From: Candidatus Bathyarchaeota archaeon
Lineage (GTDB): Archaea > Thermoproteota > Bathyarchaeia > Bathyarchaeales > Bathycorpusculaceae
Assembly (NCBI GenBank): GCA_963827165.1
Contig: CAWGZR010000005.1
Span: 384,001-448,000, forward strand
Direction: 5' to 3'
DNA length: 64,000 bases
Positions within the stretch are counted from its first letter, which is position 1. The number at the start of each line of letters is the position of its first letter. Of the stretch, positions 1 through 64,000 are shown piece after piece. The notes beneath the pieces were generated by a model. The model was not told the origin of the DNA. It saw only the letters and a program-made list of their open reading frames with translations, and ran no database searches. The translations under genes and the position numbers were made by a program.

Positions 1-485
1 AGCGGGTGCTTCCAAATTTTCAGATTATATGGAACGAGGTATTTCTCAGCTATTCCGCTGCCAAACGTGTAGGTGAACCATTCTTTGAGGTTTTGGGGTT
101 TTTTGATCTTGGCTTTTTCTTTGGCAAGCAATTTTTCGATAAAGGAGTAGAGGCATTCGAAGTTTTCCTGCTTAGGCAAATCTGATAGCCCATTCTCAAA
201 CGGATACTTAACGTACGAACCATTGTAAAGTACTTTGGTGTTCCGTTTCTGCCGAACTTTGTTTTCGCCGAGAACATTTAGAATGAAATCCAAAGATTCC
301 TTGTTTTTTGAGAATATAACGTGGGAGCCACCGCAGTCAAATGCAAACCCATCTTCCTTAAGGGTTCTCATTAAGCCGCCTAATGCAGCCTCTTTCTCTA
401 AAACTTCGGTATCGACCCCTTTTCGGCTTAACAGGTATCCCAACGTTAACCCCGTTAGCCCGCCACCGAAGATTCCAGTCCTCAA
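1..485 (-). CDS. FAD-dependent oxidoreductase (protoporphyrinogen oxidase / UDP-galactopyranose mutase-like); 3' end lies outside the window
   Basis: Not in ORF track. Hand translation from TTG at 485: MRTGIFGGGLTGLTLGYLLSRKGVDTEVLEKEAALGGLMRT...FDCGGSHVIFS. GxGxxG-like Rossmann fold plus GG and DxGxH motifs; frame stays open to the window edge. Confidence 0.85.
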   Translation of the reverse strand, partial: MRTGIFGGGLTGLTLGYLLSRKGVDTEVLEKEAALGGLMRTLKEDGFAFDCGGSHVIFSKNKESLDFILNVLGENKVRQKRNTKVLYNGSYVKYPFENGLSDLPKQENFECLYSFIEKLLAKEKAKIKKPQNLKEWFTYTFGSGIAEKYLVPYNLKIWKHP

Positions 486-565
486 GCATCCACCCACTAT
501 ACTTCTCGCTTTAATTTGCTAACTAGCTCCGACCGATTAAGCCTTTCTACCTGACGCCGCAAAGA

Positions 566-1425
566 CTATAAATCGAAGTCTCCGTAAACAGGGTGAAAAA
601 CCCCCAAATCCGCATTGGCTCTGATTTGCGACCGCGTAATTCCTGCAGGGTCAAACGTGCGGTTGACCATTGGGAAATTCAGCTTCGCCACCGAAAACCC
701 CAAGCCAGTTATTACAGTGGGCAAGCGCATCTCGCAGAAAGCTGAAGGCATCTTTTGCTCTGAAAGCTTCCGCAAGACTTTGCGGGAAAGAAAATGTCCA
801 GGGAAAAAGCTGCGCGTAGATAGTTCGGCGTTGCATTTTGGTTTTTTAGCCATTTGCAGAACGGAATGTTTGGAGCCGCTGGGTGGTCTGTCCAGGTCCA
901 AGACAGGCTCGGCGACTCGGTAAGTTGACGAATCCAGCATCGAAGTCAAGGTAAGGGCCGTACAGTCTCTCGATTGTTTGAGTTAGCAAACATGTCATAT
1001 TCAGAGTAGACGGCGATATTCGAAATCGATGTTTTTGCCGCTTGTTGTGAGAACCAGTTTATAATGGCTAAATCCTGATTTAGCTTTCCGACGGGCGTGA
1101 AGTCGCAGTAAAGTTTCAACCCGATTTTTGGAGAAAACCCGCGAGAGCTCGCTAGTTGATTTCGGCGGCGGAAAGATTCAACATGCCTGTTCAGCGTTTC
1201 CGTTGATTTTGAAAAGGATTTTTGATTTGCAGCTTACCCAATCAAAGTTTCCCTGGTACCGATTGGGAAGCTTGGGGATGGGAAGACTGATTGTTTGGGC
1301 AACCCCGAAAACCGGAACCACATTACGTCGGGGTTCATTTTTTGAAAGCGCATCAGCCGATGTAGAGATGTTTTGTCGGTGCGGTGGAAAGTGTACAGGA
1401 GAAGGTAACGCACCTTTAACTGCAT
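566..1425 (-). pseudogene. Frameshifted hypothetical gene, probably glycan-related
   Basis: Protein-like segments hop between frames: VRYLLLYTFHRTDKTSLHRLMRFQKMNPD / VVPVFGV / LNQDLAIINWF / EYDMFAN / LYGPYLDFDAGFV / FCEMRLPT...GVFHPVY*. Confidence 0.55.
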
Positions 1426-1778
1426 CCCCGAAGCGTAAGTGCAATTTACCCTCATTTTTAGTTAAATGAAATCGGCTCTGGGTAAATTGAAGCATGTGTT
1501 TTGATACAATGCTTGAATTATAAAAGCTTTACAAAACTCGAAATTTTTGTTTATTTGCCCAAGTTGGCACGTTCATGGCTCGTGGAGTATATGTTTGTGT
1601 TTGCTCTAAGGGTACGAATAATAGGGTTAAGCATCTAAGGAATGACGATATACTTTGCCAATACAAGACAATCGGTTTGGAGCAATTTGCGACGAAAACG
1701 GCGTTCCTCAAGAGCGATCAGCAAAATCTAAAAGGACAAGGATTATAGGCGTTACCCCAACTAATAAGCCCGTATATT

Positions 1779-2807
1779 ATGCCAAACGACCAAAAAGCGC
1801 CCCAACTCAACCTACCCTCAAGTTTCAGTGCTATGGCTAAACTACAACAGCATGCATGTGATTGAAACCACCAAAAAATCGTTAAACAAGCATAACCGCG
1901 CCTTGACTACCCAAATTTTGAGATTATACTTATAGACAACGGATCCACCGATGGAAGCAGAGAAGTAATTGAAAAATACCTGAGAACTCGAAGCATCGTG
2001 GAAAGTTTTCAATGTCACTCTTGTTAAGCTCAGCAAAGAACGTGGGGTTTGACTGATGGAGTAAATGCTGGCTACAAGGCGGAGAGACAGAAAGTCAGAA
2101 TACGTCGCGGTAACCCACAACGATGTGCTGGCCAATCAGAGCTTATCTGCGTGAGGTCGTCGGATACATGCTGAGCACACAAAGATATAGGGGCCGCGCA
2201 AGGCATCGTAAAAAGGTTGGCGTTCGCCCAAGCTTGATAGTGTGGGGTTCATGCTTGATGAAGCCCTGGATCTTTTCCGCCTAAGCGAAAGCACCAGACT
2301 TTACCCCCAAAAAAACCCTTTACCTTTCCTATGTTGAAGGCAGCAATGCCAGTCTACAGTGTGTCAAGCGGTAGAGTCCGCCGTAAAAAATGAAAATGAA
2401 ATATTTGTTCCAGGCGCATTCATGTATTACTTAGAGGATGTTTTCATTTCTATTGAACTTTGGAGCAAAGGCTACAAATGTGTTTTATTGCCTATTTTCC
2501 CACGGGAGAACATCTAAGAATGGGCGTTAGCGCGCAAACCGAATCCATAGACCTTGCTCATTACCGCATTAGAAACCAGATAGCACTGCTATGCATGACT
2601 AACAGCGCCGACAAAGTGCGGGTTATCCTGCAGAATCTTCGGAGAGCGGCAGTAAGCAGAGGCAGCCTCGCCTTTCGCCAGATGATACTAAGAAGCTTGA
2701 TTGAAGGAATAAGGAATGGAAGACGGCTTCGCAAAATATACGGGGAAATCGACCTGTATAAAACCCCGATGCGAAGGAAGTCCGTGAAGAACCGTTTCCG
2801 AATTTGA
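1779..2807 (+). pseudogene. Frameshifted GT2 family glycosyltransferase
   Basis: GT2 motifs in different frames: YPQVSVLWLNYNS, DYPNFEIILIDNGSTDGS, GVNAGY, EYVAVTHND, YLEDVF; C-terminal part is ORF 2460..2807. Confidence 0.8.
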
Positions 2808-2811
2808 CTGT

Positions 2812-3621
2812 CTAAATGCCGTACCAACCTTTCGCTAGGCCGATGTAGTTTTCAAGTTGCTGTTTGCCCGCTGTGAAGTCGCCCGTCGCCATAATTATCC
2901 AAACTGATTTGGGAATAGCTAAACCTACCCGAAGCAGTATTTGGCGGTTGGTGTAGGATTTGACTTTTCTTGCGAGTTTGCCGTTTTCCACGAACTCTTT
3001 CCAGGTCATGCCTTCATGGAAGTAGTGTAGGCAGCATGGTTCACGGGTTTTCATCCACTCGTAACCTTTGGCGACGACATGTTGCCCGATGTAGTGGTCT
3101 TCCCACTGGTGCAGGTCAGCAGGTATCTTGATGTCTTTAACGGCTTCTGTCCGCAGCAACGTGTCGTGAGTCAGGTACCGTTTTAGGTTTCTCTGCGCCA
3201 TGATCCAGTCAATCGTGTCTTTGCGGTAAAGCATCGCCATCGACTTGTTCTGGTTGTAAATGTGCTTGTCGCCGGGGATTGTTACTCCCCACAAGCCGCC
3301 AATTTTGGGAGTCAAGTGCTGCTGGGCTTGTTTGAACCAGTCTTTGCATAAGACAACGTCCGAGTCTACATGCAGGTGCCATGTGGTTTGAGCGGCTTCA
3401 ATGCCTTTCTGTCTTGCCGTCGCCCTGTTCCCGCCGACATCGTCGATTACTACGCAGTTAGGATAGGTCTTGGCGAGTTCCAGAGTACCGTCGTTGCTGC
3501 CGCCGTCAACAACCAGCAGACGCCCCACCGGTATATTTGCGTAGACGGCGTCCAGGCATTCCTTTAGGCATGGCTTCATGCTGTTCTTTGTCAGAAAGAC
3601 AACGTCAACTTTTTCACCCAA
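2812..3621 (-). CDS. GT2 family glycosyltransferase
   Basis: VVDGGSNDGT and HVDSDV (DxD) motifs. Confidence 0.9.
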   Translation of the reverse strand: MGEKVDVVFLTKNSMKPCLKECLDAVYANIPVGRLLVVDGGSNDGTLELAKTYPNCVVIDDVGGNRATARQKGIEAAQTTWHLHVDSDVVLCKDWFKQAQQHLTPKIGGLWGVTIPGDKHIYNQNKSMAMLYRKDTIDWIMAQRNLKRYLTHDTLLRTEAVKDIKIPADLHQWEDHYIGQHVVAKGYEWMKTREPCCLHYFHEGMTWKEFVENGKLARKVKSYTNRQILLRVGLAIPKSVWIIMATGDFTAGKQQLENYIGLAKGWYGI

Positions 3622-3701
3622 AGCAGGCGCCTTTTATTCACTAAAGAATAAAGAGACTTAATTTAGTTTTCTGGAAACCCACCCGCAAAAAACTAGCAAA
3701 C

Positions 3702-4529
3702 TTAAGCTGCTAGCCAACCTACTAAGATGAACACGTTGCTGATGAAGTTCGATTTGGAAGCCTGAAAATCGCCAGTCACCGCTAGAATCCAAATTGACTT
3801 AGGAATAGACGTCAGAGTCCGGCGGAACACCCGGTTCAGCCGATCATAATGGTAGACTTTCAGCAAGTAACCTGTGGTAAAGTAGCCACTTGTTCGTTGC
3901 ACGGGGGTGATGTTGTGGAAGCAGAAGGGTTCTTTGACTTTGCGGAAGTCGTACCCTTTTTTTATGATGTGTTTGCCAATGAAGTCGTCTTCCCATGTGT
4001 GCAAATCGGGCGGAATCCTAATGTCCCGCACCGTGCTCGTTCTGATTAATGTGTCATGCATCATATAGCGCTCGCTCCGCATCTGCCGAACCATCAGATC
4101 CTTGACGGTAGTATGATAAAGCTTGGCCATGGCGTAGGCGGCGTTGTAGTAGTGTTTTTCGTTTGGAACTGCAACACCCCAGACGGCACCCACGTCGTCC
4201 GCAACGTTTTCCCAAGCTTTCTTGAACCATTCTTCACAGAGAATGACGTCTGAGTCAACGTGGACGTGCCAGTCGGTTTCCACGGCTTCGATTCCCTTCT
4301 GCCGAGCGGTTGCGCGTGAACCATGCGGGTCTTCAATAACCTCAACGTTCGGGTACTTGCGCACCAACTCCAACGTTCCATCTGTGCTGCCGCCATCGAC
4401 GACGATGAGTTTGTTGACGGGTACGTTGCGGTAAATGGACTCTAAGCATTCAAATAAACAGGGTTTTAGGCTATTCTTGGTTAAAAGCACAACGTCTAAC
4501 TTCATCGGGTTCACGCGAGCGGTCGCCAT
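3702..4529 (-). CDS. GT2 family glycosyltransferase, tandem paralog of 2812..3621 (start may be the second Met)
   Basis: VVDGGSTDGT and HVDSDV; colinear with neighbour (RATARQKGIEA, HDTLxRT, DLHxWED). Confidence 0.9.
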   Translation of the reverse strand: MATARVNPMKLDVVLLTKNSLKPCLFECLESIYRNVPVNKLIVVDGGSTDGTLELVRKYPNVEVIEDPHGSRATARQKGIEAVETDWHVHVDSDVILCEEWFKKAWENVADDVGAVWGVAVPNEKHYYNAAYAMAKLYHTTVKDLMVRQMRSERYMMHDTLIRTSTVRDIRIPPDLHTWEDDFIGKHIIKKGYDFRKVKEPFCFHNITPVQRTSGYFTTGYLLKVYHYDRLNRVFRRTLTSIPKSIWILAVTGDFQASKSNFISNVFILVGWLAA

Positions 4530-4605
4530 TTATTATCTCTCTTTTCGTATTAATGTTGTCATACTCTAAGAAAGAGTCCGCCAGAAAAAGCTTGCCGCAA
4601 AAGGC

Positions 4606-5490
4606 TTAGCCGCATTGGTTGGGCTCAGTGGTCTCGTTCTTTTCTCCGGCAAGCGCCTTTTCTAACGCCACAGCCCTTGCCGCGACCTTCGCCACTTCCG
4701 CTTTCACAACTTCATCTTTTACCTCTTCCTTGCGCTTCTCATTAGACTTCAGAATTAACCGCAGGAAATCCGAGTCATAAGCATCCAGCAGCAGTTCCGT
4801 GTTCGGAATCAAGCAATGCCCGCCGATTACCCCCGGAAACATAACAGGTCTGTCAAACCGTACTCGATGAGTATCCTCAAGAAAATCAACCGTTTCGTTA
4901 AAGTCTGCGCCGAAAGCTCTGGAAATGCGGTGCATCTCTTGGAAGCAAGCAATCATCCAAGCACGGTAAGTTGTTTCGAAAAGTTTGGCGAGTTCTGTTT
5001 CAGTGCAACTTTTGAGCACCGTCACTTTTAACCCGAGTTTTTCAAAATGGGCTTGGGCAGCTTCTGCAGCAACCACGTCTGCGCCGCCGACATACTTGGT
5101 CCAACGTTTCATTTCCCACAACATGTGCTCTGCATTTTTGTGCACGCCGCGCGACGGTGAATGAGCGACTGAACAGGTACATTTCGCTGCAACCTTCAAG
5201 GTTGTTCCAGGCGGAACCGTGCTGTTGACAATCAACAGACAGGGCTTAAACTCCTTAATGTATCCCGCGACAGCGTTTAAGAATTTTTCTTGGGATCCGC
5301 AAGGCAAACAAATATGCAAGGTATCTACCGATCCGGGAAAGCGGCTTCTGCTTTGACCCAAATTTTGCATTTTCGCCTCGTCTAAATCCAAGCCATAAAC
5401 GCTGAAGCTCTTTTCCTGTTGGTTCAGCAAAGCGAAGAGGGTGTGCCCAATTTCGCCTAATCCAACAATCAGGACTGTTTCTTTGGTCAA
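4606..5490 (-). CDS. UDP-glucose/GDP-mannose dehydrogenase family protein, short form
   Basis: GLGEIG NAD-binding motif, STVPPGTT, AHSP.RG, ELAKL, catalytic GGHCL. Confidence 0.85.
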   Translation of the reverse strand: MTKETVLIVGLGEIGHTLFALLNQQEKSFSVYGLDLDEAKMQNLGQSRSRFPGSVDTLHICLPCGSQEKFLNAVAGYIKEFKPCLLIVNSTVPPGTTLKVAAKCTCSVAHSPSRGVHKNAEHMLWEMKRWTKYVGGADVVAAEAAQAHFEKLGLKVTVLKSCTETELAKLFETTYRAWMIACFQEMHRISRAFGADFNETVDFLEDTHRVRFDRPVMFPGVIGGHCLIPNTELLLDAYDSDFLRLILKSNEKRKEEVKDEVVKAEVAKVAARAVALEKALAGEKNETTEPNQCG

Positions 5491-5563
5491 ATACTTGCAT
5501 CCGCCTTTGGAAATTCAATGTTTATCTTAAACTATTTAAATCTGGAGCCCGCATGGAGAGTTT

Positions 5564-6082
5564 ATGCTGAATCCAAAGAGAGGCGTAGGCATAGTTACCG
5601 GTGCCAACGTAGAGATAGGCAAAGATGTTGCCATTTGGAATTACGTTGTGATCGGAGACGGCGTAAAGATCGGCGACGATACCCTCATAGGAAGCTTCTG
5701 TGACATCGGCAAAGAGGTGGTAATTGGCAAAAGATGCAACATTCAAGCGCACGTAACCATTTCAAACGGCTGCATACTAGGCGACAACGTGTTTATTGCG
5801 CCTAATACCTCACTCTTGAACGACAAGTATCCAAAAAGCACTTTCATGACTCCACCAATCATCAAAGACAACGTTGCAATCGGTGGAGGAGTCACCATAC
5901 TACCAGATGTAACAGTTGGAGAGAAGGCTGTGATTGGCGGAGGAAGCGTCGTTACCAAGAATGTGGCGCCGAAAATGGTGTTAAGTGGCGCTCCAGCAAA
6001 AGTGATTATGACTTTAGAGGAATATGAAGAAAAACGTGACAAATTCATAGCTTCACGGATAGGCTGGGTAATGGAAAAATGA
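5564..6082 (+). CDS. Hexapeptide-repeat N-acetyltransferase (WbpD/WbbJ-like)
   Basis: Left-handed beta-helix hexapeptide repeats, NDKYP motif. Confidence 0.88.
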   Translation: MLNPKRGVGIVTGANVEIGKDVAIWNYVVIGDGVKIGDDTLIGSFCDIGKEVVIGKRCNIQAHVTISNGCILGDNVFIAPNTSLLNDKYPKSTFMTPPIIKDNVAIGGGVTILPDVTVGEKAVIGGGSVVTKNVAPKMVLSGAPAKVIMTLEEYEEKRDKFIASRIGWVMEK

Positions 6083-7053
6083 AAATTTGGTACGATGCCT
6101 GCACCGGCAAACACTTGAGGTATGGGTCGGCCATCGGACAGCGACTAAGAAAAGCGGGACATGAGTACGTTTTTACTACTCGCGAGCACCCAGACACACT
6201 GCCGCTAGCCAAGATTCTCGGAGAAAAACCCATCGTCATAGGCAAATACGACCCATCAACACTTTCCTCAAGGCTCAAAGAAAGCGCAGAGCGAGTAATA
6301 GGGTTCGCCGAGCTTTTCAACGATAAAACGCCGGACGTCGCCATCGCACATCAATCAGTAGAACTTTGCCGAACAGCGTTCGGCCTAGGAATCCCAATCA
6401 TCTTAACCGCCGACACACCTTACGCCTCAGCCGTCAACAGACTAACCATCCCCTTTGCTCACACGGTTGTCGTGTCGGAGGCGCTACCGAAAAGCTTTGT
6501 CACGCAACACTGCGCCAAAAATCGCATGCCATTCAAAGGAGTCGATGAGGTCGCATGGATTAAAAACTTCAAACCAAGACAAATCGATGACATAAAGAAA
6601 CCTTTGATAGTCATCAGACAAATTGAAACCAAAGCCGCCTACGCGGAAGGCAAGCAAGACCTTGCAAAACTGATGGCGGAAAAACTGGGCAGGATAGGCA
6701 ACGTTGTTTTCATCCAAAGATATGGTAGTCAAAGCGAAAGCTTCGTGAGAAAAGAAGGGTTTGTGGATTCAGCAAGCCTGGTTGCGAATGCGGATTTAGT
6801 TGTCAGTTACGGAGGAACGATTGCGAGGGAAGCAGCTTTGCAGGGTGTGCCAAGCATTGCAGTTTCGGACATGGCGAAAACCTACGTCAACCATTACCTG
6901 ACCAAGAAGGGGTTCCCGCTGTTTCCAACCACAGAACGTGGTGTAATGGCTTACGCGAAAAAGTATCTTGGCAAGAAATTTGACGTTAAAAGCAAACTTG
7001 CAGATTTAGAAAACCCCGTAGATGTAATTGAAAAAGTTGTCCAAACCCTTTAG
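6079..7053 (+). CDS. DUF354 family protein (GT-B fold)
   Basis: KIWYDACTGKH, GVDEVAW and GGTIAREAALQGVPSI motifs. Confidence 0.8.
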   Translation: MKIWYDACTGKHLRYGSAIGQRLRKAGHEYVFTTREHPDTLPLAKILGEKPIVIGKYDPSTLSSRLKESAERVIGFAELFNDKTPDVAIAHQSVELCRTAFGLGIPIILTADTPYASAVNRLTIPFAHTVVVSEALPKSFVTQHCAKNRMPFKGVDEVAWIKNFKPRQIDDIKKPLIVIRQIETKAAYAEGKQDLAKLMAEKLGRIGNVVFIQRYGSQSESFVRKEGFVDSASLVANADLVVSYGGTIAREAALQGVPSIAVSDMAKTYVNHYLTKKGFPLFPTTERGVMAYAKKYLGKKFDVKSKLADLENPVDVIEKVVQTL

Positions 7054-7829
7054 GCAACCGCTACTCTGATTTTGTCCCCAGCTTTTAAGAAAAGCTTTTC
7101 GGCCGCGCTTGCCTGGTTTAAGGCGATCTCGAGAAAACCGTGGCTACCGATCAAAAGAATGGGCTCATGGAGAGTTGCCTCGGCGTATGCCTTTCCAAAG
7201 CGGATCTTCAATGATGCATGAGTTAATTCTACGTTGACCGTTTTGCCTTCTATGCAAACTACCTCTTTTTCGGTTATGTTTGTGATTGCGTTGCCGAAGC
7301 CATCCACATCTAAAACCTCGCCGGTTAAGACGCCGCCGCTAAACTTCACTTTGGCGAATTCGGGAGTTACCAAGTCACTTATTTCTGGCCCAAACTCGGC
7401 GGGTTGAACGTTTTTCTCTAAATACGCAGCTGCGGGCGCAAAAATGTCTCTACCGTGAAAAGTACCAGAAACCTTAGGCATCATGAACTTTTGTTTAGAC
7501 AACTGGTACACGTGCTGGACGCCTTGGCTTTGGGCCGCCAAATTCAAGACGCCGTTGTCAGGTCCGACAAAGCAGCCCCTTTTCGTCTGCATCACTATGG
7601 CGCGTCTGTCCGTACCCACGCCTGGATCCACCACCGCCAGATGGACAGTACCGTCAGGAAAGTACGGTGCAGAAGAAGCCAAGGCGAAAGCAGCGGCTCG
7701 AACATTAAATTTCTCGATTTCATGCGTTATGTCGACCACGACAGCGTTGGGGGCTATGGTCAAGATTACGCCGTTCATTTCTGCCACGTACGGGTCCCGC
7801 AGCCCAAAATCACTGGTTAAAGTAATCAT
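7050..7829 (-). CDS. SAM hydroxide adenosyltransferase (DUF62, chlorinase/fluorinase family)
   Basis: ITLTSDFG, VVDPGVGT, GPDNG, TFHGRDIFAP, DGFGN. Confidence 0.95.
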   Translation of the reverse strand: MITLTSDFGLRDPYVAEMNGVILTIAPNAVVVDITHEIEKFNVRAAAFALASSAPYFPDGTVHLAVVDPGVGTDRRAIVMQTKRGCFVGPDNGVLNLAAQSQGVQHVYQLSKQKFMMPKVSGTFHGRDIFAPAAAYLEKNVQPAEFGPEISDLVTPEFAKVKFSGGVLTGEVLDVDGFGNAITNITEKEVVCIEGKTVNVELTHASLKIRFGKAYAEATLHEPILLIGSHGFLEIALNQASAAEKLFLKAGDKIRVAVA

Positions 7830-7832
7830 GAT

Positions 7833-8117
7833 TCAACCGCCGTGTACAATGGGAACAAAAACAACTTCATCCCCATCGCATAACATGGTTTCTGAGCCAC
7901 CAAGAACGCCGATTTCCCTGCCGTTAACCAAAATCAAAGCATTAGACATTAAATCGCCTGCCTGTGTGTCACCGAAGGAGGTTTCCAACTTCGGAGTCTG
8001 CTTACTGATTTTTACAAGCAGCTCTTTGACCGAAATCTCTTTTTCAAAATCGATGGTCAACTTGGTTTTGCCGGTGATGTGCCGCAGGGCGCCGACGAAT
8101 TTTATAGTTAGCACCAT
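7833..8117 (-). CDS. MoaD/ThiS family ubiquitin-like sulfur carrier (SAMP)
   Basis: Beta-grasp fold pattern, ILVNG, C-terminal PIVHGG. Confidence 0.92.
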   Translation of the reverse strand: MVLTIKFVGALRHITGKTKLTIDFEKEISVKELLVKISKQTPKLETSFGDTQAGDLMSNALILVNGREIGVLGGSETMLCDGDEVVFVPIVHGG

Positions 8118-8181
8118 TGCTTTCCGCTTGAAAAATAGAATCGTTGTTTACGTTAAAATTGTTTGCGCGTGAACCGCAAAA

Positions 8182-8559
8182 TTAGAAGCTTTGTACTCTT
8201 TCCGCGGTTAAAGTTTCAACGATGTCGGTTGCTATCCCAACGATTGAATCCGCCTGTTTCATCATCGCGTCGCCGTTAACTTCTTCGAGCTGCTGCATTT
8301 GCTGGACAACAGACTCGATTTCCATTAGAAAACGCAGAATTGAATCGTTAGTTGCGGGATTTTTGAGGACTTCTTCCCGAATGAGGATTTCAATGAAGGC
8401 AGGTTCGCCTAAGCTGTAGTAAATGGCGTTTCGGGCTTTTCTGATTGCTTCCAAAACCAAGCCTGGAGCCATATACGGGATTTTTCGTGCTGCTTCTAGC
8501 TCGGCTTTTGCTTCGCGAAGGTACCGTAGAGCCCACCCTTTTCTGTAATCATCCATCAT
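8182..8559 (-). CDS. HEPN-like helical protein
   Basis: N-terminal WALRYLREAKAELEAAR pattern; all-helical. Confidence 0.6.
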   Translation of the reverse strand: MMDDYRKGWALRYLREAKAELEAARKIPYMAPGLVLEAIRKARNAIYYSLGEPAFIEILIREEVLKNPATNDSILRFLMEIESVVQQMQQLEEVNGDAMMKQADSIVGIATDIVETLTAERVQSF

Positions 8560-8587
8560 AGGGGTTTCCCACTTTCAGAGGGATTCT

Positions 8588-8833
8588 TTAATCGGAATCT
8601 TCCTCTTCGTCTTCATCAGTTTCTATCGGTTCCGTTCCAGAATTGGCTTTAGCCAGCGCCAATGTACGTGTTATGTACCCAGCAATTTGATTTCTAACCC
8701 GCGTGGTTGTTCCCTGGGTTAAAGCGTCAACTTCGTGCTTGTTTTCGTCAAAGTTAGTGGTGAATTTTTCTGGAAACCGATGCATCAATTCTTTTCCAGT
8801 TCGTTTAACCTGGTCAGTCTTAACTTTTCCCAA
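8588..8833 (-). CDS. rps17e: 30S ribosomal protein S17e
   Basis: MGKVKT..VKR, FTTNFDENK, RNQIAGYITR. Confidence 0.97.
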   Translation of the reverse strand: MGKVKTDQVKRTGKELMHRFPEKFTTNFDENKHEVDALTQGTTTRVRNQIAGYITRTLALAKANSGTEPIETDEDEEEDSD

Positions 8834-8983
8834 ATCTCAATACCTCATGTAATCAACGTTATTGTTGTCCGACGCTTGAATGCGTAAGAGCAATTCCCAA
8901 TAGATGATTGGTTTAATTTAAGTTTACGCTTAATAGCGCTCGTTTAGCAGTGCCAAAATGCCATGCGAATATTCTAAGCGCGC

Positions 8984-9757
8984 CTAGTTTATTTTTGTGC
9001 TGAAGAAAACTTCAAAGTTCTCGATTATTTGCTCCGCAACCTCCTCGACCTGCATCTTCTTGATTTCAGAGACAGCCGCGACCACGTTGCCAATAAACGA
9101 AGGCTTAGTCAATTCTCCGTTGAAAGGGCGCTTATAATATTTGACTGGACCGTCCGTCTCGGTCAAGAATTGCGTTAGTTGTGCTTTCTCTATGACGTCC
9201 CGAATTCCCTGGGAGTATACTGCAGCGGGACCTTCCGTGATAAAGTACCCATTATCCATTGCTTTGGAGAGCGCGGTCAAAGGATAACTAAACCAGTGGA
9301 GCAAAACGTGTTTAAGTCGATAGGACGGGAGCATTTCTATTATTTTTTCTGTTGTGCCGCGGCTATGGATAATCACCGGGAGCTCGAGCGTTTCAGCAAG
9401 TCGTAGCATCTTGTCGAAAACCACCATTTGCTTTTCCCACACTGTTTCATACTTTGCGTCTAAACCGATTTCTCCTACTGCCTTGATGACGTTTTTGTTT
9501 TTCGTGATTAGTTCGATGATTTGCTCAAGCTCGCCTTCGCTGAGTACGTTTACATTCCATGGATGGACCCCCAAGGCAGGATAAACTAATCCGAGATATT
9601 CTTCTGCGAGTTTAAGGTCATTTTGGCAAGTTCTCAAATCCATCGAATTTGTAATCAACGCGGCTACGCCTGCAGCTTTTGCGTCGGCTATCAATTCTTC
9701 AATGTGACTGGTATACTCGGCATCTGAGAGGTGAACGTGTGCGTCAATCAGCTTCAT
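8984..9757 (-). CDS. tatD: TatD family nuclease
   Basis: DAHVH, GVHPW, GEIGLD, IHSR, ETDGP. Confidence 0.95.
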   Translation of the reverse strand: MKLIDAHVHLSDAEYTSHIEELIADAKAAGVAALITNSMDLRTCQNDLKLAEEYLGLVYPALGVHPWNVNVLSEGELEQIIELITKNKNVIKAVGEIGLDAKYETVWEKQMVVFDKMLRLAETLELPVIIHSRGTTEKIIEMLPSYRLKHVLLHWFSYPLTALSKAMDNGYFITEGPAAVYSQGIRDVIEKAQLTQFLTETDGPVKYYKRPFNGELTKPSFIGNVVAAVSEIKKMQVEEVAEQIIENFEVFFSTKIN

Positions 9758-9915
9758 TTTTTCTCAGCATTTATTCTGCTATACAACATTCTTATAATTT
9801 TCTCAGCTTAATGCCTTAAGTTTTATATTAAATCAAAAGATAAAATAATCCGAATAATGCAAAGACAATAAACTTATATATAAAAAGCGTCTAAATTTTA
9901 AATACGGGTTTTTGA

Positions 9916-10134
9916 ATGAGTGAAAAACAGTTTTATGCAAGTAGCAACCAGATGGTTGCAATCATTTTGGATGTTTTGGGAATAATTTTAGTCCTCGTTG
10001 GAGCATCAATTGCGCGTGCCCATTCAGGTCAAGGAGTAGGATTAGGCATCTATTGGGTAGGTTTCATCCTGCTAATTGTCGCTCTGATAATATTTATCTG
10101 GAGCATGAGAAAGCCGCCAGTAGAAAAAACTTAG
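9916..10134 (+). CDS. Small two-TM membrane protein
   Basis: Two hydrophobic helices; upstream TATA-like ttatatataaaa. Confidence 0.7.
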   Translation: MSEKQFYASSNQMVAIILDVLGIILVLVGASIARAHSGQGVGLGIYWVGFILLIVALIIFIWSMRKPPVEKT

Positions 10135-10399
10135 ACCCAAAAAAGCAAAACGGGAGCAATTCTCCCTATTTTCTTTTAATAATCGAAAAATCGCTGATTA
10201 TTTTTTGTCGTCCGTAAGATTTTTGAAAACAACTTTTTCTCTTAGCCTGCCTCGCACTTGTATCTCCTTTCTGCAAGTTCGAAATTGTATATTGTTCTCG
10301 AGTTTATTTTCGGCAGAGTTAGACGTTTTTTGGTTAAGCGATGGACCGCAAAGCCTAAATATTGCTTTAAAATGAAAAAGAGGCTGTGGAGAAGTCGAT

Positions 10400-10621
10400 A
10401 TGACCGAATTAGAAATAGCTGTAGCCCCCATGCACCGTTTATGTAAAAAAGCGGGTGCTGACAGAGTAAGTGAAGCAGCAGCAAAGGAACTCGCAAAGGC
10501 TCTCGAAGAAATCGGAGTAAAGATTGCAAAGGAATCACTGGATTTTGCGATGCACGCAGGAAGAAAAACCATCAAAGCGGAAGATATTGAAATCGCCGCA
10601 AGAAAAGTAATGGAAAGATAG
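10400..10621 (+). CDS. Archaeal histone (HMf-like)
   Basis: APMHRLCKKAGADRVS...HAGRKTIKAEDI histone fold. Confidence 0.97.
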   Translation: MTELEIAVAPMHRLCKKAGADRVSEAAAKELAKALEEIGVKIAKESLDFAMHAGRKTIKAEDIEIAARKVMER

Positions 10622-10717
10622 TTATCTTATAACAAAGTTCCTTCCTTTCTTCTTTTTTCGTAAGCTGTTGCCCTCGAGTTTCGGAAAAAAAGTTTTTGAT
10701 TAGAACTGCAAAAGTTT

Positions 10718-11470
10718 TTATACGGTTGCGGAGGAATCCCAAAGGAATTGGAAGTACTCGCGTGCAAATCCCACTAGCCCCACGTGATTACTCCATATGA
10801 CGAGGCTGGGCTTGTCTTCTCCAAGGAGCAGCATTGCTTCTTTACCGTCAGCGATAATTCCGCCGCCGAACATATGGTCGCGAATACGCAGTTCACCCAA
10901 AGCGTTATAATTTTTTAGGAAGAGCCAATCTTCTTTTTTACCTGCAGCCATAAGCTTGACATTAACGGTCTTCTTCAGGCCGCTTCCCAGCAGAGGTTCA
11001 GCCAACGCTATTACGGGTTTAGCAAATTCAGGTGCGGCAATCATGATTTCTTTGGTTGCTTTGCTCAGTACCTCTCCAAGCTTGCCTAAAACCGCTTGTT
11101 GGCCACGTAGAATCAGCATGTCGGGGCGCTCGATGAGTTCGCGTTTTTCGTAGAGGGGTTGAAGGGTTTCAGCGACTGTGTTTTCCCAAATTAAGTATTT
11201 GTCTTCAAGACGCAGTTTGGTTGATCTTGTTGCTTCGAGCGGTGGCACTGGGTAGTATTTGAAGGGTCGGGTTTCGCTACTTTTTATCCAGCCTTTTGCC
11301 TTGAGCGAGTTTAAAACTTCGTACATTTTGCTGTAAGGAACCTTGGTTTCCTGGCTGATTTCCATAGCCGTCATCTGCCCCACTTCCAGAAGTATCGTGT
11401 AAGCGTCGATTTCGTAGGCGTTCAAGCCCATTTCGCGAAGGGCGATTCGCGTGTTCTCGTTAATCGACAT
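10718..11470 (-). CDS. TrmB family transcriptional regulator
   Basis: LREMGLNAYE..AY, VPYSKMYEVLNSL wHTH plus C-terminal effector domain. Confidence 0.92.
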   Translation of the reverse strand: MSINENTRIALREMGLNAYEIDAYTILLEVGQMTAMEISQETKVPYSKMYEVLNSLKAKGWIKSSETRPFKYYPVPPLEATRSTKLRLEDKYLIWENTVAETLQPLYEKRELIERPDMLILRGQQAVLGKLGEVLSKATKEIMIAAPEFAKPVIALAEPLLGSGLKKTVNVKLMAAGKKEDWLFLKNYNALGELRIRDHMFGGGIIADGKEAMLLLGEDKPSLVIWSNHVGLVGFAREYFQFLWDSSATV

Positions 11471-11570
11471 TTTATCCCCTCAATCACCTTAGGAAACGTT
11501 TGGAAACCTTATTATCGTAACATTAGCTCTTAAGCACTTCGTAACCGCTTAGATGTTAGAAGGCAAAAAG

Positions 11571-13061
11571 ATGAAAGATATCAAACCGACAAAAAGCATC
11601 TGCCCTGAATGCCTAAAAGCTATTGACGCAACGATTTACGAAGACGACGGGAAAGTCTTCATCAAAAAAGATTGCTCCGAACACGGTCATTTCCAGGAAC
11701 TTTATTGGTCAGATTACGACCAATACAAGCGGGCAGAAAAATTCCGCTATGATGGCGACGGCATAGCTAACCCGAGAACCGAAAAGAAAAACGGGTGCCC
11801 CTATGACTGCGGCATTTGCCCCGAACATAAAAGTCACACGGCACTTGCAATAATCGACGTCACAAACAGGTGTAACCTAACTTGCCCCGTCTGCTTCGCT
11901 AACGCGGCAAAAGCAGGTTACGTTTACGAACCGACCAAAGAGCAAATCATAGGTATGCTTGAGAACCTTCGAGCCAATAAGCCGGTGGCAGCCACAGCTC
12001 TTCAGTTTTCAGGCGGAGAACCCACAATACGCAAAGAGTTGTTCGATTTTGTTCGGAAAGCAAAAGAACTCGGTTTCAGCCATGTGGAAGTTAATACGAA
12101 TGGACTTCGACTCTCGCAAAGCGTAGAATACTGTAAGCAACTCAAAGAGGCAGGAGTCAGCACCATTTACTTGCAGTTCGACGGTTTAACTCCTGAAGTT
12201 TACAAGTTCATACGCGGCGTAGACCTTTTGGAGATCAAGATGAAGGCAATCGAAAACCTTCGTGAGGCAGGGTGGGACAGCATAGTGCTTGTCGTCACAC
12301 TTGTCAAAGGTGTAAACGACGGGCAACTTGGTGACATAATCAATTTTGCCGCCAGAAACTTTGACATTGTAAGATGCATCAACGTTCAACCAGTAAGCCT
12401 CTGCGGAAGGCTGCCGCAAAACGAACGCGAAAGCATGCGCATCACGATTCCGGACTTCATGAAGAAAGTCGAAGAACAAACTAATGGATTAATCAAGGTT
12501 TCAGATTTTTACCCTGTGCCGACGGTGGTGCCAGTTTCAAAAGCAGTAGGTGCATTAAAGGACAGGCGATATTTGGAGTTCACTGCGCATCCTCACTGTG
12601 GCATGGCAACTTACCTTCTGATTGAAAACGGCAAGATAGTTCCAATTACCAAATACGGCAACATCGACAAGTTCATCGGAGTAATGAACAAGGTTTACGA
12701 AACAGCCTCGAAAGGCAGCAAAAACAAAGCCAAACTGCGCTTAGTCAGCTCTATGCGTTACATAAAATTCGGGTTCCTAAGAAAATACGTTTTAGGCGTC
12801 GTCACCAAAGGCGACTACGACTCATTGGGCGATTTGCAGAGGCAGTCGATTCTTCTTTCATCGATGCACTTCATGGACCCCTACAACTTTGACCTTGAAA
12901 GAGTACAACGTTGTCTGATCCACTACGCCGTGCCAGACGGACGGATCATTCCATTCTGCACCATGAACTCAATCCACAGAACAGAAGTAGAAAAGAAACT
13001 TGGCGTCCCACTTAAAGAGTGGAAAGAGCAACATAAAGTTGAAATAAGCCAGCCATTCTAG
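11571..13061 (+). CDS. tes: Tetraether lipid synthase (Tes / GDGT-MAS, MJ0619-family radical SAM)
   Basis: N-terminal CPEC...CSEHG, GCPYDCGICPEH, radical SAM CNLTCPVC, HPHCG, C-terminal RCLIHY...IPFC. Confidence 0.9.
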   Translation: MKDIKPTKSICPECLKAIDATIYEDDGKVFIKKDCSEHGHFQELYWSDYDQYKRAEKFRYDGDGIANPRTEKKNGCPYDCGICPEHKSHTALAIIDVTNRCNLTCPVCFANAAKAGYVYEPTKEQIIGMLENLRANKPVAATALQFSGGEPTIRKELFDFVRKAKELGFSHVEVNTNGLRLSQSVEYCKQLKEAGVSTIYLQFDGLTPEVYKFIRGVDLLEIKMKAIENLREAGWDSIVLVVTLVKGVNDGQLGDIINFAARNFDIVRCINVQPVSLCGRLPQNERESMRITIPDFMKKVEEQTNGLIKVSDFYPVPTVVPVSKAVGALKDRRYLEFTAHPHCGMATYLLIENGKIVPITKYGNIDKFIGVMNKVYETASKGSKNKAKLRLVSSMRYIKFGFLRKYVLGVVTKGDYDSLGDLQRQSILLSSMHFMDPYNFDLERVQRCLIHYAVPDGRIIPFCTMNSIHRTEVEKKLGVPLKEWKEQHKVEISQPF

Positions 13062-13083
13062 ATGTGGAGAACAAAAAATTAAG

Positions 13084-13422
13084 GTGAAAAAATTCATGGG
13101 TGGAAAAAAGAAACTTGGCATAAAGCAGATGGAGAAGCAGCAGGTCACGCAGGACGAATCCAAAGCGCAAGATAAGAAGAAAGAAAAAGCTGGGCCACCG
13201 AAAGAACGAAAAGCCGCCAGCATAGTCGCGCCCGACGCAAAAAATGATAAAATCGTCGCCGAAATCAAAAAGATGGGTGTTCTAACACCGTACGTAGTTG
13301 CAACCAAATACAACATCCGAATCAGCACGGCCAAAGACTTCTTAGAACAACTTGAAACCAACGGCGCAGTACAACTCGTCTCCGGAAGCCACAACCTCAA
13401 AATCTACAAGCCTGCAGCATAA
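13084..13422 (+). CDS. rps25e: 30S ribosomal protein S25e (start probably at MGGKKK)
   Basis: MGGKKK N-terminus, LTPYVVATKYNIRISTAK winged helix. Confidence 0.9.
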   Translation: MKKFMGGKKKLGIKQMEKQQVTQDESKAQDKKKEKAGPPKERKAASIVAPDAKNDKIVAEIKKMGVLTPYVVATKYNIRISTAKDFLEQLETNGAVQLVSGSHNLKIYKPAA

Positions 13423-13482
13423 AACTTTCAACTTTTATCCTTTTAATTTTCTTAAATTAGAATCGCGGGAGTTTAGTTTTCA

Positions 13483-13965
13483 TTGACGGATTTTCCTGAA
13501 AGAGTTTACACCTCTGAAGAGGTAAAAATCGCTAAGGAATTAGTCGACCAAGGGCACAGACACAACATAATAGTTGAAGGATCAGCTGAGTTTAAGGACA
13601 AAATCAATCTGGTTCTTGAACTAATCAAGGCTGCGGGTTATTTGGATTTTTTTAGGGCATACATTCGAAAAATAATGGAAATCGACGGGTTAAGCCAACT
13701 TCGCGAAACGGAAGTGGCTATCTGGGCAAACAAATTTGCCGTTGAAAACACGGTGGATGCGGCGAGCCTGTTTGTGCAGAAGGCTTACAGCATGAAGGAA
13801 TACTTGGACGGGGAACTTTATTATGGTGGCAATGCGGAGAAACGTTCGGTTGCGAAGCGAGTCGAGTTTCTAAAGGCTCTAGGTGAGAATAGCAACGATA
13901 AATGTGTCAAAGAAGAATGTGAACGGCTCCTGCAAATGTGGAATGAAAGCTCGCTGGCTTTCTAG
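13483..13965 (+). CDS. Hypothetical protein
   Basis: 160-aa ORF with natural composition, fills gap, TTG start. Confidence 0.75.
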   Translation: MTDFPERVYTSEEVKIAKELVDQGHRHNIIVEGSAEFKDKINLVLELIKAAGYLDFFRAYIRKIMEIDGLSQLRETEVAIWANKFAVENTVDAASLFVQKAYSMKEYLDGELYYGGNAEKRSVAKRVEFLKALGENSNDKCVKEECERLLQMWNESSLAF

Positions 13966-14369
13966 GTGCTTAGAAGTTCAACCCGAATTGTTATTCCGCT
14001 TTTGATTTGTTTGAAGACATCCAGATTATCGGTTATTTTGCCAAGAATACTCACAGGGCTGTAGGGCTGCGACTTCCCGTAGAAAACACATAGCGCGCTG
14101 CCCATAGGCCAAAAAGCAATGGTGCCGGTCTCAACAGTTGGCTTAGCTTTCTCTTCACCCATCTTCATTGGGATTTCAAAATAAACCTCTTCTTTCCACA
14201 GGGCGGCTCTGCCTTCAATCGGAAGCTTTCGTACAAGGAAATCTATGGTTCTAGGCGCCAAAAACCTGACCAATTCGCCTTCAGCATGACCCAAACCTTC
14301 AATTACAAACTTCACTTTTATCCGCGAAACATCTGCCGATTCAGTACTCAACTTATCATACACCTTCAA
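13962..14369 (-). CDS. Cyclophilin-like fold protein
   Basis: LPIEGRAALWKEEVYF, GTIAFWPMGSALCVFYG, PYSPV. Confidence 0.85.
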   Translation of the reverse strand: MKVYDKLSTESADVSRIKVKFVIEGLGHAEGELVRFLAPRTIDFLVRKLPIEGRAALWKEEVYFEIPMKMGEEKAKPTVETGTIAFWPMGSALCVFYGKSQPYSPVSILGKITDNLDVFKQIKSGITIRVELLST

Positions 14370-14480
14370 ACAAAATCCAAGTGAACTGAATTTTCAGCCT
14401 CTTAATAATGCAACGTTCGATTTAACTGTTACAGTTTTCACCACTGGTGCTATGTGAAAATGGAGCCGGCGTTAAGCGGG

Positions 14481-15584
14481 TTACAGGAGGCTTAGGAGAG
14501 TTTTTCCTATGTAATCAACTTGTTCAGGTGTTACTGCAGGGTGAATTGGCAATGAGAAAACTTGTTTTGAGGCTTTGTCTGTTTCTGGCAACGGGAACCT
14601 TCCAAAGTTTTCCCGATAAAAAGGCATCAAATGAACAGGGTTGACGTAGTAGGCTTCGGCGCCGATTCCCTTCCTCTTGAGTTCCTCCAAAATCCTGTTG
14701 CGCTCCGCCTCAGAACCATCCTCAATTCTAGCTGTGTACAGATACCAACTATGAAGTCGATCTTTAGATTCATAAGGCAAAACGAGCCGGGGGCTTTTCT
14801 CCAGAAGTTTTGTCAGTTGAGCGGCGTTTCGCCGACGTTTATCCAAAAAAGAAGGTAGCTTTTCCAATTGCACGTTACCTATCGCCGCTTGCATTTCCGA
14901 CATACGATAGTTGTTGCCAAGAATCAGCGACGCATACTTGGCTTTTTCACCATGAGTTCGAATCATCCGCAAAGTCTCATCAATCTGATCATTATTCGTC
15001 GTTACTAAACCGCCCTCACCCGTGGTTATGTTTTTGCTTGCGTAAAGGCTCCAGCAAGCAGCATCCGCAAAGCTTCCCGCAGGTTTTCCAGCATAAGTTG
15101 CCCCGTGGGCTTGCGCGGCATCTTCAACAAGCGCCAAACCATGCTTTTCAGCGATTTCTCTGAGAGGTTTCATGTCCGCTGAAAAACCATAAAGGTCCAC
15201 AGGCAGAATAGCCTTGGTTTTCTTCGTTATCGAATTTTCCACTGCACCTGGTGAAAGATTATAGGTTTTTGCGTCGATGTCCACGAAAACTGTTTTGCCG
15301 CCTGCTAAAACAACTGCTTCTGCTGTGGCTACGAAGGTGAAGCTTGGCAGGATAACTTCGTCGCCGTGTTTTACGCCGCAAGCCATTATGGCCGAGTGCA
15401 AAGCAGCTGTGCCGGTGTTAACTGCCACGGCATGTTTCACTCCTGAAAATTTAGCGAAACTCTGCTCCAGCCGCGTAACTTCCGGACCTGCTCCAAGCCC
15501 GCTAATTAACATACCCGAACGCAGAACCTTTACTACTGCCTGAACCTCTTCTTCACCGATTAGCGGCTTGTTAATAGGTATCAA
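14481..15584 (-). CDS. DegT/DnrJ/EryC1/StrS sugar aminotransferase
   Basis: EDAAQAHGA, SLYASKNITTGEGG (PLP lysine), NYRMSE. Confidence 0.95.
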   Translation of the reverse strand: MIPINKPLIGEEEVQAVVKVLRSGMLISGLGAGPEVTRLEQSFAKFSGVKHAVAVNTGTAALHSAIMACGVKHGDEVILPSFTFVATAEAVVLAGGKTVFVDIDAKTYNLSPGAVENSITKKTKAILPVDLYGFSADMKPLREIAEKHGLALVEDAAQAHGATYAGKPAGSFADAACWSLYASKNITTGEGGLVTTNNDQIDETLRMIRTHGEKAKYASLILGNNYRMSEMQAAIGNVQLEKLPSFLDKRRRNAAQLTKLLEKSPRLVLPYESKDRLHSWYLYTARIEDGSEAERNRILEELKRKGIGAEAYYVNPVHLMPFYRENFGRFPLPETDKASKQVFSLPIHPAVTPEQVDYIGKTLLSLL

Positions 15585-15663
15585 AGTGAAAGCCTCCCAA
15601 CATGAATAACTATAGGGCGGTTTATTTCAATTGCCCAAAATGACTGGTGTTTTAGCTTAATAA

Positions 15664-16800
15664 TTATTCTATCGTTATTTTATTTGTGGTTCCGTAATCA
15701 GCCACAACACTTATTTGGCGTGCCCTGAACCTCGCATCCAGTTCCGAGTCGCCGGTATCAACCCTTAAATTCTTTAACTTATCCAGCTTGCTTTTAGTCG
15801 CCGCCACCACAATGTTGTCCAAGCCCACTTGGCAAATTACTTTGGCGCTTATCTGTTGGTTTCCTCGTCCGAAAATGAAGCCTTGACCCCCAATCGGCGT
15901 AACAATAATCTGCGCAGCTGTTCCCTTTATTGCTTCGAGTATTTGTTTCTCGTTTACGTCGCGGCTAGTTATTTTCTTGTTTTGGAAAAGATCCACGCCG
16001 AGGAGAGTTTTTTTCTGATCTAAGAGGTCGCCGATTGTACGGGTTGTGGTTCCAGGTCCGATAATGTAGATGACATCTGGCTTCATTTCTTCTATAAGGT
16101 AGACTGCGATAGCCGCTTGGTTACGTACTTCGTTTTCGGTTATAGGGCTTTCAAGCTTATTCCCTTGGATCAAATGGGGCTCAAATGGACTCAGCATGTA
16201 ACCATATAGCTCCGCGGAAAGATGACCCTCTCTAAAGGCTTCCTCATCAATATCCATAACCTCGGCTTCCCGCAGCGGCAACCCGCCCCACAAGTACCCG
16301 ATAGCAACCCTTGCAGCAGCTTTAGGAGTTACCGCGAACAAGGCGCTATGCATTTTAACGCCTGTGGGAACTCCGAGCGTTGCAACGTTCATGCCAACTG
16401 CTTTTAGGAGGTCGCGAGCTGTTCCGTCTCCGCCACAGAAAACAAGCAAATCAACCCGCAGCTTCACCATCCCTGCCGATACATTTTGAGTATCTTCTGG
16501 TGCGGTTTCTTTTCTAACTTCGCCCGTAATTTGATAGGTAAAGCCGAGCTTCTTTGCTTCGGTTTCACCCATACACCCTGCGCCGACAACTAATCGAAGG
16601 CTTTCTTTAACGGGAACCAATCCGGCGAGGAAGGTTTCCGCTCGCTGCGATGCTATCGGTTTTGCACCCAAGTATATCGCTCGGGCCAGAATGTTTTTGC
16701 CATCTGTTCCTTTGAGTCCGACAGCGCCGCCCATTCCAGCAACTGGATTAACGATGACACCAACGGTCTTTTTAGGCAGATTTTTCTCGGGAACAGACAA
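15664..16800 (-). CDS. ATP-NAD/AcoX kinase family protein
   Basis: NPVAGMGGAVGLKGTDG, GGDGTARD, GRGNQQ. Confidence 0.92.
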   Translation of the reverse strand: MSVPEKNLPKKTVGVIVNPVAGMGGAVGLKGTDGKNILARAIYLGAKPIASQRAETFLAGLVPVKESLRLVVGAGCMGETEAKKLGFTYQITGEVRKETAPEDTQNVSAGMVKLRVDLLVFCGGDGTARDLLKAVGMNVATLGVPTGVKMHSALFAVTPKAAARVAIGYLWGGLPLREAEVMDIDEEAFREGHLSAELYGYMLSPFEPHLIQGNKLESPITENEVRNQAAIAVYLIEEMKPDVIYIIGPGTTTRTIGDLLDQKKTLLGVDLFQNKKITSRDVNEKQILEAIKGTAAQIIVTPIGGQGFIFGRGNQQISAKVICQVGLDNIVVAATKSKLDKLKNLRVDTGDSELDARFRARQISVVADYGTTNKITIE

Positions 16801-17068
16801 ATGGAACAGATCAATTTGTTATTAGGTTGTTAGAACAAAAAGAAAAACATGTCTATCTTTATTCTAAAAACCAAAAATAATTCCTGCTTGTTATTGCAAG
16901 CTCAGATAAACAAAAGAAACGTTGCAGCCAGTGTAATACTTTTATTAGCTTCCAAACCTCGTCCTTTGTAGCAGGCGTGAATGGTTAAACCCATCAATTA
17001 ATCCGTACGCAACGCTAACGGTTTAACCACGAGATATTGAAATCAATTAATAGAGGTCTGGTCGTAAA

Positions 17069-17710
17069 ATGTCGGCAAGCTTCAAAAAAAGAAAGTTCGT
17101 ATCCGCTGACCCAAGCAAGTGTACAGGCTGCGGAGTCTGCGAACTAGCCTGCAGCCAAGAGAAAATGGAGGGCAGTCCGTTGCGTTCCAGAATCCGAGTG
17201 GTCCGCCTCTCACCCGTTTTTAACTTTGCTCTTGCGTGCCGCGCATGCGAAGACGCCAAATGTAAAAAAGTCTGTCCCGAAAAAGCAATTGAGCAGGATG
17301 AAAGCTCGGGGTTGCTGCTGATTGACGAGAAGAAATGCAAGGGCTGCGATTGGTGTGTTCAAGCTTGTCCGTACGGCTGCATAAGTATTCAAAGTAACAC
17401 AGGCGTGGCAACAGTGTGCGACTTATGCGGCGGCACTCCTCAATGCGTAGAATTTTGCCCTGAAGAAGCCTTGGAGCTTATCGATTCTGATGAGGCAGCA
17501 GCAAAACGTTTCAACGGCTCTGTGGAAGAATTGTCAAAGGAATTCAAACGACTGGCAACTTTAATCGACCAAAAGGATTTAACACCACTCGTAGCCAACG
17601 CAGAAAGAATATACGAAAAACTATCAGCCAAGCTTGTAGCCTTAGACGAGAAGGCTGGAAGGGAAAAAGAAGAAGATTCAAAGAAAAATCCTACTAAACC
17701 CAAGGCATAA
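17069..17710 (+). CDS. 4Fe-4S dicluster protein (DmsB/CooF-like) with C-terminal helical extension
   Basis: Four Cys clusters: CTGCGVCELAC, CRACEDAKC...CP, CKGCDWCVQACP, CDLC...C...CP. Confidence 0.9.
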   Translation: MSASFKKRKFVSADPSKCTGCGVCELACSQEKMEGSPLRSRIRVVRLSPVFNFALACRACEDAKCKKVCPEKAIEQDESSGLLLIDEKKCKGCDWCVQACPYGCISIQSNTGVATVCDLCGGTPQCVEFCPEEALELIDSDEAAAKRFNGSVEELSKEFKRLATLIDQKDLTPLVANAERIYEKLSAKLVALDEKAGREKEEDSKKNPTKPKA

Positions 17711-17766
17711 GCCCACAAAATACTGAAATAAAGAAAAATTGTGGAAAGAAAAAGAAGATTTTGAGC

Positions 17767-19185
17767 CTAGATGGTTTCGCAGCTGATGTATTTCTTGTTG
17801 ACTTCGTCAAGCCATGGATAAAGCGTGTGCAGTTTCTTCATTGATTCTTCTACTTTTTCAGCGGGGTAATTGTAGGGTTGGAGGTTGCCGCTGAAGTATT
17901 CATCGTAGGCTGCCATGTCGAAGTAGCCGTGTCCGCATAGTACGAACAGAATAGTTTTTGCTTCACCCGTCTTCTTGCACCGAAGTGCTTCGTCAACGAC
18001 TCCTTTGATCGCGTGGGACGGCTCAGGCGCGGGGATGATGCCTTCGGTTTGGATGAATAGTTTAGCCGCGTCGAAAACCTCTAGTTGGTTGAAGGCTTCT
18101 GTTGTCATCTTTTTCTCCTGCACTAAGAGGCTAATAACCGGAGAAATTCCGTGGTATCGTAACCCGCCGGCGTGTATGGGCGCAGGGATGAAGTCGTGGC
18201 CGATGGTGTGCATTGGAACAAGCGGCGTTAGTTTCGCAGTGTCGCCGTGGTCATACTGATAATATCCCTTAGTGACTTTGGGGCAAGCCGTAGCTTCAGT
18301 CGCGACGAACTTTGTCTCCTTAGGCGCCTTCTTTGAGACTTGGTCATAGTAGAAGGGCCACATCAACCCGTTAAAGCTGCTACCGCCTCCTATGCAACCG
18401 TAGACCACATCTGGGTAATCATCCACCATTTCAAGTTGCTTCTTAGCCTCTAAACCTTCAACAGTCTGATGCAAGCAAACGTGATTGAACACGCTTCCGA
18501 TTGCGTAGTTAGTCTCCTTCTCGTTGACAAGGGCATCTTCAACTGCTTCGCTGATGGCGATTCCTAGGCTGCCTTTGTTGTCGGGGTCTTCAGCAAGGAT
18601 TTTTCTTCCCGCTTCCGTCTTGTTGCTTGGACTGGCTATGCATTCTGCGCCAAATGCTTTCATCATCATCTTTCGATAAGGCTTTTGGTCATAACTTGCC
18701 CGCACCATGTAAACCGTGGCTTTAAGCCCAAAAGTCATGGCTGCAAACGCCAAAGCTGAACCCCACTGACCTGCGCCTGTTTCGGTGGACAAGCGTTCGG
18801 TGCCCTCTTTCATGTTGTAGTACGCTTGGGGGACTGCGGTGTTGGGTTTGTGGCTTCCAGCCGGGCTGACACCTTCATACTTGTAGTAGATTTTAGCCGG
18901 GGTCTTCAAGGCTTTTTCCAAATTTAACGCTCTGAAAAGCGGCGATGGACGCCAGATACGGTAAACTTCTCTGACTTCGTCGGGAACATCGATCCATCGC
19001 TCCTGGCTTATTTCTTGACCGATTATTTCTTTCGGAAAGATTCTTGGGACAATTCCGACGCCGGGCTGCTTCGTTGCGGGGTCAATAAATGGTGGAAGCG
19101 GCTTGGGCAGGTCGGGAACTATGTTGTACCATTTTTTCGGGATGTCTTCTTCTTGTAGGAATATTTTTTTCATTGTCGTGGGCAT
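17767..19185 (-). CDS. trpB2: Tryptophan synthase beta chain 2
   Basis: [36 protein letters not shown]. Confidence 0.96.
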
Positions 19186-19251
19186 ATTGTTTTCGTCCTT
19201 TTTTATTCTAAAGCAGTGAAGCGTACGTTTAAGTTTTATTTAAAACTTTTG

Positions 19252-19267
19252 TGTACTTATTTGTACC
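19252..19267. promoter_or_regulatory. Paired TRP boxes (TGTACT-N4-TGTACC)
   Basis: Two near-consensus TGTACA boxes 4 bp apart between divergent trpB2 and trpY. Confidence 0.7.
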
Positions 19268-19330
19268 TTAACGAGAATTATTCAACAACACATTTATACT
19301 CAAACAAACAAAACACTGAAGCGAAACAAC

Positions 19331-19834
19331 ATGTGGAACATGATAAAAAACCAACTGCAAGAATACCCCGAACGCCTTAAAGTAGCACGCGTCCTTATAG
19401 AAAACGGATTAAGCGTACAAAACAACAAAATATGCTTAAACCAAATCGAAATCCCCCCTGTGCGCGTTGCAAGAGCCGCCGGAGTCGACAGACGAACAGT
19501 AAACGAAACCCTACACACAATAGAAGCTGACAGTGAACTCAAACTGATTTTCGAAGAGATACGTCCAGCTGGACATTCCCTTAAAGAAATAGCTAAACAC
19601 CTAAACCTAGGAGTCTTAGAGATAACTCCAGTGAATGCAAGATCACCAGGAATCTTATCCAACGCGGCCATGACTCTGAACAGGGCGGGATTAAGCATAA
19701 GACAGGCAATCGTTGATGACCCGGAACTTTCCCCCGAGCCAAAACTTACCCTGATTGTGGAGAAAAAGATCCCAGGAGAATTGATCCCTGAACTGCTAAA
19801 GATTCAAGGAATAGCAAAAGTCGCAGTTTACTAA
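19331..19834 (+). CDS. trpY: TrpY-like HTH-ACT regulator (COG2150)
   Basis: ARAAGVDRRTV HTH, C-terminal ACT domain (PGIL...LSIRQAIVDDPEL); divergent from trpB2. Confidence 0.85.
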   Translation: MWNMIKNQLQEYPERLKVARVLIENGLSVQNNKICLNQIEIPPVRVARAAGVDRRTVNETLHTIEADSELKLIFEEIRPAGHSLKEIAKHLNLGVLEITPVNARSPGILSNAAMTLNRAGLSIRQAIVDDPELSPEPKLTLIVEKKIPGELIPELLKIQGIAKVAVY

Positions 19835-19985
19835 GCCACGGCTAAAAAAAACAAGAAAAGCCTGAAAAGTGGGAAAATGATGCAAAAATGGCTCGCCTAG
19901 GCTTAATCAGCATACCTACGCTAGAAAAACTTATATGGCTAGTAATATTTGTTGTTGTTCGCATTATAAATGGAGGTTACTTGAT

Positions 19986-21653
19986 TTGTCATCATTTCCA
20001 ACTCAAGCTGGCGGAGTACCTGTTCTGGTTATGAAAGAAGGCTCAAACAGGTCCCGCGGAAGAGAAGCGCAACACGGAAACATAACTGCCGCTAAAGTTG
20101 TGGCTGAAAGCGTTAGGAGCGCTTTAGGTCCCAAAGGCATGGATAAAATGTTAGTTGACAATTTTGGAGACACCACGATAACAAGTGACGGCCGCACAAT
20201 TTTGGATGAGATGGATGTCCAGCACCCGGCAGCCAAAATGCTTGTTGAAGTTGCCAAGGCACAGGACAATGAAGCAGGTGATGGAACTACATCCGCAGTG
20301 ATAATCGCGGGCGAGCTTCTTAGTAGGGCTGAAGAACTAATAGACAAAAACGTTCACCCAACAGTCATAATTGACGGCTACAGGAAGGCAGCTGAAAAAG
20401 CCCTTGAAACTCTTGAGAAAATAGCTCTGCCAGTTAACTTGAAATCACAGGATTTTCTGATAAAAGCCGCCACAACTTCCATGGGAAGCAAAATCGTTGC
20501 GGAACACAAGGATTACTTGGCGGATATAGCGGTTAAGGCAATGCTTGCAGTCGCCGAGAAACAAGGCGACGTTTACAAGGTAGATGTTGACGACGTGAAG
20601 GTTGAGAAGAAAACAGGCGAATCTCTCAGCGATACAACACTTATCAACGGCATAGTTTTAGACAAAGAAATTGTTCAATCAGGAATGCCTAAGCGAATGG
20701 AAAATGCAAAGATTGCATTGATGGATGCTTCTTTAGAGATTGAGAAAACCGAGTTAGACTCCAAAATAAATATTGAAAGCCCGGATATGATTGAAGCCTT
20801 CCTCAAAGAAGAAGAAACAATGCTAAGAGGCATGACAGACAAAATCTTGGCGTCAGGAGCAAACGTTGTAATATGCCAAAAAGGCATAGATGACATGGCG
20901 CAGCATTTCCTTTCAAGAAAAGGCATCATCGCCATTAGAAGAGCCAAGAAATCCGACATGGAAAAGTTGGCAAGAGCTACAGGTGGAAAAATAGTTTCAA
21001 GCATAAACGCTCTTTCGTCCTCAGACCTTGGCTACGCTGCTTTGGTTGAGGAGCGCAGAATCGGCGACGACAAGATGACTTTTGTTGAAGGCTGCAAGAA
21101 CCCCAAAGCAGTGACTATTTTGATCCGCGGCGCGACGCAACGCATGACCGCTGAAGCAGAACGCTCTATCCACGATGCACTTTGCGTTGTCAGAGACTTG
21201 ATTCAGGAGCCGAAAATTGTTGCTGGAGGAAGTGCACCAGAAATGGAGATGGCGGGAGTGCTTAGGAAGTATGCCGAAACGGTTTCGGGCAGAGAGCAGC
21301 TTGCAGTTAGAGTTTTCGCAGATGCCCTCGAAGCTATAACTGTAACGTTGGCTGAAAACGCGGGCTTAGACCCCATTAACATACTTGTAGAACTGAGAAC
21401 CAGACATGAAAAAGGAGAAACATGGGCTGGCATCGAGGTTCTAAGTGGAAAAGTACAGGATATGTCAAAAGCAAACATTTTCGAGCCGCTGTCAGTTAAG
21501 AAGCAGATAATCAAATCTGCGAACGAAGCAGCATGTATGATACTAAAGATTGACGACGTTATCGCTTCAGGCAAAATGAAGGGACCACCGCCAGGAGCCG
21601 CAGGCGGTATGGGAGGAATGGGCGGAGGATATCCAGGCGCTGGAGAGTATTAA
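19986..21653 (+). CDS. Thermosome subunit (group II chaperonin)
   Basis: [19 protein letters not shown] tail; start moved to TTG at 19986 behind a GGAGGT SD. Confidence 0.97.
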
Positions 21654-21656
21654 AAA

Positions 21657-21899
21657 ACGTCAGAACAAAAAATAAATGTTGGACCACCGAAAATTACTCG
21701 CTTCGAGAAAGCAAGAATAGTTGGAGCTAGAGCTCTTCAAATCTCAATGGGAGCACCGATTTTGGTGGATGCAAGTGAAAATACTAACCCGATAGATATA
21801 GCGTTAAAAGAACTTGATGCGTCAATACTGCCGATAACTATTAGGCGGACATTGCCCGACGGAACCTTCCAAGACATACCGCTAAAATGGCTAACTTAG
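21657..21899 (+). CDS. rpoK: RNA polymerase subunit K (Rpo6), apparent ACG start
   Basis: Not in ORF track. Hand translation: (T/M)[36 protein letters not shown]...PIDIALKEL...[12 protein letters not shown]. Confidence 0.93.
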
Positions 21900-21901
21900 T
21901 C

Positions 21902-22390
21902 TCAACTTTTTTCTTTTAGTTTTTCAAGTTCCGTTTTTGCCTCACAAAGTGTTCTATTGATTTGTTTCCAGTGTGCTCCTTGCCAATAGGTTTGCCCGCA
22001 GTTTGGGCACTTCCAGAACTTTTCGTAGTAAGTGAATGTGGTCTTCTGCAGTTCATCCAAAAGCTGTTCTTTCGAAGTAGCCTTAAGCTTGCCATTGCAA
22101 AGGGGGCAGAAGGATTTTTCCATATCAGCCTCTAAAGTTAACTCATACCTTGCGGCTACTTCCCCCAAGCGTTCAGGTTCGGATTTGCCTTCGACAAAAA
22201 GAGCTTCGATACCCGTGACGGCGGCGTGTCTGTAAAGCTCCAAATCTCTGGTCAGTAAAACTCGTGTTTCTTTCTTTGCCAAATCAAGAAGCGCGTTGTC
22301 ATCGAGTTCAATGTTGTAGACTACGTCCTGTCCCAATATGCGTAGCCAACGTGCAAGTTTTCCCAACATACTGTCAGCTAAGAACTTCAC
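21902..22390 (-). CDS. Mut7-C RNase (PIN + Zn ribbon, DUF82)
   Basis: FLADSMLGKLARWLRILG, LLTRD, CPLCN, CPNCGQTYWQGAHW. Confidence 0.93.
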   Translation of the reverse strand: MKFLADSMLGKLARWLRILGQDVVYNIELDDNALLDLAKKETRVLLTRDLELYRHAAVTGIEALFVEGKSEPERLGEVAARYELTLEADMEKSFCPLCNGKLKATSKEQLLDELQKTTFTYYEKFWKCPNCGQTYWQGAHWKQINRTLCEAKTELEKLKEKS

Positions 22391-23733
22391 GTGTTGCCTC
22401 TCCGAACAAGAGAGCCACTGCCCGCTTTCGCCACTATTTCGCCTTCATCAAAAACTAATTGACCGTCAACGAAGGTTTTCTGAGGTTTGCCCTGCACTTC
22501 CCACCCGTCATATGGAGAAAACTTTGCTTTAGACTTGAATTTTGAGGCGTCAATCTTAAATTTGCTGCTAAAATCTACGACGGTTAGGTCGGCGCGCGTT
22601 CCGGGCTCTAATCGACCGCGGTCGCTTAAGCCAAAGATTTCTGCGGGTTTCTCTGCCAAAAACGTCATTGCTTGACTTAAAGACAATCGGTTCTTCCTTA
22701 CCGCTGTAAGAATAAGGGGCAAAGTTGTTTCTAACCCTGGAACCCCGACTTTGACATCCCAAACGTTACTCGCTAACTTCTCTTCTAAAGTGTGAGGTGC
22801 ATGGTCGGACCCCAAAGAATCAACCAATCCTGCCTCTATACCCTTCCATAAAGCTTCAACTTGGTCTATGCTGCGAAGCGGCGGCGCCATGATCAAGAGG
22901 TGCCCAAGACGTACCAAGTCAGCTGTTGACATAAGAAGGTGATTTGGAGTTACTTCGCAGGTTAATTTTCTACCTGCCTTCTTCGCCTCAGCAATGGCGT
23001 CCAAACCCGCTTTGGTCGAGACGTGACAGAAATGCAGGCGCACGCCTGTTGGCTCACTTATCTTCAGCATTCGTTCGATGGCTTTTGCTTCAACCGCTTC
23101 GGAATGAGCGCTTTGGAAAGCCGCGGCGCTGTTTTTTTTGGCTTGCTTTAGTTTGTTCTCGTTGAGTGTAAGCAGATCTTTGTCTTCAGCATGGACGGCC
23201 ACAGGCACATTCAAAGACGCAACTGAATTGAAAGCTTCCTTCAGACCTTCATCGTCGTCAACGTTTACTCCACCTACCTGGCTGCCCAAAAATAGTTTGA
23301 AACCGACCGCGCCTTCAGCAACAATACCTTGAGTTTCCTCAACCTTATGCGGGAGCTCAGAGTAGAAGCCAACGTTAACCAAGATTCTTCTTTGGGCCAA
23401 ATCCATGCGGTTTTTCAGAGTGTCAACGCTCATAGTAACTGGTTGGTTGTTAGGCATATCCAGAACGGTGGTGAAGCCTCCTGCAGCTGCGGCAGCAGTT
23501 CCCGTCTGGAAATCTTCTTTGTAAGCTTTTCCCTCGTCACGCAGATGCACATGCGCGTCAATCAAACCGGGAAGAACTAGGTGGCTTTTCACGTTGGTTT
23601 TTTCGTCGGCGCTGGGCATTTGGGTTTCTTTACCGATTTTGAAGATTTTGCCTTCTTCAATAGCTATGCTGCAATCGACGATTTCCCCGTTTAGGTAAGC
23701 TTTGACGTTTGACAGAACGAAATCCACAATCAA
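22387..23733 (-). CDS. pyrC: Dihydroorotase (amidohydrolase family)
   Basis: PGLIDAHVHLR, DMPN, CEVTPNHL, SDHAPH. Confidence 0.88.
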   Translation of the reverse strand: MIVDFVLSNVKAYLNGEIVDCSIAIEEGKIFKIGKETQMPSADEKTNVKSHLVLPGLIDAHVHLRDEGKAYKEDFQTGTAAAAAGGFTTVLDMPNNQPVTMSVDTLKNRMDLAQRRILVNVGFYSELPHKVEETQGIVAEGAVGFKLFLGSQVGGVNVDDDEGLKEAFNSVASLNVPVAVHAEDKDLLTLNENKLKQAKKNSAAAFQSAHSEAVEAKAIERMLKISEPTGVRLHFCHVSTKAGLDAIAEAKKAGRKLTCEVTPNHLLMSTADLVRLGHLLIMAPPLRSIDQVEALWKGIEAGLVDSLGSDHAPHTLEEKLASNVWDVKVGVPGLETTLPLILTAVRKNRLSLSQAMTFLAEKPAEIFGLSDRGRLEPGTRADLTVVDFSSKFKIDASKFKSKAKFSPYDGWEVQGKPQKTFVDGQLVFDEGEIVAKAGSGSLVRRGNT

Positions 23734-23993
23734 GCTGGTTCACGATTTATTGAATAGCGGATGGTTTGGTTAAAAGCTTATCTTGGTCACCCGTGGACGG
23801 TAAGAAATCGGCGGAATTTAGCAAAACCCTTAACTTTTCTCTTGTTAAGATTAATTCCAAATTGGGGGCTTGACTGTTTTTTCACGAAAGTCTGACGGAG
23901 TCTTTTCAAAACTTTTTCTTTTTGTCTTAAGGTTTGCCGTGTACTCGAAGTCTTCCGTTTTGACTATGACCGCGTTATCCTTATACGGTTTAA

Positions 23994-24076
23994 TCAGAGG
24001 CGTAGCGTGTGTCCCCAGAAAAAGGGCAAGCTCCGTTAAAAGCCTGCTACGTTACGGCGTTGATGTTCTTCATCAT
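23994..24076 (-). ncRNA. Candidate box C/D-like structured RNA
   Basis: ATGATGA (C box) ... CTGA (D box) enclosing a CGTAGC/GCTACG stem with two inner hairpins; intergenic. Confidence 0.35.
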
Positions 24077-24146
24077 GGATTAGGGTAAACCCAAACGTGA
24101 CGGCCCCGATTTTCGTTGTAAAAACAAATGGTACATTTGTCAGAAC

Positions 24147-24746
24147 TTATTTTTCTTCTTCCAGTTCAACGCGGCATTCGTCGCATATGTTTTGTCCGTT
24201 TCGTTCCTTGAGGCTTTCAGAGTAAATGTTGCAGCGATCACAATATCCTGAGAGTGGAACGTCCTCGCCTTCCTCCGTGCGGGCCTCGCCTTCGATACGG
24301 GATCTTTCCAGAATTATTTCTATTAGCTCAGGCATCACGCCTAAGACGTCCTTGCTTGTTATGATGCCGACAAGGTTGCCTTTGTAGATAACGCCGAGCC
24401 TCCTGACATCTAGCCGATTCATTCTTCGAGCTGCTTCGCTAATTGTTGCGTCAGGTTCAATGGTGACCAAGGGGGTGGTCATGATTTCCTTTGCTTTCAC
24501 ACTGTCCGGCTTAAGGTTTTTTGATAGAACCCTGATCACCAAGTCGCGTTCAGTGATTATTCCTATTGATTTTCCAGCCTTGTTGGTGATTATCACGCAG
24601 CCTAAATCGTTCTTGTCCATAGCGGCGGCAGCCAAGTTAGAAGCGGCATTCTCATCCATCGTTATAACAGGACTACTCATAATGTCGCGCACCAGCATTT
24701 TCGTTCTCAATCCGATTTCAGACATGTAAATTTTCACTTCCGACAA
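24147..24746 (-). CDS. CBS-domain pair protein with C-terminal Zn ribbon
   Basis: VRDIMSSPV, GIITERDL, GIITSKDV; CDRC...CDEC. Confidence 0.92.
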   Translation of the reverse strand: MSEVKIYMSEIGLRTKMLVRDIMSSPVITMDENAASNLAAAAMDKNDLGCVIITNKAGKSIGIITERDLVIRVLSKNLKPDSVKAKEIMTTPLVTIEPDATISEAARRMNRLDVRRLGVIYKGNLVGIITSKDVLGVMPELIEIILERSRIEGEARTEEGEDVPLSGYCDRCNIYSESLKERNGQNICDECRVELEEEK

Positions 24747-24877
24747 TTTAGGAGGCTATACTTCCAATGCAACAATAAAGAGACGCATAATTTAAGATTT
24801 GCTTAGGGCGAAACTTACGTCTGGAAGTTTTATTAGCCACTTCCACAGATAGGCATAATGCCCGATGGGAACTGTTT

Positions 24878-25765
24878 ATGCTGAAAACTAACGCTGATAA
24901 ACTCATAAAAGTGTCAGTAATGGGGGAGATAGCTAGCCCAACCATCAGATCAATCTACAACGTCTCCGCAACGGGGCAACCGCTTGTGCTGCCTGGTGTA
25001 GGCGGCATAACCTATAATCTAAGAGTTGGGGACCCAGCGTGCGGTTGGGAAGCAGACCATGTGGAACCCGGAGTCAGCGTGGAGAACAAGGAAAACGATG
25101 CCCGGTCGGGCCAAGCTGCTAACACAGCGTTCAACGTGCTGTCTTGCGTGGGAAATGAAGCCATTGCAGTTAATGGTGACGGCAAAGGCGCCAGAGGAAC
25201 AGTCACGGGAAAACACGGCGGAATCGAGCATGTGCTTGTTGATTTTCCCTCAGGCATTTTAGACAAGCTTGTTATCGGAGACAGGATCATTGTGAAAGCT
25301 TTCGGCACCGGTTTGAAACTGTTGGATTTCCCCGAAATCAAAATCTTTAACATGGATCCTGTTTTGCTCGCGGCTTGTGATCCGCAGCCGAAAGAGGACA
25401 AACTTGTAGTGCCTGTTACGCATGTTGTTCCAGCTGCAATCATGGGTTCAGGCTTGGGCGCAAACCAGGTCAACTCAGGAGACTATGACATTCAATTGTT
25501 CGATAAAGCAGTCGTTGATCAATACGGGTTGGAAACCTTAAGACTTGGCGACTTGGTAGCCATTGTTGACGCAGACCATTCATTCGGGAGAATCTACCGT
25601 CAAGGCGCAGTTTCAGTAGGCGTAGTCATTCACTCGAACTGCATCACGGCGGGGCATGGTCCTGGAGTTACAACTTTGATGACATCTCCGAGTGGAAAAA
25701 TTGTTCCTTCGGTAACTCGGGAAGCGAACGTCGCTTCGCTCTTAAAATTAAGAGCAGATATATAA
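24878..25765 (+). CDS. DUF4438 family protein
   Basis: PGVGGITYN, DHVEPGVS, GKHGGIEHV, GDYDI, GHGPGVT. Confidence 0.85.
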   Translation: MLKTNADKLIKVSVMGEIASPTIRSIYNVSATGQPLVLPGVGGITYNLRVGDPACGWEADHVEPGVSVENKENDARSGQAANTAFNVLSCVGNEAIAVNGDGKGARGTVTGKHGGIEHVLVDFPSGILDKLVIGDRIIVKAFGTGLKLLDFPEIKIFNMDPVLLAACDPQPKEDKLVVPVTHVVPAAIMGSGLGANQVNSGDYDIQLFDKAVVDQYGLETLRLGDLVAIVDADHSFGRIYRQGAVSVGVVIHSNCITAGHGPGVTTLMTSPSGKIVPSVTREANVASLLKLRADI

Positions 25766-25816
25766 GATAGTTTAAACCATAATGTGAAAAATAGAAGAGT
25801 AAGAGGTAAAAAATAA

Positions 25817-26110
25817 TTGCCATCTAAACGAAAAAGCCGAGGAAGATCAAAAGGAAGCAAAGGAAGCGGAAGCCTTGTACAATGCGCAAACTGCGGAGCA
25901 CAGGTGCCACGTGACAAGGCAAAGAGATCTACTCGCCGTGTGTCGTTTGTTGAACCTCAGTTAGCTAAGGAACTTAGGCAAAAGGGCACTTTTCTTGCTT
26001 CATGGGTAGACACAAAATACTACTGCATATCGTGCGCCGTCCACCGCGGAATAGTCAATGTACGGGCAGAAAGCGAACGTCATTCACGAGCCCCCCGAAG
26101 AAGATACTAA
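25817..26110 (+). CDS. rps26e: 30S ribosomal protein S26e
   Basis: KRKSRGR, CANCG..VPRDKA, YCISCAVH. Confidence 0.97.
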   Translation: MPSKRKSRGRSKGSKGSGSLVQCANCGAQVPRDKAKRSTRRVSFVEPQLAKELRQKGTFLASWVDTKYYCISCAVHRGIVNVRAESERHSRAPRRRY

Positions 26111-26114
26111 ATAA

Positions 26115-26741
26115 CTAAACTGCTTTTTTCTTTAATTCCTTGTAGACATACAAGGCTCTTTGTATAACGGTAAAGTTTGAAAGCACCGCCAACAAAGCTA
26201 CGCCATAACCCAACGCGGGCAACCAGAAAAACGCGATTATGCTGACGGCGGCCAAGATAAGCATGCGTTCTGCCCGTTCAGCGAGACCTATCGACTCCAT
26301 TTTTAATCCAGCAGCTTCAGCCCTTGCTCTACTGTAGCTCACCAGCAAAGAACCCGCTAAAGCCGCCAAAACCCAAATGGAACCCCAAGGCGCAGGCCAA
26401 GCATGATTGCAGAGCCCGGCGATCAATATTGCGGCAAAAACTATGGCGTCAGCGTACCTGTCGAGAACAGAGTCAAAAAAGCCGCCGAAAACGGTAACTT
26501 GCTGGAAAGTGCGAGCTATTATTCCGTCAAGCGTGTCACAAAAACCTGAAGCCAGAAGGAATGCTGTTGCCAAAAGTAAGAGCCAATAGGCGTTTTGAGC
26601 TAATCCATACGCAACGGCTGATGCGAAAGCGAGGATGAACCCAACCAAGCTTACTTTGTTGGGAGTTAAACCTATTTTATGAGCCGCTTTTGCCTCCGAA
26701 GTCAGCATTTCTTGAACTTTCTTTTTTAGTTTAGTAAGCAA
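26115..26741 (-). CDS. CDP-alcohol phosphatidyltransferase (archaetidylinositol-phosphate synthase-like)
   Basis: DTLDGIIAR...GGFFDSVLDRYAD signature; VSYSRARAE. Confidence 0.93.
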   Translation of the reverse strand: MLTKLKKKVQEMLTSEAKAAHKIGLTPNKVSLVGFILAFASAVAYGLAQNAYWLLLLATAFLLASGFCDTLDGIIARTFQQVTVFGGFFDSVLDRYADAIVFAAILIAGLCNHAWPAPWGSIWVLAALAGSLLVSYSRARAEAAGLKMESIGLAERAERMLILAAVSIIAFFWLPALGYGVALLAVLSNFTVIQRALYVYKELKKKAV

Positions 26742-27039
26742 GGAGGTACTCTCAGCCCTGAAGGGTGTTAATGCTCATTATGGATTGGCTGTAGAAAAGC
26801 CTTTCCCGTTGCTCGGGGCTAAAGTGATATACCGCTTTTTTTGTACATTAAAGTGTTCTATTCAATCACCTTTTTTGGAAAAATCAAAAATCATCAACAT
26901 CAAGAAGGTCGGCGATGAACATTTCTTTTGCCTTCTCGCCAAACCTCGCCCCGTGTATCATATCCCTTTTGGGCTTGTTTTCTGCATGGCAAGGTTAAAT
27001 AGCAGAATTCCTTAAGGTAGGAATTTGCGAGTGAAGGCA

Positions 27040-28329
27040 ATGTTAGATATCAAGCTTATCCGAGAGACCCCAGAACTGGTAAAAAACAATCTTGCGAAAC
27101 GCGGCAACCCTCAGTGCATTCAGATGCTGGAAGACTTGATTGCCCTTGACAAAGAGTGGCGGCTAAGCCTTACTAAGCTCAACGATATGCGTCACGAACG
27201 AAAACAAATAACTACAGAAATTGCGAAGCTGAAAAAAGCTGGGAAAGAAGCTGATGACGAAGTTCACCGGGCACAGGACGTTGACGTAAAAATAGGAATA
27301 ATCGAAAAACAAGTTGCCGAGCAAGAACAGAAAACCCACAGCTATCTAATGCAGCTCCCGAACCTACTCGACGAGACTGTCCCGTTTGGAAAGGACGACA
27401 AAGACAATGTGCAGGTTAAAACTTGGGGAACTATCCCGACTTTTACGTTTCCAGTAAAAAACCACATTGATTTGGCTTTGGCACTAGATCAGATTGACAT
27501 GGAGCGCGCCGGAAAAATTTCAGGAGCCAGATTCTTCTATCTTAAAAACCAAGTTGCCATGCTGGATATGGCTTTGATGAGCCTTGCAATTGAAGAGCTA
27601 TCTAAGAAAGGTTTCACAGCGATCGTCCCACCTTACTTGATGACCCGCGAAGCATATGAGGGGGTAACGGCAATGGGAGATTTCGCCGACGTGCTCTACA
27701 AAGTGGAAAATGAAGACCTCTATTTGATTGCGACCTCTGAACATCCGATGGCTGCAATGTACATGAATGAAGTTCTCAAAGAGCAGGAGATGCCCTTAAA
27801 ACTCGCGGGAATAAGCACTTGCTTTAGGAAAGAGGCTGGATCCCACGGCAGAGATACAAGAGGCATATTTCGCACTCACCAATTTAACAAAATTGAGCAG
27901 TTCGTCTTTTGCAAACCAGAAGACTCAGCCAAACTGCATGATGAACTGCTCCAAAATGCTGAGGAATTGCTTCAAAAGCTTGAGCTAGCTTACCGGGTCG
28001 TTAACGTTTGCACAGGCGATATCGGAACCGTAGCCGCCAAGAAATATGATATTGAGGCGTGGATGCCAGCGCAGAACGGGTATAGAGAAGTCGTATCCTG
28101 CAGCAACTGTACAGATTACCAAGCAAGACGCTTAGGAATCCGTTACCGCGAAAAAGAAGGCGCCGCCCCGAAGGGGTTTGTGCACACCTTGAACTCGACA
28201 GCCGTGGCTACGGGGAGAACTATTGTTGCATTGATTGAAAACAATCAGCAAGAAGACGGCACAATAAAAATACCACTCGCCCTGCGGAAGTATATGGGTA
28301 ACAGAGAGAAAATTGACAAGAAACCATAA
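27040..28329 (+). CDS. serS: Serine--tRNA ligase (bacterial-type)
   Basis: MLDIKLIR, LIATSE, CFRKEAGSHGRDTRGIFRTHQF, SCSNCTDYQARRL. Confidence 0.98.
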   Translation: MLDIKLIRETPELVKNNLAKRGNPQCIQMLEDLIALDKEWRLSLTKLNDMRHERKQITTEIAKLKKAGKEADDEVHRAQDVDVKIGIIEKQVAEQEQKTHSYLMQLPNLLDETVPFGKDDKDNVQVKTWGTIPTFTFPVKNHIDLALALDQIDMERAGKISGARFFYLKNQVAMLDMALMSLAIEELSKKGFTAIVPPYLMTREAYEGVTAMGDFADVLYKVENEDLYLIATSEHPMAAMYMNEVLKEQEMPLKLAGISTCFRKEAGSHGRDTRGIFRTHQFNKIEQFVFCKPEDSAKLHDELLQNAEELLQKLELAYRVVNVCTGDIGTVAAKKYDIEAWMPAQNGYREVVSCSNCTDYQARRLGIRYREKEGAAPKGFVHTLNSTAVATGRTIVALIENNQQEDGTIKIPLALRKYMGNREKIDKKP

Positions 28330-28379
28330 ACCTTTTAATATTTCTCTGAGAATCTTGATGCGCGTTCGGAGAAATAACT

Positions 28380-29042
28380 TTGTCTTCAAAAACGAGACAT
28401 GTAAAAGATAAGTGGCGTGGAAAGGCATGGTACATGGTAGTTGCACCATCCTTCTTTGGAAACGTTGAGTTAGGCTCCATTCCAGCCGAAGATCCAGAAA
28501 AGTTGATCGGCAGAGTTGTTGAAGCCACACTGTACGATATAACAGCCGATTTTTCACATCACTATTTGAAAATGTTCTTTCAAGTTAATGAGATAGACGC
28601 GAAAACAGCCAAGACCCTTTTCAAAGGTCATGAGTACTCGCGGGATTACCTGCGCAGCTTAGTCAGGAGAAGAACAACCAAAGTCGATTCACTGATAAAC
28701 CTGACCACAAAAGACGGATACAAGCTGAGAATCGCCGTTTCCGCGCTGACACTTTCAAGAATAAAAACCTCGCAGGAAAAGATAATCCGCAAAATGATGG
28801 ATAAAACAATCCATGAAAAAGCCGAAGCGTTGTCGCTTGACCAGTTCGTGCAGGAAATGGTTCTAGGGAAAATTGCTTCAGACATCTACAACCAAGCTAA
28901 AGAAGTTGCACCCCTTAGGCACGTCGGAATTAGGAAATCTAAACTTTTAGCGGCACCTCAAACTGTTGGAAAGCCGAAAGAAGCCAAAGCTGAGCCAGAA
29001 GCGGAAGCACCTTCTGAAGAAGTAGCAGAAGCCGAAGCGTAA
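28380..29042 (+). CDS. rps3ae: 30S ribosomal protein S3Ae
   Basis: KDKWRGKAWY..VAP, GRVVEATLYD, RDYLRSLVRR. Confidence 0.97.
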   Translation: MSSKTRHVKDKWRGKAWYMVVAPSFFGNVELGSIPAEDPEKLIGRVVEATLYDITADFSHHYLKMFFQVNEIDAKTAKTLFKGHEYSRDYLRSLVRRRTTKVDSLINLTTKDGYKLRIAVSALTLSRIKTSQEKIIRKMMDKTIHEKAEALSLDQFVQEMVLGKIASDIYNQAKEVAPLRHVGIRKSKLLAAPQTVGKPKEAKAEPEAEAPSEEVAEAEA

Positions 29043-29133
29043 CAACCCCTTATTTTCAAAGCCCTTCTTTAGGGCAAAATACTTTAGAAACGTTAATCTA
29101 GAAACTTTCAAACGAACAGCAGGAAGCATTGTA

Positions 29134-29592
29134 TTGTCGGCAAACTCTGGGGTCCATGAGAAAGGAAGTTTCACCGTCCAAGACGCTATCGACAATATTC
29201 GAAGGGACCCTGACTTTCCAAAAGCAGGCGCGATAGGGTTGTTCATCGGGGTAGTTCGGGCTGACACCCTCGAAGGACAAAAGGTCGAGAAACTTCAGAT
29301 AGAATCTTACGAGGAAAAAGCCGACCAAGTCCTCGGCAAAATATGCGAAGACTTGACCAAAAAACCTGGAATAGTTAATGTTCAAATTCACCATTTACTG
29401 GGTGAATTCAAAGTTGGGGACGATTTAGTTTACGTTGCAGTGGCAGGTTCCCATCGATCGGAAGTGTTCACTGTTCTCCGAGAAGCCGTTGAAAGATACA
29501 AAAGTGAAGCACCAATCTTCAAAAAAGAGCGGGTAATCACAGAAAAAGGCGCGACTGATGAATACTGGGTGTCGGAAAAACACAGTCATTAA
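29134..29592 (+). CDS. moaE: Molybdopterin synthase catalytic subunit
   Basis: GAIGLFIGVVR, AGSHR, KSEAPIFKKE. Confidence 0.93.
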   Translation: MSANSGVHEKGSFTVQDAIDNIRRDPDFPKAGAIGLFIGVVRADTLEGQKVEKLQIESYEEKADQVLGKICEDLTKKPGIVNVQIHHLLGEFKVGDDLVYVAVAGSHRSEVFTVLREAVERYKSEAPIFKKERVITEKGATDEYWVSEKHSH

Positions 29593-29610
29593 CTAACGTT
29601 GTGAACGCTT

Positions 29611-30528
29611 ATGATTACAGCTTTAGCCGGCGGGGTTGGAGCAGCAAGGTTTCTTACTGGTTTAACCAAGGTTGTTGGTGAAGAAGATTTGTCGGTGATT
29701 GTGAACACTGGCGACGACATGGAAATGTTCGGTTTGCACATTTCGCCAGACATTGACATCGTCTCCTACACATTAGCGGGCGTTGTTGACGAGGAGAAAG
29801 GCTGGGGGTTTAGAGGCGACACTTTCCAATGCCTCGAATCGCTCAGAAAAATGGGTTTAGAAACATGGTTTGGCATAGGCGACAAGGATTTTGCCACTCA
29901 CATTTACAGAACAGATTTGCTGCGGAAAGGTTTCACTCTTTCGAAGGTTACTGAAGAAATTAGCCGACACCTAGGATTAAAAGCGAATATCGTGCCAATG
30001 ACAAATGACAAGTTTGAAACTTGGATAAGAATCGAGGAAGGGCTGATTCATTTCGAAGAGTACTTTGTCAAGAGACAAGCCAAAGACCAGGTCTTAGGAG
30101 TCGAGTTTGTTGGCTCGGCAAAAGCCAAAACTTCGCGGCAGACGGTCGACTCAATCATGAACGCTGAGATGATAGTGATTTGCCCCAGCAACCCAATAGT
30201 TAGCATAGGCAGCATACTTTCGGTTGAAGGTATTCGAGATGCATTGAGGAAGACAAACGCCAAAATCGTCGGGATAAGCCCTATAGTTGACGGCGCCCCC
30301 ATCAAGGGTCCAGCTGATAAACTTATGCGGGCTTTAGGCTTTGAGGTTTCAGCGTTTTCCGTTGCGAAACTTTACGCGGACTTTGTTGATGCATTTGTAA
30401 TTGACACCCGGGACGTCGATGAAAAGCAAAGGATTGAAAAGTTGGGAATCAACGTTACGGTTACAAATACTTTGATGACGTGTCTGGAAGACAAAGTTAG
30501 GCTGGCTAAGTCCGTTCTGGAAAGCTAG
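29611..30528 (+). CDS. cofD: 2-phospho-L-lactate transferase (F420 biosynthesis)
   Basis: LAGGVGAARF, VNTGDD, ISPDID, PSNPIVSIG, GPADKLM. Confidence 0.96.
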   Translation: MITALAGGVGAARFLTGLTKVVGEEDLSVIVNTGDDMEMFGLHISPDIDIVSYTLAGVVDEEKGWGFRGDTFQCLESLRKMGLETWFGIGDKDFATHIYRTDLLRKGFTLSKVTEEISRHLGLKANIVPMTNDKFETWIRIEEGLIHFEEYFVKRQAKDQVLGVEFVGSAKAKTSRQTVDSIMNAEMIVICPSNPIVSIGSILSVEGIRDALRKTNAKIVGISPIVDGAPIKGPADKLMRALGFEVSAFSVAKLYADFVDAFVIDTRDVDEKQRIEKLGINVTVTNTLMTCLEDKVRLAKSVLES

Positions 30529-30648
30529 TTTTTGCTATTTAGAATAAGTTGCTCTCTATATACTATTAGCGCAGGTTAAATAAACCAACTAATCGAAGTT
30601 TTACTTAGAAGCCCATGCAGAAGAAAAAAACAAAAAAAGAGCGTGCGA

Positions 30649-30690
30649 ACCATGAAACACCATGGTACTTCAACCATGTCTAAGCATGGC
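30649..30690. promoter_or_regulatory. Two tandem palindromes, ACCATG-N6-CATGG(T/C)
   Basis: accatg-aaacac-catggt and accatg-tctaag-catggc, starts 24 bp apart, intergenic. Confidence 0.6.
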
Positions 30691-30920
30691 ATAACATCTT
30701 GAACTTGAGGGGAAAACTTGAAAGGTAAAATCAATGGTAAAAAGCAAGCGAAGGCTAAAAACGCCGATCTTATGGATTGGCTTTTGGCAATTGACGCGTG
30801 CGTTCCATAAAACAAGTGAAAAAAGCAGATGCCAAAGGAACAAAAGAAATTCTTTGACATTTTCCTGCCGGCTCGGCATATGATAAGGGTTATATCTGCA
30901 ACTGTTTCAATACTAAGGCG

Positions 30921-31598
30921 GTGTTGAGCGTGGAAAGAAAAAGTTACGATTGGTTTGAACAGCGCCGCAAAACCAGAGGGTTGGAACTTGCACATGACCA
31001 GATTACTAAAGCCTTCGACACAGTAACATGGCTACATAAGGCAACCATGAGCTTTGCCGAGAAGAATTTTAAAGAGGCTCAGAGATACATTGACAATCTC
31101 TACAAGACTGAAGAAGGCGTTGACGCGCTTCGCACGGATGTTTTCATGGAACTATCCAAAGGAGCCGCCCTTGTCGCTGACTACCGCGAAGATCTACTTC
31201 ACTTGGTTAAACGGCTGGACACATTAGCTGACCACACCAAAGATGCTGCGCGATGCCTCGAGATGTTGTCGGGTGCAGATATTCCACAGGAGCTGAGCGA
31301 CAAGACAGTGGTCATGACTGGGAAACTTGTGGAGACCGCTCAGACTTTGAGAAATAGCATTGAGAAGATTTCGTCGAATCCTACTGAAGCGATAAATGAG
31401 GCAAAGAAAGTCGGGGAAATCGAACATGCCATCGACATTGAATACCTCAAATGCAAAAGCCTGTTTGTGAAGTACGGCGTAAACATGAACGTCGGAGCCA
31501 TGGTAATATTCGATGACTTAATCGAATTCATCGAGCAAGCCGCAGACATGTGCGCAGACACAGCAGACTATATCCTGGTACTCTCAAGCAGAGAATAG
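30921..31598 (+). CDS. DUF47 / PhoU-like phosphate transport regulator
   Basis: Helical repeats EEGVD..R, REDLLHLVKRLDTLAD, EHAID, EQAADMCADTAD. Confidence 0.88.
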   Translation: MLSVERKSYDWFEQRRKTRGLELAHDQITKAFDTVTWLHKATMSFAEKNFKEAQRYIDNLYKTEEGVDALRTDVFMELSKGAALVADYREDLLHLVKRLDTLADHTKDAARCLEMLSGADIPQELSDKTVVMTGKLVETAQTLRNSIEKISSNPTEAINEAKKVGEIEHAIDIEYLKCKSLFVKYGVNMNVGAMVIFDDLIEFIEQAADMCADTADYILVLSSRE

Positions 31599-31703
31599 AA
31601 CCAATATTTTTTCAATTTTCAGTTTTATTTTTGTAAAATTAACTCATCGACTAAATTTGGAAGAACATTTTTAGGGGAAAAAATCTGGAAGGTTCAAATC
31701 AAA

Positions 31704-31860
31704 TTGGCGGGCCCGCTGGGATTTGAACCCAGGATTCCCGGCTCCGCAGGCCGATGCCTTGTCCGTACTAGACTACGAGCCCAAACATTTCTGTGCCCAA
31801 AAATTTGGGGCAGAATAGTAAATACTTTGCTTAAACTTAAAAATAGTGGTAACGCGCCAA
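31704..31860 (+). pseudogene. N-terminal remnant of a tRNA-overlapping tyrosine integrase
   Basis: MAGPLGFEPR (antisense tRNA) continues in frame to IVNTLLKLKNSG, which resembles archaeal integrase N-termini as I recall them; cut off by the kinase gene. Confidence 0.5.
31705..31782 (-). tRNA. tRNA-Arg(GCG), CCA encoded
   Basis: GGGCTCG...TCGGC-CT-GCG-GA-GCCGG...GGTTCAAATCC...CGGGCCC-G-CCA cloverleaf. Confidence 0.95.
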
Positions 31861-31864
31861 GTAG

Positions 31865-33466
31865 TCACTTCGTTTCCTTCGGGAAAATTATCTTGAACTC
31901 AGTGCCGTCCCCAAGTTTACTTTCAAAACTCACCGCACCACCCTGCGCCTCCATGAGTCGCTTCACAACCGCCAGTCCGAAGCCTTGACCCTTGGATTTT
32001 GTCGTCATAAGCGGCTGGAAAAGTTTGGGTTTTATCTCGTCTGGGATACCAACGCCGGTGTCTGAAACCGTAACAATGATGCTGCTACCCTCGCCGAAGG
32101 CTTTGATTGTCAGGTTGCCTCCATCAGGCATCGCCTGGATAGCGTTTGTCACAAGATTCACCAGGATTCGCTTCAGAAATGTATAATCGGCTTTTACTTG
32201 CAGATTACCTTCTAATTCTTGAACCGCTTTGATATTGTTTGGAATCATAACTGTTGCAAGCATTTGTGGGATTGCGACGCTCAAGTCGATTTCACCGATT
32301 TCAGGTTTGAGTGGCCTTGCGAAGTCTTGTAAATCAGAGATGATTTTGTTGATGTATTCTGCCTGTTCTTGAATTGTGCTAAGGCTTTCTTCGAATTCGG
32401 CTTTGTCTTGGCCCTCAGGTAAAGCATCGATGCCTTGCTTCATCAAAAAAAGCTCGCCGGTAATTGATTGCAATGGATTGCGAATGTCATGGCCAATCAT
32501 AGCCGCAGTTTGTCCTATAGCAGCTAGACGCTCGGCATTCTGAAGCTGCCTTGTTCGCTCCTCAACAATTTTCTCCAGATTCTTCGCATAACCTTCTAGC
32601 TTATCTTCAATTAACTTGCGTTCAGTTATGTCCTGTTCAATTCCAACTATTCTTGAGGGTTTGCCATTCGGACTTATCTCCCTGACGACACGTTCGGAAT
32701 GGATGGTTCTTATGGAGCCGTCGGGCCTGACAACGCGGTAATCAAAACTTGCTTTGGAAAGCAGCTTGGCGTTAAACAAGAGTTGCTCCATCTCTTCGTT
32801 GATTTTTTCTCGGTCTTCAGGATGAATACGAGCAACATACTCAGCCGTATTGGGTCCATATGTTTGAAGTTTCATCCCGAAAATCCGGAATAATTCGTCG
32901 GACCAAATCGCCCTATCTATTTTGGCGTAATACTCCCAACTGCCTACATGAGCGATTCTCTGAGCCATCTTTAATCTGTCTTCGCTTTCTTGAAGCGCTT
33001 CCTGCGTTTTAACGCGTTCAGTTACATCGTCAAAAACGGTTACAGCTGCGATGGGTGTGCCTTCCTTGTCGTAAAGTGGCCGTGCACTCACATTCATTAT
33101 AAAGCGTTTTCCATTTCTCTCGATGATTTCGGGCGCGTTTAGAATTGTCTCTTCTTTAAACAAGGCCCTGTAAGTGTAGAGTTGTTCGTTCGGGCAAATT
33201 TTACCGTCAGCCAAGTAAATCTTGTGTGCAGCGGCGTGCTCAGCTAATTTCAAACCATAAGGGTTCGAGCCAAACAGTTCAATGGCCCTTTTGTTTGCGA
33301 AAGTTATCCTTCCCTCAGGCCTTTCTATTACCATTACAGCTGACGGAATATTTTCCAAAATATCGTGTAGCCGCGCAGCTTCAAAGGGTAAAATGCAGGA
33401 TTCATAGGTAGGGCTTAAAACTTCTCCTCCAACAGGCTCTACCCCATTCTTTGGTTGTACCTTCAT
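31865..33466 (-). CDS. PAS/PAC sensor histidine kinase (start uncertain)
   Basis: Two PAS domains; H box GHDIRNPL, NAIQAM, DTGVGI, GQGFGL. Confidence 0.95.
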   Translation of the reverse strand: MKVQPKNGVEPVGGEVLSPTYESCILPFEAARLHDILENIPSAVMVIERPEGRITFANKRAIELFGSNPYGLKLAEHAAAHKIYLADGKICPNEQLYTYRALFKEETILNAPEIIERNGKRFIMNVSARPLYDKEGTPIAAVTVFDDVTERVKTQEALQESEDRLKMAQRIAHVGSWEYYAKIDRAIWSDELFRIFGMKLQTYGPNTAEYVARIHPEDREKINEEMEQLLFNAKLLSKASFDYRVVRPDGSIRTIHSERVVREISPNGKPSRIVGIEQDITERKLIEDKLEGYAKNLEKIVEERTRQLQNAERLAAIGQTAAMIGHDIRNPLQSITGELFLMKQGIDALPEGQDKAEFEESLSTIQEQAEYINKIISDLQDFARPLKPEIGEIDLSVAIPQMLATVMIPNNIKAVQELEGNLQVKADYTFLKRILVNLVTNAIQAMPDGGNLTIKAFGEGSSIIVTVSDTGVGIPDEIKPKLFQPLMTTKSKGQGFGLAVVKRLMEAQGGAVSFESKLGDGTEFKIIFPKETK

Positions 33467-33755
33467 AATACAGGTCCCGCTAAACCTCACAGGAACCCTA
33501 ATATCGTTGGCAAAACGTATTATCGCTTTATAAGAGTTAAGTCTTTTGGGTTCTAATCCAGGTTGAATATTAGTAACCAAAATGGTACCAAGAAGTCACC
33601 TAAAAAAGCCAATTCTCATTAAAATTAAAAATGAAAAAATGGGCAAGCTGGCGTTTTCATGGAAGGCTAAATAGAAGATTTTTGCCGTACAGAATCCGTA
33701 AAACGATCAATAGCAGATTTCCGATTAGATGCTGTTCAATTCTCATGGGAAAAGG

Positions 33756-35363
33756 TTAGTTTTTGCTAACGGCTCTTTTCAGAGCGGCAAGAACATTTTG
33801 CTTCCCCATGGCAAGTACATACGGACCCAAGCGGGGACCTTGCGGCGCACCCATCAAGATTTGATAGAGTGTTTTGAAGAAGCTACCAGGTTGGACCCCG
33901 TTGTCTTTTGCCGCGTTAAAGATGGCGTTTTGGATTTTGTCCGGGTCATCTTCACATTCGAGCTTTGCGATAAGTTCTAGGACTGCTGCCTTTTCTTCAG
34001 CCTTCAGGGGTACATTGGTTTCCTTGATTTCTTCGAAGTCCCCAATCCAGTTCAAAGCATACTCAATTCGCTGCTTCAAGGCGTTGTCTAAGGCTTGGGT
34101 CTTCTGGAGGTAACCGTAGCTTCGAAGCTTCTCAGACACGTAATCGTCAAGGCAATCTTTAGGCGCCATCTTGACGAGAAATGCCATCAAATTATAAGGC
34201 ACATGAACGCTCGGCTTCGCCGGCGGCTTAGCGACATAGCAGTATTCAAACAGCCCTCTGAGACGCATAGCTTCTTTTTCGCCACCTTGCTTCTTCCCAA
34301 AGTACACGTCTTCTATGTAATCAAGCTCATTCATGTATGCCGGAATATCCGACACATCCAAAGTTCTCGTGCCAACGAACCTCTTTAGCATCAGCAGAAG
34401 CAACGATTGCGGAGAACCATACCGGAACCAAACTTGAGGCGTGAAAACGTTGCCAGCTGACTTTGAGATTTTCTTTCCGCCCTTATCAAGAAACATCTCA
34501 TATCTAGCGTGAGATGGCGGTTCGAAGCAGAGGACTTCACGGCATATCCGATCGTTGATTTTAACGGAGTCAGCAATGTCTTTCCCGAAGGCTTCAAAAC
34601 GAATATCTAACGCTTTCCAGCGGGCTGCAAACTCACCTTTCCAAGTTAGTTTTCCTTCGCCCTTTGTTATGTCTGCTTCACCCTCATGCCCACAGCCTTC
34701 GATGAGTCTGCCGCGTATCTCTAAGCCTTCGCATTTGTAGAGGACTTTGTCAGTTTCCGGTTCGAACTTGTAGGCTTTGGTGGTGTAGATGCGTCCGCAG
34801 TTGCTGCAGACAGGAAAGAATGGCAGGACCTCGGTGTAGCGTTCTTGACCGACTTCTTCTTTGACGATTTCGCCGGCTTTCTTAGCGTTAAGCAGGATAG
34901 TTCTGATTTCGCTGAGGAGCAGCCCCTTCTCGTATACGTCCTTCGCGGAGAAATAACGGTAATCAATCCCACATTTGTCTAGAGATTCAAGAAGAAGTGA
35001 GCTCATATGTTTGCCGTAGCTTTCGTGACAGCCGAACGGGTCGGGAATGCTGGACACTGGATAACCCAGATACTTCTCTAGATCTTTTGATAAGCCAACC
35101 GGAACCTTGCGCAAACCGTCTTTGTCGTCGCAGTAAGCGATTAACTCGGATTTGAAGCCTAAGTTCTCGAGGGCAAGCGTGACGGTGTAGGAACGTGCGG
35201 CATCACCTAAGCTGCCGATGTGAGGGAATCCCGAGGCGCCAAGACCCATCTCGGTGCGGAGCTTAGACATGTCTCTGCCCAGTTCTTTTTCGCGGTAGAT
35301 TACCTTCTTGGCCATCATGTCATACCATGTGCCGCGCCCGATAAGATCTTCAGTCATAACCAT
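33756..35363 (-). CDS. lysS: Lysine--tRNA ligase, class I
   Basis: SGFPHIG (HIGH-like), KISKSAGN (KMSKS-like), GPRLG. Confidence 0.97.
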   Translation of the reverse strand: MVMTEDLIGRGTWYDMMAKKVIYREKELGRDMSKLRTEMGLGASGFPHIGSLGDAARSYTVTLALENLGFKSELIAYCDDKDGLRKVPVGLSKDLEKYLGYPVSSIPDPFGCHESYGKHMSSLLLESLDKCGIDYRYFSAKDVYEKGLLLSEIRTILLNAKKAGEIVKEEVGQERYTEVLPFFPVCSNCGRIYTTKAYKFEPETDKVLYKCEGLEIRGRLIEGCGHEGEADITKGEGKLTWKGEFAARWKALDIRFEAFGKDIADSVKINDRICREVLCFEPPSHARYEMFLDKGGKKISKSAGNVFTPQVWFRYGSPQSLLLLMLKRFVGTRTLDVSDIPAYMNELDYIEDVYFGKKQGGEKEAMRLRGLFEYCYVAKPPAKPSVHVPYNLMAFLVKMAPKDCLDDYVSEKLRSYGYLQKTQALDNALKQRIEYALNWIGDFEEIKETNVPLKAEEKAAVLELIAKLECEDDPDKIQNAIFNAAKDNGVQPGSFFKTLYQILMGAPQGPRLGPYVLAMGKQNVLAALKRAVSKN

Positions 35364-35423
35364 GAGCCTTCTGCCAATTCACTGCACAAAGACATAGAAA
35401 AATGTTTAGAGCAGCAAAAAGGC

Positions 35424-35771
35424 TCAAGGGGTCTTTTTTCGCATAGCTGAAGCGATGGCTATGCCACCTAGAGCAAGCAGCAGAAGTGCTACCGTGTAGA
35501 TCCAGCTGTAACTCCAAAGGAACCAGGCACCGCCTAAAGCCATGAGCAGAACACCCATTTGAACAGTGCTGTAAGGGGAGCGCGCGTACTTCTGCGGACT
35601 TTGAGCTCTCATGGCTGCCAGAACCAGAATCCAGACTCCGAACAAAATCAAGATTAGCTGGAAAATGTGCCCCCAGTCATGAGTTACGTTTGTCGGATAA
35701 AGCAGTATGGCGACAACTACTATTATTAGGAAAACACCGATTGTTAGCAGTTGCCGTCTACTTTCAGACAT
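35424..35771 (-). CDS. Small four-TM membrane protein
   Basis: Start reassigned to MSESRRQ; four hydrophobic helices; 11 bp after the SPFH stop. Confidence 0.8.
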   Translation of the reverse strand: MSESRRQLLTIGVFLIIVVVAILLYPTNVTHDWGHIFQLILILFGVWILVLAAMRAQSPQKYARSPYSTVQMGVLLMALGGAWFLWSYSWIYTVALLLLALGGIAIASAMRKKTP

Positions 35772-35782
35772 TGCTTCGCATC

Positions 35783-36775
35783 CTACGAGAGTGTTGCTCC
35801 GCACTCGGGGCAAAATTTGGAGCCTGCTGGGATCGAGTGGCCGCATTTGGGACAGTTGATTGTGGCTTGCGATGGAGGAGTAAGTGAGGTTCCGCATTCG
35901 GGGCAGAATTTTGATGTTGCTGGAACGTGTGCGCCGCATTTAGGGCATATGACGAGAGCTGCGGTAGGTGCTTGTGCCTGAACCTGCCCGGCTGAATTCA
36001 TGATTTGCGGTATGAGAACCATCCCCGTTCCTAAGCCTGCTCCGCCTCCGCCGCCCCCTTGACCGAGCGACGCAGCGGCGCTTTTCACCGTTTCCATTCG
36101 CAAGACTGTGTCAGCGGGGGTACTTCCTGTTTTGAGCCAGAATAAGCGTTCACGGTACTCGGGCGTGGTGTCGATACCTTCGAATCTGAGATCAGTTAGT
36201 TCGATTCCTAAACGTTTGAAGTAGTCAGAGACGGAGGTTTTGACAATCAGTGATGTTTCCTGCAGCCTCGTGAAGACAGTGACCAAGTCGTAGTGGGAAA
36301 TTTCAGCGATTATCTTTTCGTTCAGGAAGCCTCGGAGGAAGTTGTTGACTCCTTCAGTATCGAAGACGTTTTGTCCGCCTACAACCTCGTTGACAAACAG
36401 TGTGGCATCCTCTATCTTGAAGAGGAATTGCCCAAACACTTTGAGCGGAGCCAACTCCGTTGTTTGAGCACTTGTGCCCCATTTACCATTGAAAACTTTA
36501 GTGGCGATGTAGAGCACCATTGCCTTGAACGGTTTGTTACTGCCGAATCCAGCCAGATGTGTTAGCACACTTGTAAGTAGAGGCAAATTAAGTGTTGTTA
36601 GTGTGTGTCTTCCAGCGCCGAAAACGTCGTAGGCTTTGCCGTCTCTGAAGAACACGGCCATTTCATATTCATGAACAATGAGTTGGGCACCCCAAGTTAT
36701 GTCCTCGTTTGGGTACCTCCAGATTATTTCGTCAGAATTCGCGTTTGAACTTGCCCATTCTATTACTTGTGGCAT
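35783..36775 (-). CDS. SPFH/Band-7 domain protein with double Zn ribbon (YdjI-like)
   Basis: QLIVHEYEMAVFFRDGK..DVFGAGRHTLTT.NLP; Gly-rich linker; CPKCG...KFCPECG twice. Confidence 0.9.
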   Translation of the reverse strand: MPQVIEWASSNANSDEIIWRYPNEDITWGAQLIVHEYEMAVFFRDGKAYDVFGAGRHTLTTLNLPLLTSVLTHLAGFGSNKPFKAMVLYIATKVFNGKWGTSAQTTELAPLKVFGQFLFKIEDATLFVNEVVGGQNVFDTEGVNNFLRGFLNEKIIAEISHYDLVTVFTRLQETSLIVKTSVSDYFKRLGIELTDLRFEGIDTTPEYRERLFWLKTGSTPADTVLRMETVKSAAASLGQGGGGGGAGLGTGMVLIPQIMNSAGQVQAQAPTAALVICPKCGAHVPATSKFCPECGTSLTPPSQATINCPKCGHSIPAGSKFCPECGATLS

Positions 36776-36777
36776 TT

Positions 36778-37320
36778 TTAGCTCACTCCCATGATTACTT
36801 CGTTACGTTGATCGAATGTGTTCTCTAAACTTTCAAGTTTGTCAGTTACGCTTTCAACCCGGGTTTTCAGGTTCGCCGTTGCACCGCTGGATAGATCAGC
36901 TTTGAAAGCGTCAATTTCCGCAGTTAGTGCGGTTATGCTATCCAGAAGCTTATTGTCAAAAGCTATCATGCTGTCAAGGTTGCCTTCCTTCACTTTTACA
37001 GCATCAAAAAAGCCGCTGTACCCATAAGAGGCGTGATTAATTTTTTCGACAACACGATCCATCTTGGCCACTAGTCGATCCATGTCTGTTAAGACATCGA
37101 AATAGCGGCGGTCAGCCAGCTTCTGCTCAATGTCCCTCAGATCGGTCTTTTCAATGTTTAGTTTCATATACAAGTGATTCCTGATTAGCTTGTCGCTTTC
37201 CCGACGCATTTCTTTCTCTTTGTAGCCACGGAATCCTGGAACAAAAGCGGCTATGCGCTCGGGAAGGCCCATTTGACCTTGAACCTTAGATAATACATCA
37301 CTATTATCGCTCATTTTCAT
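36778..37320 (-). CDS. Helical-bundle hypothetical protein
   Basis: VPGFRGYKEKEMRRESDKLIR, ASYGYSGFFDAVK; 2 bp from the SPFH start. Confidence 0.8.
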   Translation of the reverse strand: MKMSDNSDVLSKVQGQMGLPERIAAFVPGFRGYKEKEMRRESDKLIRNHLYMKLNIEKTDLRDIEQKLADRRYFDVLTDMDRLVAKMDRVVEKINHASYGYSGFFDAVKVKEGNLDSMIAFDNKLLDSITALTAEIDAFKADLSSGATANLKTRVESVTDKLESLENTFDQRNEVIMGVS

Positions 37321-37427
37321 ATCCCAGCCTATTTTATTATTGGTTCATAATATAGGGTCGCTTTTAAAGTTTCTCAGAAAATCAAAGATGGAAGTATTTT
37401 GCCGGAAAGGGACATTTTAGGGTTGTT

Positions 37428-38807
37428 CTACCCTAAATGTTCACGTTTCAGAATTTCCCGCGCCACAATCACACCTGAAGCCGAAGCCTGAATTAACCCG
37501 CGTGTGACACCTGCGCCGTCGCCAATGGTGAACATGTTTTGTATTTTGCTTTCTAAAGCGTTGTTGAGTTGTAGATGGGAAGAGTAGAACTTGACCTCTA
37601 TGCCGTAAAGCAAAGTGTCCCGTGAATGGATGCCAGGCGCTATGACGTCAAGGGCTTGGAGCATCTCGCGAATGTCTACCAAGTAGCGGTAAGGTAAGAC
37701 AAAGCTAAGGTCGCCTGGAGTCGCATTTTTCAACGTTGGGGTAACGACGCTTCGGGCTAAGCGTTCAGGTGTCGAGCGGCGTCCAACAGCCAAATCGCCT
37801 AGACGCTGAACCATCACACCTCCGCTTAAGAGGTTTGAAAGTCGAGCGACGTATTTGCCGTAGGCTATGGGTTCTTTGAAGGGCTCGGTGAATGAGGTGC
37901 TGACGAGGATAGCGAAGTTGGTGTTATCGGTTTTTCGCTCCGCGTAACTCCCGCCGTTGACAGTTAAGACGCCGTCATATGATTCTGTGGTGACTTCCCC
38001 GTACGGTGAAACGCAGAAAGTGCGAACTTGGTCATCGAATTGTCGCGAATAATAAACAAGTTTTGGTTCGTAAAGAGTCTTTGTCAGATTCTCCATAACA
38101 GAAGCTAAAACCTCGACACGTACACCGATGTCGACTGGGTTGTTTACAGTTTTTAGTCCGCGGACCTGAGCCTCGGTTTGAAGCCATTCAGCGCCGCTTC
38201 TTCCAGGGGCAATTATTACGTATTTGCCGAAGATTTTTTCGCCTTCAACTGTTTCCACGCCTTGTATCAGGTGGTTCTCAGTGATGAGCGCTTTAACATC
38301 TGTTTTCGGGCGAAAAGTTATTTTTCCGTTGAGTTCTTTGCGCATCCGATGCAGGGTTTCATTGCATTTGTCAGTGCCCATGTGACGGACTTCTTGCTTG
38401 ATAAGTTTTAATCCTGCCAGTGAAGCCTGACGTTCTATTTCATCTACTTTTTCGCTGTCGCCGCCGTAAACTTTCTCGCTGGCTCCAAATTTGAGGTAGA
38501 TGCTGTCGACGTGTTTGACCAGCGATTGAAGCTCCTTGGTTGAAACATACTGGTTTAGCCAACCGCCAACTTCCGTTGATAACGTGAGTTTTCCGTCACT
38601 GTAGGCACCCGCTCCGCCCCATCCTGAAAGAACCGAGCATGGTTCACAATGCACGCATTCGAAGCCGCGGCTTGATGGGCACTTGCGTTTGTCAATATCG
38701 GGTCCCCTGTCAATCATGAGGACATTCAAGTTTGTTTTTTCGGTTAATTCCAGCGCCGAAAAGATACCTGCTGGACCCGCGCCCACAATTATAACGTCAT
38801 ATTTCAT
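37428..38807 (-). CDS. NAD(P)/FAD-dependent oxidoreductase (COG2509-like)
   Basis: YDVIIVGAGPAG, GWGGAGAYSDGKL, GDGAGVTRGL; start reassigned to 38807. Confidence 0.9.
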   Translation of the reverse strand: MKYDVIIVGAGPAGIFSALELTEKTNLNVLMIDRGPDIDKRKCPSSRGFECVHCEPCSVLSGWGGAGAYSDGKLTLSTEVGGWLNQYVSTKELQSLVKHVDSIYLKFGASEKVYGGDSEKVDEIERQASLAGLKLIKQEVRHMGTDKCNETLHRMRKELNGKITFRPKTDVKALITENHLIQGVETVEGEKIFGKYVIIAPGRSGAEWLQTEAQVRGLKTVNNPVDIGVRVEVLASVMENLTKTLYEPKLVYYSRQFDDQVRTFCVSPYGEVTTESYDGVLTVNGGSYAERKTDNTNFAILVSTSFTEPFKEPIAYGKYVARLSNLLSGGVMVQRLGDLAVGRRSTPERLARSVVTPTLKNATPGDLSFVLPYRYLVDIREMLQALDVIAPGIHSRDTLLYGIEVKFYSSHLQLNNALESKIQNMFTIGDGAGVTRGLIQASASGVIVAREILKREHLG

Positions 38808-38849
38808 GCCCACTCCTCCCATGGAACCCTGAAGTACATGTAACAAGTA

Positions 38850-38931
38850 AGATATATCTGTTAGCAAAAAACCGCAGAATCCAAAAATTGACGGTTTTTT
38901 CCTATGAATAGGCTCTTTTCAGGATATATCT
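38850..38931. promoter_or_regulatory. Two RGATATATCT palindromes in a divergent promoter
   Basis: AGATATATCT at 38850-38859 and GGATATATCT at 38922-38931. Confidence 0.5.
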
Positions 38932-38978
38932 AAAAAACATTTATTATAGCAAAACAACGATTATGAATTAGCGAAAAA

Positions 38979-39452
38979 ATGTCCACCGACAACCAATCTG
39001 GAAACAATTTTGACGAGTTAATCAGCGACTTCTCACGCTTCTACATACTCACCATACTCTATGAGGGTCCAGTTCATGGCTACAGCATCATCAGCCGATT
39101 CAAGAAAAGAGTCAAAAAAGACGTTAGCCCAAGCTTAGTTTACCCCTTTCTTCAACAACTGGAAGAAAAAAGTTTAGTCACGCACACAGTAAAGGCGGTT
39201 GGTGAGAAGGAAAGAAAGATTTTTGAGCTAACGCAAACGGGAAGAGAACTGTGCACAGAACTTTTCAAACGTTTTGCCGACCTGATATCAATCGCAATTG
39301 AACCAAGCCTATATGTTTGCGCCCACTGTGGATGCAAAGTCTACGAAGGGGGCTATCGAGAAGTCATAGATTGCAAAGAAACAGCGTTTTGCTGCATCCA
39401 CTGCGCCAGATCGTACAAAGAAGCAAAGAAACTCGCGAAGCAAAGAAGCTAA
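38979..39452 (+). CDS. PadR family regulator with C-terminal TRASH-like metal-binding domain
   Basis: HGYSII, SLVYPFLQQLE, RKIFELT; CAHCG...FCCIHCA. Confidence 0.9.
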   Translation: MSTDNQSGNNFDELISDFSRFYILTILYEGPVHGYSIISRFKKRVKKDVSPSLVYPFLQQLEEKSLVTHTVKAVGEKERKIFELTQTGRELCTELFKRFADLISIAIEPSLYVCAHCGCKVYEGGYREVIDCKETAFCCIHCARSYKEAKKLAKQRS

Positions 39453-39662
39453 ATGAGAAAGCAGACAGAAGAAACCAACAGCACAATTTCAAGAGAGACA
39501 CCACAATAGACAGACTACCGAAAGCCGAAAAGCTAAACTCAAAAAATCATACGTGCGGTGGAGTAATCAGATAATATTACAGAGTTGAATCGGACCATTC
39601 TAAAATCAGTCAAAAGAAAAGATGAAAGAGTTTTAAAAAATAATTGAAGTTTTAGCGAAACC

Positions 39663-39893
39663 TTATTCGCCCCAATCTTCGCCTTCAATAGTTAACTCTT
39701 GAAGTTCTACGCATCCACCTCCAACACCTATTTTTTTGACTTCTAGTTCGAGTCCACAGCCTGGACAGCTAAGGATTTCTCCTTTCTCGATGTCGCAGGG
39801 AACATAAAGTTCCGATTCGCAGTCTGGACACGTGGCTTTGTTACCTTTACTTTGAGGAAATGAGTTTAGAGGATTTATCATTATTTTTTTCAC
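39663..39893 (-). CDS. lysW: LysW/ArgW amino-group carrier protein
   Basis: CPDC...CPGCGLELEV zinc finger and C-terminal EDWGE. Confidence 0.9.
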   Translation of the reverse strand: MKKIMINPLNSFPQSKGNKATCPDCESELYVPCDIEKGEILSCPGCGLELEVKKIGVGGGCVELQELTIEGEDWGE

Positions 39894-40080
39894 TTTTTTT
39901 ATTACTTTTTGAAAGCTGCGGAGAACTATTAAGTATTGTGACTTTCTTGTTACAAATTAGTACATTTCTGTTCTATTTGGGACAAAAGCGCTAACTGCCT
40001 CTGAGAAAGCTGTTGCGACAAGATGATACATCATATACTAATATCGTGGGCGTCAAAACTTAAAGTAAGGCTGTTACCAA

Positions 40081-40206
40081 GTGGCTGAATGTCCTTATTG
40101 TCATAATGAAGTCTTAAAACATCAAGCTATATTACGAAATAGCTTCTTTACAATCGAAACCTACACATGTGATAAATGCGGAAGAAGATTCACAATAACA
40201 AAGTAA
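40081..40206 (+). CDS. 41-aa Zn-ribbon microprotein
   Basis: Not in ORF track. GTG start: MAECPYCHNEVLKHQAILRNSFFTIETYTCDKCGRRFTITK. Confidence 0.7.
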   Translation: MAECPYCHNEVLKHQAILRNSFFTIETYTCDKCGRRFTITK

Positions 40207-40441
40207 TTCCTTTCTTCTGAAAGATGAGCGTCTGACAATTTGAACCATGGTTAACCTGAGATGTTTTTAAATTTTATAATTTTTTTATTTTTACTCAGCT
40301 TTCCCCTGAGTTGAAAAGTCGTTTCAACCGATAGAAAGACTTAAAGAAACAAGCCAACATTACGGATGCAGAGCGGAAGAACTTGGAAAAACACAGCGAA
40401 GATTTATTTACTTTTACCTTTTTGGGTTTTGGTGAAAATAT

Positions 40442-40615
40442 ATGAAAGATTTTAAGTGTCCAATATGCGGTGGATCAACTGAAGAGGTTTGGGAAAATGA
40501 AACTAAAACAAGATACGGAATGAGATGTAAGGAAGGTCATAAAAGCACCAGTAATAAATCAGGTGGTCCTCAAGAATACCCTGTGTTTCTTGTTTCAAGT
40601 GAAGAACTTGAATAG
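40442..40615 (+). CDS. 57-aa Zn-ribbon microprotein
   Basis: Not in ORF track. GGTGA SD; MKDFKCPICGGSTEEVWENETKNRYGMRCKEGH...YPVFLVSSEELE. Confidence 0.7.
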   Translation: MKDFKCPICGGSTEEVWENETKTRYGMRCKEGHKSTSNKSGGPQEYPVFLVSSEELE

Positions 40616-41145
40616 TTGGTTACTTGTGAGAAATCACCTGTAACTTACACCAGCGGCTTTAATCCGTGCAACAATCATTCTTTCAAATATTTCCTTAGCA
40701 ACAAAAAAGAACTTTACTAAATAAGAATATATTTTCCGCCCTCTTTCTTTATCAAAATCTATCGCCTATGAAATTTACGATTATGACGATTACTTTTAAC
40801 GTAGGCGTTTTTAGGTTTAGGTTTATTTTCTTCATTGGGTTTAATTTTGTTTTCTTCATTTTGGTTACTCAATTTACTCCGACCTCAAACTATTGTTAAA
40901 CGTTCGATACGATTACTGCGGCCATTCAGAAGTTAGAGACTTATTTATGGATTTAAGGCTATAAGAAAATAGCCAATTTAGGGAACGGGCGGATACTTTT
41001 TAAACTTTTGTCTTTTTGAAATTGCGTTTTCTAGCAACTTTTTCGCACATTCTAAGGGCAATCAAAAGTTAAGCAGTTCGCGTTAATTTTTTTCAGTTAA
41101 TTACTCAGAAAACCATTCGCGCCTAAATCTCGCCAAATAGTCGAC

Positions 41146-41403
41146 TTAATATTGCTTTTCAACCCCAAAAGACTTTGCAGTCGGCAGGGCTTGCTTAGAA
41201 ATTATGAATCTGCCCAATTCCAGCTGCAGTTTAAGGTTGTTTTCGGCGCCATAATCTGCTAAAAGTTCGTATGAGTCCTTGTCGAGCGTGCTTTTTTCAA
41301 CAGTTAAGACAAGGCCAACTTCGGGCAAATCCTCCATGCTTGCCTCAATATTGCAACACTCTTTTATCTGGCGTTTAATTTTCATCGCTTCGGACATATT
41401 CAT
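41146..41403 (-). CDS. Hypothetical protein
   Basis: 85-aa ORF with natural composition and an upstream TATA-like ttatat. Confidence 0.65.
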   Translation of the reverse strand: MNMSEAMKIKRQIKECCNIEASMEDLPEVGLVLTVEKSTLDKDSYELLADYGAENNLKLQLELGRFIISKQALPTAKSFGVEKQY

Positions 41404-41561
41404 TTTAGTTCTTGCATATAATAGTCTAAGGTTAATTGAATCTTGCCATTTTATTGATTTAAAGTAAATTGTGTTGGCAACCTGTGAATCTGCAGCTTCG
41501 GCATTTCTTAGCTTGTTATGATTAGCAAAATTTAGGTTACCCTTGGATAACGATTATTTGA

Positions 41562-41835
41562 TTAACATGTCGTCGGGCTTTTTTGTTTTTGGTCTTTAAG
41601 TGCTTGCCGAGTGATTCGGCAGTGTAGCCTTCGAAACTTGGCAGGTTTGCCGCCGCGGAATAAAGAAGCATTAAGTATTTTTCGGTGTCAGGTTCTATGC
41701 CGTTCTCGATAAGCTGAGCCGCTATTACTCTGCGTCCATGCTTCTTGTGTTTTGAGTGTGTGAATAGGAATTTTTACAGGTTCCCGCGTGCACTTCTGAG
41801 CCTTCCTTGATTAACTGCTTGGCAGTGATGACCCG
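41562..41835 (-). pseudogene. C-terminal remnant of a family B (PolB2-like) DNA polymerase
   Basis: VITAKQLIKEGSEVHAG /fs/ KFLFTHSKHKKHGRRVIAAQLIENGIEPDTEKYLMLLYSAAANL.SFEGYT /fs/ ALKDQKQKS; resembles the PolB thumb region (D..KY..LL..A). Confidence 0.7.
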
Positions 41836-42006
41836 AGGAAATACGCTAATTTACATAAACCTTGAAAAAGCACTCTTTCAAAACGCGGATGAGCAATACC
41901 ACGTAAAAGTTGCAGAAACCCTACAAGAAGCTTGTAAACTACACGAAGTAGGCGTGAATAGGTCACAGATCTAAACGGCGCTAAGCTGTATAGGAAAAGA
42001 AAGTAG
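41836..42006 (+). pseudogene. C-terminal remnant of a tyrosine integrase
   Basis: NTLIYINLEKALFQNADEQYHVKVAETLQEACKLHEVG /fs/ E*VTDLNGAKLYRKRK*; catalytic TxxY motif and RKRK tail. Confidence 0.75.
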
Positions 42007-42019
42007 TCTCTATGCTAAG

Positions 42020-42298
42020 TTAATCTTTTATGGCTTCGATGAAGCTCATGACGTTCCAGAGCTTGACCCGTGTATACGGTGGCATGTTGGGGTCTTGCAA
42101 AATCTCGTCAAGGAGCGAAACGGCGTTTGAAGCACGCACGGCTGGTGTGTACTCGCCGCTTTGCAGGGAGTTCATAGCGTCTTTTGCTGAGCGCCTGATG
42201 TTTCTTGGAGTTGTGCTGTCTTCGGAAACCTCTGCTAGCACCGTCAGTGCCTGCTGAATTTTGCCTTCATATTCCTCAGCTTTCTTTTTGCGGACCAT
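42020..42298 (-). CDS. UPF0147 family protein
   Basis: DSTTPRNIRR.A, DPNMPPYTR. Confidence 0.93.
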   Translation of the reverse strand: MVRKKKAEEYEGKIQQALTVLAEVSEDSTTPRNIRRSAKDAMNSLQSGEYTPAVRASNAVSLLDEILQDPNMPPYTRVKLWNVMSFIEAIKD

Positions 42299-42360
42299 AA
42301 CGAATTACCCCAGTTCAATTCCCAGTAACCAAGTTATATAAGTATTGATACGTATTTACT

Positions 42361-42744
42361 TTGGGGTTCATCTTGCAAGAGAAAAAACAAAACAACACAC
42401 CGATCAAACGCATGGCCGACCTTCTAACACAAGGCGCCACCCTAACCGACTTATCATGCCCAGTCTGCTCATCCCCGCTTTTCAGGCTGCAAGATGGCAC
42501 ACTTTGGTGTGCAAAGGACGAAAAAAAGGTCGTCATTGTAAAAGAAGGCGGAGAAGCACCAACCGCACCCGCCTCTGCATCGGGGTACGACAAACTTGAA
42601 TCCACTTTGCGCGGTAAAATTGGGGACTTGCAGGAAAAAATTGAAAAAACCCAAGACACGGAAGAACTGCAAAAGTTAAGCGCTGCACTATCCCAGCTTC
42701 TTGACAGCCTCGATAAGATACAGAAAATGAAAAAAGCACAGTAG
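42361..42744 (+). CDS. UPF0148 / Sjogren autoantigen-1 family Zn-finger protein
   Basis: MADLLTQGATL..LSCPVCSSPLF...WC plus coiled coil. Confidence 0.9.
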   Translation: MGFILQEKKQNNTPIKRMADLLTQGATLTDLSCPVCSSPLFRLQDGTLWCAKDEKKVVIVKEGGEAPTAPASASGYDKLESTLRGKIGDLQEKIEKTQDTEELQKLSAALSQLLDSLDKIQKMKKAQ

Positions 42745-42753
42745 GAATATCCA

Positions 42754-43269
42754 ACGCTGGGCGTATTTGAAAATTTTCCCCCAAACATCCATTTTGTACA
42801 GTGCTTCACTTCCGTAGCGCCCCGCCAGCAGCTCCAACGAACGTTAATCCAAGTTCTTTACGAAGTAAACAAGAGAGAATTCAGTTTTGAAGAAGCTGGG
42901 CACCCAACAATTCCGAGTTGCAGGATCTTTTTTGAGTTCGGGTTGGCCGACGCTGACAGCTTCAACTTTGTTGACAAGGAAGAAGTCAAAAAAACGTTGG
43001 ACCTGCTTGCGAATCAGGCTTTGGAGTACATGGATTTCTTCTGCGTCGTCCGCTATTACAAGGGCGAAGGGATAAAAAAGAGGGCGTTAAAATTTGATTA
43101 TTACTTTCTCAGAACGGTTTATGGTAGGGGTGTTTTTGAGATTCAAGTTTACCATAAGAAAGGGCTAAGGTATGTGCCGCCGGAAGATTTGACTATGTTT
43201 ATCTTCAAAAAAATAAATGAGGCGTCGAACCGAAAAGTGCTCAAGAAGCAAGCGAGCGACCAAACGTAG
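42754..43269 (+). CDS. Hypothetical protein, apparent ACG (or CTG) start
   Basis: Frame of ORF 42943..43269 is open back to 42745; reads (T/M)LGVFENFPPNIHF...FEFGLADA...LKFDYY. Confidence 0.75.
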   Translation, partial: TLGVFENFPPNIHFVQCFTSVAPRQQLQRTLIQVLYEVNKREFSFEEAGHPTIPSCRIFFEFGLADADSFNFVDKEEVKKTLDLLANQALEYMDFFCVVRYYKGEGIKKRALKFDYYFLRTVYGRGVFEIQVYHKKGLRYVPPEDLTMFIFKKINEASNRKVLKKQASDQT

Positions 43270-43372
43270 AACTATTTAGCGACGCCCAATTCTACAGCCG
43301 AAAGTTATATTAACAATGTTTAACGCAGAAAACAGGAGAATGTTTAGTTAGCAGCAGAAAAAGGGGCACATC

Positions 43373-44338
43373 TTGTTGATTCCCATTGAAGTTCATTCCC
43401 TAAAAAAGAATTACGGAAGTCTAGCAGCCGTTAATGACATCTCATTCAACGTTAATACGGGGGAAGTCTTCGCGCTCTTAGGTCCCAACGGAGCAGGCAA
43501 AACCACCACAATCGAGATTTTGGAAGGCTTACGTGAAAGAGACGGTGGAGACACCAAGGTTCTGGGTTTTGATCCGTGGAAAAACGGTTATGATCTTCAC
43601 AAAAGAATCGGGGTGATCCCTCAGGAATTCAATTTCATTGAGAAGATAACTCCAAGGGAAGCCATTATTTATTACGCAGATCTCTTCAACATAAAAGTGA
43701 ACCCCGACGACATTTTAAAAGAGGTTTTGCTAGAGGAGTCGGCTAAAACCTATTTTGACAGCCTTTCAGGGGGGCAAAAACAAAAAACGGGGCTGGCTCT
43801 TTCTCTTGTGAATTCTCCTGAACTGCTTTTCCTTGACGAACCGACCACAGGACTGGACCCTAACGCAAGAAGAGCAATCTGGGACGTTATCCGCGGCTTG
43901 AAAGCGAAAGGCAAAACAATCATTTTAACAACTCACTACCTCGATGAGGCTCAGCAATTATCTGACAGAGTCGCTATCATGGATCATGGGAAAATCGTGG
44001 CGATGGGAACAAGTGACGAAATTATTGCTCAGTACGGTTCCGGAGAACGACTTGAAATCCGCGGGTCCGAAGAGTTAGCCAAGTACATCAAAGCCAACAC
44101 AGAATTGCACGTTGACTACGACGTTGCCCGCGGGGTGGTAAGCATACCGATCAAAAATAAAATTGATGCTCTCGCGGCTTTAGCGGCAGCGGAAGAGTCA
44201 AAAATGGATTGGAGCGAAATCCAAACTCGCCGAGACAGCTTAGACGACGTTTTCGTTAAGCTCGTCAGCAGAAAACTAAGCGACCACGGCGAGATACTTG
44301 ATGAGCACGCACACGGGGAAGGAATGAAAGATGTCTAG
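43373..44338 (+). CDS. ABC transporter ATP-binding protein
   Basis: GPNGAGKTT, LSGGQ, FLDEPTTGLDP. Confidence 0.96.
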   Translation: MLIPIEVHSLKKNYGSLAAVNDISFNVNTGEVFALLGPNGAGKTTTIEILEGLRERDGGDTKVLGFDPWKNGYDLHKRIGVIPQEFNFIEKITPREAIIYYADLFNIKVNPDDILKEVLLEESAKTYFDSLSGGQKQKTGLALSLVNSPELLFLDEPTTGLDPNARRAIWDVIRGLKAKGKTIILTTHYLDEAQQLSDRVAIMDHGKIVAMGTSDEIIAQYGSGERLEIRGSEELAKYIKANTELHVDYDVARGVVSIPIKNKIDALAALAAAEESKMDWSEIQTRRDSLDDVFVKLVSRKLSDHGEILDEHAHGEGMKDV

Positions 44339-45431
44339 TGCAAAAAGAATATTAGCTGACTTCAAAGTTTTCAGTCGAGGATACCTGAGAAACAGATTTG
44401 GCCTCTTCTTCGGGTTGATATTTCCAGTTATTTTAATTTTGATTTTCGGCGCCATCTTTTCAAGCAGCGGATCAGCCCAAATCAACGTCTACGCCCAAAA
44501 CAAGGATAGCGGCCCAATTTCATCACAGTTTTTATCTACACTTAACAGTTCAAGCACAATCAGAGTTCACACGGTGAATACTTCAGAGGACTTTTCAAAA
44601 TATCTCGCGGCGCATTCAGCATCGGACGGCATCGTTATACCAGAAAACTTCTCTGCCGATTACACAGCGGGTCGCCCCGTTAACGTTACAGTTTATGGGA
44701 ATCCGACGTCAACCACCAGTGGCATAGTAAGCGGCACAGTTAGCGGAGTCATCAACTATTTCAACCTTAACTACTACAAAGCGAATGCGATACCCATAAT
44801 CGGCATAACCCCAACCACCGTTAACACTCATCAAACAAAATACATTGATTTTCTTGTCCCAGGCTTAATCGGCTTCGCCATCCTTGTAAGCCCTATGTTT
44901 AGCCTCGTCAACATATCCTCAGACTACAAGAAAACCAAACTGTTCAAACAACTGTCGCTTACACCGCTTACAAAGTTTGAGTGGCTAGCCTCGAAGATAA
45001 TGTGGTATATCGTTTTAACAATCATAAGCTTCGTACTGATGGTTGTGGTGGGGATTTTGGTGTACGGCGCAAACGTGACGTTGACGCCTTGGCTTATACC
45101 TTTTCTGCTTATTGGACCGACCTTGTTCGCGTCGCTAGGCATGCTTGTGGGAACAGTCACAAAGAACCCTGAAACCGCAGGTGTAATAGGAAACATAGTG
45201 ACCTTCCCAATGATGTTCCTCTCCGGCACCTTCTTCCCAATCAGCATAATGCCACAATACCTGCAAACCATCGCCCACGTACTACCACTCTTCTACGTAA
45301 TTGAAGGCTTAAACAACGTAATGGTCTACTCAAACTACACAGGCGCAATAATCGATGTAGCAGTTGTCGCCGTCATAACTGTAGTCATTTTCGCAGCCGC
45401 CGTTAGACTGTTCAAATGGAGAGAAGACTAA
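44331..45431 (+). CDS. ABC-2 type exporter permease
   Basis: TM + extracellular loop + multi-TM; YIDFLVPG, FLSGTFFP. Confidence 0.93.
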   Translation: MSSAKRILADFKVFSRGYLRNRFGLFFGLIFPVILILIFGAIFSSSGSAQINVYAQNKDSGPISSQFLSTLNSSSTIRVHTVNTSEDFSKYLAAHSASDGIVIPENFSADYTAGRPVNVTVYGNPTSTTSGIVSGTVSGVINYFNLNYYKANAIPIIGITPTTVNTHQTKYIDFLVPGLIGFAILVSPMFSLVNISSDYKKTKLFKQLSLTPLTKFEWLASKIMWYIVLTIISFVLMVVVGILVYGANVTLTPWLIPFLLIGPTLFASLGMLVGTVTKNPETAGVIGNIVTFPMMFLSGTFFPISIMPQYLQTIAHVLPLFYVIEGLNNVMVYSNYTGAIIDVAVVAVITVVIFAAAVRLFKWRED

Positions 45432-45497
45432 CAGTAAAAACCTCGTTTTTTCTATCACTCTTAATCTTTTTCAATTTTTTAAAACAAAACCCAAAGT

Positions 45498-46097
45498 TCA
45501 TTTTCCATCTTTAAGAAAGCGCGTAACTTTTGAGTGCAAAGAGTCTGCTACTGCGTCTTTGGACTTATCGCCATCAATAAGCACGAGCGCACCTATCGCC
45601 ACATATTTGAGATAGGTTTCCCTGACTTTTCGTTGGATTACTAAGGTTTCCATAACAGACTTCTTTCTTTTCAAACGTTCCAGCACCCGTTCAGGCGGCA
45701 CATCTATAAAAATAGCGTAGTCAGGCTTGAGAGCAAAGGAATTTATTTTTTTTATCCAGCCTAAATTCAACCCGGCGCTGCCCTGGTAAGCATACGATGA
45801 ATAAATATAGCGGTCGCAAATTACCACTTTGCCTTCAGCTAACGCGGGTTTGATTTCGTTGTCAACATGTTCTATTCGGTCCGCGGCAAATAGCAAAGCT
45901 TCAGATTCGAGGGGTAAACGTTTGTCTTCGTAGAGGCAGCATTCGCGGATGTAGGTTCCTGTTTTGCCTTGGCTGGGCTCAGCCGTATATACGGCTGTGT
46001 GGCTTTTGCTTAGTCGTTCAGTCAAAATTTTTGCCTGTGTGGTTTTTCCGCTCCCATCCAACCCTTCTACACAAATGAATACGCCTTTCCCACTCAT
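45498..46097 (-). CDS. tmk: Thymidylate kinase
   Basis: EGLDGSGKTTQ, LFAADR, DRYIYSSYAYQG. Confidence 0.97.
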   Translation of the reverse strand: MSGKGVFICVEGLDGSGKTTQAKILTERLSKSHTAVYTAEPSQGKTGTYIRECCLYEDKRLPLESEALLFAADRIEHVDNEIKPALAEGKVVICDRYIYSSYAYQGSAGLNLGWIKKINSFALKPDYAIFIDVPPERVLERLKRKKSVMETLVIQRKVRETYLKYVAIGALVLIDGDKSKDAVADSLHSKVTRFLKDGK

Positions 46098-46166
46098 TGT
46101 TATTGCTCCAGCCAGTCAGCGTTAACATTATAGGGAGACAAATAAATATAACTTGCATGTGGAGGA

Positions 46167-47453
46167 TTGCTTGTGCCCAAAGTTTACTGGGGAGAAGTAA
46201 AGGATCCGGTGCACGGGTACGTGTACATTTCTAAAGAGGAAAAAGACATTTTGGATTCCTACCCGATGCAGCGGCTCAGGCGTCTGCGGCAACTCGCGGG
46301 CTCCGAATATGTTTACCCAGGGGCGAATCACACTCGCTTTGAACACTGCGTCGGCGTTATGTATTTGGCTGGCCAAGTTTTGGAGAATCCCAATATCGGC
46401 AGCCTACTATCAGAAGAAGAAGCGGCAATGTGCCGAATTTCAGCGCTGCTCCATGACGTTGGACACGGTCCTTTCTCGCATGTATTCGAACAGCTTTTGA
46501 TTAAAGACCTCGAAAAAACACATGAAGACATAACATCATGGCTTATATTGAAAAGTGAGGTAGGGGACAAACTGTCTAAGATGGGTTACAACCCCGAAGA
46601 AGTGGCTTCTCTCGCCGTGGGCAAACTGCATAAGTCAAACAAAGCGTTTCTGGACCAGATAATAAGTAGCGCGGTGGATGTTGACAAACAAGACTTCATC
46701 GTTCGGGACACATACCACACGGGCGCCGAATACGGCTTCATCGACGTTTACCGCCTCATACACGCACTAGACGTCTTAGGCGAAAACTTAGCCGTGGAAC
46801 TTGGCGCCCTCTCAGCGCTGGAATCCTTCATAATAGCCCGTATCGAATCCTTCAAAAGCATCTATTTCCATCGAGTCGGCAGAGCCGCGCAAATCATGCT
46901 GGCTACAGCAATGGAAAAAGCCAACGTCGAATTGGGGTTGACCGCATTCAAGACGCCTGAAGAATACATGGCTCTTGACGACTACACAGTTTGGGCTTCA
47001 CTTAAGAAATGCGCGGCTTCCAAAGATATAATCGCCGACCTGGAAAGACGCAGAATGCTGAAATGCGCCTACGAGCGGACCTTCTACGAGAAAGACACTA
47101 TGGTATCCAACATTTTCGGCAGGGAAAGCTACCGACACCAAATGCAGAGCGAAATCGCCAAAGAAGCAGGTGTTAACATCGAATCAGTCATAATAGACGT
47201 CCCAACAGTCCCATCCGTTCCCTACCACCATGCTGTACTCATGGAAACTATGGAAATCCCAGTTTTCACTAAAAATCAGGTGGGCGAAAAATACCTGCAG
47301 CGGTTAAGTGAAATGTCAAAGATTTTTGAAACACTTAAAGGATTCATAAACATACTTCGGGTTTACACTGACGCAGCTGACCGCGAAAAAGTAGAGAAGG
47401 CAACCGCAAAAATCTTGGGCAAAATTCCCTCGGCGGCGAAAATCTCGTTTTAG
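46167..47453 (+). CDS. HD-domain phosphohydrolase (dNTPase / SAMHD1-like)
   Basis: DPVHG, QRLRRLRQL, HTRFEH, LLHDVGHGPFSH, DVDKQDF..RD. Confidence 0.93.
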   Translation: MLVPKVYWGEVKDPVHGYVYISKEEKDILDSYPMQRLRRLRQLAGSEYVYPGANHTRFEHCVGVMYLAGQVLENPNIGSLLSEEEAAMCRISALLHDVGHGPFSHVFEQLLIKDLEKTHEDITSWLILKSEVGDKLSKMGYNPEEVASLAVGKLHKSNKAFLDQIISSAVDVDKQDFIVRDTYHTGAEYGFIDVYRLIHALDVLGENLAVELGALSALESFIIARIESFKSIYFHRVGRAAQIMLATAMEKANVELGLTAFKTPEEYMALDDYTVWASLKKCAASKDIIADLERRRMLKCAYERTFYEKDTMVSNIFGRESYRHQMQSEIAKEAGVNIESVIIDVPTVPSVPYHHAVLMETMEIPVFTKNQVGEKYLQRLSEMSKIFETLKGFINILRVYTDAADREKVEKATAKILGKIPSAAKISF

Positions 47454-47515
47454 CATCTTTGCTGCATCTTTTCTTAAATACTAGTTGCTGCTAAGAAGAA
47501 AAGCAGAGTAGCTAG

Positions 47516-48049
47516 GTGTTTGAGGAAGGATTAAGCGTGTCGAGTATCCCAGACAAGAAGGTCATCAGCGTAAGGATCAGGGGCAAACCTGAACCGAAAG
47601 TTGATCCTTCACTGCTTTTCAGCCCACAAGACGTTAGACTCTATGTCACCGAATTCGTGTCTTCGTGGATAAGGGGAGACATAATAATCCGTTTTCCAAC
47701 AGCCGCGGAACTATCTAAACAAACTCCTCTTAGCATAGCGTTTCCAACCGACCCCTCAGTCAACGCAGAACTCAAAATCAAAGAACATTACATTGACCAA
47801 CTATCAATCATCGCAGGGATAAAACCAGCATCAACCGAAGAACAGGAAAAAACCATAGCAGAAGTCTTCAAAATGCTGCTTATGTTCCGCAGCGCAAACC
47901 GCATCGAAGGAAAAATCATCTCAAACGACTTGGAAAAAAGAATCCAGGAACTCGAAAAAACCGTGAAGAACCAGGCTAAACTCGTTGACCAGATAACTGC
48001 GTTTTTGTTTAGACCGAAGGCTGCAACCAAAAAAGCCCAAGCCAATTGA
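47516..48049 (+). CDS. Hypothetical protein with C-terminal coiled coil
   Basis: 177-aa ORF; LEKRIQELEKTV heptads. Confidence 0.75.
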   Translation: MFEEGLSVSSIPDKKVISVRIRGKPEPKVDPSLLFSPQDVRLYVTEFVSSWIRGDIIIRFPTAAELSKQTPLSIAFPTDPSVNAELKIKEHYIDQLSIIAGIKPASTEEQEKTIAEVFKMLLMFRSANRIEGKIISNDLEKRIQELEKTVKNQAKLVDQITAFLFRPKAATKKAQAN

Positions 48050-48118
48050 AGCTAAGTTCTTGAAGGGTAAGGTTTATTCGAGTGAAAAAGCATTCTGCTT
48101 GATGCTTTTAGTAAAAGC

Positions 48119-48196
48119 GCTCCGGTAGTATAGTCCGGTCAAGTATGCCGGCCTTTCGAGTCGGCGACCCGGGTCCAAATCCCGGCCGGAGCACCA
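48119..48196 (+). tRNA. tRNA-Glu(TTC), CCA encoded
   Basis: GCTCCGG...CCGGC-CT-TTC-GA-GTCGG...CCGGAGC-A-CCA; T-loop reads TCCAAAT. Confidence 0.95.
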
Positions 48197-48364
48197 GACC
48201 ATTTTCCACGCCACACCTTTCGTCGAAAGCTACTATTAGTAATGAACAAAACTGTATGTTAGCAATACGTGCCTTCAGGTTTAGAACTTCTAATACAATC
48301 TAACCGATTGAACTTGAGTCAACCGCTGGTCAAGTCAACACTTGATGCGAAACGCTTTAGCGGA

Positions 48365-48577
48365 TTATTCGACCCGATGCCCAGTGTGTGGGCCGGTATG
48401 GGTTTTCTCGGGGTTCCCATGAACGTTCTCTAGGTGCCGGTCAAGTTCAGTGTGGGTTTTGAAGGCTTTCCCGCATATTTCGCATTCCAACCTGCTTGGC
48501 TCCGTTGAGCGAACGGGCTCCTCATGCATCGGGGATTCTCTAGAAGGAATTAACGGGGTTTTGTTTTGTTTAGCCAT
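48365..48577 (-). CDS. Small C2H2 zinc-finger protein
   Basis: CEICGKAFKTHTELDRHLENVH; start at MAKQ behind a GGAG SD. Confidence 0.85.
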   Translation of the reverse strand: MAKQNKTPLIPSRESPMHEEPVRSTEPSRLECEICGKAFKTHTELDRHLENVHGNPEKTHTGPHTGHRVE

Positions 48578-48647
48578 AAAAAAATCTCCAAAATAAAGAG
48601 TGGTCAAGGTTTCACTTATAGTTTGGGTTAAGAACGGGTCTGGTTCA

Positions 48648-49238
48648 TTATGTTTTGGTTTTTCCCAGAATCAGAATCATGGATTTGATCCATTGGTCGT
48701 GTACCTGCTTGTTCGGGAAGCCCATGATCAGTTTCGCCAAGGTTCCAAGGTATAACCCAGTGAAAAGTTCAGCCAAAACTCTTGCATCCACGTCGGTTCT
48801 GATGGCGCCCTGCTTCTTTTTCTCCTCAACAAAAACTTCAACGGCTTCAATGTCTCTCTGATAATCCTCAACGATTATTTGCCTGATTTTCGGGTCATGC
48901 GAAGACAATGCGACAACTTCGAAATGCGTATGAAGGTTGCCTTTGAACTGTTCAGTTATTTTGGAGTAGATTTCATCCAGCGCACGCTCTAAATTCTCAA
49001 ATTTGCATGTTTCGCCTAGTACGTTTCTGAGGGTTCGGTGTCCTTGGAGGCTAATTTCTTTAAGCAGGCTCTCTTTGCTTTCAAAATATGAATATAGGGC
49101 GCCTTTGCTTACGCCGACTTCCGTGGCTATGTCGTCCATGGTAGCATCGTGATAACCTTTTTGGGAGAAGACGGATCTTGCAGCTTTGATAATTTTGGCT
49201 TTGGCTTCTTCCTTGTATTCGGGAATGACTTTAGGCAT
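48648..49238 (-). CDS. TetR/AcrR family regulator
   Basis: KGYHDATMDDIATEVGVSKGALYSYF; start reassigned to MPKV. Confidence 0.95.
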   Translation of the reverse strand: MPKVIPEYKEEAKAKIIKAARSVFSQKGYHDATMDDIATEVGVSKGALYSYFESKESLLKEISLQGHRTLRNVLGETCKFENLERALDEIYSKITEQFKGNLHTHFEVVALSSHDPKIRQIIVEDYQRDIEAVEVFVEEKKKQGAIRTDVDARVLAELFTGLYLGTLAKLIMGFPNKQVHDQWIKSMILILGKTKT

Positions 49239-49340
49239 ATTGACCGACTTAATTATAGTTGCTTTCAACTTTAAAAGATTGCTGACGATAAGTATATTAA
49301 TTGACTGGTAGTCGCTATTTCTAAACAAAAGGTGACACGA

Positions 49341-50801
49341 ATGGATTCAGGCACCACAAACCAAACTTCCACAGGCGCTCGCATAAGTTACCCCTCGAAA
49401 GTTCTCCTCACGGTAACCTCGGTTGCACTTCTAGTAAACTACGTTGAAACAATGGTTATCCCAGGCATCCCCACGATCCAAGCACATTTTTCGTCCACCG
49501 CAACCATTGCCTCATGGATAACCTCAGCGTTCCTAATCGTAGGCGCCGCGGTTTCTCCGCTCTTCGGAAAACTCGGCGACATCTATGGAAAGAAAAAGAT
49601 TTTCCTAACGGTTTTGCTTTTCTACATTGCGGGAGTAGGTTTAGCCGGGTTTTCAACAAGCATCTACATGCTCATAGCTTCAAGAGCCATCCAAGGCATC
49701 GGCTTTGCCATAGTTCCATTAGGCTTAGCAATCATCACCGACATTTTCCCCAAAGAAAGAGTAGCCACCGCACAGGGCATAATCAGCGGAACCTTCGCCA
49801 TCGGAGCCGCGGCAGGCTTAATCATCGGCGCCTATATTGTACAGGATCTAAGTTGGGAATGGGCTTTCCACACGGCGTTCATCCTAAGCATCATTCTGTT
49901 TTTCATTGTTGTTGTAATGCTCAAGAAAGATGTGCCTGGCGAAAAGAGCAAGGTTGACATCACAGGTGCGACAATGCTTATGGCGGGCATAATTCTAGTG
50001 CTCCTTTATCTTACAGAAGCCCCCAGCATTGGTTGGCTATCGCTTGAGAACATTGCCTTCCTTGTACCTGGCTTAGCTTTGACGCTTGGTTTCTTCGTAT
50101 TCGAGAACAGCCGCACCACACCCCTCATAAATCTGGGGCTACTAAAAATTCGAAACGTACTTGTCGCAAACTTGGTTGGTATACTATCAACCATGTCGAT
50201 GTTTCTATTGTTCTTCGCCGTCATCTACTACGCTCAATACCCTAAACCATACGGATTAGATTTGAGCATAATCAACACAGGACTAACGCTCGCGCCAGCA
50301 ACACTTGTAATGCTCATAGTTGGACCCATTATGGGCAGACTCGTTACGAGGATAGGACCTAAACCTATACTTGCTCTGGGTGCGTCGGTCAGCATCTTGG
50401 GTTTGCTTCTGTTCACTTTCTTTAGGGGGACCACGTTGGAATTATCCATTGATGTTGCAGTAGCTCTGATCGGAGTCGTTTCCCTCATAATTCCAATAGT
50501 GAACATGATTTCGGTGTCTGTGCCTAGGGAAAACACTGCTGTAGGCTTGGGGATGAACACTATGCTCAGAAACTTGGGGGGCGCCATTGGACCAGTCCTC
50601 GCAACAACCATAATATCCACATACTACACTAGTGTAAAATTGCCTGTGCCGTCGTCCACCCTCACTTTCGGAGACAAAACAGCCTTCAATACAATCTTCG
50701 CCATAGGTATTGTCTTAATGATAGTGATAATTGCCCTAAGTCTAACAAGCAAAAATTATACATTCACCAAAAACAACGGCAAGAACCCAAGTAAAAAATG
50801 A
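49341..50801 (+). CDS. MFS transporter (14-TM, DHA2-like)
   Basis: Motif A GKLGDIYGKKK, RAIQGIG; divergent from TetR. Confidence 0.93.
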   Translation: MDSGTTNQTSTGARISYPSKVLLTVTSVALLVNYVETMVIPGIPTIQAHFSSTATIASWITSAFLIVGAAVSPLFGKLGDIYGKKKIFLTVLLFYIAGVGLAGFSTSIYMLIASRAIQGIGFAIVPLGLAIITDIFPKERVATAQGIISGTFAIGAAAGLIIGAYIVQDLSWEWAFHTAFILSIILFFIVVVMLKKDVPGEKSKVDITGATMLMAGIILVLLYLTEAPSIGWLSLENIAFLVPGLALTLGFFVFENSRTTPLINLGLLKIRNVLVANLVGILSTMSMFLLFFAVIYYAQYPKPYGLDLSIINTGLTLAPATLVMLIVGPIMGRLVTRIGPKPILALGASVSILGLLLFTFFRGTTLELSIDVAVALIGVVSLIIPIVNMISVSVPRENTAVGLGMNTMLRNLGGAIGPVLATTIISTYYTSVKLPVPSSTLTFGDKTAFNTIFAIGIVLMIVIIALSLTSKNYTFTKNNGKNPSKK

Positions 50802-50920
50802 AAAATTCTTATGTTCGGAGTTGCAAAGTTTCTTTTATATTTGCGGAAAGAACAAGAAAAACCTGAAATCAAGTCGTTTATATAACGGATTGAGTTATTT
50901 CCAAAAAATAAAGAACGGTT

Positions 50921-51562
50921 TTAAGCTGGCGCCAGCTTTCTTCCGCAGTGTGGACAGAAAGTTGCATCTGCCGCAACTGGTGCGCCGCAATTGGGACAGT
51001 ATCTTGTTGCTTGCATTGGTGGAGGGGTTGACGTTGGCGGCGGCTGGTAAGCGTATTGCTGCGTCTGCTCGGTTTTTATCGAGAAGAACGCGATTGTCGC
51101 AATTATCCAAGCTACCAGTATTATCAAGAGCCCGATGAAGAAGACTATTGTTAGAATTGCGCCGACAAACAGGAGAAGCCCCGCGGTTTCAAACATGTGT
51201 TCGCCTGACTTTTGTGCAAGCGAGTTGAAGGCTCTTCGCAGATACATTGCTGCTATCAGGTAAAATATGAAAACAACCACCGCTAACCCGAACAACCCGA
51301 GCAAACCGAAGCCGATTCCGAAGACACCAAAAGCCCCGCTTAGGAAGAATATGGGGATGGCTGCTGCGACGGCTATCAACGCTATGAAGGCGAAGATGGC
51401 GCCCCAGAGGGCGTTCTGGTAGATGCTTGGGTCTTTGTAGTAGTTTGACATTCCCCGCATGCCGATTAATACAAGTATTATGCCGACGATGCTGATGAAC
51501 GGGAAAATAAGCAAGATTGAACCGATGCCAGCTAAAGTCTTATCAGATTCTAAACTGCTCAT
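50921..51562 (-). CDS. DUF996 family membrane protein with C-terminal Zn ribbon
   Basis: KTLAGIGSILL, FETAGLLLFVGAIL, CPNCG...FCPHCG. Confidence 0.85.
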   Translation of the reverse strand: MSSLESDKTLAGIGSILLIFPFISIVGIILVLIGMRGMSNYYKDPSIYQNALWGAIFAFIALIAVAAAIPIFFLSGAFGVFGIGFGLLGLFGLAVVVFIFYLIAAMYLRRAFNSLAQKSGEHMFETAGLLLFVGAILTIVFFIGLLIILVAWIIATIAFFSIKTEQTQQYAYQPPPTSTPPPMQATRYCPNCGAPVAADATFCPHCGRKLAPA

Positions 51563-51702
51563 TTTAATTTAGCCTCACAAAACCAAATTCTATTCTATCG
51601 TTGTTTTCAGATAAAGCTTTCTATATACCCCTAATCCGCTTGGCAGCCCAGCCACTGTGTTTTTAACAGAGTAGCAACAGAGAGAATAAAGGCGAACAGC
51701 AA

Positions 51703-53238
51703 TTGACAAATAATAATTTAAATTCACAATACAAACAGCTTTTAGAGAAAACCGAAGATTTAATGGTTCTGCAGACGGCTGAAGGTTTGATTCACTGGGA
51801 CATGGAAACCATGATGCCTCCTGGCGCAGTGGAGCAAAGAAGCATGCAGCTGTCCCTTTTAACCCGTATCAGCCATCAAATGAGCACTGACCCAAAAATC
51901 GGAAAATTATTAACATCTATCCAGGCAAACCCTCTATACGAGTCAATGGAGCAAGCTGAGAAACGTAACGTTTACCTCATAAAAAAAAGCTACCGGGAAC
52001 AAACAAGCCTGCCAGAAAAACTAGTTGCCGCCATCGCCAAGCAAGAAGCAGTCGCGGTGAATGTTTGGAAAAAAGCTAAAGCCCAAAAAAACTTTGCCCT
52101 TTTCAAACCTGACCTGCAAAAAACAGTGGATTTGACCTTGGAAGCTGCGGAAATTCTCATGCCAGTAAAAGAAGTCAAGACGCCGTACGAAGCTTTAATC
52201 GATAATTTTGAGCCTAAGATGAACGCCGAAACTATTACGTCAACGTTTAACCAGCTTCAAAGCGGATTGAAACGACTAATAGAAAAAATTCAAGATAGCC
52301 AAAGTAAGCCAGACACCTCGGTTCTCAGCATATCTGTTCCAGTTGAAAGCCAGCGGCAGATTGCTCAGGTTTTGACTCAGACTTTAGGTTACGATACTTG
52401 TTCGCTTGAAGCTCGAGGAAGAATCGATGAGACAGAGCACCCCTTCACCGAAGGCTATTACGACGACGTCCGAATAACCACACATTATTACCCGAACAAT
52501 TTCGCTAGCTCTATCTTTTCTGTCCTCCATGAAAGCGGACATGCTCGCTACGAGCAGAACCTCAACTCAAAATGGAAGTTCCAGCCCATAGGTTCCCCCT
52601 GCTCGTTTGGCATACACGAGTCACAATCGCGTCTCTACGAAAATCTAATTGGACGATCTAAAGAGTTCTGGACCGGTCTCATACCAAGAATAAAGAAGGT
52701 AGCTCCTAGCCTTGCGAACCTAGAACTGGACAAGTTCGTGAAAGCCATCAACAGGGTGGGGCTTTCTAAAATACGCATAGAAGCCGACGAGGTCACGTAT
52801 AGTCTGCACATAATTGTGCGCTTTGAAATTGAAAGGGATCTTTTCGCCGGTAAAATCAAAGTCAACGAGTTGCCGCAGGTTTGGAACCAAAAATACGCGG
52901 ATTATCTGGATGTTAAAGTTATGGATGATTCGGAAGGGGTAATGCAGGATACTCATTGGGCAAGTGGATTATTCGGTTACTTCCCGAGCTATGCTCTAGG
53001 CAACATCTACAGCGGACAAATATTGGCGGCCATAACCAAAGACATGCCTGATTGGCGGAACCAACTCGCGGCTGGGAAGCTCGACGAGCCGAATGAGTGG
53101 TTGAAAAGAAACATACACGGCTTAAGCAACCTCTACGACCCCGAGGAACTTATAAAGAGAGCGACTGGAAGAAACCTGAATTCTGAAGCGTTCATGACTT
53201 ATTTGAATGAGAAGTACGGTGCGATTTACGGGTTCTGA
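51703..53238 (+). CDS. Carboxypeptidase M32 (Taq-like)
   Basis: HPF, HESGH (HExxH), HESQ, IRIEADE, QDTHW, GYFPSY. Confidence 0.96.
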   Translation: MTNNNLNSQYKQLLEKTEDLMVLQTAEGLIHWDMETMMPPGAVEQRSMQLSLLTRISHQMSTDPKIGKLLTSIQANPLYESMEQAEKRNVYLIKKSYREQTSLPEKLVAAIAKQEAVAVNVWKKAKAQKNFALFKPDLQKTVDLTLEAAEILMPVKEVKTPYEALIDNFEPKMNAETITSTFNQLQSGLKRLIEKIQDSQSKPDTSVLSISVPVESQRQIAQVLTQTLGYDTCSLEARGRIDETEHPFTEGYYDDVRITTHYYPNNFASSIFSVLHESGHARYEQNLNSKWKFQPIGSPCSFGIHESQSRLYENLIGRSKEFWTGLIPRIKKVAPSLANLELDKFVKAINRVGLSKIRIEADEVTYSLHIIVRFEIERDLFAGKIKVNELPQVWNQKYADYLDVKVMDDSEGVMQDTHWASGLFGYFPSYALGNIYSGQILAAITKDMPDWRNQLAAGKLDEPNEWLKRNIHGLSNLYDPEELIKRATGRNLNSEAFMTYLNEKYGAIYGF

Positions 53239-53486
53239 ACGGCTGGTGTTTGAGGCGAGGGCATGGGCTTCTTGGTGAATTCCTTATATATGTATATCAC
53301 GAGGTAAACCATGATTGAGCCAATGGAAAGGTAGAGACCGGTGTCACCGACTATTAAACCCTGGATGGGGGTAACGTCCTTACCTACAGATGTGCCGCCC
53401 CAAAGTTGAATGTTAGCGCCCACCACGAATAGTATGAAACCAAGGATGAATGCGGCTAGGCACGCCCAGTCAATCCGAGACATCAT
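53226..53486 (-). CDS. Small two-TM membrane protein
   Basis: Two hydrophobic segments, GAGGT SD. Confidence 0.7.
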   Translation of the reverse strand: MMSRIDWACLAAFILGFILFVVGANIQLWGGTSVGKDVTPIQGLIVGDTGLYLSIGSIMVYLVIYIYKEFTKKPMPSPQTPAVQNP

Positions 53487-53645
53487 ATTACCTCAGAGGA
53501 TGCAACAAATAAAACTCCAAGGTATATAGATTTACCGCTGAAACTTTCCCGGTGAGAAGCAAATGTTACCGCCCAACATTCAATAGGTAAAATTACGTCA
53601 AATATCGAGAATTAAACCGACGGCCCTAAATATTTTTCGAAGCCT

Positions 53646-53703
53646 CCGACATTTTTATATATAAGATAGTACACAGGAAAGCGCTGAGGAGATCAAATGT
53701 CGG
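53646..53703. promoter_or_regulatory. Inverted repeat CCGACATTT / AAATGTCGG around the TATA box and start codon of fae-hps
   Basis: Perfect 9-bp arms at 53646-53654 and 53695-53703, with tttatatataag between them. Confidence 0.5.
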
Positions 53704-55145
53704 GAGCAGATGTTAAGAAGCCAGAAACTCGGGAAGAATTTGTTAAAGTGTTGACAGAAGCCGCGAAAAAAGAAGTTGATTTGAAAAATAGGCCGACAAA
53801 ACCGACAATCGTCGGAACGGCAAAAGAAATGGACATTCATCGAGATACACTTTATAGTTGGTTGAAAGAATTTAATGTCGATTTTAAAGAGGTGGGCGAC
53901 CGCGTACCGACAGCTATTGCAGATGCCCCAGAAAAAAAATCCGGAAGCATTTACTTAATCGGGGAATCTCTGGTTGGGGAAGGAAACGAAGTTGCACACA
54001 TCGACCTTATGATTGGCAATAAGGATGGCCCAGTGGGGCAAGCCTTCGCCAATGGCATGACAAGCCTGTCGGCGGGGCACACGCCGCTACTGGCCGTTAT
54101 TAGACCCAATTTGCCGTCTAAACCTCACACGCTAATCGTACCCAAAGTAACCGTGAAGAACATGGAGGATACGGGAAAGATTTTTGGTCCCGCTCAGGCG
54201 GCGGTTGCCAAAGCCATCGCTGACTCCGCAGAAGAAGGAATCATTCCACGCGAGCACCTAGACGACTGGGTTATAATCTGCAGCGTTTTTATCCATCCGC
54301 AAGCAGCTGACTTCAGAAGAATCTACCAGTACAATTATGGCGCAACAAAAATGGCGCTCCAACGTGCACTGAAGAATTACCCATCGTTCGAAAAAATGAT
54401 CTACGAAAAAGACCGTTCAAAGCACCCCATCATGGGCTTCAAAGTTCCGCGCCTATGGAGGCCACCATATCTGCAAATTGCATTAGACGCGCCAAATCTT
54501 GAAGGGGCAAAGAAGGTTCTTGAACAACTGCCAGGAAGCGACAGAATCATAATTGAAGTCGGAACCCCCCTCATAAAACGGTACGGCACACGCGTAATCA
54601 ACGAGCTGCGCCAAACCGCGAAAGCCAAAGACAAATTTGTGATAGCAGACCTCAAAACCCTTGATGTGGGCAAAGTTGAAGTAGACATCGCATACGAAGA
54701 CACGGCAGACGCAGTTGTCGCAGCAGGCTTAGCACCTCCAGAAACGCTTGACGCAACGGTTTCAGAAGCCAGACGTATGGGAATCTACGCAGTCATAGAC
54801 ATGCTAAACGTGGAAGATGTTATGGCAAAGCTGAAGTCAATTAAAGATTTACCGGATATTGTCATACTGCACAGAGGCATTGACCAAGAAAGTGGCAGAA
54901 CCTGCGGACTCGAACGCATAAAAATGATACGGGACGCCTTCCCAAACAGGAAACTCCTCATAGCAGTTGCCGGAGGAATCGTGCCGGAAACCGCTAAAGA
55001 AGCCTTGGAGCTTGGCGCAGACATCCTAATCGTCGGCAGATACGTCACTCAGAGCAGAGACATCGTTCGGGCAGTAAGAGACTTCCTTGAACTAACACCA
55101 GCCATGCGTGAAGACATCGATCTCTACAGAGTACACACAGAATAA
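53697..55145 (+). CDS. fae-hps: Bifunctional formaldehyde-activating enzyme / 3-hexulose-6-phosphate synthase with N-terminal HTH
   Basis: Fae: IGESLVGEGNEVAHIDL, GHTPLLAVIRPNL, FGPAQAAVA. Hps: LQIALD, EVGTPLIK, ADLKTLDVG, HRGIDQE, VAGGI. Confidence 0.95.
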   Translation: MSGADVKKPETREEFVKVLTEAAKKEVDLKNRPTKPTIVGTAKEMDIHRDTLYSWLKEFNVDFKEVGDRVPTAIADAPEKKSGSIYLIGESLVGEGNEVAHIDLMIGNKDGPVGQAFANGMTSLSAGHTPLLAVIRPNLPSKPHTLIVPKVTVKNMEDTGKIFGPAQAAVAKAIADSAEEGIIPREHLDDWVIICSVFIHPQAADFRRIYQYNYGATKMALQRALKNYPSFEKMIYEKDRSKHPIMGFKVPRLWRPPYLQIALDAPNLEGAKKVLEQLPGSDRIIIEVGTPLIKRYGTRVINELRQTAKAKDKFVIADLKTLDVGKVEVDIAYEDTADAVVAAGLAPPETLDATVSEARRMGIYAVIDMLNVEDVMAKLKSIKDLPDIVILHRGIDQESGRTCGLERIKMIRDAFPNRKLLIAVAGGIVPETAKEALELGADILIVGRYVTQSRDIVRAVRDFLELTPAMREDIDLYRVHTE

Positions 55146-55260
55146 AACCGAGCGAAAGCTCATCAACTTTTTCTTTTATTTATTTTTTAATGTTGTTGCT
55201 TCAGGAGAATCGCCCATCTATCGCCAACTATATCTTTTGTATGATAGCCTTCTTTTGCCG

Positions 55261-55340
55261 TTGACTTTTATTGACTATTACTGACTATTACAGACTACTA
55301 TCGACTATTAAAGACTATTACAGACTATTAAAGACTCAAC
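55261..55340. repeat. Tandem array of eight 10-bp units, NNGACTATTA
   Basis: ttgactttta ttgactatta ctgactatta cagactacta tcgactatta aagactatta cagactatta aagactcaac. Confidence 0.92.
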
Positions 55341-55625
55341 CTGCAACCAATCCAAACCCTAAATCAAAAAAGCAACCCAAAACACAAAGAAAAAAATTTC
55401 CGCGCCGAAAACCCGCCGTCCGTTCCTACTTCCAAAGGGTTCTTCTATCGTCACCCGAAATTTTTCGGGATATTCTAAGATGGTTTGAGATGATTGTGGC
55501 ACCCAAATCAAGCCTAAACCAAGAAAAAACAGCCTAAACCATCCCCAAAGACGGGGGAACCTTACTGAGAGAGCGGATATGGTTTTTATAAACAAAACCA
55601 ATCACACGAGACACACCTAACCATT

Positions 55626-56876
55626 TCATCTAAAAAGTTTCAAAGTTAAGAAGGCAACTAAGAAAAAAACGGCTGTTATAACGAACATTGGGGTGTAGTT
55701 GAGGCTGAATGCAAGGAATGGCCCTAGGAAGGCACCTATGGCTGATCCTAAGCCGACGAGGCCGTCGAAGAAGCCGGCTTTTCCTTGGGGTATAACCTCC
55801 ATTGAGAGGGAAAGCATCATAATGTAGTACATGGCGTAGGCGAACCCCATGAAAATCAGCAAAATTCCCGTCATAATTGTGGGCGCCAAAGCAAACACGA
55901 TGACCCCGACTAGCGCAAAAATAAGTACGCTACGCAGGAGGACAAAACGCGGCATCTGCTTTCGTATATCCATTGAATGTGCCCGATGCGCGATCAGAAA
56001 ATACCCTGTTGTCCCTCCAACAGAGTTCAAGATATATGCGACGTAAACCCAGCTTGTCGACAAGCCTAAACCGTCTCTAAGAAAAATCGGCAACGGAGTG
56101 AAGAACAGGCTCGTTGCAAGAGCAAACAAAACTATCGCTAAAGCAAACCCAGCGAAACTCTCCTCCTTTAGCGAACCGTTCCAACGCAGCCCATCCATAA
56201 GCCTCGAAGAACCCTCTAACCCGCGATTAGCAATATCCATCTTTCTCTCTATGGCAACCAGACGCCTCTCAAAAATCAACAACGGGTCAGCAACAAGCAA
56301 CGCCGCCAAAACCAAAGCCACCACGCTCAAAACGCTGCAGATATAAAACGTGTAATTTGACAAAACAGAGAAACTGAAAGTAGACGCAAAAAGAATTATT
56401 CCCATTGCCAAACCGGAAATTGTGCCTAGTTCAGTTATACCTTCATAAACCCCGAAAGTTCTTTCCCAATCGTTGCGGCTGTAATGCTCTGTAACGAGCA
56501 CATTCTTTGGCGATTCATGTGCCACATGAAGCATTTGCATAGCCACGTACAAGGCAACGAAGACTATTAGATTCTGGGCAAAAGGAAGCGTCATGAGGAA
56601 AAGAATCAGGGCTATCGAAGCGAAAGCAAGAAGAATGAAGATTTTGTAGTGACGTGTAGCATCGCAGAGGTACCCCCAGAGAAACGAGGCAGGAATCGAG
56701 CAAAAAATCGCAATTGAAGTCATAACGCCCAAGGCAAGCAACGGCCCGCCCAAGATACTGGTGTTCTTAAAAGCAATGACATAGAGTGGAATGAAGACGG
56801 TTAGTAATCCGAAAGCCATGTCATGAAAGAAGAACCCCAACCGCCACATAGCAAAAAATGCACTCCTATGTTGCAT
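55626..56876 (-). CDS. MFS transporter (12-TM)
   Basis: WGYLCDATRHYK motif-A variant, 6+6 TM layout. Confidence 0.88.
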   Translation of the reverse strand: MQHRSAFFAMWRLGFFFHDMAFGLLTVFIPLYVIAFKNTSILGGPLLALGVMTSIAIFCSIPASFLWGYLCDATRHYKIFILLAFASIALILFLMTLPFAQNLIVFVALYVAMQMLHVAHESPKNVLVTEHYSRNDWERTFGVYEGITELGTISGLAMGIILFASTFSFSVLSNYTFYICSVLSVVALVLAALLVADPLLIFERRLVAIERKMDIANRGLEGSSRLMDGLRWNGSLKEESFAGFALAIVLFALATSLFFTPLPIFLRDGLGLSTSWVYVAYILNSVGGTTGYFLIAHRAHSMDIRKQMPRFVLLRSVLIFALVGVIVFALAPTIMTGILLIFMGFAYAMYYIMMLSLSMEVIPQGKAGFFDGLVGLGSAIGAFLGPFLAFSLNYTPMFVITAVFFLVAFLTLKLFR

Positions 56877-56998
56877 TAAAGCTTTTGCCTGCCCAAAACG
56901 GACTTGCTTAAAAAAGGCTACTCAGACACGTTTTGCATATAAATCCTTAATAGAGAGATGCCCCAAATTCATACTCCGCTGGAGAGTAAAATCAGCAA

Positions 56999-57403
56999 AT
57001 GGCAAAATTCAAGATAATAGTGTCAGACCCTGAAGCGGGAACATCAAAAGTTGTAGAGCTAGAAGAAGCAAGAGCAGCACCATTCATTGGTAGACGAGTC
57101 GGAGAAACCATTGACGGCTCAATAGTTGACTTACCGGCTCACAAAGTGCTAATAACTGGTGGATCTGACAAAGATGGCGTCCCAATCAGAGGAAACGTAC
57201 ACGGCGGAGTCCGACGAAGAGTCGTCCTAAGCGGCGGAGCAGGCTTCAAACCAGAGAAAAAAGGAGAAAGAAAACGCAAAACAGTCCGAGGAAGCACCTT
57301 AACCGACGAAATCGTCCAAATCAATATGAAAATCGTTGAGAGACCAGGCGCAAAACCCGCCGAAGCCAAGCCAAAGCAACCCGCAAAACAAGCGACAGTT
57401 TAG
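56999..57403 (+). CDS. rps6e: 30S ribosomal protein S6e
   Basis: FKIIVSDP, ITGGSDKDG.P, GERKRKTVRG. Confidence 0.97.
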   Translation: MAKFKIIVSDPEAGTSKVVELEEARAAPFIGRRVGETIDGSIVDLPAHKVLITGGSDKDGVPIRGNVHGGVRRRVVLSGGAGFKPEKKGERKRKTVRGSTLTDEIVQINMKIVERPGAKPAEAKPKQPAKQATV

Positions 57404-57480
57404 AAGACTGTTTGCTTAAACCTTATAAACTTCTATAGTTCTTTCATAATTCATTACGTTTATTTAGAGAAGAGAAAAAC

Positions 57481-58734
57481 ATGAGTGACGCGAATAAAGT
57501 GCTGCCTAAGCAGCCGGAAGTCAACGTTGGCACAATTGGTCATGTAGACCACGGAAAAACAACTTTGGTGCAAGCGTTAACTGGCACATGGGCTTCCAGA
57601 CACAGCGAAGAACTCAAAAGAGGAATCACCATCAAACTGGGCTATGCGGACATGCCCATTTACAAATGCCCTAAATGTCAACCGCCCAACAATTACACTC
57701 ACAAGCCATACTGCGAAAAATGTGATTCACCCGCAGAATTTGTCCGAGCAATAAGCTTTGTCGACGCACCTGGACATGAAGCATTGATGGCAACAATGCT
57801 TAGCGGCGCAGCAATCATGGACGGCGCAATCCTTGTTATAGCGGCTGATGAACCGTGCCCTCAACCGCAAACCCGCGAGCATCTTGCAGCGGCGGAAGTC
57901 AGCGGAATCAAAAACCTAATTATTGTACAGAACAAAATTGACATCGTAGATCAGAAAAGAGCACTAGAAAGCTACAACGAAATCAAAAACTTCATCAAAG
58001 GAACAGTCGCTGAAAAAGCCCCCATCATCCCAATCTCAGCCCAAAGAAGCATAAACATCGACGTACTGCTCACCGCAATCGAAACAATCATACCCACGCC
58101 AAAAAGAGACGAAACTAAAGACCCACTCATGTACATCGTCCGCTCTTTTGACATTAACAAACCGGGAACCACAATAGATACTTTAGAAGGCGGCATCATT
58201 GGCGGAACAATCGCTCAGGGAAAATTCGTTGTTGGAGAGGAAATAGAGATTCGCCCAGGAATCAGCGTTGAAAGAGAAGGCAGGACTCTCTATGAACCGC
58301 TTATCAGCGAGATAGTCAGCCTTCACGCAGGAGACCAATGCGTGAAAGAAGCCACATGTGGAGGATTGGTAGGCGTTGGAACCTTGCTTGACCCATCTTA
58401 CTCAAAAGCAGATGGCTTAACAGGAAGCATTGCAGGAAAAGTTGGAATGCTTCCACCTACTCTTACAGAGATCACATTAGAAACCCATGTGTTGGAACGA
58501 GCAGTTGGAACAAAAGAATTGCTTAAAGTCGAGAAATTCAACCCAGACGAGCAACTTTTGCTTCACATTGGAGCGGCTGTAAATGTCGGTAAAATCCTCA
58601 GCATAAAGCAAAACGTCATAAAAGTGAAGCTGACAAGACCAATTTGCGCCCTTCCGGGTTCAAGAGTTGCCATAAGCAGAAAAATCACTGCGCGCTGGAG
58701 ACTCATCGGATACGGACTCATAGTGACGAAGTAA
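57481..58734 (+). CDS. eif2g: Translation initiation factor 2 gamma subunit
   Basis: GHVDHGKT, RGITIKLGYA, DAPGHE, QNKID, WRLIGYG. Confidence 0.98.
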   Translation: MSDANKVLPKQPEVNVGTIGHVDHGKTTLVQALTGTWASRHSEELKRGITIKLGYADMPIYKCPKCQPPNNYTHKPYCEKCDSPAEFVRAISFVDAPGHEALMATMLSGAAIMDGAILVIAADEPCPQPQTREHLAAAEVSGIKNLIIVQNKIDIVDQKRALESYNEIKNFIKGTVAEKAPIIPISAQRSINIDVLLTAIETIIPTPKRDETKDPLMYIVRSFDINKPGTTIDTLEGGIIGGTIAQGKFVVGEEIEIRPGISVEREGRTLYEPLISEIVSLHAGDQCVKEATCGGLVGVGTLLDPSYSKADGLTGSIAGKVGMLPPTLTEITLETHVLERAVGTKELLKVEKFNPDEQLLLHIGAAVNVGKILSIKQNVIKVKLTRPICALPGSRVAISRKITARWRLIGYGLIVTK

Positions 58735-58735
58735 G

Positions 58736-59176
58736 TCAATATTCTACGGGTTGTATTATTCCTTTTTTCTTCAGAAAATCTTGCGCTTTCTGCAAAACAT
58801 CTTTGGAGTTTTTGAAACTTAATTTCTCCAAAGCATGTTTGTAATCCAGCCAAATGTAACCTACATGTTCAAAAGACAATTCTACCTTGTCGGTGAAGGC
58901 TTCCATAACGAAGAAGACCACTTCTTTATGGACAGTCAACCCTTGTCGCCTATAGAAGTAGGCGATAGCTTCCCTAAAGTCGTCTATAAACTGTGCGCCA
59001 GTTATGCTTGTTTCCTCTTGTAATTCACGCACAACAGTCTGTTTCTCACTTTCGTTAACTTCGACGTTACCCTTTACGAAATCCCAATGCCCAGCTGCAT
59101 AGTTCAAAAGAAGATATTTCGCGGTATCATCTTTTCTTATGAATACCACTGCACCGCAGGATTTTTCGCGAAGCAT
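58736..59176 (-). CDS. NUDIX hydrolase (Ap4A hydrolase-like)
   Basis: EKSCGAVVF, GHWDFVKG...E...RELQEET, LSFEH. Confidence 0.92.
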   Translation of the reverse strand: MLREKSCGAVVFIRKDDTAKYLLLNYAAGHWDFVKGNVEVNESEKQTVVRELQEETSITGAQFIDDFREAIAYFYRRQGLTVHKEVVFFVMEAFTDKVELSFEHVGYIWLDYKHALEKLSFKNSKDVLQKAQDFLKKKGIIQPVEY

Positions 59177-59335
59177 ACATTCACCTGACTGCTGCTCAAA
59201 TCATTTACTCAAGCTATTTAAATTAACTGTTAATTCGGGGATCCATCAGATACATCAAATAGGAAAGAAACGAGATTAACAAAATGTTTAAGCAGACAAA
59301 AAACAATCTTTCCGAGAGATCAGGGGCCACGTAAC

Positions 59336-59758
59336 GTGTCAAACCCGCACAAGTCAAACGAACCGCTAAAAATTATCTTGGATTCAAACGCGTTTTTTAT
59401 TCAGCTAGAATTGAAAATCGACGTCTTCGAGGAAACAAAACGCTTGCTGAACAGAAATCTCGATTTTATCCTGCTCTCACCAGTTAAAAATGAGCTTGAG
59501 TTGTTGGCAACCAAGGATTCGCTAAAAACACGCAGAGAAGCCGCATATGCATTGAAGCTATCTGAAAAATGCAGGCTTGTCGCCGTTGAAAACTCCGAAA
59601 AAATGGCAACTGACGATGTAATACTCAAGGTTTCTAAGGCATGGAATGCGCCCGTGTTCACAAATGATAGACAACTAAGGAAGAGGCTAAAAGATATAAG
59701 TGTGCCAGTGATTTATGTGAGACAAAAATCGCGCCTAGATATTGACGGATTGATATAA
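59336..59758 (+). CDS. PIN-domain protein (Fcf1/Utp24-like)
   Basis: IILDSNAF, TDDVIL, TNDRQLRKRL; conserved position before rpoE. Confidence 0.9.
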   Translation: MSNPHKSNEPLKIILDSNAFFIQLELKIDVFEETKRLLNRNLDFILLSPVKNELELLATKDSLKTRREAAYALKLSEKCRLVAVENSEKMATDDVILKVSKAWNAPVFTNDRQLRKRLKDISVPVIYVRQKSRLDIDGLI

Positions 59759-59760
59759 CT

Positions 59761-60348
59761 ATGTTTAAGCTGATAACTCTTCAGGATACTATCCGCATTC
59801 CTCCAGAAACCTTTGGCAACCCTCTAGAAAAGGTTGGCCGTGAACAGGTAAAACAGAAGTATGAAGGTGTCGTCGACGAGGAGTTGGGATACGTAATCGC
59901 AGTCACAACAATTGAAGTGAGCCCCATCGGAAAAATTATCCCAGGCGACGGAGCAACATACCACAAAGTATCATTCTCCCTACTAACATTCTATCCGGTA
60001 ATCCAAGAAATCGTAGAAGGCGACGTAGTTGAAATCGCAGATTTCGGAGCTTTCCTTCGAATAGGACCAGTAGACGCTCTCCTTCACGTTTCGCAACTCA
60101 TGGATGACTACATCTCATACGATGAAAAACAAGGAGTCCTGCTTGGGAAAGAAAGCAAAAGAAAGCTGCAGGCAGGTGATCAAGTGCGCGTTAGAATAAC
60201 TGCCGTTTCACTTGGGCGAGCTGGAAGCTCAGGAAAGATCGGTGTAACAGCCAGGCAACCATTCCTAGGTAAACTAGATTGGTTAAAGGAACCATTTGGA
60301 GCTCCAGTTGAAAAGAAACAAGTGGAACCTAAAGAGAAAACAGAGTAA
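59761..60348 (+). CDS. rpoE1: RNA polymerase subunit E' (Rpo7)
   Basis: IRIPP, GDGATYH, FGAFLRIGPVDALLHVSQ, RQPFLGK. Confidence 0.97.
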   Translation: MFKLITLQDTIRIPPETFGNPLEKVGREQVKQKYEGVVDEELGYVIAVTTIEVSPIGKIIPGDGATYHKVSFSLLTFYPVIQEIVEGDVVEIADFGAFLRIGPVDALLHVSQLMDDYISYDEKQGVLLGKESKRKLQAGDQVRVRITAVSLGRAGSSGKIGVTARQPFLGKLDWLKEPFGAPVEKKQVEPKEKTE

Positions 60349-60363
60349 AGGAGCGAAATGTAA

Positions 60364-60549
60364 TTGAGTGAAAAAGCATGCGCTAACTGTCATTTCATAA
60401 CGAAAGAAAATGTGTGTCCAAAATGTCGCTCGACAAGCTTCAGTGAAGACTACAGCGGCCTAGTCGTAATGTTTGACCCTGAGACCTCAGCAATCGCCAA
60501 AGCCATGAACATCAAAGAGAAAGGCAGATATGCCCTAAAAGTACGTTAA
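60364..60549 (+). CDS. spt4: Transcription elongation factor Spt4 (RpoE'')
   Basis: ACANC...CPKC, GRYALKVR. Confidence 0.95.
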   Translation: MSEKACANCHFITKENVCPKCRSTSFSEDYSGLVVMFDPETSAIAKAMNIKEKGRYALKVR

Positions 60550-60616
60550 CCATTTTTTTAAAGTAATAAGTTCATAGCCCAAAAGACTCTTCTCTTTGGG
60601 TCAAGAGGTTGAAGCG

Positions 60617-61165
60617 ATGACTGTAGAATACGCGTTAACACCTGAACTTCGAATCAAACTTAAAGACCCCTTCGGCACCCTTATTCGAGGCACATTCGAC
60701 GAAACAATGGCTAAAATGAAGCAGTTAATCAAAGAAGAGAAGCCGCCCAAACTAATTTCAGTCGGAGATGTAGTTTCCGTCAACCTTCACAAGCACAGAA
60801 TTAACCCACAATTGACAATAATCGATAACAAGTCCCTTAGAAGTCAAGCGATGCCGGAAACGGCCAAAGTGGAAAAAACCATCTGTGTCGTTAATCCCCA
60901 AGGAACGATAACCAAGGAAGCAGCGGCAGCGGTCAAGGATGCTTTAGATAAGAATGAACACACGCACATCGTTATCGATGGCGAAGAAGACTTACTAACG
61001 TTGATCGCGGTTTATTATGCTCCTGAAAACTCTTTTGTAGTGTATGGTCAACCCTACACAGGAATTGTTCTCGTCAAGGTTACTCAGCAGAAAAAATGTC
61101 AGGTTGAGAAATTTCTAAAATCCATGCAAGTCTTCGAAAAGCTAAATAGGAAGAAGATTGTTTGA
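60617..61165 (+). CDS. GTP-dependent dephospho-CoA kinase (DUF359)
   Basis: LKDPFG, VGDVV, NPQGTI, DGEEDLL, YGQP. Confidence 0.93.
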   Translation: MTVEYALTPELRIKLKDPFGTLIRGTFDETMAKMKQLIKEEKPPKLISVGDVVSVNLHKHRINPQLTIIDNKSLRSQAMPETAKVEKTICVVNPQGTITKEAAAAVKDALDKNEHTHIVIDGEEDLLTLIAVYYAPENSFVVYGQPYTGIVLVKVTQQKKCQVEKFLKSMQVFEKLNRKKIV

Positions 61166-61189
61166 ACTAACCGCTTTAAGTGAACATTT

Positions 61190-61501
61190 ATGCAGATAAA
61201 AGTAGATTCAAGCAAGGATAACCCGCTTCTGAAGCGAAGAGAGGTAGGCTTCACAATAATTATGGGTCCCAAAGAGAAGACTCCGCCGAGGCTTCAAGTC
61301 AAGACAGCTTTAGCTATGGAGATGAAAATTGGGGACGACGTGGTGTTCATTAAGAGGATGCACACAAAAACCGGAACAAACATTACACAAGGAGACGCGA
61401 ACGTTTACCAAAAAGCAGAGCAGGCCAAAATAGTTGAGCCTGAATACATCCGCAAACGCAACAGTCCACCTGAGAAACCCAAAGAAGAGGCGACAGCATA
61501 A
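61190..61501 (+). CDS. rps24e: 30S ribosomal protein S24e
   Basis: NPLLKRRE, TPPR, EPEYIRKRN. Confidence 0.95.
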   Translation: MQIKVDSSKDNPLLKRREVGFTIIMGPKEKTPPRLQVKTALAMEMKIGDDVVFIKRMHTKTGTNITQGDANVYQKAEQAKIVEPEYIRKRNSPPEKPKEEATA

Positions 61502-61788
61502 TGTCCAAGAAACCTCCAGTAGCTAAAAAAGAAGAACCAGCCAAAGCAGCACCCGCCGCAACACCAGAAGCAACGGCAGCAGCGCCAGCAAAGAAAGCTG
61601 AGAAAGGAAAAAGAGAGAAGAAGCATAAAGAAGAAAAAGGAGTCAAAGCAATGTACAAGGTCGAAGGCGACAAAATCTCTCGAGCGCGTCCAACTTGCGA
61701 GCGATGTGGACCCGGCTACTTTATGGCAGATCACCATGACAGGTACACTTGTGGCCACTGCGGATTCACTAGGTACAAACAGAAATAA
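61501..61788 (+). CDS. rps27ae: 30S ribosomal protein S27ae with N-terminal extension
   Basis: CERCGPGYFMADHHDRYTCGHCG. Confidence 0.95.
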   Translation: MSKKPPVAKKEEPAKAAPAATPEATAAAPAKKAEKGKREKKHKEEKGVKAMYKVEGDKISRARPTCERCGPGYFMADHHDRYTCGHCGFTRYKQK

Positions 61789-61835
61789 ACAGTTTTAAAT
61801 CCTGCTGAAGCGTTTAGGTTCTGGGTTGACCAACA

Positions 61836-62264
61836 ATGCTTAGAGTAAACGTTGTCATAACGAGCATTTCTGCCGAACGCTTTTGGGATATGAGGAAACC
61901 TATCCCGCCAATTCAAATCAACACTAACATCAATGTTGTCGGCATGGAAAAGAAGCAGGATGAATCTTTGGAAGTCCCATTTGTTCTTTCAATTACCTTT
62001 AATCCGTCAATAGCTCAAATGAGCCTGAAAGGAAACGCTTATGTTACAGGCGAAAAAGCCGAAGTTGATAAGGTTCTGAAAGATTACGAGCAAAAGAAAC
62101 CTCCAGCACAAATTGTAATCCAATCAATATCAAATGTTGTTTTCATCGAGTCAGTGTTAATATCGAGAATACTTAACATTCCACCTCCAATTCCGCTACC
62201 TCAAATAGCTGAAACTGGAAAACCACAAAGCTCCAAACCAGAAGGAAGAGACTACAGCGCCTAA
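61836..62264 (+). CDS. Conserved archaeal hypothetical protein (possibly SecB-like fold)
   Basis: Beta-rich N-terminus (ISAER, ININV, LEVPFVLSITFNP), LNIPPPIPLP. Confidence 0.75.
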   Translation: MLRVNVVITSISAERFWDMRKPIPPIQINTNINVVGMEKKQDESLEVPFVLSITFNPSIAQMSLKGNAYVTGEKAEVDKVLKDYEQKKPPAQIVIQSISNVVFIESVLISRILNIPPPIPLPQIAETGKPQSSKPEGRDYSA

Positions 62265-62272
62265 TTGTAGCT

Positions 62273-63787
62273 CTATAGGAACCCCTTAGATTTTCTGGCA
62301 ACAGCATCAGCAATTTTTAGTTCGACAGGAAAAGCAAAGTACCTATGTTTCCAACGGTACTTTTCAATTTTGTTCATAATTGAGTAAGCCATCTTGAATG
62401 TGAAACCGCGTTCTTTTATTCTCTCTGCAGGGAAAAAAGCAAGCCGGCTAACAGCTGAAATCGTATGTAGTTTTGCCACTTGCTTGTTGCTGTGCCACGG
62501 CGGGTCAAAATGGAAAACGTGAATGCTACCCCATTCTTCAAGCGACTGAGGAGGAGAAAAACCCGATGGCAACACATGGGTTAAGGGACTTGGAAAAGGC
62601 GTGTAGACGAATATACCATAATGCTGAGTTTTCGGGTTCACTTCAGCCATTTTATCCATTAAATCAAAAGTTTCCTTGAGGTCTTCGTCTGTTTCTCCTG
62701 GCAAACCGCTCATCCATGACACGTAAGGTTCGATTTTAGGTGCCCAAGCCTTAAGGTTTGCAACAGAGCGGAGCATTTGGCCCGCAGTCACGTCCTTGCA
62801 GATAAGTTCCTGAAGTCGATGTGAACCCGATTCGCCCCCGAAATCAAGCTCAACGCAGCCAGCTCGCTCCAAAAGACCGAGAAACTCTCTGTCGTAAGTG
62901 GACAAATAATCGAATCGGCAGTTAGCCCGCCACTGAATATGTATTTTTCTGTCTAGGATACCTTGACAGATTTCTTGAACTCTCTGCTGATCCACGAAAA
63001 CATTGTCGTCGATGGGATCAATTATTTTAACGTTCGGAAACTTTGTCAGTATGTATTCTATTTCGTCGAGAACGCGATTGGCGCTTTTTGCCCGCCACCT
63101 ATTCTTATTAAATAATGTGTTGTAGCAGAAGCCGCATCTGTGGGGACATCCTCTACTGGTTTGGATGTGGAATCTGCCTGATTTCACCGACGGATAGTGG
63201 TCCATTTGTAGAAGATCGTAGGGCAGCTCGATGGGTATGTCGTCTAAATCGATTACTGTGCCGTCGAGGTTGCTTTTGATTTCGCCGTTGACTTGGTAGG
63301 TTATGCCTGCGACGTTATCGAGCCGTTGACCTGACGCAAGCGCGTCGGCCAAGTCCTTGATTATTAGCTCTCCTTCTCCCCGAACCACGATATCCACGTA
63401 GTCGTTGATTGCGGTTTGTTCAGGCAGTAAGGTTGGGTGGACGCCTCCCCAGACCAGTGTGCAGGACGGATTTTGCGTTCGCATAAAACGGGCGAATTCC
63501 AATGCGTATTTGATTTGCAGGCCGCTCATGCAGCTGATGCCCACGAAGAAAGGGTCGCCGATTTTGAAGCGGCGGTAATCCTCGAGTCGCATGTCGAGGA
63601 CTCTCACAGTGAAGCCTTCTTCTTGCAGACTTGCGGCGATGTGAAGGGTGGCCAGTGGAACTTGAGGGTCAGGCGCTTTGAATTTTCCGGGAAAAACAAG
63701 CAGGACCTCTTTTTCTTTGCCGCCTGCGGTCAGGTTGCAGGAATCAGATAGGCACGTATGGGATCTGTGCACTTCAAAAAGCCTCAT
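62273..63787 (-). CDS. B12-binding radical SAM protein (class B); start uncertain
   Basis: VGISCMSG, VWGGVHPT, TSRGCPHRCGFC, GLPGET. Confidence 0.93.
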   Translation of the reverse strand: MRLFEVHRSHTCLSDSCNLTAGGKEKEVLLVFPGKFKAPDPQVPLATLHIAASLQEEGFTVRVLDMRLEDYRRFKIGDPFFVGISCMSGLQIKYALEFARFMRTQNPSCTLVWGGVHPTLLPEQTAINDYVDIVVRGEGELIIKDLADALASGQRLDNVAGITYQVNGEIKSNLDGTVIDLDDIPIELPYDLLQMDHYPSVKSGRFHIQTSRGCPHRCGFCYNTLFNKNRWRAKSANRVLDEIEYILTKFPNVKIIDPIDDNVFVDQQRVQEICQGILDRKIHIQWRANCRFDYLSTYDREFLGLLERAGCVELDFGGESGSHRLQELICKDVTAGQMLRSVANLKAWAPKIEPYVSWMSGLPGETDEDLKETFDLMDKMAEVNPKTQHYGIFVYTPFPSPLTHVLPSGFSPPQSLEEWGSIHVFHFDPPWHSNKQVAKLHTISAVSRLAFFPAERIKERGFTFKMAYSIMNKIEKYRWKHRYFAFPVELKIADAVARKSKGFL

Positions 63788-64000
63788 TAGAAGATTAGCG
63801 AGAATGTGCTTTAAACCTTTCTTGATGCTGCTTAAGAGCGGTTCAGAATAGCAACTTTTGCTTGCCTCTCATTCGACAGCTTCCCTGGGAAAGCCATAGC
63901 TATCCACCAGAAACCAAAGGAAAACTTGCAGACAGCATGTTACGGGAGCGGCCGGGAAAGTCGCAACTTTCACCACGGCAAAAGTCTCAACTTAAAAAAC

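What the first reader, a model, noticed from the sequence alone, without database searches (positions are those of the whole stretch)
21642..21899. rpoK has no canonical start: SD followed by ACG, in frame directly behind the thermosome stop
The sequence reads GGAGAG TAT TAA AAA ACG TCA GAA. No ATG/GTG/TTG occurs before the conserved TRFEKAR motif; the first ATG is mid-domain. The ACG sits 9 nt after an SD and would give a natural M-S-E-Q start. A core RNA polymerase subunit therefore seems to need ACG initiation (perhaps by re-initiation), C-to-U editing, or readthrough that fuses it to the thermosome. Gene callers would miss or truncate it.
Basis: partly seen in the sequence, partly recalled or inferred. 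Interest (0 to 1): 0.75.

Follow-up and report, generated by a model that had tools for sequence, protein, structure and literature searches.

The report
ACG start codon of archaeal rpoK
In this soil archaeon (Bathyarchaeia) the gene for RNA polymerase subunit K very probably begins at ACG instead of ATG, as do several other core genes, so gene-finding software cuts them short.

Summary
The thermosome gene ends at TAA 21651-53. AAA, then ACG 21657-59, follows in the same frame, and GGAGAG lies 9 nt upstream of the ACG. No in-frame ATG, GTG or TTG occurs before ATG 21747, which lies inside the Rpb6 domain. C21658 is present in an independent DNA run.

In 114 distinct relatives' loci of the same order, the homologous codon is ACG in 55, ATG in 46, CTG in 6, GTG in 4 and TTG in 3. 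It is never ACA, ACC or ACT. The next codons evolve as coding sequence, and rpoK's frame relative to the thermosome gene varies among relatives.

ACG starts are not special to rpoK. In the same genome hflX, dnaG, mobB and a polB paralogue have ACG at the start position, where relatives have ACG, ATG or TTG. Genome-wide, ACG is enriched behind GGAG (odds ratio 2.8, p = 1e-5).

The best reading is near-cognate initiation at ACG by the ordinary initiator tRNA (anticodon CAU), helped by a Shine-Dalgarno site. Readthrough is excluded as a conserved mechanism, and mRNA editing is unlikely. Public databases hold the truncated 50-residue product.

Seven literature searches found no report of conserved ACG starts in archaea. 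This scan has noted ACG starts before on other archaeal DNA; those are AI notes and I did not rely on them.

The parts
19935..21653 (+). Thermosome (group II chaperonin) gene directly upstream, with stop TAA at 21651-21653. The longest ORF starts at 19935; the true start may be ATG 20031.
   Evidence: ORF. Pfam Cpn60_TCP1, 641 bits, residues 56-545.
21642..21647 (+). Shine-Dalgarno-like GGAGAG (core GGAG 21642-45) lying inside the last thermosome codons. It is 9 nt upstream of the ACG, or 11 nt counted from the GGAG core.
   Evidence: The 16S rRNA 3' end of this genome reads ...GGATCACCTCCT. GGAG starts at -18..-9 in 51 of 55 ACG-type and 6 of 6 CTG-type rpoK loci, against 20 of 46 ATG-type loci. 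In L032, L035 and L037 the GGAGAG is kept in the spacer after an earlier thermosome stop.
21657..21659 (+). ACG, the inferred start codon of rpoK.
   Evidence: The homologous codon in 114 loci is ACG 55, ATG 46, CTG 6, GTG 4, TTG 3, with 0 other Thr codons. Its third base is invariant while the first and second bases vary. C21658 is confirmed in an independent DNA run.
21657..21899 (+). rpoK (Rpo6, RNA polymerase subunit K) coding sequence as inferred: 80 codons plus TAG.
   Evidence: It is the only copy in the genome.
21696..21833 (+). Match to Pfam RNA_pol_Rpb6 (profile positions 8-52 of 53).
   Evidence: (44 bits, cut-off 26). Solved Rpb6/Rpo6 chains align from residues 7-14 of the stop-to-stop translation.
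21747..21749 (+). First in-frame ATG (internal Met31). Gene callers start the gene here, which gives a 50-residue fragment lacking the [17 protein letters not shown] helix region.
   Evidence: this exact 50-residue sequence is in NCBI, JGI/IMG, Logan and ENA collections, on 12 contigs.
21907..21924 (+). T-rich tract (T6, T4, T5) just after the rpoK stop. It may be an archaeal oligo-T transcription terminator; this is an inference.
   Evidence: Read directly from the sequence. Not tested.

Best explanation
rpoK is translated from ACG 21657. The ordinary initiator Met-tRNA (anticodon CAU) reads ACG with a mismatch at the middle base. The ribosome is positioned by the GGAG Shine-Dalgarno site 11 nt upstream. 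Ribosomes arriving from the thermosome gene, whose stop lies 3 nt before the ACG, probably also contribute. The product is an 80-residue subunit K starting (M)[19 protein letters not shown].

ACG is a regular minor start codon in this Bathyarchaeia lineage. In rpoK it is old (order-wide) and looks maintained. One plausible reason is that a weak start keeps subunit K low relative to the abundant chaperonin made from the same transcript.

Shown here: there is no canonical start, and the ACG is real in DNA. The codon alternates only with ATG, CTG, GTG and TTG, and coding constraint begins right after it. Other genes show the same thing, and the initiator tRNA is ordinary.

Inferred: Met-tRNAi reads the ACG, the SD site and coupling assist, and the weak start is selected.
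For: 1. No in-frame ATG, GTG or TTG lies between the thermosome stop and the Rpb6 domain. An in-frame stop sits 1 codon before the ACG here and 0-2 codons before it in most relatives.

2. In 114 distinct loci of the order the homologous codon is ACG 55, ATG 46, CTG 6, GTG 4 and TTG 3. All are one base from ATG, and there are 0 ACA, ACC or ACT. An ordinary Thr codon in the same gene (the T of TRFE) is ACT 67, ACC 24, ACA 12, ACG 11.

3. In 57 aligned loci the start codon varies at bases 1 and 2 (0.14, 0.33) and never at base 3. The following codons vary mostly at base 3: Ser is TCA 41 / TCT 10, and Val is GTA 27 / GTT 23.

4. On a thermosome-protein tree of 86 rows, the clade of other families is ACG 21 / GTG 2 of 23. 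ATG versus non-ATG needs 9 changes, of which at least 3 are forced by well-supported branches.

5. Other genes of the same genome behave the same way.
- hflX has ACG in 27 of 30 loci behind GGAGG, with a stop directly before the ACG in 4 of them.
- dnaG has ACG in 24 and ATG in 5 of 30 loci.
- mobB has ACG in 6, ATG in 11 and TTG in 2 of the 19 loci aligned at the homologous start, out of 30 fetched. Its Pfam domain starts at residue 4, and the next canonical start is 21 codons on.
- The polB paralogue has ACG here, while 3 near relatives have ATG and 1 has TTG at the same codon.

6. Genome-wide, GGAG at -17..-11 precedes 5.5% of eligible ACG codons (25 of 451). The figure is 2.2% for ACA/ACC/ACT and 2.0% for other non-start codons. 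Fisher odds ratios are 2.83 (p = 1e-5) and 2.6 (p = 7e-4).

7. The initiator tRNA has the normal CAU anticodon, A1:U72 and the GGG/CCC anticodon stem. tRNA-Thr(CGU) is an ordinary elongator.

8. An independent DNA run confirms C21658. One RNA contig covering the site shows no C-to-T change.
Against: - There is no direct evidence of initiation: no ribosome profiling, no N-terminal peptide, and no raw RNA reads with matched DNA.
- The RNA evidence is a single low-depth contig (depth 4.9) from a relative about 95% identical. The site is 21 nt from the contig's end, and the library may carry DNA.
- The link between non-ATG starts and GGAG cannot be separated from shared ancestry. Only 3 independent pairs lie on supported branches, and the sign test is not significant.
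- Sixteen of the start assignments were made by hand where the rpoK frame stays open into the thermosome gene, and a few are ambiguous. L031 and L124 could be ACG, CTG or TTG. L026 and L029 could be GTG or ACG. L102 has a TTG two codons upstream.
- Nine ACG-type loci also have a TTG two codons before GPPK that could serve as a start. Sister loci have TTA or CTA there.
- In other orders of the class the rpoK start is unresolved.
- According to review passages, archaeal aIF1 discriminates against non-AUG codons in vitro.
Confidence: 0.8

Rival explanations
1. C-to-U editing of the mRNA turns ACG into AUG, as in plant organelles, so that initiation is canonical at the RNA level.
For: The comparative pattern (genomic ACG in some species, ATG in others) is also what start-codon editing produces in plant organelles (own knowledge). 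The RNA evidence against it is thin.
Against: The only RNA contig over the site (X17 record 7, 21638-21788) has no C-to-T change at 21658. All 3 C-to-T places of that run are listed elsewhere. CTG, GTG and TTG also occur at the same codon, which editing does not explain. hflX keeps ACG in 27 of 30 loci with no ATG at all; if ACG were fully edited to AUG, genomic ATG would be equivalent and should appear. My searches returned no paper on mRNA editing of this kind in archaea, though none was aimed at editing.
Confidence: 0.06
2. Translation starts at another near-cognate codon further in, at ATA 21672 or ATT 21693, and ACG is just a conserved Thr codon or untranslated.
For: ATA and ATT are accepted rare starts in table 11. 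Both are in frame and upstream of the Rpb6 domain.
Against: In relatives these two positions vary freely among Ile, Val, Leu and Met codons (ATA, ATT, ATC, GTA, GTT, CTT, ATG), as ordinary hydrophobic residues do. No SD site precedes them. The codons between the ACG and these positions show third-base variation with conserved residues (S-E-Q-K), so they are translated. A plain Thr codon would not be ACG in 55 of 55 cases.
Confidence: 0.06
3. Stop-codon readthrough of TAA 21651 makes a thermosome-RpoK fusion, from which subunit K is released or used as such.
For: In this genome the two genes share a frame, separated only by TAA AAA. One relative (G004, L003) has an open frame running from the thermosome gene into rpoK, and a 553-residue 'thermosome' member sits in the rpoK protein cluster.
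Against: Frame and spacer differ among relatives. The gap from thermosome stop to start is 0, 1, 2, 3, 4, 6, 7, 8, 13 or 14 nt among loci that have a clean thermosome stop upstream (L031 overlaps it by 1 nt), and it is 13-14 nt in the closest relatives L032, L035 and L037. Readthrough therefore cannot be the conserved route. Loci without a thermosome gene upstream still have rpoK (L030, L092).
Confidence: 0.02
4. The gene is damaged (a start-codon mutation, pseudogene or assembly error) and subunit K is truncated or supplied otherwise.
For: An ATG-to-ACG change is a single transition.
Against: This is the only rpoK in the genome. The C is present in an independent DNA run. ACG recurs in 55 of 114 loci across several families, with an intact and conserved coding sequence.
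Confidence: 0.01

Closest known systems
Near-cognate (non-AUG) initiation at ACG or CUG in eukaryotes and their viruses, read by Met-tRNAi (examples recalled from own knowledge: AAV VP2, Sendai virus C')
   Same: The start codon is one base from AUG and is presumably read by the normal initiator tRNA. It is a weak start usable for dosage control. Archaea share the eukaryote-type factors aIF1, aIF1A and aIF2 (passages of PMC4705826).
   Different: Here the codon follows a Shine-Dalgarno site inside a polycistronic arrangement rather than being found by a scanning 40S subunit. It is the only start of essential single-copy genes, not an alternative isoform start. It is conserved across an order of archaea.
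Rare bacterial non-canonical starts, for example AUU of infC (own knowledge) and the GUG/UUG starts accepted for bacteria and archaea
   Same: Initiation depends on an SD site at a non-AUG codon. The start codon is conserved over long evolutionary time in a housekeeping gene, and a regulatory use of a weak start is possible.
   Different: ACG is not among the start codons of NCBI table 11 (own knowledge). The review passages I read name only AUG, GUG and UUG for archaea. The mismatch is at the middle base, not the first or third.
ACG-to-AUG start-codon editing in plant organelles (own knowledge)
   Same: Genomic ACG sits at the start position, alternating with ATG among related species.
   Different: The one RNA contig available keeps C. 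CTG, GTG and TTG also occur at the site. hflX never shows ATG. No editing machinery was looked for.
Translational coupling (termination-reinitiation) between adjacent genes of an operon
   Same: The rpoK start lies 0-3 nt behind the thermosome stop in most loci.
   Different: Coupling explains delivery of ribosomes, not the choice of ACG. The spacer reaches 13-14 nt in the closest relatives, where the GGAGAG is kept. The ACG starts of hflX, dnaG and mobB are not all next to an upstream stop.

Membership tests
RNA polymerase subunit K / Rpo6 / Rpb6 (Pfam PF01192) | Match to the family profile above the curated cut-off | tested here: met
   44 bits against a cut-off of 26, profile positions 8-52 of 53.
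RNA polymerase subunit K / Rpo6 / Rpb6 (Pfam PF01192) | Sequence similarity to subunits seen in solved RNA polymerase structures | tested here: met
   3j0k_F E = 6.6e-19 (residues 11-77). Archaeal chains 4qiw_K, 9bct_K and 2pmz_K score E = 1.5e-15 to 5e-14.
RNA polymerase subunit K / Rpo6 / Rpb6 (Pfam PF01192) | Single, conserved copy in the genome and its relatives | tested here: met
   1 match in G000; 39 of 41 relatives have a match, and 30 of 30 among genomes at least 90% complete.
Near-cognate (non-AUG) start codon read by initiator tRNA | No canonical start is available upstream of the conserved domain, and the candidate codon differs from AUG by one base | tested here: met
   An in-frame stop lies one codon before the ACG.
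Near-cognate (non-AUG) start codon read by initiator tRNA | The orthologous codon in relatives is a recognised start codon, and the codon does not drift synonymously | tested here: met
   ACG 55, ATG 46, CTG 6, GTG 4, TTG 3, and 0 ACA/ACC/ACT in 114 loci; the third base is invariant.
Near-cognate (non-AUG) start codon read by initiator tRNA | A ribosome-binding site at normal spacing | tested here: met
   GGAG lies 11 nt upstream. GGAG is present at -18..-9 in 51 of 55 ACG loci. Genome-wide the GGAG peak for ACG (-15..-12) coincides with that for ATG. The correlation with start type is not separable from phylogeny.
Near-cognate (non-AUG) start codon read by initiator tRNA | Initiation at that codon shown directly (Met at the N-terminus, initiating-ribosome footprint) | not testable with these tools
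   No proteomic or ribosome-profiling data were available.
Near-cognate (non-AUG) start codon read by initiator tRNA | An ordinary initiator tRNA, with no dedicated initiator carrying a matching anticodon | tested here: met
   initiator-type tRNA(CAU) with A1:U72 and a GGG/CCC stem. tRNA-Thr(CGU) has elongator features. ARAGORN found only 36 tRNAs in all, so a missed gene is possible.
Start-codon C-to-U mRNA editing | RNA reads U where DNA has C | tested here: inconclusive
   one RNA contig from a relative keeps C. Depth is low, there is no matched DNA, and contigs drop rare variants.
Programmed stop-codon readthrough fusion | The downstream ORF is in frame with the upstream gene in relatives | tested here: not met
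   the spacer is 0-14 nt in all three frame relations.

The most novel reading that the evidence does not exclude
ACG starts may be a selected class of deliberately weak start codons, on low-copy core genes (rpoK, hflX, dnaG and others), in Bathyarchaeia and perhaps many other archaea. Output from such genes would be set, and could be regulated, by the stringency of start-codon selection (aIF1 and related factors). That would parallel the AUU start of bacterial infC or poor-context eIF1 autoregulation. It would make start-codon fidelity a global regulatory input in archaea.
Probability: 0.3. Interest if true: 0.85.

Novelty: new variant of a known kind. Interest (0 to 1): 0.75.

Why it matters
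**Annotation.** Standard gene callers do not allow ACG. As a result an essential RNA polymerase subunit is deposited as a 50-residue stub or with a false N-terminal extension. dnaG, hflX and mobB are likewise mis-started. From recall, not checked here: Rpb6 is used as a marker in completeness estimates, so such lineages may be scored as lacking it.

**Mechanism.** Conserved ACG starts on essential genes would show that the archaeal initiation machinery, which is of the eukaryotic type, accepts a middle-base mismatch in vivo when an SD site is present. The review passages I read name only AUG, GUG and UUG for archaea.

**Evolution.** rpoK and hflX have kept ACG across an order. This argues that a weak start is selected rather than merely tolerated. 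It also gives a testable case of dosage setting within the thermosome-rpoK gene pair.

Tried and rejected
- **Out-of-frame ATG 21676 plus a frameshift or homopolymer error.** That frame stops after 14 codons, and the ATG exists only where the codon pair happens to be AAT GTT.
- **A second rpoK copy.** None was found.
- **A dedicated initiator tRNA with a CGU anticodon.** None was found.
- **SD presence versus non-ATG start, tested by independent pairs on the tree.** There were only 3 usable pairs and no significance, so I make no claim of compensation.
- **RNA runs X15 and X16.** Their contigs cover only the thermosome part, up to 21569, and say nothing about the site. No contig bridges the thermosome-rpoK junction in RNA, so co-transcription is not shown.
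- **Class-wide survey (120 extra loci).** Outside the window's own order the N-termini differ and I could not assign the rpoK start. Eleven of the 120 loci gave no motif.
- **Phylum-wide survey (60 loci from 23 other families).** Seven gave no motif. In the other 53, most have ATG, GTG or TTG near the upstream stop. There was no clear ACG case: L426 and L428 have ACG but also an upstream TTG, and L425 has ACG where its sisters have ACA.
- **Pfam test of 20 ACG-candidate ORFs.** Four support an ACG start (MobB, TP_methylase, HflX, PIN). For three (terminase, LysE, protease) a canonical start also fits. For two (PolB, DnaG) the N-terminus is not covered by a domain. Eight had no family, and three paralogues had hits that do not bear on the start. 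I chose these 20 by eye from the scan list, and no ACA/ACC/ACT control set was run through Pfam.
- **Literature.** Seven searches found no paper on conserved ACG starts in archaea or on the rpoK start codon.
Full report
**What is in the window.** The thermosome gene ends ...GCT GGA GAG TAT TAA, with TAA at 21651-53 (ORF 19935-21653; Pfam Cpn60_TCP1, 641 bits). The same frame continues AAA ACG(21657) TCA GAA CAA AAA ATA AAT GTT GGA CCA CCG AAA ATT ACT CGC TTC GAG AAA GCA AGA and runs to TAG 21897-99. This open frame is RNA polymerase subunit K. Pfam RNA_pol_Rpb6 scores 44 bits against a cut-off of 26, matching 21696-21833. Solved Rpb6/Rpo6 chains align from residues 7-14 onward. It is the only copy in the 3.13-Mb genome.

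No in-frame ATG, GTG or TTG precedes ATG 21747, which lies 17 codons inside the domain. GGAGAG (21642-47) ends 9 nt before the ACG. The 16S rRNA of this genome ends ...GGATCACCTCCT, so GGAG can pair with it.

**Is the C real?** A contig of DNA run X2, from a different study than the probable source run, covers 21591-21980 without a single difference. An RNA contig of metatranscriptome X17 covers 21638-21788. All three C-to-T differences of that run are listed, and none is at 21658. This is weak evidence: depth is 4.9, the contig comes from a relative about 95% identical, the site is 21 nt from the contig's end, and DNA carry-over is possible.

**Who is it?** Record titles of the nearest loci name Candidatus Bathyarchaeota/Bathyarchaeia MAGs, with Ca. 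Bathycorpusculum species among them.

**Comparative test on rpoK.** I collected rpoK loci from 40 relatives, 80 named public contigs and further genomes of the same family and order.

- After removing identical copies, 115 distinct loci remain. In 114 a start candidate could be assigned at the position homologous to ACG 21657: ACG 55, ATG 46, CTG 6, GTG 4, TTG 3. L128 has no candidate, and L083 and L127 lacked the search motif.
- Sixteen assignments were made by hand where the rpoK frame stays open into the thermosome gene, and a few are ambiguous (L031, L124, L026, L029, L102).
- Every codon seen is one base away from ATG. None of the 55 Thr-type codons is ACA, ACC or ACT. The ordinary Thr codon of TRFE in the same loci is ACT 67, ACC 24, ACA 12, ACG 11.
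- In 57 loci that align without gaps, the start codon varies at its first and second bases but never at its third. From the next codon on, variation sits mainly at third bases with residues conserved (S-E-Q-K-I-x-V-G-P-P-K). Upstream codons vary at all three positions.
- In most loci an in-frame stop lies 0-2 codons before the start position.

Translation must therefore begin at this codon.

**How old is it?** I built a tree from the upstream thermosome protein (86 rows, last 25 residues removed, quick IQ-TREE search). It needs 13 changes of start codon type. ATG versus non-ATG needs 9 changes, of which at least 3 are forced by well-supported branches. The clade holding the other families of the order is ACG 21 / GTG 2 of 23, and the window's own subclade is all ACG. 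ACG therefore looks ancestral in the order and long-lived, with several switches to ATG inside the genus. The root is not inferred, so the direction of change is an inference.

**Readthrough and frameshift.** The gap between thermosome stop and rpoK start takes values from 0 to 14 nt in all frame relations. It is 13-14 nt in the closest relatives (L032, L035, L037), where GGAGAG is kept in the spacer after an earlier thermosome stop. The shared frame in this window is thus incidental. The out-of-frame ATG 21676 stops after 14 codons and is not conserved.

**Shine-Dalgarno site.** GGAG starts at -18..-9 in 51 of 55 ACG loci and 6 of 6 CTG loci, against 20 of 46 ATG loci. Only 3 phylogenetically independent contrasts exist on supported branches, so this association is not established beyond shared ancestry.

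**Not only rpoK.** I scanned the whole genome for ACG that is preceded by GGAG and lies before any canonical start of its stop-to-stop ORF. The scan returned several N-termini of conserved proteins. Pfam places domain starts upstream of the first canonical start in four of them:

| Protein | Domain span (residues) | Next canonical start (codon) |
|---|---|---|
| MobB | 4-142 (profile 1-131) | 21 |
| Tetrapyrrole methylase | 32-239 | 44 |
| HflX N-domain | 14-100 | 22 |
| PIN protein | 16-108 (profile 27-118) | 46 |

Relatives confirm the pattern.

- mobB has ACG in 6, ATG in 11 and TTG in 2 of the 19 loci aligned at the homologous start, out of 30 loci fetched.
- dnaG has ACG in 24 of 30 loci (the whole genus) and ATG in 5.
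- A polB paralogue has ACG here, directly behind an in-frame TGA. Three near relatives have ATG and one has TTG at the same codon.
- hflX has ACG in 27 of 30 loci across the order, behind GGAGG, with a stop directly before the ACG in 4 loci and no ATG in any.

Genome-wide, GGAG at -17..-11 precedes the following shares of eligible codons:

| Codon | Share preceded by GGAG |
|---|---|
| ATG | 11.2% |
| TTG | 8.6% |
| ACG | 5.5% (25 of 451) |
| GTG | 4.0% |
| CTG | 3.7% |
| ACA/ACC/ACT | 2.2% |
| All other codons | 2.0% |

ACG against other non-start codons gives an odds ratio of 2.83 (p = 1e-5). ACG against ACA/ACC/ACT gives 2.6 (p = 7e-4). The excess is about 16 sites.

**Mechanism.** The genome has a standard archaeal initiator tRNA (CAU anticodon, A1:U72, GGG/CCC anticodon stem), and its tRNA-Thr(CGU) is an ordinary elongator. 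The simplest reading is that Met-tRNAi pairs with ACG with a C·A mismatch at the middle base, on a ribosome held by the SD site. Ribosomes terminating on the thermosome gene 3 nt upstream probably help.

Editing to AUG is the main rival. Three points count against it: the RNA contig (weak), the presence of CTG, GTG and TTG at the same site, and hflX never showing ATG. Full editing would make genomic ATG equivalent, so ATG should then appear. That ACG is kept because it is weak, holding subunit K low relative to the chaperonin, is an inference.

**Range.** In other orders of Bathyarchaeia, rpoK again abuts or overlaps the upstream gene and often shows no canonical start after its stop, but I could not assign the start there. 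In 53 readable loci from 23 other families of the phylum, canonical starts are the rule and no clear ACG case appeared.

**Databases.** The exact 50-residue product from ATG 21747 is present in NCBI, JGI/IMG, Logan and ENA collections on 12 contigs. Members of 51 and 59 residues sit in the same cluster. Where the frame is open upstream, callers extend into the thermosome frame (P0002, P0006 and P0013 read ...NTSEQK or ...KTSEQK).

**Literature.** Seven full-text searches found no report of conserved ACG starts in archaea or on rpoK's start.

- Passages of PMC4705826 say archaea permit AUG, GUG and UUG, and that aIF1 rejects AUU in vitro.
- A passage of PMC7261190 says about 30% of putative alternative initiation sites in Haloferax were near-cognate but were set aside. 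I did not see its Supplementary Figure S8.
- Passages of PMC8211752 mention aIF1 discrimination.
- All other papers were seen only as search listings.

**Earlier notes of this scan.** A word search returned eight AI notes on other genomes that report ACG starts in archaea. Two are on Bathyarchaeia, and one is on an rpoK directly behind a thermosome gene in another lineage. They agree with my reading, but they are unchecked leads and were not used as evidence. I found them after my own analysis.

**Verdict.** The wider finding is that ACG is a recurrent, conserved start codon in this lineage. The kind of mechanism is known (near-cognate initiation), but it occurs here in a setting not described in the papers I could search.

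Noticed in passing
L346 (G000:C9, tetrapyrrole methylase gene) and relatives L347-L361: The methylase start region reads GGAGGAGT ATG TGA ACG AGC in 5 of 13 orthologues, including this genome, and ATG/TTG CGA ACG AGC in the other 8. In this genome an ATG is followed at once by a stop and then by ACG. The arrangement could mean start-stop plus reinitiation, initiation at ACG, or TGA readthrough. It is not resolved.
   Followed up: partly
L135-L138, L143 and other class-level loci: In other orders of Bathyarchaeia, rpoK also lacks an obvious canonical start. One family reads GGAGGAGGAGGCGCT ATA GCC, with the upstream stop TAG overlapping the ATA. In another family, sister species have GTG or GCG at the presumed start. 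Odd rpoK starts tightly abutting the upstream gene seem widespread in the class.
   Followed up: partly
L003 (G004:C33) and P0132: In one relative the rpoK frame stays open for more than 500 codons back through the thermosome gene, giving a fused open frame. A 553-residue protein named thermosome sits in the rpoK protein cluster. This may be an assembly indel near the GGM-repeat tail or a real fusion.
   Followed up: no
L242, L243, L244 (G000:C5, C10, C12): Three paralogous ATPase-like genes (weak ABC_tran and NB-ARC hits) each begin TDFD[VI]VK at an ACG behind GGAGGGGTATAAGCT or GGAGGGCTACAAGCT. Their first canonical start lies 19-28 codons further in.
   Followed up: partly
whole genome G000: CTG is also somewhat enriched behind GGAG (17 of 457, or 3.7%, against 2.0% background), and CTG occupies the rpoK start in 6 loci. 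TTG is a very common start in this genome: it is the first canonical codon in 1069 ORFs against 1478 for ATG.
   Followed up: no
L400 and L396 (hflX of two relatives): These are the only two readable hflX loci without ACG. They have ACC or ATT at the site, and both have ATA immediately upstream, which may have taken over as the start.
   Followed up: no
window 21902-22390 (-) and 21907-21924: A Mut7-C RNase-domain gene converges on rpoK, and its 3' end overlaps the T-rich tract that follows the rpoK stop.
   Followed up: no
L417-L422, L464 (family f43 of the phylum sample): Another class of the phylum also has rpoK directly behind a gene ending in a GGM-repeat tail (thermosome-like), but with TTG, GTG or ATG starts. 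The thermosome-rpoK pairing is therefore older than the ACG start.
   Followed up: no

Follow-up and report, generated by a model that had tools for sequence, protein, structure and literature searches.

Initiation of a start-less reading frame

The window, which is the whole stretch of 64,000 nucleotides analysed here, contains a reading frame that follows an upstream gene directly and runs for 63 codons of protein-like sequence before its first canonical start codon. Where translation of this gene begins, and whether the ACG codon close behind the upstream stop can be its start, is the question that this locus raises. The first-pass annotation regarded the frame as a second ACG-start gene with the same architecture as rpoK, and held that two such cases behind different stop codons (TAA and TAG) spoke for systematic re-initiation at ACG, or for editing, rather than for readthrough or chance error.

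Sequence at the junction

The junction in the window reads GCA CAG TAG GAA TAT CCA ACG CTG GGC GTA TTT GAA AAT TTT CCC. The first-pass annotation gave the codons TAG GAA TAT CCA ACG CTG GGC with the same letters as the window but placed them one base too high: the TAG lies at 42742-42744 and the ACG at 42754-42756. Its description of the surroundings was accurate in other respects, as the AGGA (42743-42746) ends 7 nt short of the ACG, and the 63 codons contain no ATG, GTG or TTG, the earliest canonical in-frame codon being the TTG at 42943. The stop-to-stop frame (42745..43269, 174 codons) is in phase with the upstream TAG, and a gap of 9 nt separates this TAG from the ACG. The features of the locus, together with rpoK, are listed in Table 1.

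The upstream gene encodes a small zinc-ribbon protein with alternative starts at ATG 42409 or TTG 42361 and a stop at TAG 42742-42744; its scores against the NCBIfam PRK00420 models were under the model cut-offs. The tail of this gene, ..EKI.KMKKA*, also precedes the target gene in loci of the same genus. The 3′ end of the 16S rRNA of the window's genome is GGATCACCTCCT, which confirms the anti-Shine-Dalgarno sequence. At this site the block TAGGAATAT is invariant in seven of eight sister species, with TAGGAATAC in the eighth.

A sequencing or assembly error at the junction was considered and rejected. In an independent soil metagenome run (X2), which belongs to another study than the run that may have been the source, a contig of 151 nt at a low depth of ~3 covers 42711-42861 with 0 differences. 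The identity of these letters with those of the window rules out such an error and confirms, at the level of DNA, the C at 42755 that the first-pass annotation had singled out for verification. RNA contigs from two RNA runs map to positions 42372-42581 of the window.

Table 1. Features at the locus and at rpoK, in window coordinates
Feature	Position	Strand	Evidence
Upstream gene, Auto_anti-p27 / PRK00420-type small zinc-ribbon protein	42409..42744	+	PF06677, E 3.6e-11; ORF list
AGGA, weak Shine-Dalgarno-like 4-mer overlapping the upstream stop	42743..42746	+	Sequence
CCA at the site of the ancestral TTG start, all three bases changed	42751..42753	+	Sister-species comparison
ACG, proposed initiation codon	42754..42756	+	Homologue starts; genome-wide ACG/Shine-Dalgarno statistics
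Target CDS, 171 residues, conserved Bathyarchaeia protein, stop TAG 43267-43269	42754..43269	+	Homologues, AlphaFold2, dN/dS
TTG, first canonical in-frame start, internal (residue 64), not the real start	42943..42945	+	Structure model, conservation
rpoK (RNA polymerase subunit K/Rpo6), ACG 21657-59 at the start position	21657..21899	+	PF01192 match

Coding status of the start-less codons

The frame 42754-43269 is a real gene of Bathyarchaeia that is under selection. A search of 5.8 billion proteins returned 647 homologues of the 174-codon frame, most of them 167-172 aa long and covering 97-98% of the query's 174 residues; the few that carry a name are assigned to 'Candidatus Bathyarchaeia'. 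This coverage indicates that the 63 start-less codons are coding. Another search, of 1.84 billion cluster representatives, gave 148 relatives, and within the genus the gene is carried by 118 of 120 genomes. In an alignment of 81 diverse sequences G3, F8 and P9 were conserved at a level of at least 90%, and all invariant residues of the family are retained in the 174-codon frame of the window. Over the 63 start-less codons dN/dS was 0.19 between the window and its sisters (n=6), compared with 0.16 among the sisters themselves (n=15), at a dS of ~0.9. The description of this stretch as protein-like is therefore upheld by the span of the homologues, the conservation of G3, F8 and P9 and the low dN/dS.

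The AlphaFold2 model, built from the 81 diverse sequences, had a pLDDT of 95.9 and a pTM of 0.90, with a pLDDT of 97 for residues 1-10; an earlier prediction from 20 close homologues (pLDDT 42.5) was discarded. The first strand (residues 14-20) and helix (residues 24-39) of the model fall within the start-less part. A product initiated at TTG 42943 would lose both of these elements, part of the sheet and 63 conserved residues. The model and the conservation of the first 63 codons thus indicate that such a product would have a broken fold. A database entry with 95% identity (P0001) was called from residue 21 and is thereby short by 20 residues.

The protein of 171 residues has an alpha+beta fold and is, as far as the named matches show, restricted to Bathyarchaeia, and within the genus its gene always stands behind the p27-like zinc-ribbon gene. 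The target frame matched no Pfam or NCBIfam profile, and the model had no Foldseek match in the PDB at E<=0.001. The best VIA-align match was the AP-4 beta appendage (adaptin; Z 8.1, with 103 aligned residues at an rmsd of 2.9), which is a background-level Z, and KA1, METTL16-VCR and START-like folds scored Z 7-8, the background stated for the tool.

Start positions of homologues and start-codon turnover

The eight nearest species (L031-L037 and L044; 65-77% identity) read CAG/AAG TAG GAA TAT(TAC) TTG ACG CTG GGC at the junction. The window differs from all eight in having CCA where the TTG stands, and the flanks are conserved. Five metagenome contigs also have TTG at the CCA site. These five came from a metagenome pattern scan for the CCA variant, in data from which records close to the window's genome may be missing. 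The scan returned seven loci, namely the five contigs, which are genuine relatives, and two chance matches, with no further CCA copy among the seven.

The start column could be read by motif in 50 of 59 loci, the remaining nine being dropped because of a motif mismatch. Where the upstream codon is a canonical start, the ACG column holds ACG in 18 loci and another codon in 23 (nine ACT, eight ACA, three ACC, two GCG and one AGT). Where the upstream codon is not a start, the column holds ATG or TTG in six loci and ACG in three, these being the window, with CCA upstream, and L039 and L040, with TTT. Loci without a canonical start at either the ACG column or the codon before it thus number three of 50, and ACG occupies the column in all three; this association of ACG with a missing canonical start comprises three loci, of which two are perhaps sisters, and is not significant by itself (p ~0.1).

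Residue 1 (M, or L/V as given by gene callers) lies at the ACG column in 42 of 80 diverse representatives of the family. In most of these the next two residues are LG or FG, and from there on the consensus of the family is xLGxYxNFP. The ACG corresponds to Thr2 in the sister species and to an ATG or TTG start position in more distant relatives. The proposed check of whether homologues begin M-L-G-x-x-E-N-F-P was thus positive for the most part, with the refinement that the nearest relatives start one codon earlier at TTG. Starts near 42943, the position that would have spoken for the internal TTG, were found in none of the homologues.

The TTG start of the nearest relatives one codon earlier suggests that the start was shifted onto a pre-existing ACG, previously Thr2. 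To judge from these alignments, the locus appears to be a clear example of a TTG start giving way to ACG. A parallel is seen in ThiS, for which the relative G088 has GGTGA ATG GGA ACG GTT and the window's genome has GGTGA GTC GAA ACG GTT.

ACG as a start codon across the genome

A total of 2916 coding-like ORFs were called in the window's genome, and the codons tested were those lying in frame at least 15 codons 5′ of the first canonical start and separated from it by coding-like sequence. Among start-less in-frame ACG codons, 19.6% (11 of 56; p=3.4e-6) were preceded by a Shine-Dalgarno 5-mer, compared with 3.5% (154 of 4396) for all codons under the equal test and 4.0% (315 of 7956) for internal ACG codons. 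The proportion for confident canonical starts was 18.7% (253 of 1354), and the confident first starts of this genome consisted of 737 ATG, 422 TTG and 194 GTG codons (n=1353). In the start-less extensions the 5-mer preceded CTG in 0 of 49 cases, ATA in 6 of 102, ATT in 5 of 124 and ATC in 7 of 104, and for the other threonine codons the counts were 2 of 110 (ACA), 2 of 76 (ACC) and 2 of 62 (ACT). No codon besides ACG showed significant Shine-Dalgarno enrichment in the start-less extensions of this genome. With a 4-mer motif and a distance of up to 12 codons from the upstream stop, the motif was present at 24 of 46 ACG, 9 of 47 ACA, 12 of 48 ACC and 7 of 45 ACT codons.

The list of candidates with both a Shine-Dalgarno motif and ACG comprises 32 sites; the target gene is absent from it, as its extension scored 0.05 per codon and failed the coding-score filter. 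The Pfam profile begins 3-8 residues past the ACG in the Pyr_redox_2, MobB, ThiS and GCS2 candidates. Further candidates are Nramp, PhoU, HsdM (two paralogues), an ABC ATPase, a tubulin-like gene and a synthetase of the TrpRS/TyrRS class. By our estimate, some 30-60 genes, or about 1-2% of the genome, may start with ACG.

ACG-start genes across related species

The companion case put forward by the first-pass annotation, rpoK, proved to be real and lies 3 nt past the stop of the thermosome gene (TAA 21651-53), followed by AAA ACG(21657-59) TCA GAA. Its first canonical in-frame start falls inside the conserved ALQISMGAP motif. The start column of rpoK holds ACG in 19 of 30 loci and ATG in the other 11, with ACA, ACC or ACT in none. 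Species differ in whether the thermosome stop is in phase with rpoK, and in several that keep the ACG it is not. In the TrpRS-like gene, GGTGA is followed after 5-7 nt by ACG in 26 of 30 loci (19 that align directly and seven offset by 1-2 codons through indels) and by ATG in four; in one locus (L241) a TAA stands immediately before the ACG. The species compared are related, so that none of these cross-species counts represents independent events.

A comparison with 1.6 Mb of a relative (G088) provided partners for 10 of the 32 candidates. The codon opposite the ACG was ACG in five, ATG or GTG in four and a misaligned paralogue in one. No other Thr codon was found opposite the ACG-start candidates, either at rpoK (30 loci) or at the nine orthologous G088 sites. 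For internal ACG codons compared with G088 (n=2036), the opposite codon was ACG in 41%, another Thr codon in 42% and ATG, GTG or TTG in 2.3%. The ACG of the Nramp gene stands opposite GTG in a relative, and that of a PolB-like gene opposite ATG in four close orthologues and TTG in one; most genus matches of the latter are paralogues and only these five close orthologues are informative. An ortholog scan against G088 that was based on the first canonical start gave ACG in four, CTG in five and other codons in 20 cases (n=29), but it is noisy owing to conserved upstream non-coding DNA and spurious upstream TTG or GTG codons, and the candidate-based comparison was used instead.

The Shine-Dalgarno enrichment specific to ACG and the interchange of ACG with ATG in orthologues agree with the view that ACG use is systematic and not a chance error. 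ACG looks like a systematic working start codon in this genus, as judged from these comparative patterns.

Alternative explanations

Several other accounts of the locus were weighed against initiation at ACG. Editing of the mRNA from C to U would convert the ACG to AUG, and the interchange of ACG and ATG in the genus would then mark the gain and loss of edited sites. The striking specificity for ACG, with CTG, ATA, ATT and ATC lacking significant Shine-Dalgarno enrichment, is consistent with this account, as is the fact that rpoK and the TrpRS-like gene swap ACG with ATG only and never with GTG or TTG. However, relatives have GTG opposite the ACG of Nramp and TTG opposite that of the PolB-like gene, which argues against it. 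We know of no mRNA C-to-U editing in archaea, and a search for the DYW deaminase (PF14432) gave no match in the window's genome, a result of little weight because all 14 control genomes were silent as well. Editing is, in our judgement, unlikely. Initiation at the CTG immediately after the ACG (42757), giving Met-Gly-Val-Phe, is less likely than editing. This CTG is near-cognate, in frame, among the starts of table 11, 10 nt from the AGGA and conserved as Leu2, and in the noisy ortholog scan a CTG stood opposite the partner's first canonical start in five start-less genes. However, in several of these five cases an ATG follows within a few codons, the Shine-Dalgarno 5-mer preceded none of the 49 CTG codons in the start-less coding extensions, and a CTG start would remove a conserved position, since the family begins M-[LFIY]-G.

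Alternatively, after termination at the TAG that ends the zinc-ribbon gene, ribosomes could re-initiate 9 nt further on, with codon choice relaxed through coupling. This was one of the two mechanisms favoured by the first-pass annotation, and it is in keeping with the short distance between stop and ACG, with the adjacency of the two genes throughout the genus and with the similar position of rpoK behind the thermosome stop. A link between ACG starts and upstream stops was nevertheless not borne out: an upstream co-directional stop is found no more than 30 nt away in seven of the 32 ACG candidates, compared with 374 of 1704 canonical starts (odds ratio 1.0), and most candidates, probably including Pyr_redox, GCS2 and Nramp, are more than 100 nt from the upstream co-directional gene. 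This lack of enrichment indicates that re-initiation is not the general rule. Coupling may assist at the target gene, yet it would leave the ACG specificity unexplained, and as an account of the start it is of lower probability again than the CTG. It is very unlikely that this species carries a dead or dying gene here, or one that yields no more than a truncated protein starting at TTG 42943. The canonical start has indeed been lost and gene callers truncate the frame, as in P0001, but the 174 codons are intact with the invariant residues kept, the dN/dS is close to that between sisters, a second sample has the identical sequence, and a product from residue 64 would be without core elements of the fold. 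Least probable of all is readthrough of the TAG, for example by pyrrolysine insertion, which would fuse the zinc-ribbon protein to the target. The window and the eight sister species do share a common phase of the two frames; elsewhere in the genus, however, the upstream gene ends in TGA, often out of frame with the target, and a TTG, GTG or ATG start is kept. TAG is moreover a normal terminator, with which 144 of the 640 long ORFs of this genome end, and no fused homologues were seen among proteins of 95-305 residues. The first-pass annotation was thus correct in disfavouring readthrough, as neither the phase nor the identity of the upstream stop is conserved. This variation in phase, which includes rpoK in species that keep the ACG, excludes readthrough and makes re-initiation unnecessary.

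Proposed mechanism of initiation

The target gene is probably translated from ACG 42754-42756 following the loss of its TTG start, in a lineage that uses ACG for initiation. In the ancestor, translation would have begun at the TTG one codon upstream, the ACG then being Thr2. In the species of the window the TTG would have decayed to CCA, and the start most likely moved to the ACG. Such a start would give Met-Leu-Gly-Val-Phe-Glu-Asn-Phe-Pro, the N-terminus found in most of the distant members of the family. The loss of the TTG may have been tolerated because ACG can serve this lineage as a functional start. The genus, with ~120 sequenced species, would use ACG, normally spaced behind a Shine-Dalgarno site, in ~1% of its genes, apparently including the essential rpoK and the TrpRS-like synthetase.

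The simplest reading is that Met-tRNAi decodes ACG directly on 30S subunits positioned by the Shine-Dalgarno site. The sole initiator tRNA (CAU) would read the ACG despite a C-A mismatch in the middle of the codon, inserting Met, and the weak AGGA, perhaps with the stop 9 nt upstream, may help to place the ribosome. One initiator tRNA was identified, with A1, a GGG/CCC anticodon stem and the anticodon CAT. The tRNA-Thr(CGT) resembles tRNA-Thr(TGT) and looks like an ordinary elongator. Neither aragorn, which reported 41 tRNAs, nor a blastn search with the initiator as query revealed a dedicated initiator with a CGU anticodon or an initiator paralogue; since the genome (3.13 Mb in 14 contigs) is 94.5% complete and aragorn reported only these 41, a second initiator tRNA could be missed. 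Two short blastn matches to the initiator sequence were examined and lie outside tRNA-like sequence.

For the genus as a whole we lean, with less assurance than for the target gene, towards a broader reading in which either ACG is a fourth regular start codon, maintained by selection in essential genes and possibly deliberately weak for low expression, or ACG is edited to AUG in mRNA, with ~1% of genes mis-called.

Implications

If ACG is a true start, dozens of genes per Bathyarchaeia genome would be mis-annotated, among them in this genome rpoK, the TrpRS-like synthetase, Nramp, MobB, ThiS and the target gene. Annotation pipelines restrict archaeal starts to AUG, GUG and UUG, and on either reading of the ACG, gene callers would truncate or miss ~1% of genes in such lineages. 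It would also mean that the fidelity rules of the complex that initiates translation in archaea, the closest model for its eukaryotic counterpart, allow a mismatch at the middle position. The locus would in addition allow start-codon turnover to be watched, as the TTG decays to CCA and the neighbouring ACG takes over. If editing were the correct account, this would be the first system of mRNA C-to-U editing in archaea.

Comparison with known systems

Near-cognate initiation at ACG is known from eukaryotes and their viruses, the classic cases being VP2 of AAV and the C′ protein of Sendai virus. As proposed here, ACG stands in for AUG in these cases, presumably with the Met initiator tRNA and a mismatch in the middle, and the ACG is conserved where it is present. 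However, the archaeal case would be led by a Shine-Dalgarno site, without scanning or a Kozak context, and ordinary genes, essential ones included, would have no start besides the ACG, whereas in eukaryotes and their viruses it makes a minor isoform. In plant organelles, ACG is turned into an AUG start by C-to-U RNA editing. The swapping of a genomic ACG with ATG at the start among related species is common to both situations, but neither an editing machinery nor edited transcripts are known from the present case. The bacterial gene infC has a conserved non-canonical AUU start and is similar in that a sub-optimal start is conserved in a housekeeping gene with a normal ribosome-binding site. 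It differs from the ACG case in the codon and in the domain of life, and the ACG case would extend to dozens of unrelated genes. No autoregulatory logic for archaeal ACG starts, to our knowledge, has been described.

Full-text literature searches returned no study that describes initiation at ACG in an archaeon. Passages of a 2026 Haloferax virus preprint refer to ACG only as a Thr codon, and a preprint on Asgard tubulin proposes a rare ATT start. The accepted archaeal starts, according to the Asano 2014 review (PMC4705826), are AUG, GUG and UUG. Initiation at ACG would have in common with these the factors aIF1, aIF1A and aIF2, the Met-tRNAi and the same Shine-Dalgarno spacing. ACG lies outside the set accepted there and outside the start list of NCBI table 11, and the position of the mismatch is also different: GUG and UUG mismatch the initiator at the first codon position, whereas ACG would do so at the second.

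Candidate ACG starts in relatives and among paralogs

The target gene (window 42754-43269, + strand), with its proposed ACG start, was compared with its counterparts in two other species. In both (locus L039 of genome G099 and locus L040 of genome G071), the start reads TTT ACG CTG GG, so that ACG is kept and a canonical start is absent, as in the window. In a protein alignment of diverse representatives of the family, several members with N-termini extended upstream by gene callers carry Thr in the column of the window's ACG, with tails such as ..QQQT, ..TIST or ..LST followed by LG, YG or FG. These Thr residues, read from protein sequences, may reflect ACG starts in other lineages.

The window's own genome (G000) contains two paralog pairs with a Shine-Dalgarno (SD) site and ACG at the start. 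Since this arrangement is found in both members of each pair, the ACG start appears to have been inherited through gene duplication.

The upstream p27-like zinc-ribbon gene (window 42361-42744, + strand) has an ambiguous start, either TTG 42361 or ATG 42409, and its Pfam match starts one residue after the latter. Two peat metatranscriptomes yielded RNA contigs spanning 42372-42581, which differ from the window by T>G at 42423.

Separately, a tRNA-SeC was predicted in this Bathyarchaeia genome.

Features of genome G000 by contig (C)
Feature	Location	Strand	Remark
DFD[IV]VK... ABC-like paralogs	C5 330455-331138; C10 405127-405552	both -	SD+ACG
HsdM N-termini paralogs	C12 68400-69992; C13 61269-61517	both +	SD+ACG
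ORF without ATG/GTG/TTG at onset	C10 48619-49137	-	SD+ATA; outside window
ORF without ATG/GTG/TTG at onset	C12 112805-113902	-	SD+ATA; outside window
ORF without ATG/GTG/TTG at onset	C5 136313-136774	+	SD+ATA; outside window
Gene with TTT opposite ortholog's start	C5 414858-415598 (window 30858-31598)	+	alignment to G088
tRNA-SeC (anticodon TCA), predicted	C4 157457-157540	-	aragorn

Other candidate non-canonical starts

One further gene within the window is 95 % identical to its ortholog in the related genome G088. TTT stands opposite the TTG start of this ortholog, and the open frame runs 21 codons before the first canonical start. Judged from the aligned sequences, the start of this gene may also be displaced or non-canonical.

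ATA follows an SD site at the coding onset of three coding ORFs that lack a canonical start, as in GGGAGAAAC ATA AAG ATA AAA. Enrichment of SD sites ahead of ATA was weak, with a 5-mer in 6 and a 4-mer in 21 of 102 cases in the genome. On occasion, ATA might thus also serve for initiation.

Follow-up and report, generated by a model that had tools for sequence, protein, structure and literature searches.

The archaeal Fae-Hps protein described here carries a predicted N-terminal helix-turn-helix (HTH) domain, and it probably autoregulates its own gene. We consider control of its own gene by the enzyme the best reading, because a hexamer that tracks the HTH domain is arrayed over the promoter, the start and the first codons of this gene. 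Fae-Hps is a bifunctional enzyme, which combines formaldehyde-activating enzyme (Fae) and 3-hexulose-6-phosphate synthase (Hps). The source organism is an uncultured soil archaeon. Coordinates refer to the window, the whole 64,000-nt stretch of DNA that was analysed (GCA_963827165.1, contig CAWGZR010000005.1, positions 384,001-448,000, forward strand).

Domain layout and the N-terminal extension

The HTH-Fae-Hps gene occupies 53697-55145 on the forward strand and encodes 482 amino acids from an ATG start. It is present as a single copy in the 3.13-Mb genome. The flanking genes (53226-53486 and 55626-56876) both lie on the opposite strand, and the gene is apparently monocistronic. Six metatranscriptome runs contain 5-13% of the sampled words; RNA contigs from four runs cover parts of 53450-53567, 53922-54039, 54217-54865 and 55043-55160, and leave the promoter and 53568-53921 uncovered. 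Residues 1-86 (53697-53954, forward strand) form an extension, which consists of the predicted HTH domain followed by a low-confidence linker (residues 72-84). The Fae domain (residues 88-246; 53958-54434, forward strand) matches Pfam PF08714 (E 1.2e-70), TIGR03126 (257.5 bits) and PDB 1y5y (E 2.8e-43). The Hps domain (residues 257-462; 54465-55082, forward strand) has the OMP-decarboxylase fold and matches Pfam PF00215 (OMPdecase, E 1.6e-34) as well as PDB 9lj9 and 3f4w, which are both 3-hexulose-6-phosphate synthases. Both Pfam matches are well over the cut-off. Because all three parts lie in one uninterrupted ORF, the triple fusion described in the initial annotation was confirmed.

The protein scored 573.1 bits against the NCBIfam model of bifunctional Fae/Hps (NF009833; cut-off 274), and residues 86-481 were aligned with model positions 2-390 of 392. 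In other words, it resembles canonical Fae-Hps (NF009833/PRK13307; Methanosarcina-type) over the full model and in both domains. However, the canonical model begins at Fae, as had been claimed for known Fae-Hps proteins, and the protein encoded in the window possesses 86 residues more. Since the reference family begins at Fae, these approximately 86 N-terminal residues are extra. A match to Avd (PDB 8ub7) is not relevant to the extension: only the Fae moiety was aligned, and the alignment is identical to that with 1y5y. For 6-phospho-3-hexuloisomerase (TIGR03127), the highest score in the genome was 67 bits, which is under the cut-off of 160. In the literature covered, outside which supplementary domain tables lay, we found no paper on a DNA-binding domain attached to Fae-Hps.

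Several lines of evidence indicate that the extension is a translated part of the protein under purifying selection. Of 593 candidates, 528 share residues 1-86 (E≤0.01), a positive outcome for the distribution check suggested in the initial annotation; nearly all of the 120 matches listed are Fae/Hps proteins of 473-482 aa. Median dN/dS values are 0.13 (residues 1-70), 0.42 (linker), 0.04 (Fae) and 0.07 (Hps); the last two mark strong purifying selection on both enzyme halves. Arg49 is invariant across the loci although it is encoded by 6 different codons. Alternative in-frame starts are poorly kept: Met45 is present in 71% of loci, and position 66 is Ile in 94%. Translation of the extension, which the initial annotation had assumed, is thus supported by the dN/dS value and by the 528 proteins that share it. 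We found no paralogue of the extension in the same genome, even at E≤10. In a library of 1.84 billion proteins, the four single-stretch matches inspected (P0124, P0127, P0130 and P0135) are all pieces of the same Fae fusions, the lengths and match ranges of the uninspected short matches look fragment-like, and the remaining matches are tandem HTH-repeat proteins. A stand-alone homologue was therefore rejected for the own genome (E≤10) and for these library matches.

The initial annotation had recognized an HTH in the peptide TIVGTAKEMDIHRDTLYSWLKEF, which corresponds to residues 37-59. Residues P36, T37, G40, A42, H48, R49, D50, T51, Y53 and W55 are invariant. An AF2 model of the extension possesses helices at residues 12-29, 38-44, 49-59 and 63-69, with a mean pLDDT of 69 and block means of 83-85 across residues 41-60. 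The top fold matches of this model are the HTH domains of AraC, TetR and sigma proteins (Z 4.5-6.2, which is under the distinctive level of the tool for helical models), and a Foldseek search of the model against the PDB gave no match at E≤0.001. In Pfam, the extension scored 19.6 bits for HTH_28 (cut-off 28.1), 19.4 for HTH_29 (25), 17.2 for HTH_23 (24.1), 17.1 for HTH_Tnp_1 (29.4) and 16.1 for GP3_package (24.6). These scores are under the gathering cut-offs of all five families, which are of the transposase/terminase type; the extension is HTH-like and, by threshold, belongs to no curated family. Of 38 family members, 34 match HTH_28, 32 match HTH_29 and 31 match GP3_package at E≤0.01. By phmmer, tandem-repeat HTH_Tnp_1/HTH_28 proteins match the extension with E values from 4e-10 to 1e-5. 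A profile search against PDB sequences gave only two matches, both with E near 0.1: the phage protein 2ao9 and a protein associated with Argonaute. All of this HTH evidence is sub-threshold or modest. Taken together, the weak Pfam matches, the AF2 model and the fold matches agree with the earlier assignment, and we conclude that the extension is a predicted three-helix HTH.

Hexamers at the promoter and in the first codons

The promoter contains an inverted repeat with arms CCGACATTT (53646-53654) and AAATGTCGG (53695-53703), which are 9 nt long, 100% complementary and 40 nt apart. The left arm adjoins the element TTTATATA (53654-53661, forward strand; a conserved "TTAtATA" block in 79 related loci), which we take to be the TATA box from general knowledge of archaeal promoters. 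The right arm takes in the ATG (53697-53699). A Shine-Dalgarno-like GAGG (53686-53689, forward strand) lies 7 nt 5′ of the ATG, and its "aGg" is moderately conserved in the 79 loci. The perfect repeat at the BRE/TATA edge and the start codon was therefore found as the initial annotation had described it. However, conservation is confined to a 6-bp core, CCGACA/TGTCGG, and does not extend to the full 9-bp arm.

Two copies of this core are the proposed promoter sites. O-BRE (CCGACA, 53646-53651, forward strand) lies at the BRE position directly 5′ of the TATA box. It falls in the -60 to -50 bin in 73/79 loci, has the maximal information content in the upstream alignment and is found too in most of 18 distant-family loci. 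O-start (53698-53703, reverse strand; TGTCGG on the forward strand) overlaps the start codon and codons 2-3. This copy is kept in 76/79 loci, and its distance from O-BRE is 51-54 bp in all but one of 88 loci. Further copies, which had been listed at about 53617 and 53790-53815, are present, but that list was incomplete, because copies at 53876, 53907 and 54067 were also found. The upstream copy is an imperfect and weakly conserved CCGACG (53617-53622, forward strand); of the 79 loci, 6 have an exact CCGACA in the -90 bin and 14 have one in the -110 bin, and the upstream alignment possesses a "cgacaa" block in this region.

Within the gene, CCGACA at 53793-53798 (forward strand, +96) is formed by codons Pro33-Thr34 and occurs in 53/79 loci; among loci that retain the residue, 86% have CCG and 100% have ACA. 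The next copy, at 53802-53807 (forward strand, +105; Pro36-Thr37), is a hexamer in 78/79 loci, with CCG and ACA each in 79/79, and is CCGACA in 12 of the 18 distant loci. Together with an imperfect inverted copy at 53810-53815 (reverse strand; CGTCGG on the forward strand) it forms CCGAC-N4-GTCGG; the codons of the inverted copy are Val39 GTC (79%) and Gly40 GGA (87%). A second imperfect inverted copy (53876-53881, reverse strand; TGTCGA on the forward strand) spans Asn60-Val61-Asp62, which in loci that keep the residue are encoded by AAT (100%), GTC (96%) and GAT (91%). CCGACA at 53907-53912 (forward strand, +210) is formed by the linker codons Pro71-Thr72 and occurs in 66/79 loci (CCG 96%, ACA 94%). 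The last copy is TGTCGG at 54067-54072. Most of the extra copies fall within the codons of the extension itself. The five perfect hexamers of this cluster lie at 0, 52, 147, 156 and 261 bp. These intervals correspond to 4.95, 14.0, 14.86 and 24.86 turns of 10.5 bp, which places the sites on one face of the helix. The hexamers are single half-sites that point in either direction, an unusual pattern for the operator of a classical dimeric HTH.

By our estimate, about 0.1 9-bp inverted repeats are expected by chance in approximately 250 bp, and a single repeat of this kind is not rare alone. Eight inverted pairs were found within 551 bp. The window contains 38 hexamers, as compared with 21.8 ± 5.2 in shuffles, and none of 100 shuffles reached 38. 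Genome-wide, the hexamer is not enriched (1314 observed, approximately 1167 expected). Clusters with at least four hexamers in 320 bp occur three times in 3.13 Mb and in none of five shuffles. Because of this clustering and the conservation across species, the array is above chance. Clustering alone is not unique to HTH-Fae-Hps, because the two other clusters (C5:245974-246285 and C5:536223-536540), each with five hexamers, lie in unrelated coding regions, namely a P-type ATPase-like region and ABC-transporter genes. In the 3.13-Mb genome, the HTH-Fae-Hps promoter is the only place where a TATA box follows CCGACA, and CCGACA-N43-49-TGTCGG is likewise confined to a single occurrence, at this gene. 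A wider regulon was rejected: the other clusters sit in coding sequence and not in promoters, and genome-wide the paired arrangement is at no other promoter. CCGACA as the general BRE of the lineage was likewise rejected, given the single CCGACA+TATA and the lack of genome-wide enrichment.

Conservation was counted in 79 related Bathyarchaeia loci. Two loci were dropped from 80 before counting (L044 and L078; 5′ deletion and frameshift), and two of 40 further loci (L126 and L128), which were not parsed by the Fae-motif pattern, did not enter the counts. No other non-coding feature of the 79 loci is as conserved as CCGACA/TGTCGG: TCCGACA...TATA and ATGTCGGGA are the blocks of highest information in an intergenic region that has diverged elsewhere. 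Ser2 TCG, Pro36 CCG and Thr37 ACA are the only invariant codons among 181 conserved columns of at least four-fold degeneracy. Ser2 is TCG in 79/79 loci, and TCG accounts for 12% of the Ser codons in the gene. Likewise, CCG accounts for 20% of its Pro codons, yet Pro36 is always CCG. Columns in which one codon reaches at least 94% are 6/17 in the extension versus 2/164 elsewhere in the gene. These codon patterns indicate that the hexamers are selected at the nucleotide level.

The hexamers also co-occur with the HTH domain. In the 18 distant-family loci that share this HTH, TGTCGG is followed after 31-32 bp by CCGACA+TATA and then, after 51-54 bp, by NTGTCGG at the start, and the start-codon hexamer is kept whether the start is ATG, GTG or TTG. 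When the start and the 200 nt 5′ of it are counted, at least two hexamers are present in 92/97 HTH-type loci versus 0/20 loci without this HTH. Thus, co-conservation of the CCGACA motif with the domain, which had been suggested as a check, was observed. In one metagenome-assembled genome of the same genus (G127), the HTH is deleted in frame and both promoter hexamers are substituted (CCGGCA and TGTCAG). Because the HTH-type loci are essentially one clade (families f1, f4, f5 and f8 and one f17 genome), this co-occurrence represents few independent events, and a clade-specific separate regulator would produce the identical pattern. Among the 20 other Fae-Hps loci, six possess an RHH domain at the position of the HTH and GTGACAC/GTGTCAC repeats beside the TATA box. 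One possesses an HTH_7-type domain at the same position, with TTTGCGGCA-type repeats on both sides of the TATA box. The 13 loci without a fused domain possess none of the three promoter repeats. As to the operator proposed in the initial annotation, the array is real, selected and tracks the HTH across lineages; we infer from this pattern that the HTH binds to it.

Proposed autoregulation and its alternatives

We propose that the HTH domain (residues approximately 10-70) is tethered through a flexible linker to Fae-Hps and that the HTH heads of the enzyme would bind the hexamer CCGACA. Crystal entries of Fae contain five chains each, so the enzyme is presumably an oligomer. The proposed sites are one at the BRE/TATA edge, one at the start codon and three to five within the initial 215 bp of coding sequence. 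Occupancy of the BRE-proximal and start-codon sites would block TFB/TBP and RNA polymerase, and the enzyme would thereby repress its own synthesis. We infer that the hexamers are recognized by the fused HTH rather than by a separate factor and that the outcome is repression; binding may also respond to a substrate or product of the enzyme (formaldehyde, Hu6P/Ru5P or H4MPT species). If binding responds to a ligand, the protein would be a true trigger enzyme like PutA, BirA, NadR and RbkR. Two features of such enzymes were found: a DNA-binding domain and an enzyme in one polypeptide, and a promoter cis-element that co-occurs with the domain. More tentatively, and with some doubt on our part, Fae-Hps of Bathyarchaeia may be a direct metabolic sensor-regulator that was built at least three times, the HTH form of which wraps promoter and 5′ coding DNA so that its level is set by formaldehyde/C1-pentose flux. 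On this reading, unrelated heads (HTH, RHH and HTH_7-type) were fused to Fae-Hps, each with its own promoter repeat. For wrapping, an oligomer would sit on at least five helically phased 6-bp half-sites, from the BRE to approximately 215 bp into the head-encoding codons.

It is unlikely, in our judgement, that the hexamers are a real operator of a separate lineage-specific factor while the fused HTH does other work, for example in localisation, in contacts with proteins or in non-specific binding of nucleic acids. The HTH-type loci are near a single clade, which makes their co-occurrence with the fused domain phylogenetically confounded, and half-sites in mixed orientation are unlike the textbook site of one HTH family. 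However, the genome contains no paralogue of the extension at E≤10, and a separate factor would serve one gene, because the arrangement is at no other promoter of the genome. Moreover, the promoter hexamers are mutated in G127, the sole genome in which the fused HTH is deleted, and the RHH and HTH_7 lineages have other promoter repeats, while the 13 domain-free loci have none of the three.

Two further explanations have very little probability. The hexamers might act in the mRNA, where AUGUCGG would pair with a downstream CCGACA, hide the start codon and so control translation. Four to six copies lie within the transcript, CCGACA exactly complements UGUCGG, and the predicted fold contains a local hairpin CCGAC-AAUC-GUCGG. 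Nevertheless, this function in RNA is highly improbable: the best-conserved copy is 5′ of the TATA box, and the extra TGTCGG of the distant families lies 31-32 bp further upstream, and both would be outside the transcript. In addition, the predicted fold of 53684-53930 does not surpass shuffles (z -0.93; 32/200 shuffles are equally stable) and leaves the start codon unpaired with any CCGACA, and the hexamers are invariant, neither co-varying nor wobbling. It is also hardly credible that the extension and the repeats are a domesticated IS transposase head and a terminal-repeat leftover with no present regulatory role. The weak family matches are all of the transposase/terminase type (HTH_28, HTH_29, HTH_23, HTH_Tnp_1 and GP3_package). 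The heads of many IS transposases bind a terminal repeat that extends over the promoter of the transposase gene itself. However, purifying selection acts on both the protein (dN/dS 0.13) and the DNA hexamers in at least four families of one order, and neither a transposase catalytic domain nor a second terminal repeat was found. An IS origin as such is compatible with autoregulation by the fused HTH; only the claim of no present role competes with it.

Comparison with known DNA-binding enzymes

RbkR is an archaeal riboflavin kinase with an N-terminal winged HTH, which was biochemically verified (Rodionova et al. 2017, PMC5397151). Its regulon was inferred by comparative genomics, a rbkR-ribB site in 36 genomes suggests autoregulation, and related lineages have lost the DNA-binding domain (PMC5397151). 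Like RbkR, the protein encoded in the window joins a metabolic enzyme of archaea to a DNA-binding domain at the N terminus, here a predicted one. RbkR is a CTP-dependent kinase with a winged HTH, however, whereas the present protein is another enzyme with another DNA-binding fold. RbkR sites are palindromic and serve several operons, while the candidate sites here are 6-bp half-sites at the own gene only, several of them intragenic.

PutA of Escherichia coli and Salmonella, which that paper also describes (PMC5397151), joins an N-terminal RHH to proline dehydrogenase and P5C dehydrogenase and represses its own operon. The layout is similarly three-part, with a small N-terminal DNA-binding domain before a bifunctional enzyme, and the RHH-Fae-Hps proteins of other Bathyarchaeia resemble it more closely than the HTH form does. 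The sequences are unrelated, and PutA has an RHH where the protein encoded in the window has an HTH. The switch of PutA is membrane association driven by proline; we know of no counterpart for HTH-Fae-Hps. BirA and NadR, which are named in the same paper (PMC5397151), are bacterial HTH-enzyme repressors, in which an N-terminal HTH is fused to one or two enzyme domains. In these proteins, the ligand state of the enzyme governs DNA binding, which for the present protein is a proposal. They differ in their enzymes, their HTH families and their palindromic operators.

Few uncultured archaea of sediments and peat are as abundant as Bathyarchaeia, very little has been learned about their gene regulation, and Fae is common across their genomes. 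If the proposal is true, the enzyme would read C1/pentose flux and set its own transcription. It would then join a very small group of archaeal trigger enzymes, with RbkR as precedent, and to our knowledge, and in the literature searched, it would be the first of C1 metabolism. The candidate operator is unusually clean, with one hexamer, one gene and a known spacing, and the parallel RHH and HTH_7 fusions form a natural comparative system. Candidate operator sites within the codons of the DNA-binding domain itself would represent an uncommon dual-coding constraint.

The N-terminal extension of the Fae-Hps gene

The HTH-Fae-Hps gene is the sole long frame at 53697-55145 (+) and encodes 482 amino acids from an ATG. 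Pfam places the Fae domain at residues 88-246 (E 1.2e-70) and an OMP-decarboxylase/Hps fold at residues 257-462 (E 1.6e-34). The NCBIfam Fae/Hps model scored 573 bits (cut-off, 274), and residues 86-481 corresponded to positions 2-390 of its 392. Because this model aligns only from residue 86, the reference family starts at Fae and 86 residues are surplus, which confirms the extra N-terminal part recognized in the initial annotation. The 3.13-Mb genome has one copy of the gene, and no paralogue of the extension was found in it. Both neighboring genes lie on the opposite strand. One of them, a divergent gene for an 86-aa predicted membrane protein (53226-53486, -), shares the intergenic region, and its start is preceded by a second TATA-like element (TATATA, minus strand, 53520-53534) at a distance of about 40 nt. 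No 6-phospho-3-hexuloisomerase exceeded the TIGR03127 cut-off in this genome; the top candidate was a 399-aa SIS-domain frame with 67 bits (contig C9, 169956-170318).

We compared 79 sequences, namely the window and 78 related loci; L044 (5' deletion) and L078 (frameshift) were excluded. The median dN/dS was 0.13 for residues 1-70 of the extension, 0.42 for the linker (residues 71-86), 0.04 for Fae and 0.07 for Hps. Invariant residues such as Arg49 are encoded by up to six codons, and neither Met45 nor codon 66, the alternatives in frame, is conserved as a start. These results support translation from the annotated ATG well, and the untranslated N-terminus considered in the initial annotation does not agree with them.

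The invariant residues of the extension (P36, T37, G40, A42, H48, R49, D50, T51, Y53 and W55) fall within the predicted helix-turn-helix. An AF2 model (mean pLDDT 69) has helices at 12-29, 38-44, 49-59 and 63-69 and a low-confidence linker at 72-84. Foldseek gave no significant match with this model, and in an exhaustive structural comparison the AraC, TetR and sigma HTH domains ranked top, with Z scores of 4.5-6.2, a modest level for the tool. Among 38 family members, matches at E<=0.01 were obtained to HTH_28 (34/38), HTH_29 (32/38) and GP3_package (31/38); the HTH family scores of the window's own extension fall under the curated cut-offs. A library-wide phmmer search matched tandem-repeat HTH_Tnp_1/HTH_28/HTH_23 proteins at E 4e-10 to 1e-5. 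The other matches were apparent fragments of the same Fae fusions, and the four of them whose sequences were fetched are such fragments. We conclude that the extension is very probably a transposase/terminase-like HTH outside every curated family. The helix-turn-helix first read from the sequence is supported by the modeled helices, the top structural matches and the weak family matches, and a translated HTH at the N-terminus is very probable. The nearest non-Fae relatives, library proteins P0143, P0145 and P0149, carry 6-10 tandem copies of an HTH_Tnp_1/HTH_28/HTH_23 unit of about 55 residues.

The best 80 related loci, sought in species-representative genomes, were 80-92% identical, and nearly all were titled Bathyarchaeota, Bathyarchaeia or Bathycorpusculum. 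Two contigs that bear a Bathyarchaeia-type HTH-Fae-Hps (L007 and L073, 83-88% identical) are filed in bins named 'Limnocylindrales bacterium' and 'Methanocella sp.', a placement that points to mis-binning. Fae-Hps is present in 288 of 401 sampled genomes of the class. Among the 150 matches listed, those of families f1 (the window's family), f4, f5 and f8 of the same order and of one f17 genome begin at query residue 1-7, and those of the remaining families at residue 62-84. When residues 1-86 were the sole query, 528 of 593 candidate proteins matched at E<=0.01; the best 120 of the 528 were nearly all Fae/Hps proteins of 473-482 aa. From this family spread and these matches, the extension is an order-level feature that is stably inherited.

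A conserved hexamer in the promoter and coding region

The inverted repeat that had been noticed at the TATA edge and start codon is an exact 9-bp repeat (53646-53654 / 53695-53703, arms 40 nt apart). The TATA box TTTATATA (53654-53661) adjoins its left arm, the ATG falls within its right arm, and GAGG precedes the ATG by 7 nt. Exact CCGACA/TGTCGG copies begin at 53646, 53698, 53793, 53802, 53907 and 54067, and imperfect ones at 53617 (CCGACG), 53810 (CGTCGG) and 53876 (TGTCGA); those at 53617, 53793, 53802 and 53810 account for the additional CCGAC/GTCGG copies noted in the initial annotation near 53617 and 53790-53815.

Among the 79 loci, divergence of the intergenic region has spared two blocks of maximal information, TCCGACA-N-TTATATA and ATGTCGGGA; GAGG and weaker 'cgacaa' and 'cgctaaaa' blocks were also seen upstream. 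The co-conservation of the motif asked about in the initial annotation was found: the hexamer is present at the BRE in 73/79 loci, at the start codon in 76/79 and at +105 in 78/79, and also at +96 in 53/79 and at +210 in 66/79. Conservation of the TGTCGG within the Fae domain (54067-54072) was not seen in these loci (no bin >= 6). The coding-region copies use specific codons. Among 181 conserved columns of at least four-fold degeneracy, only Ser2 (TCG), Pro36 (CCG) and Thr37 (ACA) are codon-invariant; the gene uses TCG for 12% of its Ser residues and CCG for 20% of its Pro residues. Columns with at least 94% of one codon number 6/17 in the extension versus 2/164 in the rest. The hexamer is very probably a selected cis-element.

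A general promoter element was rejected, because no genome-wide enrichment was found and both CCGACA adjoining a TATA box and the pair CCGACA-N43-49-TGTCGG occur once in the genome. Five hexamers cluster within 320 bp at three places in the genome, versus none in five shuffles. The two further clusters lie outside the window on contig C5 (245974-246285 and 536223-536540) within unrelated coding sequence, a fragmented P-type ATPase-like region and ABC-transporter genes. In L044 (1300-1760), the BRE/TATA region is absent together with the first ~12 codons, and the -93 block is joined straight to codon ~12; L078 (1300-1760) has a frameshift/stop past codon ~13, yet keeps all hexamers. These changes could be assembly errors or real variants.

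DNA-binding heads and their promoter repeats

We fetched 20 distant loci with the same HTH from f4, f5, f8 and f17, of which 18 were parsed, and 20 loci without it from other families. The distant HTH-type loci show the order TGTCGG, 31-32 bp, CCGACA with the TATA box, 51-54 bp and NTGTCGG at the start, with ATG, GTG and TTG start codons alike, and both spacings are preserved across families. At least two hexamers in the start and 200 nt upstream were found in 92/97 HTH-type loci versus 0/20 others, although the compared groups are clades, so few independent events underlie this co-occurrence. One of these 20 others, L152, is a second copy without the extension, from a genome that belongs to the same genus as the window. 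In one congener (G127, a single assembled genome; L155, C5:25000-25900), the HTH is deleted in-frame, the protein starts MSGTEVKKPENRASGPTYLIGE, and the promoter hexamers each carry one substitution (CCGGCA and TGTCAG).

Of the loci without the same HTH, 13/20 have no recognizable extension and 6/20, from other Bathyarchaeia families (L136, L140, L141, L144, L145 and L151; full gene, L153:1-1353), carry a ribbon-helix-helix domain of 45-50 residues in place of the HTH (GRITREQYRFLEE...SEAVRAA). ParD_antitoxin scored 24.9 and 22.2 bits for such extensions (cut-off, 21), and RHH_1 fell narrowly below its cut-off in three. With this part as query, nine more Fae/Hps proteins of 443-450 aa were obtained. 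GTGACAC/GTGTCAC copies adjoin the TATA box in these promoters, with at least two copies in 3/6 loci; the word is absent from the other 111 loci counted. The remaining one of the 20, L150 (G035:C202, - strand), is an HTH_7/HTH_23-type fusion above cut-off (IARKYGISRDTVERRL; N-terminus, L150:46-285), and three TTTGCGGCA-type copies flank its TATA box.

Candidate autoregulation

That three unrelated heads on one enzyme are each paired with their own promoter repeat would be difficult to account for if the head did not read the promoter. That a separate clade-specific regulator binds the hexamers instead seems unlikely. Action of the hexamers by mRNA pairing is highly improbable: conservation is highest for copies upstream of the TATA box, and predicted folding of the 5' mRNA is no better than that of shuffles (z -0.93). 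A function-less insertion-sequence relic is contradicted by selection on both the protein and the hexamers; an insertion-sequence origin of head and site is compatible with binding by the head.

We consider it rather likely that the fused HTH head binds the hexamers. The self-regulation part of the initial annotation is supported by hexamer selection and HTH co-occurrence, as far as sequence comparison reaches. Negative autoregulation would be the best reading. Protein at the BRE-proximal site may compete with TFB/TBP. If transcription initiates some 25 nt beyond the TATA box, as is usual, the start-codon site would lie roughly 13-20 nt past the transcription start, and the polymerase footprint would cover a protein bound there. 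Five of the window's perfect hexamers are spaced at 0, 52, 147, 156 and 261 bp, by arithmetic at most 0.15 turn from whole numbers of 10.5-bp turns. This phasing and the kept spacings fit several HTH heads of one presumed oligomer contacting one DNA face. Crystals of other Fae proteins have five chains per entry (10 chains in 2 entries). A ligand-responsive DNA binding, as in the coupling to formaldehyde/H4MPT first proposed, is a tentative suggestion, somewhat less probable than not.

In excerpt, a Bathyarchaeia survey (PMC10321748) names fae merely as a gene of detoxification or assimilation that is widespread. The literature searched, supplements aside, gave no account of Fae-Hps with a DNA-binding domain. 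The trigger enzymes PutA, BirA, NadR and archaeal RbkR, as excerpted from PMC5397151, would share the layout of HTH-Fae-Hps by analogy. In contrast to them, HTH-Fae-Hps has a different enzyme part and a head outside the curated HTH families, its candidate operators are half-sites in mixed orientation, and some candidate sites are embedded in the coding sequence of the DNA-binding head itself.
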